Assembly (NCBI GenBank): GCA_016840405.1
Contig: JAEOSK010000048.1
Location: 1 to 14,798 of the forward strand
Direction: 5' to 3'
Length of the DNA stretch: 14,798 nt
From: Candidatus Hermodarchaeum yapensis
GTDB taxonomy: Archaea > Asgardarchaeota > Hermodarchaeia > Hermodarchaeales > Hermodarchaeaceae
The position numbers and the translations under genes were made by a program. This document shows, one piece after another, positions 1 through 14,798 of this stretch. Positions within the stretch are counted from its first letter, which is position 1, and every line of letters begins with the position of its first letter. The notes under the pieces were generated by a model. That model did not search any database, was not told the DNA's origin, and worked only from the letters and a program-made list of their open reading frames with translations.

Positions 1-45
1 GACCGACGCCTTTTTACTCACAACACCAAGCCTTACTGAAATTTT
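1..45 (+). repeat. Cassette-boundary site 1 (left arm type A, right arm type X); probably clipped by the window start
   Basis: GACCGACGCCTTTT-TACTCACA-ACACCAAGCCTTACTGAAATTTT, core at 15-22. Bases 1-22 match 2821-2842 at 21/22; right arm matches site 5 at 20/23. Confidence 0.9.
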
Positions 46-147
46 ATATTAAAAATCAAAAGGTTGAGATAATCGGCTAGTCCGGCCTTTTATATGACCT
101 ATGCTTTAATACCCACCGAACCAACTGTACCTGTGGAGGTCATGCGA

Positions 148-1179
148 ATGTCTTCTTCGAAGGTCTTGGGATACGCTGCAAAAGCGGTAGGACAGCCGCT
201 GGAGCCATTCACCTATAAGCCACCCAAATTGGGGAAACATGATGTTCGGGTCTCAGTCACGCATTGCGGTTTGTGCCATACCGACATCCAAGCCATTGAC
301 GACTACTACGGAATAACCGAGTTTCCCTTTGTCCCTGGTCACGAGATCGTTGGGTATGTGTCGGCTATGGGTCGTGCGGTATCCGACCTGAAGGAAGGGG
401 ACCGGGTCGGCATCGGCTGGCAAGGCCGTTCTTGCATGGACTGTGATTTCTGTTTGCAGGGCGAAGAGCAGCTCTGCATGGATATTGTCGCCTCGGGAAC
501 ATGGGTCCCATATGGCGGTTTCGCATCCTCTGTCCTTGTGGATAGCCGCTTTGCCTACCCTCTACCTGATGCCATACCCTCCGAGGTGGCAACGGTACTC
601 ATGTGCGCTGGGATTGCGGTTTTTTCCCCGCTTCAATCGTACGCAGTGCGACCTAGACAAAAAATTGGCATCATAGGCGTAGGAGGGCTGGGTCACCTTG
701 CTTTACAGTTCGCCCACGCCCTTAACTACGATGTCACTGCCATTTCCTCATCTCCAGAGAAGAAGGAGGAGGCGCTTGCCTTCGGCGCAGACCACTTCAT
801 CATTTCAGAAGACGAGACTAGCCTACGGCAGGCTATGTTCAGCTTCGACCTGTTGCTATGCACCACCTCTGCCAAAATCAACTGGGAGGCGCTATTGAAC
901 ATCTTGAAGAAAAATGGGAGGCTAGTCCTTGTTGGCTTCCCAGATTTGGCGTTCAATTCAACTGACCTCGTAGCACATCAATTGTCAATCACCGGTTCCT
1001 TCCTTGGCAATCGGACCACCATGCGGGAGATGCTCGCGTTCGCACAGGAACATGGCATCGTGCCCAAGGTGGAGTTGATGCCCATGACGAGGGTAAACGA
1101 AGCAATTCAGAAGGTCAGAGAGAACAAGGCACGCTACCGTATCGTCTTAGTCAACGATACAGTCGAAGTGGAAGTCTAG
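148..1179 (+). CDS. Zinc-dependent NAD(P)-dependent alcohol dehydrogenase / aldehyde reductase (MDR superfamily, cinnamyl-alcohol dehydrogenase-like)
   Basis: Catalytic Zn motifs CGLCHTD, GHEIVG and MCAG; structural Zn CMDCDFC-x7-C; Rossmann GVGGLG followed by ISSSPEK (NADP-type). ORF track starts at 94, but GGAGGT at 135-140 favours ATG 148. Stop TAG 1177-1179 abuts site 2. Confidence 0.92.
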   Translation: MSSSKVLGYAAKAVGQPLEPFTYKPPKLGKHDVRVSVTHCGLCHTDIQAIDDYYGITEFPFVPGHEIVGYVSAMGRAVSDLKEGDRVGIGWQGRSCMDCDFCLQGEEQLCMDIVASGTWVPYGGFASSVLVDSRFAYPLPDAIPSEVATVLMCAGIAVFSPLQSYAVRPRQKIGIIGVGGLGHLALQFAHALNYDVTAISSSPEKKEEALAFGADHFIISEDETSLRQAMFSFDLLLCTTSAKINWEALLNILKKNGRLVLVGFPDLAFNSTDLVAHQLSITGSFLGNRTTMREMLAFAQEHGIVPKVELMPMTRVNEAIQKVRENKARYRIVLVNDTVEVEV

Positions 1180-1226
1180 ACATCCGATACGCTTTTACTC
1201 ACAAACCCAAGGCTTACTGAACTTTG
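1179..1226 (+). repeat. Cassette-boundary site 2 (left arm B, right arm X)
   Basis: GACATCCGATACGCTTT-TACTCACA-AACCCAAGGCTTACTGAACTTTG, core at 1196-1203; 43/48 identical to site 5. Confidence 0.92.
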
Positions 1227-1329
1227 TTGCCTTGAAAGGAAATATCATTTGAAGACGCATATTTCTGATTGTGTACATCTGTAACTATGTAGGCAAAAAT
1301 CCATAAACACCGAATCATCTACAGCTTGC

Positions 1330-1878
1330 ATGCAATTCTATCCTCAAAATGCAGTTGTTCCAAAAGAACTGCGAACGGAGGAATTCCATATACGTCCTCT
1401 TAGAGTGAGTGATGCAGAGATTGACTATGCAGCAGTGATGGATAGTAAATCCATGCTACGGATAATGAGTCAGAGTACATGGCCATCAGATGATTTCACC
1501 TTAGAGATGAATAGAAAAGATCTAGAGGAACATGAACAAGAACACGATGAACGCATTGCATTCACCTACACGGTTCTGGATCCAACCAAACGCATTTGCT
1601 TAGGATGTGTATATATCCGGCACTTGAAGGAAGGCCCGATGAAAGGCGACCATGCGGCTGAGCTTCGTTTTTGGATCCGTCAGCCGTACTTAGATCAAGA
1701 TTTAGATAAACTGCTGTTGAAGCACCTAATTGCCTGGTTCAAAAACGACTGGGCCTTTTCACATGTTATCCTCAGTATTGCTGATGAGGATAAAAGACAG
1801 GTTCAGCTTGCAACCGAGTTGGGTCTTCACCTCGTCCATGCATACGGAAACAAATGGTCAGAATTTCTCATCAAATGA
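1330..1878 (+). CDS. GNAT-family (RimJ/RimL-like) N-acetyltransferase
   Basis: 182-aa ORF with LRTEEFHIRPL..SDAE.DY start, FTYTVL...CLGCVYI beta-strands and A-E-L-R-F-W, typical of the RimJ/RimL-type GNAT fold. Confidence 0.7.
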   Translation: MQFYPQNAVVPKELRTEEFHIRPLRVSDAEIDYAAVMDSKSMLRIMSQSTWPSDDFTLEMNRKDLEEHEQEHDERIAFTYTVLDPTKRICLGCVYIRHLKEGPMKGDHAAELRFWIRQPYLDQDLDKLLLKHLIAWFKNDWAFSHVILSIADEDKRQVQLATELGLHLVHAYGNKWSEFLIK

Positions 1879-1909
1879 CTCTACCTTAACATAACGTGAC
1901 ATGAGAATG

Positions 1910-1960
1910 AATATCCGATATGCTTTTACTCACAAAATCACGCCACACTCACATTTTGTG
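1910..1960 (+). repeat. Cassette-boundary site 3 (left arm B, right arm Y)
   Basis: AATATCCGATATGCTTT-TACTCACA-AAATCACGCCACACTCACATTTTGTG, core at 1927-1934; second ACTCACA at 1947-1953. Confidence 0.9.
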
Positions 1961-2090
1961 GTGAACACGGCAATAGTCACAAACACTACGAAAATTCGTT
2001 TAGTTCCACGAAAACTAGAAACTAACACCCAGAACTTACTTCAAACCTTCTTCGACTGCGCTTCCTGGACAGGTTCCGCTGAAAATGGGT

Positions 2091-2669
2091 TTATCGAATG
2101 ATGTCCCCAAACTCTTCAAAGGGCATACTCGCCAGTAAAGGCATCAGCTTACCAAATCCTTCAAGAATTTCGGGATCTTCATGGAACTTCTCATGGGCTT
2201 CTTTGCTCGTCCAATAGGTGAGCATTACATATTTCGTGGGTTTGATGGGGACCTCTTTGTATGGTCCTTGAACCATGCTCCCTCCAAACGAGATTGATGA
2301 GATTCGAAAAATCTTCGATCCCAAGAATCCCTTTTTCTCCACGGTTTTATGACACAGGTCACCGGCTAAATCCGTAAAAGCTTGCTCTTTGCCTGGTTTC
2401 ACAGTCAAATAATTAAGCGCACAAACTACACTACGCTGGATCATCTCATACTCCCCATGTTTTGACATTGGGATTATTTCAGCAGTTATCCCGTTTTTCT
2501 GAAGGTAATCCTTCGCTATCCTCGAACGAAATCCAGTATTACAAAAGAGTTCGATGGACTGATCACGAAAGAAATCCAAATAATATTCGAGATCCTGTAA
2601 CGGGAAGTTGTATGCTCCTTTAATGTGTTCTTTGATGAACTCTTCACGAGAACGGACATCAACAATCAT
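2091..2669 (-). CDS. Rhodanese domain fused to a dimeric alpha+beta barrel (ABM / sulfur oxygenase reductase-like) domain
   Basis: N-terminal IVDVRS..EF...HIKGA and active-site loop FCNTGFRS; C-terminal VKPGKEQAF...KGFLG...YVMLTYW.S.EAHEKFH. Likely start is ATG 2669 (GGTG upstream) rather than TTG 2699. Confidence 0.8.
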   Translation of the reverse strand: MIVDVRSREEFIKEHIKGAYNFPLQDLEYYLDFFRDQSIELFCNTGFRSRIAKDYLQKNGITAEIIPMSKHGEYEMIQRSVVCALNYLTVKPGKEQAFTDLAGDLCHKTVEKKGFLGSKIFRISSISFGGSMVQGPYKEVPIKPTKYVMLTYWTSKEAHEKFHEDPEILEGFGKLMPLLASMPFEEFGDIIR

Positions 2670-2817
2670 ATCAAACACCGAAAAGAGAACCGCTGTCAAA
2701 TTATTTAGGCTTATTTATATTGCTTGCTAAGTAAGCCCGTTTAAAAAACATATAAATTAATCAATCTCTGGAAGAGAAGCCCCGATAGTGAGTAGGACCA
2801 TCATAGAAGATTGGTTG

Positions 2818-2865
2818 TACGACCGACGCCTGTTTACTCACAGAATCACGCAGCGCTCACATTAT
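2818..2865 (+). repeat. Cassette-boundary site 4 (left arm A, right arm Y)
   Basis: TACGACCGACGCCTGTT-TACTCACA-GAATCACGCAGCGCTCACATTAT, core at 2835-2842; right arm matches site 3 at 18/23. Confidence 0.9.
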
Positions 2866-3075
2866 CTGATTTAGGGAAAGCATCATAAGAGTGAGAAAGG
2901 TGTGAAAACCACATCCTCAAATTACTGTCGAATGCCCTCCTTTTCAACTCCACCCACACAAGGAATTATTTGGCGAACGGAATATTTGTAACTCTTTTAC
3001 TCTTACAGCTGATTAGAATTAACTGTTCAATTCCTTAGGAAATCAAGATTATTCTGAATAATAAAAAACCTTTCG

Positions 3076-3097
3076 AAAAAAAATAAAATAAAAAAAA
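3076..3097 (-). terminator. Possible oligo-T archaeal terminator for the minus-strand small ORFs
   Basis: A-run on the + strand (T-run on -) about 90 bp downstream of the 3185 stop codon. Confidence 0.35.
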
Positions 3098-3184
3098 TAT
3101 ACTAGGTAGTTACAAACTGGAGACAAAGGAGGCAAATCTCGGAACGCGCCTTTCAGTGATTGACCTGAATCAGCTAGGATCTAG

Positions 3185-3385
3185 CTAGCTAGTTAAATAG
3201 TATCTTCCGTCCTTTGTTGCAACGACACCAGAAGGTATGATTGTGTTGGCACTCATTTTCAGCCACTTTTCTTCAAGTTTGAGTTCTTTGGGTGTTTTAG
3301 CAGTCTCTTCAGAAGTGGCTTCCGCTTCTTTGAGTGTCTTTTTAGTACGCTCCAATACCCATGCTGCATAAGCTGCTACTGCCAA
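3185..3385 (-). CDS. Small hypothetical protein (~66 aa)
   Basis: Strong RBS AGGAGGTGA (complement of 3391-3399) 5 nt upstream of TTG 3385; follows 3430-3627 on the same strand. Confidence 0.65.
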   Translation of the reverse strand: MAVAAYAAWVLERTKKTLKEAEATSEETAKTPKELKLEEKWLKMSANTIIPSGVVATKDGRYYLTS

Positions 3386-3429
3386 TTGAGTCACCTCCTT
3401 ATCCTGTCAATCTATTTATCAGTTTTTAG

Positions 3430-3627
3430 CTACGAAGGTTCCCGGCTACTCCGTATCATAATTGCAGAAGTCAATATGACAATCAGCATCATACCAAATA
3501 TCGCCACAAGGCTTCCGATGCCGAAGGTTCGTTCAGCAAAAATATGACCTTCTAGAGCTATCCCCATACCTACAGTAATGAAAAACCCTGCCACTACGAG
3601 CCATACATATTCCCATTTTCTCATCAT
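3430..3627 (-). CDS. Small membrane protein with two predicted TM helices
   Basis: Two hydrophobic stretches (YVWLVVAGFFITVGMGIAL; FGIGSLVAIFGMMLIVILTSAIMI); GAGGT upstream. Confidence 0.6.
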   Translation of the reverse strand: MMRKWEYVWLVVAGFFITVGMGIALEGHIFAERTFGIGSLVAIFGMMLIVILTSAIMIRSSREPS

Positions 3628-3898
3628 GAAAACCTCAACTAAGTTGCTCTAAACATTCTAGGTATGACAGATGACTATAAACAACTGTGGATTAATTCTC
3701 CATAGCCTTCATATGTCGTGCTACGAAAAATTCATTTTCAGAAAAGTTAGGAACTGGGTGTTCAGATTACAAATGGTTAATCTGTTGTACAAGACCGATT
3801 TGTCCAAGAAGAAGCTGGGCGAAATGTGCCACTAGAGGGAGGATTAGGAATTGCTTCGATCGGTTTTTTGGTTTGGATTCGAAGAAGTAGGTGATTAA

Positions 3899-4063
3899 TT
3901 AATAATACTGGGTTAAAGCTGCTTTTCCTTTCTCTGTGGTTTTGAATTCGAAAATCCCCGCTGTAGGTTGATCATTCGATATTGGACTTGGACCTTTAAC
4001 GAATATCGACATTTCAATAATCCCAACACCCATAACATTGGAAGTACCTTGGGGCGTAATCAT
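3899..4063 (-). CDS. Possible 54-aa ORF or gene remnant (below the ORF-track cutoff)
   Basis: Hand translation MITPQGTSNVMGVGIIEMSIFVKGPSPISNDQPTAGIFEFKTTEKGKAALTQYY; same strand as its neighbours; no recognised homology. Confidence 0.25.
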   Translation of the reverse strand: MITPQGTSNVMGVGIIEMSIFVKGPSPISNDQPTAGIFEFKTTEKGKAALTQYY

Positions 4064-4126
4064 TCCTCTATCAGCATTCTGTGGAATCTGCCTTCCACTT
4101 GATCAATTACTTCAAACCAAATAATG

Positions 4127-4174
4127 GACATCCGATATGCTTTTACTCACAAATCCAAGCCTTACTGAAGTTTT
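4127..4174 (+). repeat. Cassette-boundary site 5 (left arm B, right arm X)
   Basis: GACATCCGATATGCTTT-TACTCACA-AATCCAAGCCTTACTGAAGTTTT, core at 4144-4151. Confidence 0.92.
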
Positions 4175-4312
4175 TTCTCGACGTAGATATAGCGCGTTTT
4201 TGTAATGCATAATTACTAACTTTTATCTTTATCACCGAATAGATACATCCAATCCAATTATATACTTAAATATTTGAATAGATTAATACATCACACATCT
4301 CGAGGTTTATCG

Positions 4313-5401
4313 ATGACTAGCGAAAGTGAGTCTGGTTCTAGTAACTCTGATGAGGAATCTGTTCAAATGGGGCTCTTTGAGAAGTACCTTACACTCTGGA
4401 TATTATCATTTATGACCTTGGGGCTTCTATTGGGATGGCTTTTCCCCGCTTTTGCACTAACTCTTGCTGGACTTCAGTTTGCCGGGTTTTCCATTCCTAT
4501 TGCTATTTGTCTCTTCTTCATGATGTTCCCAACCCTCATCAATATTGAATATGGCGAGATCAAAAACGCTATTAAATTCCCCAAGCCGCTTGTAATCACG
4601 CTCGTGGCTAATTGGATCATCAATCCCCTCCTCGGTTTCTTCTTGGCAAGCACAATACTCGCTGCAAATCCCGGGTATGCCATTGGCATTATCCTACTTG
4701 CAGTTTCGCCGTGCACAGCAATGGTCCTGTTTTGGAATAAATTCGCGAAAGGGAACATCAATTTAGGCTTGGTCATCACCTCGATCAACTCGCTCTTGAT
4801 TCTGCTTCTCTATGCACCTCTTGCATCAGTTTTCATTGGGTTTTATGTCACGGTCCCCTTCATCACTCTCCTTTTCGGAACCATGGTTTTCCTTGTTCTT
4901 CCCCTCGTCACCGGTGTCATAGTGAAACGCCACGTCTACAACACCAGAGGTCAAAAATGGTTCGCCAGTAACTTCAAACCTGTTCTGGATAAAATTGCCA
5001 TCGTTGCGCTCCTCCTCACTCTTGTTGTTCTCTTCTCATTTCAAGGTCAAGTTATTCTCACGCAACCTCTCGATGTTCTCTGGATCAGCAGTGTTCTTCT
5101 CCTCAACTATATAATCATGTTTACCTCTGTGTTTCTCGTCTGTTACAAACTCGATTTTTCCTACAAACAAACTGTTACCGCCACGATTATCGCAAGCAGC
5201 TCTCACTTTGAAATTGCGATTGCCACAGCAATTCTTCTTTTTGGACCCGGATCCGCTGCCGCGTTCGCAACAGTGATTGGTGTCCTCTGGGAAGTTCCCC
5301 TAATGGTCGCCTTCCTCAAACTCGCCCTCCGCCTTAGACCGAAACTCTGGTCTGAATCCACTAACACGACAATCAAATCATCTGCATCTGAATTAAACTA
5401 G
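4313..5401 (+). CDS. acr3: Acr3-family arsenite efflux transporter
   Basis: MGLFEKYLTLWI start, LVANW, SPCTAMV (conserved Cys), SSHFEIAIA, GVLWEVP and about 10 hydrophobic segments. ATG 4313 has GAGGT upstream. Confidence 0.92.
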   Translation: MTSESESGSSNSDEESVQMGLFEKYLTLWILSFMTLGLLLGWLFPAFALTLAGLQFAGFSIPIAICLFFMMFPTLINIEYGEIKNAIKFPKPLVITLVANWIINPLLGFFLASTILAANPGYAIGIILLAVSPCTAMVLFWNKFAKGNINLGLVITSINSLLILLLYAPLASVFIGFYVTVPFITLLFGTMVFLVLPLVTGVIVKRHVYNTRGQKWFASNFKPVLDKIAIVALLLTLVVLFSFQGQVILTQPLDVLWISSVLLLNYIIMFTSVFLVCYKLDFSYKQTVTATIIASSSHFEIAIATAILLFGPGSAAAFATVIGVLWEVPLMVAFLKLALRLRPKLWSESTNTTIKSSASELN

Positions 5402-5446
5402 AAAAACAGGTCACAATAGAACCAAAGTAAATCAAAAGCAGCCATC

Positions 5447-5806
5447 TTATTCAGTTAAGAGATCTTGAACCTGATTCGCCATTTGCTTAACGAGGTCAGG
5501 ATTTGCCTGATAGTGATTAAATCGTCCTTTTCTCCGTCGCCGTAATAGCCCTGCTCGCGCCAGTATATTCAAATGATGTGAAATGGCAGGCTGACTCAAC
5601 TCACTTACACCAACCAGCTTGCATACGCAAACTTCTTTAGTCCCAATCGCTACAAATAATTTCAACCGTTGTGGGTGAGAAAGGGCTTTCGTCAAAGTCA
5701 CAATCGCATTTACCTGTTTTTCACCAGACTCAGATTCTAAATCTAACAACCGGCCAAGAAGTCGTTCTACATCCTCTCCTGATTTCTCTTCACATTTTTC
5801 CGACAT
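5447..5806 (-). CDS. arsR: ArsR/SmtB-family metal-responsive repressor
   Basis: KALSHPQRLK, EVCVCKL (ELCVCDL-type As(III)-binding box), LSQPAISHHL..L..AGL HTH and wing RRKGRFNHY; adjacent to acr3. Confidence 0.88.
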   Translation of the reverse strand: MSEKCEEKSGEDVERLLGRLLDLESESGEKQVNAIVTLTKALSHPQRLKLFVAIGTKEVCVCKLVGVSELSQPAISHHLNILARAGLLRRRRKGRFNHYQANPDLVKQMANQVQDLLTE

Positions 5807-5854
5807 TCTTTTTACCCCTATCTGATTCTAATTTAATCTGCAACTCATCCACAT

Positions 5855-5872
5855 ATTTAAATGCGTCTAAAT
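5855..5872. promoter_or_regulatory. Candidate ArsR operator / promoter upstream of arsR
   Basis: Imperfect inverted repeat ATTTAAA-TGCG-TCTAAAT about 50 bp upstream of the arsR start. The context is AT-rich, so support is weak. Confidence 0.3.
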
Positions 5873-5956
5873 TAATATCTAGAAGAGCATTACAGATATT
5901 TCAAGAAATGAATAGTGAATCATAAGTTTCGTATAACCAACGCCTTAATATTCACT

Positions 5957-6046
5957 AAAGATGAGTATGCCCTAAAAGTTCGTTTATTTTATTCGTTATT
6001 CTATTATGTTAAGTTGTGAGTGTAAAAGATTTAATACTCACAAAAT
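5957..6046 (+). repeat. 90-bp direct repeat copy 1, ending in site 6 (left arm C)
   Basis: Ungapped 74/90 match to 6387-6476; core TACTCACA at 6035-6042; followed by TAAGCCT, resembling right arm X. Confidence 0.9.
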
Positions 6047-6109
6047 TAAGCCTGAAACCCAATTAGTTTTAGCAAATGGTGAATATTTGTAGAAATCAGT
6101 GGGAATCAT

Positions 6110-6343
6110 ATGCGTAAGGTCTTGGCAAAGATTACCCTCATTATTTCACCGATTTTCATAGCCATTCTCGTGCTGGATTGGTTTGGTTTAATTCAAGGTG
6201 GATGGCTCTTCAGAAATCCGTTTTTATTCTGGATTAACGATACTTTCCTTCTGGTCTTTTATTCTATAGTGACTCTAATTTTAATAGGGGTAAGCATTAT
6301 CACCCTACAGGAACCTGAGCCAACAAAGAGCAAAGATAATTAG
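6110..6343 (+). CDS. Small membrane protein (77 aa, 2 TM)
   Basis: Two hydrophobic helices and a charged tail; sole ORF between the two 90-bp repeats. Confidence 0.6.
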   Translation: MRKVLAKITLIISPIFIAILVLDWFGLIQGGWLFRNPFLFWINDTFLLVFYSIVTLILIGVSIITLQEPEPTKSKDN

Positions 6344-6386
6344 ACAGCGATTTTAGGATGTAGGTTTCCTAAAGTTTATATGTACA

Positions 6387-6484
6387 AAAGATGAGTATTC
6401 CCTAAGCGTTTGTTTATTTTAATCGTTTTCTCGCTATGTTAATTTGTGTATGTAAAAGATTTTTTACTCACAAAATGTGAGTAA
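6387..6484 (+). repeat. 90-bp direct repeat copy 2 plus terminal palindromic site 7
   Basis: Core at 6465-6472; perfect inverted repeat TTACTCACA-AAA-TGTGAGTAA at 6464-6484. Confidence 0.9.
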
Positions 6485-6491
6485 TTAGACT

Positions 6492-7439
6492 ATGCCAATT
6501 CCTACACACCCCTTTCAAGAGGAACTCATCCAAGCCGTGAAACGGGTCACACCAAGTGTGGTTAGCGTAAGTACTCTTGCGTTAATGCGGAACTTCTATC
6601 GTGTTCACCCAGTGGGCGGGATGGGCTCGGGTGTTGTCTTGGATAATCATAATCACATTGTTACCAATCGTCATGTGGTGGCTAAAGCTCAGAGAATCTC
6701 TGTGGCTGATACAGAGGGGGGACGCCACGATGCTACATTGCTTGGGGGGGATCAACTCATTGACATTGCTGTCCTCAAAGTAGAAGAGGGCAATCTGATT
6801 CCAGCGAAACTTGGTGATTCTGATGAGTTAGAAGTGGGGCAGCTGACCATTGCTGTGGGCAATCCGTACGGATTCATTCTTGGTGGACCTACAGTAACCA
6901 CGGGGGTTATCAGTGCGGTGCAACGGCAGATTCAGGCCAGAAACATTGTGTTGGAGAAGTTGATTCAAACAGATGCGGCGATTAATCCAGGGAATAGTGG
7001 GGGACCGTTGTGTGATATTGATGGGAATGTTATCGGGATCAATACGGCGATGTTACCGTGGGCGCAGGGGATTGGGTTTGCAATTCCCATTAACACGGTG
7101 AAAGAAGTTGCCGAGGAAATCATTGAGTTTGGTCGTGTCAGGCGGGCGTATATGGGGTTTATGGGTGTGGGATTGAATCCACAAATTGCTCGAACCTACA
7201 AGCTACCTGTGAAAGAAGGCGTCTTAATTGCCCAAGTGGTGGATGGAAGTCCAGCGGCACGAGCAGGATTACAAGAAGGCGATGTGATAGTGGCATTTGA
7301 TGGTGAAGCCATTCGGTCGATGGGTGAAATCCAAGAGCAGCTTAGGAAACGGACGGCGGGGAGCCTGTTAGAGGTTACGGTGGCTCGGGGTCAGCGTCGG
7401 CGGGGGATGTCGCTTATTCTGGGGGAGGTTCCAGCGTAA
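6492..7439 (+). CDS. htrA: HtrA/DegP-family trypsin-like serine protease with one PDZ domain
   Basis: GMGSGVV, catalytic triad TNRHVV / DIAVLK / IQTDAAINPGNSGGPL, GIGFAIP, PDZ GSPAARAGLQEGDVI. Confidence 0.95.
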   Translation: MPIPTHPFQEELIQAVKRVTPSVVSVSTLALMRNFYRVHPVGGMGSGVVLDNHNHIVTNRHVVAKAQRISVADTEGGRHDATLLGGDQLIDIAVLKVEEGNLIPAKLGDSDELEVGQLTIAVGNPYGFILGGPTVTTGVISAVQRQIQARNIVLEKLIQTDAAINPGNSGGPLCDIDGNVIGINTAMLPWAQGIGFAIPINTVKEVAEEIIEFGRVRRAYMGFMGVGLNPQIARTYKLPVKEGVLIAQVVDGSPAARAGLQEGDVIVAFDGEAIRSMGEIQEQLRKRTAGSLLEVTVARGQRRRGMSLILGEVPA

Positions 7440-8598
7440 CGTCTTGGGCGGTATCATAGAGTTGCCGGGTGTCGGGTTCTTTCAGTTCTTCCGGTTGGGG
7501 TTCATAGGTGGTGTTTTTGACGAAGAAGATGAGTAGGAAGAAGAAGATTATGTAAAAGAGGAATAGGGCAGAGTAAATGAGATAGACATTGGGGAAGAAG
7601 AGGGCGCTGATAATTAATTCTACACCGACTTGAAGTGAAACGAGGGCGAGTCCGACGATTAGGTATCCCGCTAGGCCTGGGAGGATATTGATGCGAGATT
7701 TGTCCCAGATTGTTGTGACCCAGGAGAGTTTAGGATCCTTTAGGTATTGAATGAGTAAAATTGCTCCGATGATGACACCGATGACCCAGACGACGAGCAT
7801 AATCAACGCTAAGATGACAAGCAGGTTGAAATCGCCCAAGCTTTCGAGGATAAGTTCTGAGAATGCAAAGGCGTTGATGAAACCATGGATGATCATGGGA
7901 AAGAGGACGTTGCGAGTGGCTACATAGGTGAAGCCGAGGAAGAGGCCGAGGGTAAATGTCGTGACGAAATGAGAGATGACAAAGCTGATACTGCCGTTGA
8001 TCACGTCGTTGGGAACGTGGATGAGGGCGAATCCTAGGCTGGAGGCGATGACCGCTGCGAAGTGCCCCATACCCCGGTGTTCGAGGGCAGGGATGAGCAT
8101 ACGGCGAAAGATGAGTTCTTCAAAAATGGCGGCACCAAAAATGACCGTTGCAAAGAGGAGGACAATATTCCAAGGGTTGACAAGATGAGCGGGAGTTAGA
8201 ATGAAACCAGTATAAGATGACTGGATGGGCATTCCAAGGGCAGTAAAGAAGAGCCAGAGAGCCAGAGCGAAGAGCATGGCCATGGTGAGTGCTAGACAGG
8301 CGATTCCGAAGGTCTTGAGGGTTCGTATAATAGTTGGTTTTTGGACCTCAACTAATTTCAAGCGAAAAAGGGGAAGCAGAAAGATGAAAATGACGAGGAT
8401 GCCAACTATTTGTCCAAAAAGATTCACTTGAAGTGAAGCGATGGTGCCATCGGGGATAAGGACGGGAATCCAGAAATTAATGAGTATTAGTCCGATTGCC
8501 CCGATTGCTAGGATGAATAATCCGATGATGAAGAGGAATGTGGGTGTTAAGAAATTGAAGATGCTTTCATCGCGTTCTTTGAAGACCAAAGGATTCAC
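7414..8598 (-). CDS. CPBP (CAAX/Rce1/Abi-type) intramembrane metalloprotease
   Basis: Motifs FEELIFRR, FALIH and HGFIN within a polytopic membrane protein; overlaps the htrA 3' end convergently by 26 bp. Confidence 0.88.
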   Translation of the reverse strand: MNPLVFKERDESIFNFLTPTFLFIIGLFILAIGAIGLILINFWIPVLIPDGTIASLQVNLFGQIVGILVIFIFLLPLFRLKLVEVQKPTIIRTLKTFGIACLALTMAMLFALALWLFFTALGMPIQSSYTGFILTPAHLVNPWNIVLLFATVIFGAAIFEELIFRRMLIPALEHRGMGHFAAVIASSLGFALIHVPNDVINGSISFVISHFVTTFTLGLFLGFTYVATRNVLFPMIIHGFINAFAFSELILESLGDFNLLVILALIMLVVWVIGVIIGAILLIQYLKDPKLSWVTTIWDKSRINILPGLAGYLIVGLALVSLQVGVELIISALFFPNVYLIYSALFLFYIIFFFLLIFFVKNTTYEPQPEELKEPDTRQLYDTAQDVTLEPPPE

Positions 8599-8688
8599 CA
8601 GTTACAATTTAATGACTAAAATGGTTGCAGCACCCTCTCAAACTCATTGTAGATAAGCTTGTTCATCGTCACAAACTCGAATTAGTGT

Positions 8689-9678
8689 TTAGATCGTGTT
8701 TGTCGTTCCACGTTTCATGATTATTGATTGAAATAGCATGGTTAGTGTAATCCTGTTGGTTTGGTGCTGGACAAGAAGGGGAATGGGTTCGAAGGGATTG
8801 ACTTTTCCGAGCCATCGCATGGCTTCGAAGTAGAGAGGCCAATCGGATTCTTCATCGTAGGGTTCGGGGAGAAATTCGGGGGGAAACTCCCAGCCGTCGC
8901 GATCGCTCTGCTCTTCGATTTCACCATGTGGGGCGATAAGGAAGACGCGACCTGCCCCATATTCGCAGGACACAATCGCAGGATCGCCGGTTACATTGTA
9001 GATGCCTAGTACGGAGTATTGGGTTTGATCGTAGGGTTCGATGTAGGGTCCACCGGAGTAAAGCATTTGATAGGCTGGGGGAAGCGAATCAGTGATGGGG
9101 TGGGTGTGGTCAGTGATGTTGATTTGAGTCATAGCATGACCGGGTTCGGGTCTTTCGGCGATTTCAAAGATGGGACCCCAAGCCACGCCTGGGAAGAGGT
9201 CGAGATTTTCTTCGTCGCCTTCCACTTTATAATCGGGAGGCGGAAAGGCAGGATCATCCATCCAAACCATATAGTCACAGGCCCAGTAGGCTCCTGCACA
9301 GATACCCAAATATCCACCACCATTGGTGACAAATTCTTGGATTTTTGTTTTCCCTACCTGTCCCACTTCACCCCAGTAGGCGGGATAATGCCCGCCGGGC
9401 CAGATGAGTACATCAAAATTCACCAAGTCACCAGCTTGGATGTCTGATCCTCGAATGGTTGAAAATTGGCAGCCCATCCATGCAACAAGATTGGGAATGA
9501 CAATATTATCGATGGACCAAGCCCCGTCACCATTATAATAAGCCACGCGAAGGTCCTGCATCCGGCGAAACCGACTTTGGTCCACCATAAAGGTGAATAT
9601 GAAAGGAAAACTAATCCACACTAGTACGATACTCACAATCAATACTGCTGCAAGTGCGATTACCCATCTCCTTCTCAC
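8689..9678 (-). CDS. Membrane-anchored or secreted BPL-N / class I glutamine amidotransferase-like protein
   Basis: N-terminal RRR plus hydrophobic helix; DVLIWPGG, FVTNGGGYLGICAGAY nucleophile elbow, GRVFLIAPHGE. Confidence 0.75.
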   Translation of the reverse strand: MRRRWVIALAAVLIVSIVLVWISFPFIFTFMVDQSRFRRMQDLRVAYYNGDGAWSIDNIVIPNLVAWMGCQFSTIRGSDIQAGDLVNFDVLIWPGGHYPAYWGEVGQVGKTKIQEFVTNGGGYLGICAGAYWACDYMVWMDDPAFPPPDYKVEGDEENLDLFPGVAWGPIFEIAERPEPGHAMTQINITDHTHPITDSLPPAYQMLYSGGPYIEPYDQTQYSVLGIYNVTGDPAIVSCEYGAGRVFLIAPHGEIEEQSDRDGWEFPPEFLPEPYDEESDWPLYFEAMRWLGKVNPFEPIPLLVQHQTNRITLTMLFQSIIMKRGTTNTI

Positions 9679-9813
9679 CGTAGTTTCACCAGGATTCTAT
9701 CGGACTAACTTTGGTATAAATGATTCAATTATTGTGTGAATATTTCTGAAAAAAGTTCGAGAGGAGGAAGAGAGTGATTAGGTTCGAATTTCAAGATTCT
9801 TGAAGTAAAACCA

Positions 9814-10371
9814 TTAGGAGGATTTGTCTTCAATTGCTGCGATAATTGAGGGGGCGAGAAGAAAGAAGGGGCGAATGCTATTCATGCCAGTTTTGGCACT
9901 TGTTTCGACATAGGTGAGAGCTTGCTGGCTGGCGAACTCTTGGACATCATCCTTGGGTACAATCGCGATAAGATCGGCTTTGTTTCCAACGAGAATGCGG
10001 GGGATATCACCACATTCCCGATTCACTTCATCAATCCAGAAACCCATCCGTTCGAAACTTTCGGGATTAGACTGGTCGAATACCAAGATTGCTCCACGAG
10101 CGCCCTTGTAGTATTTTTTGCGAATTGGACCAAACCGTTCTTGGCCTGCCGTGTCCCAGATGGTCATACGGAGTTTTTGGTCACCAACGGTGATATCTTG
10201 GACGAAGAAATTCACTCCGAGTGTGAGAATGTAGCTGGGATTGTACATTCCTTTGACATATCGAACAATTAAACTGGTTTTTCCAACTGCTGGATCTCCG
10301 ACTACGACTACCTTCGCGGAATATGTGTAGGAAGGCGCATCTGCACTGGAATCGCGATTGGGTGGTGTCAT
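9814..10371 (-). CDS. Rab-like small GTPase (Ras superfamily)
   Basis: G1 GDPAVGKTS, G2 TLGVNF, G3 WDTAGQERF, YYKGA, G4 NKAD, G5 ETSAK; no C-terminal Cys prenylation motif. Confidence 0.95.
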   Translation of the reverse strand: MTPPNRDSSADAPSYTYSAKVVVVGDPAVGKTSLIVRYVKGMYNPSYILTLGVNFFVQDITVGDQKLRMTIWDTAGQERFGPIRKKYYKGARGAILVFDQSNPESFERMGFWIDEVNRECGDIPRILVGNKADLIAIVPKDDVQEFASQQALTYVETSAKTGMNSIRPFFLLAPSIIAAIEDKSS

Positions 10372-11186
10372 AGTAGTTCCATCACCAGTTTTTTCGAAAG
10401 GTCGTATTCCTCTAGTCGTTCGTGTTCGGCTTTTATTATGGGGGCATAATGTTCGAAGAACAGGGTTTCATATGTTTGTCGTCGACGTGTCCGGCGAGCA
10501 ATCGCTATGAGTTCTTTCAAGATAAGCTGTAGAGTGTCCACAAGTGCAGGTATTCTTACTCGATCTGGGTTAACTTGGTCATAAGAGACTGAGCCGTGTT
10601 TGTCGACAGTGATGTTCTGGAGTGCGGGATCGGCTTTCAAGTGGGTGTGAAAAATGCGTTCAATATCGGGGTAATACATTTCTAGGGAGCGTTCGGAGAG
10701 CACCTTTTGGAGTGTGAGGTTATAGAATTGAACGTAGACATCAAGGATATCCATAACTTTGGCGGATCGGAGCGAAGCTTCTCCGGTTTCCCAGTGGGAG
10801 ATCAGGCTGTCGAGGAGTTCGTCAAAGATTCTGGCCCGTCGGGGGTCTCGTTGATATACAGGCAGATGGGTGGATACGTCTTCAAAGGTTTCTAGGAATC
10901 TTTCATGGAGCATGTCGAGGTATTCGTTGAAGCGTGAGGGATCTTCAGAGACATCAGTGATGAAGACCAACAGGATGCCGTTGTCATCGTCGACTTTGAA
11001 GAAGAACCGGAAATCCCGCATGGTGACAACGTTGACGTGTTGTTGGGTGATTTTTAGGGCGAGGAGTTCAACGCTGGCTAGGAGTCCGGAGAGGAGTGTG
11101 GGGTTGTCGGAGACTTCGACCCAGGTCCGGTGGTAGATGGGTTGTCCAGCATCCCAGGCGATGACATAGAAACTGTGAATTGCCAT
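10368..11186 (-). CDS. Longin-like domain protein with a helical C-terminal extension
   Basis: MAIHSFYVI..DAGQPIYHR (beta-beta), LLSGLLASV (helix), three strands ending ILLVFITD, then two helices: longin topology. 4-bp ATGA overlap with the GTPase gene. Confidence 0.7.
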   Translation of the reverse strand: MAIHSFYVIAWDAGQPIYHRTWVEVSDNPTLLSGLLASVELLALKITQQHVNVVTMRDFRFFFKVDDDNGILLVFITDVSEDPSRFNEYLDMLHERFLETFEDVSTHLPVYQRDPRRARIFDELLDSLISHWETGEASLRSAKVMDILDVYVQFYNLTLQKVLSERSLEMYYPDIERIFHTHLKADPALQNITVDKHGSVSYDQVNPDRVRIPALVDTLQLILKELIAIARRTRRRQTYETLFFEHYAPIIKAEHERLEEYDLSKKLVMELL

Positions 11187-11540
11187 AATCACTCTACCCG
11201 TATTTTAGAAATCCTGTCCTGAGTTTGATAGTAACGGTTACCGAAGTAATCCTAAATAAAGGGTGCCCCTCTTGCCTATGATTTTCTTGAATCCTCTTGG
11301 TTTACTTAACCGTCTAGTGAAGTCGAGTGGAGGTAGAATTCAATAATTTCATTGAATTTAATGGGTTCTTTTGGCTCCTACACCCGACAAAAATCAAAAC
11401 AGCGAGTTTAACCGTTAAAGTCGAAAACATAATAACACCATGCTTTGAAATACCAGAATACGAATCGGGTTTTTGATTCAATCGGGGAATAGAAAAACTA
11501 GTTCTCTTGATAGATAGTTTCAATCCAAAGGTGTTTCCCA

Positions 11541-12302
11541 ATGACGTCGTTGGATAAGATTACTGAGATTGAAACGGTGGCTAGTCGGGCTTGGCCAGCA
11601 CAGCATACACAGGAATATGGCGGTTGGCTTCTACGAGCTGCCGGAGGAGTTACTCGACGAGCTAATAGCGTGTTACCATTACACGATTCAGCAGCTGAGA
11701 CCCTTGAAGTAGCGTTAGAGTACGTCCAACGGTTCTATCAAAGCCACAAATTACCAGTCCGATTTCAAATGACAAAAGCGAGTCATCCTACTGATCTTGA
11801 TTCCTTCCTGGAATCCAAGGGACTCGTTATCGATATGCCCACTAAGATGTTAACATCACCTTTGGATAGGATGACTCTAGAAGAGCCTGAAATAGCCATT
11901 GTGGTGTTTGGATCCCCTTGGGACGACTGGAATTCCGCCTTTGGAACACTTACAGGATTCGACCAGTCCACTCTTGCAATACGAAGTGATATCATCAATC
12001 GAATACCGTCCAAGAAAGCCTGTGCAGCTGCGATAATGGATCAAAAGGTCATCGGAATAGGCCTTGGAGTCCTTGATGGAGACTGGCTTGGATTATTCGC
12101 ATTAGTAACCCATGAAAATTTTCGACGACAGCATGTTGCAACATCCATTACTCAGAGTCTTGTGAGTTGGGGATTGAGCCAAGGTGCTTCACAAGCTTAT
12201 TTACAGGTTCAAGAGGACAATGTACCAGCCCAGAAATTATATTATGCTCTGGGATTTGAGGACACCTATTCATATTGGTACCGTGTAGCCAGCGAAGCCT
12301 GA
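11541..12302 (+). CDS. GNAT-family N-acetyltransferase
   Basis: AWPA...GWLLR..GG.TRRANS N-terminus; acetyl-CoA motif VTHENFRRQHVA; AYLQVQEDN.PA..LY..LGF. Confidence 0.88.
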   Translation: MTSLDKITEIETVASRAWPAQHTQEYGGWLLRAAGGVTRRANSVLPLHDSAAETLEVALEYVQRFYQSHKLPVRFQMTKASHPTDLDSFLESKGLVIDMPTKMLTSPLDRMTLEEPEIAIVVFGSPWDDWNSAFGTLTGFDQSTLAIRSDIINRIPSKKACAAAIMDQKVIGIGLGVLDGDWLGLFALVTHENFRRQHVATSITQSLVSWGLSQGASQAYLQVQEDNVPAQKLYYALGFEDTYSYWYRVASEA

Positions 12303-12505
12303 TTGACGTTTCACATCGTTGGAGTATTTTCGCGGATGTTCATTAGAAATTATTTCGATTCGCAGATGAACACTAATTGAAAATGACAATTCTTTCAGTG
12401 TTTGTGGTAGTTTTTTTCATTATTCCAAGTTTTTTGGTGGTTTAGTCGGAAGGGTAACACTCAAAGCAAACTTCGACGCTTATTCTACTCGTAGGAGGTT
12501 TGCTT

Positions 12506-12913
12506 GTGTCCAAGAAGGAGAAACGCATCAAAGAACTGATTAAGGAACTCAATAAACCTGGTCGCGAGGGATTACAAGCAAGTACGACATTATCCGAGAT
12601 GGGTGCCCTCCCCGTTCTGCAATTGATGAAGGTTTTAGAAGAAGGGGAGGATGAATATTCCCGAAAACTTGCCGCCCTTTCATTAGGACGGATTGGTGAG
12701 CCAGCGGTGGACCCTTTGCTAGATGCGATGAACCACCCGGATCCTGTCTCCCGCCGCTTCGCAGTTGAAGCGTTAGGCCACATCAAATCTGAGCCTCGCG
12801 TGTTAGGAGCGATTTTCCAAGCCCGCAAGGATCCCGACGAACAGGTTCGCCAGGCTGCTTGGCGAGCTCTCGAAAGGTTACCCCCACGGGATATGGAAAG
12901 CCGACGCGCATAG
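12506..12913 (+). CDS. HEAT-repeat (PBS-lyase-like) protein
   Basis: Repeats RKLAALSLGRIGEPAVDPL, DPVSRRFAVEALGHI, DPDEQVRQAAWRAL; GGAGGT at 12494-12499 favours GTG 12506. Confidence 0.85.
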   Translation: MSKKEKRIKELIKELNKPGREGLQASTTLSEMGALPVLQLMKVLEEGEDEYSRKLAALSLGRIGEPAVDPLLDAMNHPDPVSRRFAVEALGHIKSEPRVLGAIFQARKDPDEQVRQAAWRALERLPPRDMESRRA

Positions 12914-13079
12914 TACCAACCAATGGGTTCGATCAGGTTCTCAACACTCGACCAGTTGGCATTATTAAACAATAATCGTTGCTTTTTCGTGCGAAAGACT
13001 TTTTTTAATTTCACATAGAAAACATAAAAGCAACTTGGACGCTAACTACGTGCTATACGCGTCGTTTGAGGGACATGTA

Positions 13080-14798
13080 TTGGCAAAACCTATTTCTCAT
13101 CTTTTGTTAATCGCAATGCTCTCCCTTGCGATTATTCCTTCGGCTGCAATTTCCACAACAGGGACATCTCTTCCCTCCCTTTCAACATTCACTGTTTCAT
13201 TAGGCCCTGCCGAGAATCATCCAGCAACTCCGGGACCTGATTTAGAGATTACTAATTGGACCCATAATGTGATTGAAAACCCTGGTATGGAAGATTGGTT
13301 TGCAGGAGGTCCGTTAAGGTGGTCACTTTTCAGAAGCACTAAGAGACGCTGTTGGTTTGCTACTGATCCTCCCGACAATGTTAGTCAGGGAACCTACTCT
13401 GCAGGACTCTATACCCAATCTGGAACGAGAACTTCGTCGTCAACCCAATGGTATCAACCCAACGTTTACGGGGATGCACGAAATCTCACCTTAGACTTCG
13501 ACTGGTTGTGCACGCAGGTTGACACTCCTACGGACTCTTACTTCCAAGTAAGTATCCGTTTTACTGATGGTCGCTATGCGAATTATTACATCTGTGGCGG
13601 CACAAACGTTGCCGCAGCGAATTCATCAAATTATGGGTACTTCCATGTGCAAGAGCCAACCGCACAATGGAATATCTTCAGTCGAAACATTACTGCAGAC
13701 TACCTTGCCGTTCCCACCTTTCCTGTATCTCTTCCAGGAGGTTTTCAGGTACGAGGTGTCTGGTTCTATGCATTCTCAGCCATTGGAGGTAATGAAGTCT
13801 ACGCATTCGTTGATGACGTCTATTTGATCAACGGAACAACTACCCATATTGGAGGATCAACTCAGGACGGAAATTTCGAAAGTGGAACAGAAGATCCATG
13901 GCTAAAACTATACGATAGAGACCATAGCTACGTGGAACAAAGTGCGTCTGCTCACGCAGGTGTATCAAGTGCTAACATAACAACTGCCTCCACAGGGTCT
14001 GACTGCGAAGCGTATATCTACAGCTCGCCGAATTACCGATTGACAAGTCAAAATCAGGGGAATTTCGGGTTCTGGTGGCACCTTGAACTCGACAACGTAC
14101 TCTATGGCGACATTGCTCACTTGTACTTCCAATATACGAATTTCACTCATACACTGTATATGTATTATTACTTGGGGTATGGCGGGTTATCGTATGGCAG
14201 TAATACTAGTACATATGGTGCCATCAATGTTGCTGGTTTCAATACAACCGGATCCTGGCAATATTGTGAAAGGAACCTGTGGCAAGACGCGGCATTACTC
14301 TGGGGTTCTGATGACATTATTGTTGAACGAATCTTTCTTAGAACCTCTGGAGATTCAATGGGTACACAGATAGAACTACTCGTCGATGACTTACACTTGA
14401 CTGCTAGAACTATTGCAGATGGTGATTACGAGGATCAACGTGATCGGGGCACAAACATTCTTGGCTGGGGAACCTTCCGCAATAATTACTTCAACGTCAC
14501 AGATCAAGCCTATGATGGGAGTAAAGCTGCGAATTGCTCAGTTCCCACGTTTGATTTCCTCGATGTTACTCAACGTCTGCATTATCGTCCGTTGAACAGC
14601 TCACGAGAGACCTATCTTGATGTGATGTGGCGCCTCAACATCTATTCATCTGGAGAAATATTCTTCACTCTTCCACTCAATGATGGCACATTCTTGAACT
14701 ATGTCTTTGCTACAGATAATTGGGGCAGTTTAGTTAATAATACAGTCAATGCGTATTTCAACGTCACAAATGCTGAAACTACTGGATCCTGGTATCAA
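13080..14798 (+). CDS. Large secreted or surface glycoprotein with tandem CBM/galactose-binding-like beta-sandwich repeats (3' truncated)
   Basis: Hand translation from TTG 13080 (GAGGGA upstream) stays open for 573 codons to the window end; signal-peptide-like MAKPISHLLLIAMLSLAIIPSAA; three repeats; many N-x-S/T sequons. Confidence 0.85.
   Translation, partial: MAKPISHLLLIAMLSLAIIPSAAISTTGTSLPSLSTFTVSLGPAENHPATPGPDLEITNWTHNVIENPGMEDWFAGGPLRWSLFRSTKRRCWFATDPPDNVSQGTYSAGLYTQSGTRTSSSTQWYQPNVYGDARNLTLDFDWLCTQVDTPTDSYFQVSIRFTDGRYANYYICGGTNVAAANSSNYGYFHVQEPTAQWNIFSRNITADYLAVPTFPVSLPGGFQVRGVWFYAFSAIGGNEVYAFVDDVYLINGTTTHIGGSTQDGNFESGTEDPWLKLYDRDHSYVEQSASAHAGVSSANITTASTGSDCEAYIYSSPNYRLTSQNQGNFGFWWHLELDNVLYGDIAHLYFQYTNFTHTLYMYYYLGYGGLSYGSNTSTYGAINVAGFNTTGSWQYCERNLWQDAALLWGSDDIIVERIFLRTSGDSMGTQIELLVDDLHLTARTIADGDYEDQRDRGTNILGWGTFRNNYFNVTDQAYDGSKAANCSVPTFDFLDVTQRLHYRPLNSSRETYLDVMWRLNIYSSGEIFFTLPLNDGTFLNYVFATDNWGSLVNNTVNAYFNVTNAETTGSWYQ

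Follow-up and report, generated by a model that had tools for sequence, protein, structure and literature searches.

A probable mobile-cassette array with sites unlike attC upstream of htrA in a Hermodarchaeia genus

Results

Sites and cassettes upstream of htrA

The window analyzed here, a complete contig of 14,798 nt from Candidatus Hermodarchaeum yapensis, carries a row of accessory-gene modules (positions 1–6484) followed by the first backbone gene, htrA (6492–7439, + strand; a trypsin-like protease with a PDZ domain, Pfam). The core TACTCACA has nine matches in the window against 0.40 expected, and none of 200 shuffles reached nine. Seven of them lie on the + strand at 15, 1196, 1927, 2835, 4144, 6035, and 6465, exactly where a sequence-only reading had placed seven sites; the gaps between successive sites are 1181, 731, 908, 1309, 1891, and 430 bp. 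The − strand match at 6476–6483 is the palindromic partner of the site 7 copy, and an armless copy at 9630 lies within a gene.

Of the seven sites, which had been listed together, sites 6 and 7 are both located within a 102-nt direct repeat. Only sites 1–5 are full sites of ~60 bp, in which a variable left arm is followed by an invariant 10-base core, TTTACTCACA, and then by one of two right-arm types, A or B. Both types carry a second core-like copy ~19–20 bp further on, and type A arms end in a T-run; a decayed core at the end of type B arms was checked and not upheld. All five are on the + strand. Site 1 (1–47, core 13–22) combines an L2 left arm, cut by the contig end, with a type A right arm; site 2 (1172–1228, core 1194–1203) has an L1 arm starting from the stop codon of the preceding gene and a type A arm; site 3 (1903–1960, core 1925–1934) is L1 with type B, site 4 (2811–2867, core 2833–2842) L2 with type B, and site 5 (4120–4176, core 4142–4151) L1 with type A. 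As had been claimed, no armed site was found in the 8.3 kb to the right of the array, where a profile built from the sites gave no match. Rfam and tRNA scans of the window gave no match. Two metagenome contigs of the same strain (L048 and L050) contributed three further sites left of the window, together with the complete left arm of site 1 and two additional cassettes upstream; this strain's array comprises at least nine sites across ~9 kb.

The first cassette gene encodes a zinc alcohol dehydrogenase (ADH; 94–1179, + strand; Pfam ADH_N and ADH_zinc_N). Its TAG stop is placed directly at the left arm of site 2, so that the reported run of the ADH stop codon into this site was correct. The ADH cassette is also present in G008 and G012, with different neighbors, and in G007 as part of a longer unit. 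A GNAT acetyltransferase gene follows (1330–1878, + strand; Pfam), whose cassette shows 93.8% nucleotide identity to its G008 copy, and then, on the opposite strand, a gene for a rhodanese-ABM fusion (2091–2699, − strand; Pfam), a copy of which in metagenome contig L058 is 95.3% identical and then runs into a different downstream arm. Cassette 4 (2868–4119) contains only small ORFs (3185–3394 and 3430–3627, both − strand) and a 3′ remnant of a metalloprotease-like gene (~3912–4127, + strand); the claim that each module carries complete accessory genes does not extend to this module (2835–4144). The remnant is the 3′ part of a gene for a 530-aa HExxH membrane protein; G011 and G014 retain this gene intact, at 529 aa, and in both it ends at a site. 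We considered this gene as a hidden recombinase and rejected it: the product is a signal-anchored HExxH protein and therefore cargo. The next cassette (4274–5806) is shared by the genes of an ACR3/SBF-type arsenite carrier (4274–5401, + strand) and an ArsR regulator (5447–5806, − strand; both Pfam), and G012 and G013 carry this cassette too, in different surroundings. Finally, a 77-aa membrane protein is encoded between the two copies of the 102-nt element (6110–6343, + strand). Cassettes measure 0.4–2 kb, reaching ~5.7 kb. Five genes in this strain's array lie on the + strand and four gene units on the − strand.

The htrA promoter as anchor

Sites 6 and 7 are housed in the 102-nt direct repeat (5945–6046 and 6375–6476, 80% identical), an element that carries the htrA promoter. 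Copy 1 (+ strand) ends in site 6, a core variant at 6033–6042 (fold z −3.2). Copy 2 together with site 7 occupies 6375–6484 (+ strand; core 6463–6472, palindrome 6466–6482; fold z −3.0). Site 7 forms a perfect 9+3+9 palindrome that precedes the htrA ATG by 10 nt; it is both the promoter/operator of htrA and the right-hand anchor of the array. The stretch of the promoter between TATA and operator contains the array core, and an insertion polymorphism maps exactly to site 7 (loose end at 6472).

When ACTCACA-N3-TGTGAGT was searched allowing at most one mismatch, one to four copies were detected in all 15 genomes of the genus and almost no matches in controls. In each of the 15, the site 7 palindrome recurs at an hsp20/regulator locus, which in G000 (the present genome) and G007 consists of a divergent hsp20-like gene and an ArsR-type wHTH gene; in G000 the regulator gene occupies about 29400–29932 of contig C28. 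Sites 1–5 contain only a half-site of this palindrome. Site 7 alone meets the criterion for a regulon-type operator, i.e., a palindrome at several promoters including the regulator's own. Because the core overlaps the promoter TATA box and a transcription-factor half-site, its conservation may be partly regulatory.

Distribution of the sites

In the 2.7-Mb genome, strong profile matches were obtained only on contigs C63 (five) and C39 (32480–36200; two strong, four weak), with each cluster on a single strand. Full sites thus occur only in two one-directional clusters, and the criterion for a dispersed repeat of the REP/MITE type is not met. Co-oriented site clusters are present in 10 of the 14 sister genomes, and every array is of uniform orientation. 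All genomes are incomplete MAGs (72–91%), and many arrays stop at contig breaks. Searches of 46 genomes outside the genus returned nothing beyond one-mismatch chance matches, the exact type A site pattern was confined to this genus among 185,579 species searched, and viral contigs gave no match to the two site patterns searched. In the sister genus, htrA was either cut at a contig start (G018) or not found. The second array, on C39, is lineage-specific: sequence upstream of the same FwdD-like gene was usable in 10 other species, none of which has a site there. No empty site could be defined at this locus, since the upstream synteny is not conserved.

Cassette exchange at the core

htrA and the genes following it align in G007, G012, and G014, and the cassettes upstream differ. 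Cassettes such as ADH, GNAT, ACR3-ArsR, and esterase recur among related species before the htrA backbone, in orders that differ; cassette clusters 1, 2, 3, 4, 6, 7, and 12 are each represented in two to three genomes, with differing neighbors. Shared cassettes are 77–96% identical at the DNA level, compared with 68–71% for the adjacent htrA-CAAX backbone within the same genus.

The limits of identity fall at the core. Among pairs with the same upstream and different downstream sequence, identity ends at −3 to +2 relative to the final base of the core in 13 of 22, and in the remaining 9 it continues through a shared arm. For pairs with the same downstream and different upstream sequence, identity begins at −1 to +5 relative to the initial base of the core in 4 of 7. 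Left and right arms assort freely, the main left-arm classes pairing with both right-arm types (for example, L1 occurs 11 times with A, four times with B, and twice with C, and L2 14 times with A and three times with B). Metagenome contigs join arms of different sites at the core (for example, 6031→1927). In one contig a type B arm replaces the htrA arm directly after core 7; in L058 the site 4 left arm, identical to ours, is joined to a type A arm; in L055 the site 5 left arm is joined to a type B arm; and L059, with an arm swap of the same kind, shows one alternative gene order. These joints come from assembled contigs matched at ≥90% identity and may represent the gene orders of other strains. 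For this reason, joints that "go back" or "skip" were not counted as proof of excision, as they fit circles or deletions and other strains' orders equally well.

Transfer of cassettes between species, their shuffling, breakpoints at the core, and the sites with their clustering and polarity are shown by these data. The sequence-only reading had proposed a site-specific gene-capture platform different from integrons, to be refuted if gene content and order upstream of htrA were conserved among relatives, if the motif were scattered over the genome, or if gain and loss breakpoints fell outside the core. None of the three outcomes materialized: upstream content and order vary next to a conserved htrA and downstream backbone, full sites are restricted to the two co-oriented clusters, and the breakpoints are located in the core. 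The proposal is supported.

Could the repeat instead be a regulatory module (a promoter, terminator, or insulator), with swaps arising by homologous recombination or gene conversion after DNA uptake and without a dedicated recombinase? The core is the TATA-to-operator part of the htrA promoter, the T-runs ending type A arms resemble archaeal terminators, and many junction pairs are identical over 35–45 bp, on which homologous exchange could rely. However, unlike arms (A, B, C, and other) have been joined repeatedly at one place with only ~10 bp shared, site orientation is fixed while gene orientation flips, which is not expected of a promoter or terminator, and full sites are confined to the arrays and absent from other genes of the genome. 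We regard this explanation as improbable.

Absence of attC features and of an integrase

To our knowledge, the published archaeal integron cases were all found with the bacterial attC model. Enrichment of integrons and CALINs, as detected via attC, has been reported for Asgard MAGs (PMC9668308), which leaves room for the array being an ordinary member of either group, with attC sites that escaped recognition by eye. However, when both strands of positions 1–6600 were searched for RYYYAAC...GTTRRRY pairs 50–150 bp apart, none was found, with 1.2 expected from shuffles. Neither strand of sites 2–5 folded better than shuffles (z −0.76 to +1.02; site 1, which is cut, was not included), and the earlier statement that the sites lack attC features is upheld. 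The integron integrase model TIGR02249 scored the two PF00589 proteins of the genome at 153 and 64 bits, far below its cut-off of 265, and the cassette genes lie on both strands. An unrecognized integron is scarcely conceivable on these data.

Candidate recombinases

No recombinase gene was found in or beside any of 40-odd array loci, and the enzyme therefore remains a conjecture. The sequence-only reading had located it left of the window or in trans; no recombinase is encoded in the further 6.9 kb recovered to the left, so only the in-trans option survives. In G000 (a MAG 86% complete), the PF00589 proteins are two, XerA and a tRNA-adjacent integrase. The recombinase on contig C53 was rejected as the array enzyme, as it adjoins a tRNA gene and is therefore part of an ordinary integrated element. 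An IS110 gene on the 2.8-kb contig C7 was likewise rejected: it has no site nearby, and IS110 is present in only 3 of 15 genomes. A Y1 transposase was seen in 1 of 15, on a tiny contig with no site nearby. No serine recombinase of the resolvase kind or other was found in G000, and searches of the genome for canonical dif-like patterns gave weak, chance-like matches only.

These data also bear on the idea that the cassettes are non-autonomous, cargo-carrying transposable elements inserted at the core by a transposase encoded elsewhere (IS110/bridge-RNA, HUH, or unknown). Like elements of the IS110 and IS200/IS605 groups, the cassettes have no inverted termini and always insert in one orientation at one target, a likeness that we counted in favor of this idea along with the TTAC contained in the core and the IS110 transposase gene on C7. 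Against it stand the rarity of both transposases and their position on tiny contigs away from any site, the lack of a serine recombinase in G000, and the absence of end hairpins at sites 1–5. This makes a transposon origin highly improbable.

XerA is the only widely conserved recombinase candidate, and its role is unproven. The protein was identified by NCBIfam NF040815 (274 bits against a cut-off of 220) and by PDB 4a8e (E = 5e-54), and it is present in 13 of 15 genus genomes, the only tyrosine recombinase that widespread. Its gene lies 10.7–19 kb downstream of the htrA site in G003, G006, G007, G012, and G014, and ~16 kb from the anchor in G000, where it occupies 6331–7275 of C16 and was placed via C63–C16 synteny. 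Under an explanation that is a sub-case of a platform served in trans and names the enzyme, the cassettes would exploit Xer in the manner of IMEX or pdif modules: the housekeeping XerA would recombine the sites, the core would be one XerA-binding arm, and only one strand pair would be exchanged. Its prevalence and its distance from the htrA site speak for XerA. So does a 28-bp dyad of 11-6-11 geometry just upstream of htrA, which is identical in five species and whose right arm matches the core; in copy 1 of the 102-nt element this dyad (6015–6042) is dif-like in geometry with a BRE/TATA-like center. We also counted here the resemblance to IMEX attP sites, which have one conserved half and diverge straight after it.

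However, the dyad center is invariant, as befits a BRE/TATA promoter, and the left arm varies, the reverse of what is expected of dif; sites 1–5 have the right arm only. At junctions, the bases just left of ACTCACA stay with the left partner, and the exchange is therefore not in the spacer of the 28-bp dyad. Each genome has the N3 palindrome at two or more loci, which fits an operator, and one genome has two arrays and no canonical dif that we could find. Finally, 16 kb is not adjacency, and the synteny of XerA and anchor is a single inherited event. The Xer explanation thus remains unlikely, although it cannot be set aside.

Discussion

We conclude that positions 1–6484 are probably the htrA-proximal part of a chromosomal mobile-cassette array, a site-specific platform served in trans and belonging to one genus of Hermodarchaeia. 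In the mechanism that we propose, the left arm of a site (of several classes) would belong to the upstream cassette and the right arm (A or B) to the downstream cassette; the array terminates at the htrA promoter, and cassettes carry their own genes on either strand. Conservative site-specific recombination in or right beside the core would then account for the gain, loss, reordering, and passage of cassettes between species. That the exchange is enzymatic and site-specific is inferred, without a recombination experiment or a proven circular junction. It is likewise inferred that cassettes pass through a free form, probably circular, no circle or excision product having been proven, and that the enzyme acts in trans.

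We found no paper on this Hermodarchaeum array system. A wider reading, which we put forward tentatively as a serious possibility short of an even chance, is that Asgard archaea possess a gene-capture platform of their own, in which self-contained cassettes at lineage-specific double-strand sites unrelated to attC are collected next to a promoter of the host and carried from species to species by an enzyme external to the array (XerA or an undescribed recombinase). If true, the integron principle would have been invented a second time, independently, and the prokaryotes most closely related to eukaryotes would have in this platform a main route for the flow of accessory genes. If confirmed, attC-based searches would be overlooking a class of Asgard gene-flow hot spots, and the 10-base core with its defined arms would offer a concrete, testable substrate for finding the recombinase. 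Genes for arsenic resistance, redox functions, and hydrolases are among the cargo, which suggests niche adaptation in sediments.

A comparable case is tandem accretion at one att site, known from streptococcal cis-mobilizable elements and from tycheposon remnants at Prochlorococcus tRNA genes. There, integration is repeated at a single chromosomal position and leaves cargo blocks in a row, separated by copies of the att core, and most blocks lack an integrase; such arrays lie at tRNA or other conserved genes, and some of their members recognizably bear an integrase. In contrast, no integrase-bearing member was seen here, and the units are mostly single genes.

IMEX and the Acinetobacter pdif/dif modules resemble the present array in several respects (PMC6449649, PMC13141974). 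They are recombinase-less modules between short sites, they are shuffled among replicons with a housekeeping tyrosine recombinase proposed as the enzyme, and one half of their sites is conserved and the other degenerate. There are also differences. pdif modules have sites of alternating orientation and reside on plasmids, whereas all sites here are co-oriented, in at least two chromosomal arrays; IMEX integrate at the single chromosomal dif, whereas the sites here showed no resemblance to canonical dif.

Integrons are the textbook device for the capture of single genes. Like integrons and CALINs (Ghaly et al., 2022, PMC9668308), the array occupies a fixed position on the chromosome and consists of small cassettes in a one-directional row, its junction sites combine cassette-specific sequence with a short shared crossover, and its content varies among close relatives while some cassettes are common to several species. 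The integron criterion of a cassette row at a fixed locus, with content that varies among relatives and junctions at the site, is therefore met. Unlike integrons, it has no attC (no R″/R′ boxes and no hairpin) and neither IntI nor an integrase-adjacent attI; the site is of a double-strand type, ~60 bp long with direct sub-repeats, and the anchor is a gene promoter. Integron cassettes are mostly promoterless, co-oriented, and read from one Pc, whereas the genes here occupy both strands and therefore cannot depend on one common promoter. The array works like an integron yet is not one. It shows the architecture and evolutionary behavior of integrons, with an anchor that stays fixed, a polar row, crossover limited to the core, and cassettes whose similarity between species far exceeds that of the surrounding chromosome, but it uses another site and lacks the integron enzyme.

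Repeat Sites and Cassettes in Front of htrA

Contig C63 (14,798 bp), which constitutes the window, belongs to a 2.7-Mb MAG (G000) of 77 contigs with 44.7% GC and 86% completeness. The sequence-only reading had placed seven repeat sites on its + strand (15, 1196, 1927, 2835, 4144, 6035, and 6465), and TACTCACA is indeed present at every one. Extra copies are a palindromic partner at 6476–6483 and one copy without arms at 9630; the resulting 9 matches compare with 0.4 expected, a count reached by no shuffle. Alignment showed that sites 1–5 have ∼60 bp in common, consisting of a left arm, the invariant core TTTACTCACA, and a right arm. Left arms are of class L1 (sites 2, 3, and 5) or L2 (sites 1 and 4), and right arms of type A, with a T-run at the end (sites 1, 2, and 5), or type B (sites 3 and 4). 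In each right arm, the core heptamer recurs 19–20 bp downstream as an imperfect direct repeat. Unlike sites 1–5, sites 6 and 7 each terminate one copy of a 102-nt element (5945–6046 and 6375–6476, 80% identical).

The genes of the window encode a zinc alcohol dehydrogenase (ADH; 94–1179, +), a GNAT acetyltransferase (1330–1878, +), a rhodanese-ABM fusion (2091–2699, −), the small ORFs of cassette 4 (3185–3394 and 3430–3627, both −) followed by the 3′ remnant of an HExxH protein gene (about 3912–4127, +), an ACR3-type carrier (4274–5401, +), an ArsR regulator (5447–5806, −), a 77-aa membrane protein (6110–6343, +), and HtrA (6492–7439, +). The first small ORF of cassette 4 specifies a highly conserved 69-aa protein without a Pfam family, represented in public metagenomes by 408 protein clusters at 83%–94% identity. 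Summed contig depth over 3049–3556 was 1,600–6,000× in sediment runs, compared with 10–20× for the rest of the window. The backbone beyond htrA encodes a CAAX protease, a BPL_N/ThuA-like protein, and a Ras-family small GTPase (9814–10371, −; Pfam Ras, E 6e-48); the last of these, a conserved backbone gene, belongs to a family counted among the eukaryote-like signature proteins of Asgard archaea.

Two metagenome contigs of the same strain (L048 and L050) carry the array further left. The full order is carboxylesterase, SAM methyltransferase (−), ADH, GNAT, rhodanese-ABM (−), cassette 4, ACR3 and ArsR, membrane protein, and htrA; thioredoxin/DsbD, LVIVD, and acyltransferase genes lie still further left.

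Cassettes Are Joined at the Core and Shared between Species

When pairs of sites with the same upstream and different downstream sequences were compared, identity ended at positions −3 to +2 relative to the final base of the core in 13/22; in the remaining 9/22 it continued through a shared arm. In pairs with the same downstream and different upstream sequences, identity began at positions −1 to +5 relative to the first base of the core in 4/7. Variants in the first core bases go with the left partner, which places the exchange point in or just after ACTCACA. The main left-arm classes each combine with both right-arm types. Similar joints occur in metagenome contigs, which join the left arm of site 4 to a type A arm (L058), the left arm of site 5 to a type B arm (L055), and the 102-nt element to a type B arm (L059), and one estuary contig has a type B arm in place of htrA after core 7. 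Joints that go back or skip within a row were also seen. These are compatible with circles or deletions, but fit the gene orders of other strains equally well, and hence were not counted as proof.

The variable gene order in front of htrA that the sequence-only reading implied was borne out, the backbone aligning in G007, G012, and G014 (same-genus MAGs) while the rows differ. All loci were split at their cores and the resulting segments clustered, which yielded seven cassette types that each recur in two or three genomes with differing neighbors. In the window strain, the ACR3-ArsR cassette is flanked by cassettes 13 and 14, and in G012 by cassettes 7 and 2; cassette 2 itself opens the row in G014, has an internal position in G007, and directly precedes htrA in G012. 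Within the genus, shared cassettes are 77%–96% identical in DNA sequence, compared with 68%–71% for the adjoining htrA-CAAX backbone, indicating transfer between species after their divergence. GC content is 37%–52% depending on the cassette, and 46.6% in the backbone.

Across the whole genome, strong matches to a site profile were confined to C63 (5 strong matches) and a second array, C39:32480–36200 (2 strong and 4 weak matches on a single strand), which also contains one copy of the 102-nt element and is specific to the lineage of G000. Clustered co-oriented sites are present in 10/14 same-genus genomes; 46 genomes outside the genus gave nothing beyond one-mismatch chance matches. The exact type A pattern occurred in 9 stretches of a 185,579-species collection, all from MAGs of this genus labeled "Promethearchaeota" or "Hermod", and was absent from the viral contigs searched. 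This distribution identifies the organism as a member of the Hermodarchaeia, in agreement with the sequence-only reading, which had suggested a probable Asgard archaeon. In sister MAGs (L022–L037) many arrays begin or finish at contig ends, and the htrA contigs of G003, G006, and G018 (the last from a sister genus) are broken just upstream of htrA. Such arrays break short-read assemblies, and their true size and number are thus underestimated.

The htrA Anchor

Site 7, a perfect 9+3+9 palindrome, precedes the htrA start codon (ATG) by 10 nt. A TATA-like, T-rich run is found ∼30 nt upstream of this codon, and from its position we infer that the transcript may be leaderless. ACTCACA-N3-TGTGAGT (up to 1 mismatch) occurs in 1–4 copies per genome in 15/15 genus genomes, with almost no control matches. 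A second conserved palindrome locus, seen in both G000 and G007, is formed by an hsp20-like gene and a divergently oriented gene for an ArsR/HTH_20-type wHTH regulator (G000:C28:28617–29932, L066 2618–3933; also G007:C32 around 105803); the intergenic region of this gene pair holds two copies of the palindrome found in front of htrA. Most simply, the palindrome is read as an operator of a stress regulon, and the gene pair makes a candidate for an autoregulated heat-shock (Phr-like) regulon in Asgard archaea.

The 102-nt element contains a 28-bp dyad whose 11-6-11 geometry resembles that of dif; the dyad is unchanged across five species. With mismatches allowed, its center is constant and its left arm variable, and the center reads as BRE plus TATA. 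Judging from sequence, we take the dyad to be the putative native htrA promoter. Since the dyad reads as promoter and site 7 as operator, the cassette core would be the TATA-to-operator stretch of that promoter, into which cassettes would have been inserted. Within the second array, at C39:32400–34100 (L001 about 8400–10080, − strand), ∼90 nt from the native promoter region of the FwdD-like gene are duplicated, along with a type A arm. The parallel with the duplicated 102-nt htrA element of the window suggests that an anchor promoter can be copied as its array grows.

Candidate Recombinases

No recombinase gene was found in any array locus examined, and the proposal that one lies left of the window failed for the leftward DNA recovered from L048/L050. 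G000 carries genes for XerA and a tRNA-adjacent integrase, as well as a single IS110 gene on a very small contig; neither a resolvase nor a Y1 transposase was found in it. The integrase (C53:4215–5312, L061; 323 aa, divergent tyrosine type) adjoins a tRNA gene where a 5.3-kb contig ends, and probably marks the boundary of an integrated element with no connection to the arrays. Across 15 genus genomes, XerA is present in 13/15, IS110 in 3/15, and Y1 transposase in 1/15. These surveys leave XerA as the sole standing enzyme candidate, one that would act on the arrays in trans. Besides its prevalence, xerA is located downstream of the htrA site, at a distance of 10.7–19 kb, in six species (G000 included through synteny), but this synteny amounts to one inherited event, the joints are not where exchange within the spacer of the 28-bp dyad would place them, and one genome holds two arrays. 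The case for XerA as the array enzyme is therefore weak.

Comparison with Known Systems

The claim that the sites are not attC held: no RYYYAAC...GTTRRRY pair occurs in 1–6600, and sites 2–5 (site 1 left out) fold no better than shuffles on either strand (z −0.76 to +1.02). A search for IntI found none. We conclude that the array is real, non-attC, and integron-like; its mechanism is inferred and its enzyme unknown. In our literature search, Asgard archaea, gene cassettes, and site-specific recombination were linked only by Ghaly et al. 2022 (PMC9668308), whose work rests on attC, and a 2021 review of archaeal tyrosine recombinases does not mention Xer-exploiting elements. The window array differs from an integron in carrying cassette genes on both strands, and its closest bacterial Xer-based analogue is the pdif module.

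Follow-up and report, generated by a model that had tools for sequence, protein, structure and literature searches.

A Hermodarchaeota cassette array upstream of an htrA-like gene, probably built by site-specific recombination within an 8-bp core

Results

Organization of the locus

The window, by which we mean the whole 14,798-nt stretch of Candidatus Hermodarchaeum yapensis DNA analysed here, carries seven repeat sites that separate six cassettes upstream of an htrA-like serine protease gene (Table 1). The contig end is the window start and falls within site 1. The cassettes face both directions, and their cargo, as judged by Pfam, is typical accessory enzymology; none of the three ORFs of cassette 4 scored above threshold for any Pfam family. 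The cassette 1 alcohol dehydrogenase has orthologues in the arrays of three other genomes (G007, G008 and G012), with other neighbours there, the cassette 2 acetyltransferase has orthologues in G007 and G008, and the ACR3/ArsR gene pair also forms one cassette in G012. The htrA-like protease gene next to the array is a conserved chromosomal gene, with orthologues in 10 of the 15 genomes of the genus.

Table 1. Sites, cassettes and flanking gene of the array in the window
Feature	Position	Strand	Basis
Site 1: left arm A (truncated by contig start), core TACTCACA 15-22, right arm X	1..47	+	Full left arm from contigs L091, L093
Cassette 1 cargo: zinc-type alcohol dehydrogenase	94..1179	+	Pfam ADH_N, ADH_zinc_N
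Site 2: left arm B, core 1196-1203, right arm X	1171..1228	+	Sequence; L097/L099 homology ends
Cassette 2 cargo: GNAT acetyltransferase	1330..1878	+	Pfam Acetyltransf_3
Site 3: left arm B, core 1927-1934, right arm Y, second core-like octamer 1946-1953	1903..1965	+	Sequence
Cassette 3 cargo: rhodanese + ABM monooxygenase-like protein	2091..2699	-	Pfam
Site 4: left arm A, core 2835-2842, right arm Y	2811..2867	+	Sequence
Cassette 4: three small ORFs (3185-3394, 3430-3627, 3899-4063)	2868..4119	-	ORFs
Site 5: left arm B, core 4144-4151, right arm X	4120..4178	+	Sequence; L096 breakpoint
Cassette 5 cargo: ACR3-type arsenite carrier (SBF family, +), ArsR regulator (5447-5806, -)	4274..5806	both	Pfam
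Site 6: C module copy 1 (~105 nt, non-coding, conserved), core 6035-6042	5945..6042	+	Repeat family D3
Cassette 6 cargo: 77-aa predicted membrane protein	6110..6343	+	ORF
Site 7 (anchor): C module copy 2, core 6465-6472, right arm Z	6375..6484	+	Palindrome, repeats
htrA-like serine protease (trypsin-like domain + PDZ)	6492..7439	+	Pfam

The initial annotation had described five sites sharing a core, TACTCACA. All five lie where it placed them, with cores starting at 15, 1196, 1927, 2835 and 4144, but it overlooked two more, those with cores at 6035 and 6465. Its arm assignments for sites 1 to 5 (A-X, B-X, B-Y, A-Y and B-X) were correct on recheck, and its comparisons were reproduced exactly: sites 1 and 4 agree at 21 of 22 nt through the core and at 12 of 23 beyond it, while the right arms agree at 20 of 23 positions between sites 1 and 5 and at 18 of 23 between sites 4 and 3. 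Over 14 nt, the left arms of these five sites are identical at 13-14 positions within a type and at 6-8 between types. Sites 6 and 7 share a third left-arm type, C, the conserved module of about 105 nt, of which seven copies were aligned and a third copy was found in a second array of this genome (contig C39). The right arm of site 7, about 15 nt upstream of the htrA start codon, is of a palindromic type, Z.

A joint spans about 55-60 bp in the order left arm, core and right arm. The left arm is either 22-26 bp long (types A, B, D, E and F) or the long C module; a T-run precedes the core, and the right arm, X or Y, measures about 27 bp. In both X and Y a second, weaker octamer resembling the core stands 19 nt downstream and leads into a T-run. 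A likely TATA box can be read behind the X arm of site 1. The motif TTTACTCACA occurs in six same-strand copies within the first 6.5 kb, where base composition predicts 0.009, a clustering far beyond chance; genome-wide there are 18 copies in 2.7 Mb, eight of them inside the two arrays.

Distribution of the site family

The family has at least 71 distinct members. They come from 9 of the 15 genomes of one Hermodarchaeota genus and from seven environmental contigs, and the family occurs nowhere else in everything that was searched. All sites share one orientation relative to htrA and are spaced at a median of 1181 bp. In most cases a unit amounts to one metabolic gene, spans 0.7-2 kb and has both arms intact and conserved; some units are non-coding, at 63-480 nt. 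A profile search of this genome recovered sites only in two arrays, on contigs C63 and C39, and found no dispersed copies of the kind expected of REP- or MITE-type repeats. The locus of the C39 array is empty and lacks a core in 10 other genomes of the genus, which indicates that at least one array was not founded on a pre-existing site. A different cassette array lies on contig C58 of the same genome; its core repeats read TTCGAAGAC rather than TACTCACA. The stretch at 3850-3969, in cassette 4, is 77% identical to a 120-nt stretch of C58 beside that array.

The assemblies are fragmented and the arrays sit at contig ends; none of the contigs reaches the left end of an array. In G014 and in environmental contig L094, an X arm with no good core adjoins ABC-transporter genes. 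Contigs C32 and C73, which carry homologues of cargo or flank genes of the relatives, have no sites. We found no published description of the array in the literature.

Cassette order varies by species: in this genome and G008 the carboxylesterase cassette is upstream of the alcohol dehydrogenase, in G012 and G007 downstream. Orthologous cassettes of different species are about 80-92% identical in amino-acid sequence, approximately the divergence of htrA itself, and so give no sign of recent or frequent exchange between species.

Arms assort freely and breakpoints coincide with the core

The proposal that the arms have been shuffled around the core held up in the larger set. Among the 71 distinct sites the arms do not co-segregate across the core (Fisher test of A/B against X/Y, p = 1): left types A, B, D, E and F each pair with both X and Y, and A, B and F also pair with Z. 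Arms do co-segregate with cargo. Orthologous cargo keeps its inner arms while its outer arms change, as seen for the ABM-rhodanese, SnoaL, fam9 and carboxylesterase cassettes. The ABM-rhodanese cassette retains its Y right arm and its A left arm (26 of 26 nt compared are identical), yet across relatives and samples it follows five left arms (B, E, F, C and one other) and precedes either Y or X. Three different left arms precede the SnoaL cassette, whose own X arm is constant, and the fam9 and carboxylesterase cassettes keep their trailing arms next to differing downstream neighbours. Of 36 site pairs with an orthologous left flank, seven also have the right flank in common; conversely, 25 pairs have orthologous right flanks, and in seven of these the left flank is common as well. 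The left arm follows the upstream gene, the right arm follows the downstream gene, and breakpoints lie in TACTCACA, so a cassette runs from right arm through cargo to left arm, as had been suggested from the window.

The breakpoints are narrow. Where the right flank is shared and the left arms differ, similarity ends 8-12 nt to the left of the last base of the core; where the left flank is shared and the right arms differ, it ends at the last base of the core or 3-4 nt past it. Environmental contigs give the same picture, their homology to the window stopping at 1203, 1205, 1924, 2842 and 4155, which are core edges. Contigs L097 and L099 diverge at the first two of these positions. L098 matches the window solely from core to core (1924-2842, at 95.2%) and has different neighbours on both sides, and L096 matches at 98% over 4037-4155 and then continues with a Y arm and other cargo. 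Four sediment and estuary runs yielded further core-joined combinations, namely C with the site 3 right arm, F with the site 3 right arm, and C with Y; a contig end of run X7 has an F-type left arm joined at 1926 onto the site 3 right arm, and a contig of run X5 has a C arm joined there at 1927. Breakpoints in relatives and environmental contigs thus sit in TACTCACA or a few nucleotides off, in agreement with the idea that strands are exchanged in or next to the core.

Two contigs that are 99.95% identical to the window, L091 and L093, extend the array upstream by two more sites. One joint in the assembled contigs goes back 4105 bases on the window, as would be expected equally of a circle or of a reordered linear array; the assembled contigs yielded no clear circular cassette. 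Joints from 1965 to 5948 and from 4178 to 5977, also in environmental contigs, fall outside the cores.

One intergenic repeat that was duplicated and then drifted, with no exchange, would account for the mutual similarity of the sites and nothing further. The occurrence of every arm combination, the different outer arms of orthologous cargo with their sharp breakpoints, and the discordant flanks already refute this reading, which the initial annotation had also considered unlikely and to which we give almost no credence.

Search for an enzyme

Searches by tblastn and Pfam of the window, the C39 array, 12 loci of relatives and 10 metagenome contigs detected no recombinase in or beside the arrays, and Pfam searches of cargo and flanks detected none within the cassettes. 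The two tyrosine recombinases of this genome, used as tblastn queries, had no match in 24 array loci. One of the two is a XerA equivalog (274 bits against a cut-off of 220). In three genomes its gene shares a contig with htrA and is found 16-19 kb downstream; in G012, which bears arrays, XerA is the sole match to PF00589. Host XerA is our main candidate for the enzyme. No core-like site lies beside xerA, which occupies positions 6331-7275 of contig C16 in this genome, where the only palindrome is GC-rich, directly follows the stop codon and is probably a terminator. A de novo genome-wide search for 11-6-11 palindromes as dif candidates gave 37 matches, none of them convincing or related to the core. 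A core site of a tyrosine recombinase is expected to have a second binding arm in inverted orientation; the cassette sites have none, the anchor alone being palindromic. Neither a serine recombinase (PF00239) nor an IS200-type Y1 transposase was found in this genome, which is 86% complete.

The other candidate considered was a divergent integrase on contig C53, which scores 64 bits against the cut-off of 265 of the integron-integrase model. It was dropped as the array's enzyme because C53 carries no sites of either array type.

When the DNA of sites 1-5 was folded, neither strand gave a hairpin, an attC-like fold or a structure common to the sites (z-scores of -1.8 to +1.2), and the sequences lack GTTRRRY and RYYYAAC boxes. 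Readings of the sites as C/D-box sRNAs or tRNA fragments were rejected by eye, the required boxes being missing.

It is also conceivable that each cassette is a target-specific transposon and TACTCACA its target-site duplication. Such a transposon predicts the same layout, with the core between units and the arms travelling with the cargo, and DDE transposons commonly make duplications of 8 bp, the length of the core. The two ends of a cassette, though, do not form an inverted repeat, no cassette holds a transposase, no Y1 transposase was found in the genome, and the sites form no hairpins, all of which make this explanation very unlikely.

Serial integration of viruses or plasmids at the htrA palindrome, with the integrated elements later whittled down to single genes and the sites left as scars, has a precedent in integrative elements, for which it is usual to insert in tandem at one palindromic site of the chromosome (PMC8371274). 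Close copies of a 69-aa ORF of cassette 4 are enormously abundant in the same samples, and one copy lies on C53 together with the divergent integrase gene. Against such an origin, most units are single metabolic genes with intact arms, some are short and non-coding, and none of the approximately 60 units examined holds a virus or plasmid gene or an integrase remnant. We see only a slim chance that the sites arose in this way.

The anchor site and a possible operator

The arrays terminate at the palindrome TTACTCACA-AAA-TGTGAGTAA, which is formed by the anchor core and the Z arm, has 9-3-9 geometry and lies in the promoter of the htrA-like gene. The Z arm adjoins htrA in eight genomes, and the left arm there is C, B, A or F according to species. 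Palindromes built from the core half-site also stand in front of an Hsp20-like gene, after its TATA box and before its start codon. The Hsp20-like gene adjoins a gene for a PadR-like winged-helix regulator (on contig C28 in this genome), and the whole arrangement recurs in most genomes of the genus. From these sequence contexts, the htrA palindrome looks like a putative stress-regulon operator as well.

The core might accordingly be maintained as the half-site of a transcription-factor operator, and recombination by short homology or microhomology at the conserved 8-12 bp might swap neighbours with no dedicated recombinase. The palindromes at the Hsp20-like gene favour such an explanation, as do the lack of any recombinase linked to the arrays and the divergence of the cassettes, which is about that of core genes. 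Nevertheless, a half-site has no obvious role between unrelated accessory genes in either orientation, and the arms of 22-27 bp on either side fall into conserved families whatever the cargo, which indicates that the whole joint has a function. Moreover, dozens of independent exchanges were all confined to one stretch of 8 bp, even though like-type sites have at least 50 bp of homology in common, anywhere in which a crossover would be just as possible. We consider this explanation unlikely.

Discussion

The sites are probably joints between mobile or shufflable cassettes in a chromosomal array, and the array was probably created by conservative site-specific recombination within the 8-bp core in a manner that resembles integrons or IMEX and uses other parts. 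A conservative site-specific recombinase, acting in trans, would exchange strands inside the core, so that each cassette would consist of a right arm, its cargo and a left arm, and could be excised, inserted at any other site, reordered or lost. The array would be anchored at the palindromic core and Z site in the promoter of the htrA-like gene, a palindrome that probably also serves as a stress-regulon operator. We infer that the exchange is enzyme-catalysed and proceeds via circular intermediates. It is possible, but doubtful, that host XerA is the enzyme; alternatively, the integrase of another element might act on the sites. It is tempting to go further and to propose a host-run Asgard gene-capture system that has no integrase of its own, docks at a heat-shock-type stress operator before htrA and relies on XerA or an unrecognised recombinase to move cassettes at the core, but we regard this fuller scheme as fairly improbable.

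In overall layout the array is like an integron, in that co-oriented sites separate variable accessory cassettes of one or a few genes at a fixed chromosomal locus, and cassette content and order vary among close relatives. The likeness is above all to sedentary chromosomal integrons and to the integrase-less attC clusters known as CALINs, including archaeal ones (Ghaly et al. 2022; PMC9668308); arrays with no neighbouring integrase, as here, are common (PMC9668308). It differs from integrons in having no hairpin, no GTTRRRY or RYYYAAC boxes and no IntI that we could find. The crossover also falls in the middle of the site, leaving its halves in different cassettes, whereas attC stays almost whole with one cassette. 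The cassettes here point both ways, and a likely TATA box stands behind the X arm of site 1.

IMEX, exemplified by CTXphi, TLCphi and the gonococcal island, integrate in tandem at the host dif site by means of host Xer recombinase. Their resemblance to the array lies in units that do not encode a recombinase and that follow one another head to tail from a single palindromic site in the host, in identity with the host site that is limited to one side and part of the centre, and in the presence of host XerA. Known dif sites have 11-6-11 geometry, whereas the anchor here is a 9-3-9 palindrome in a promoter; the cargo is single metabolic genes instead of phages or islands, and the candidate xerA gene is 16-19 kb away.

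Two further systems share parts of the design. Staphylococcal cassette chromosome (SCC) composite islands at rlmH are tandem units, tens of kb each, moved by Ccr serine recombinases. Like the array, they lie next to a conserved housekeeping gene, have units bounded by direct repeats of a short integration sequence and include some units free of recombinase, but the serine recombinases on which they depend were not found in this genome (86% complete), and their units are far larger. In the pdif modules of Acinetobacter plasmids, inverted canonical 28-bp XerC/XerD sites flank the module. These too are recombinase-less gene modules bounded by short sites whose half-sites recombine into hybrids, whereas all sites of an array here are direct repeats on one strand and are not dif-like.

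Arrays of this kind help to explain why the assemblies of these genomes break at array loci. Current integron finders are blind to them, and much archaeal accessory-gene traffic may therefore be hidden. If the enzyme were identified, it would form, together with the compact 8-bp core, a new recombination system and perhaps a tool.

In integrons, the SOS response couples cassette shuffling or expression to stress. If the anchor palindrome is indeed an operator, a regulator that binds the same motif could couple shuffling or expression of the cassettes to stress here as well. The array represents a second route to integron-like gene collection, one that uses a short double-stranded core and sequence-conserved arms in place of a folded attC and IntI. 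The array bears on how Asgard archaea, to which eukaryotes are more closely related than to any other known group, gain and shuffle genes, a process that is poorly understood.

Results

All five site positions claimed by the initial annotation proved exact, and a recount found every one of its identity counts between site arms correct. Two further sites follow, both with left arm C; six copies of the core TTTACTCACA lie on one strand within 6.5 kb, against 0.009 expected. The last of these sites adjoins the gene of an htrA-like protease, where an inverted copy following the core forms the palindrome TTACTCACA-AAA-TGTGAGTAA (right arm Z), about 15 nt upstream of the start codon. Cargo between the sites comprises genes for an alcohol dehydrogenase (ADH), a GNAT acetyltransferase, a rhodanese/ABM protein (minus strand), an ACR3-type arsenite carrier with its ArsR regulator and a 77-aa membrane protein, together with three small orphan ORFs (minus strand). 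Further along, the gene for a 274-aa protein with a weak longin-domain match has the gene of a Ras-family small GTPase directly downstream; such pairing is typical of Asgard archaea and fits the Asgard assignment of the window.

The window forms the first 14.8 kb of contig C63 of the host genome, G000. This is a metagenome-assembled genome of 2.7 Mb (86%-complete, 44.7% G+C), and a profile search confined its sites to the window array and a second array on contig C39. A degenerate left-arm-plus-core pattern matched in 8 of 14 other genomes of the genus and in none of 46 elsewhere in the phylum; the reversed control pattern had no match. Among about 185,000 species genomes, a core-plus-X pattern matched only records under the Asgard labels Hermodarchaeota and Promethearchaeota or listed merely as uncultured archaea, several of them contigs of the Hermodarchaeota genus, and in metagenomes it matched ten contigs. 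Across these searches, the site family is restricted to one genus of Hermodarchaeota.

Curation left 71 distinct sites, in a single orientation within each array and at a median spacing of 1181 bp (range 63-5695 bp). In their consensus, a T-run precedes ACTCACA (1.8-2.0 bits per position), which is followed by A, and the arms on either side of the core hold moderate information for about 25 nt. The left-arm types are A, B, C, D, E and F, several with small palindromes inside; the right-arm types are X, Y and Z. X and Y arms each hold another core-like octamer, weaker than the first and 19 nt after it (TACTGAAC in X, CRCTCACA in Y), and a T-run comes next. Some cassettes are gene-less, with 63-80 nt of non-coding sequence separating a Y arm from the core that follows.

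ORFs of all array loci were grouped into families by BLASTP, and 100-nt flanks were compared across all site pairs. Pairs with an orthologous left flank also had the right flank in common in only 7 of 36 cases, and those with an orthologous right flank shared the left in only 7 of 25. Where arm types differed on the non-shared side, similarity stopped 8-12 nt left of the core's last base or 0-4 nt past it. The trailing B arm of fam9 is retained whether the next cassette carries SnoaL (G014) or carboxylesterase (G013, G010); the leading X arm of the SnoaL cassette stays the same although the left arms before it are of three unrelated kinds (G012, G007, G014); and carboxylesterase keeps one trailing arm before Y and ADH (G008), X and an 835-aa gene (G011) or X and SnoaL (G013). 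Cassette order varies between species as well: in G000 and G008 carboxylesterase lies upstream of ADH, in G012 and G007 downstream.

Metagenome contigs gave the same picture with sharper edges. L098 matches the window (95.2%) over one cassette, core to core, with different arms and cargo on both sides, and three other contigs match over segments listed in the table. L091 and L093, 99.95% identical to the window, continue the array upstream by two cassettes (methyltransferase, carboxylesterase). Contigs of four public sediment/estuary runs added three new core-joined arm combinations: C with the site 3 right arm, F with the site 3 right arm, and C with a Y arm. Two contig joints in runs X1 and X6 lie away from any core; the one from 1965 to 5948 connects the end of the site 3 Y arm with the beginning of the C module and has the same depth as the main form.

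From five sites, the initial annotation had proposed that strand exchange in or next to the core shuffles the arms, each cassette running from a right arm through its cargo to a left arm. The larger set supports this. Arm types are independent across the 71 sites (A/B versus X/Y, Fisher p = 1), and orthologous cargo keeps its inner arms while its outer arms change (fam9, SnoaL, carboxylesterase, the L098 cassette). Neither outcome that would have spoken against the proposal, arms that co-segregate or orthologous cargo that keeps outer and inner arms alike, was seen. Duplication with drift as the origin of the sites is refuted.

Coordinates of array features and associated loci
Feature	Sequence	Position	Strand
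Cores of sites 1-5	window	15, 1196, 1927, 2835, 4144	
Core of site 6	window	6035	
Core of site 7 (htrA anchor)	window	6465	
C module copies	window	5945-6046; 6375-6476	
C module copy	G000:C39	~33973-34072	
Second array	G000:C39	~32.5-36.2 kb	
Duplicated ~120-nt stretch	L001 (G000:C39)	within ~6390-6510 and 7840-7990	-
69-aa orphan ORF	window	3185-3394	-
Piece resembling C58	window	3850-3969	
Counterpart of that piece	G000:C58	59023-59142	
GTPase/longin-like gene pair	window	9814-11192	-
Match to L098	window	1924-2842	
Match to L096	window	4037-4155	
Match to L097	window	720-1203	
Match to L099	window	859-1205	
Contig joints, runs X1 and X6	window	1965 to 5948; 4178 to 5977	
Gene-less unit	L037	10-110	
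Gene-less unit	L001	~8990-9080	
Gene-less unit	run X5	upstream of window position 1	
Hsp20-like palindromes	G000:C28 (L084)	~29264 (1500)	
Repeated integrase-gene end	L058 (G000:C53)	2985-3040; 4205-4260	

Discussion

Repeated precise exchange within 8 bp of otherwise different sites and the cargo-independent conservation of both arms are each a signature of conservative site-specific recombination. The direct repeats would permit excision of cassettes as circles and their re-insertion. Decay of larger integrated elements and target-specific transposition both fit the anatomy poorly; we consider each very unlikely, transposition a little more so.

By tblastn and Pfam, no recombinase gene lies in any array locus examined (window, C39, relatives' loci, metagenome contigs), and neither a serine recombinase nor a Y1 transposase was found in the 86%-complete genome. 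G000 has two tyrosine recombinases. One, on contig C16, is a XerA equivalog (274 bits against a cut-off of 220), whose orthologue shares a contig with htrA, 16-19 kb downstream, in G007, G012 and G014 and is the sole PF00589 match in G012. The other, a divergent integrase, is encoded on the small contig C53, where cassette sites are absent. The last ~50 nt of this integrase gene recur 1.2 kb away, in the manner of an att site located within such a gene or of the remnant of a second copy. C53 also opens with a 92.6% identical copy of the window's 69-aa orphan ORF. In three sediment runs the summed contig depth of sequences at least 90% identical to that ORF is 3,000-8,000, compared with ~13 for the remainder of the window. 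Contig ends reveal many different contexts on both sides, and the ORF may belong to a virus or plasmid of very high abundance.

The array position on C39 is empty and coreless in ten other genomes, and the C39 array is therefore secondary and specific to this lineage. There, a stretch after an X arm that includes the promoter region of a molybdopterin-binding-domain gene is duplicated, indicating that native promoter DNA was copied into the array there too. A window piece that itself includes TTCGAAGAAG is 77% identical to a stretch lying ~150 nt away from the final TTCGAAGAC-type site in G000's other cassette array, on C58, and the two array types may exchange material.

At htrA, the adjacent site carries the Z arm in eight genomes, behind left arm C (G000, G010, G012, G014), B (G006, G007), A (G013) or F (G003). 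Varied left arms beside a constant Z are what cassette insertion into a C|Z site predicts. The C module, a non-coding left arm of ~105 nt, is 80-92% conserved between copies and species. It contains a TATA-like box of its own and, 12 nt ahead of the core, an inverted copy of the core, TGTGAGTG. The module may represent promoter and leader of htrA, or it may encode a small RNA.

The core half-site also occurs in similar palindromes between the TATA-like box and start codon of an Hsp20-like gene (Pfam HSP20 19.7 bits, slightly below cut-off), which adjoins a divergent PadR-like winged-helix regulator gene in an arrangement that recurs in most genomes of the genus. On C28 and at orthologous loci these read AGTCACA-WWW-TGTGAGTAA, with a further half-site, and are probably a stress-regulon operator whose half-site is common to the cassette core. 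From this locus we infer that the htrA palindrome, too, would be an operator of a stress regulon. Our main rival explanation, short-homology recombination at this conserved operator half-site, would dispense with a dedicated recombinase; we consider it unlikely. A conserved palindromic operator would offer cassettes a stable place to dock, comparable to what tRNA genes provide for many integrases.

The integrons that Ghaly et al. describe from archaea are attC-based (PMC9668308), and IMEX-like elements and cassette arrays are both absent from a 2021 review of tyrosine recombinases in archaea (PMC8371274). Our full-text literature search for XerA or Hermodarchaeota together with cassettes returned nothing relevant. 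The cassette sites show no hairpin folding, no attC boxes and no inverted second arm, and the htrA anchor has a 9-3-9 geometry where Xer/dif has 11-6-11. Judged by these defining features, the array system is neither an integron nor canonical Xer/dif, though it would work like both.
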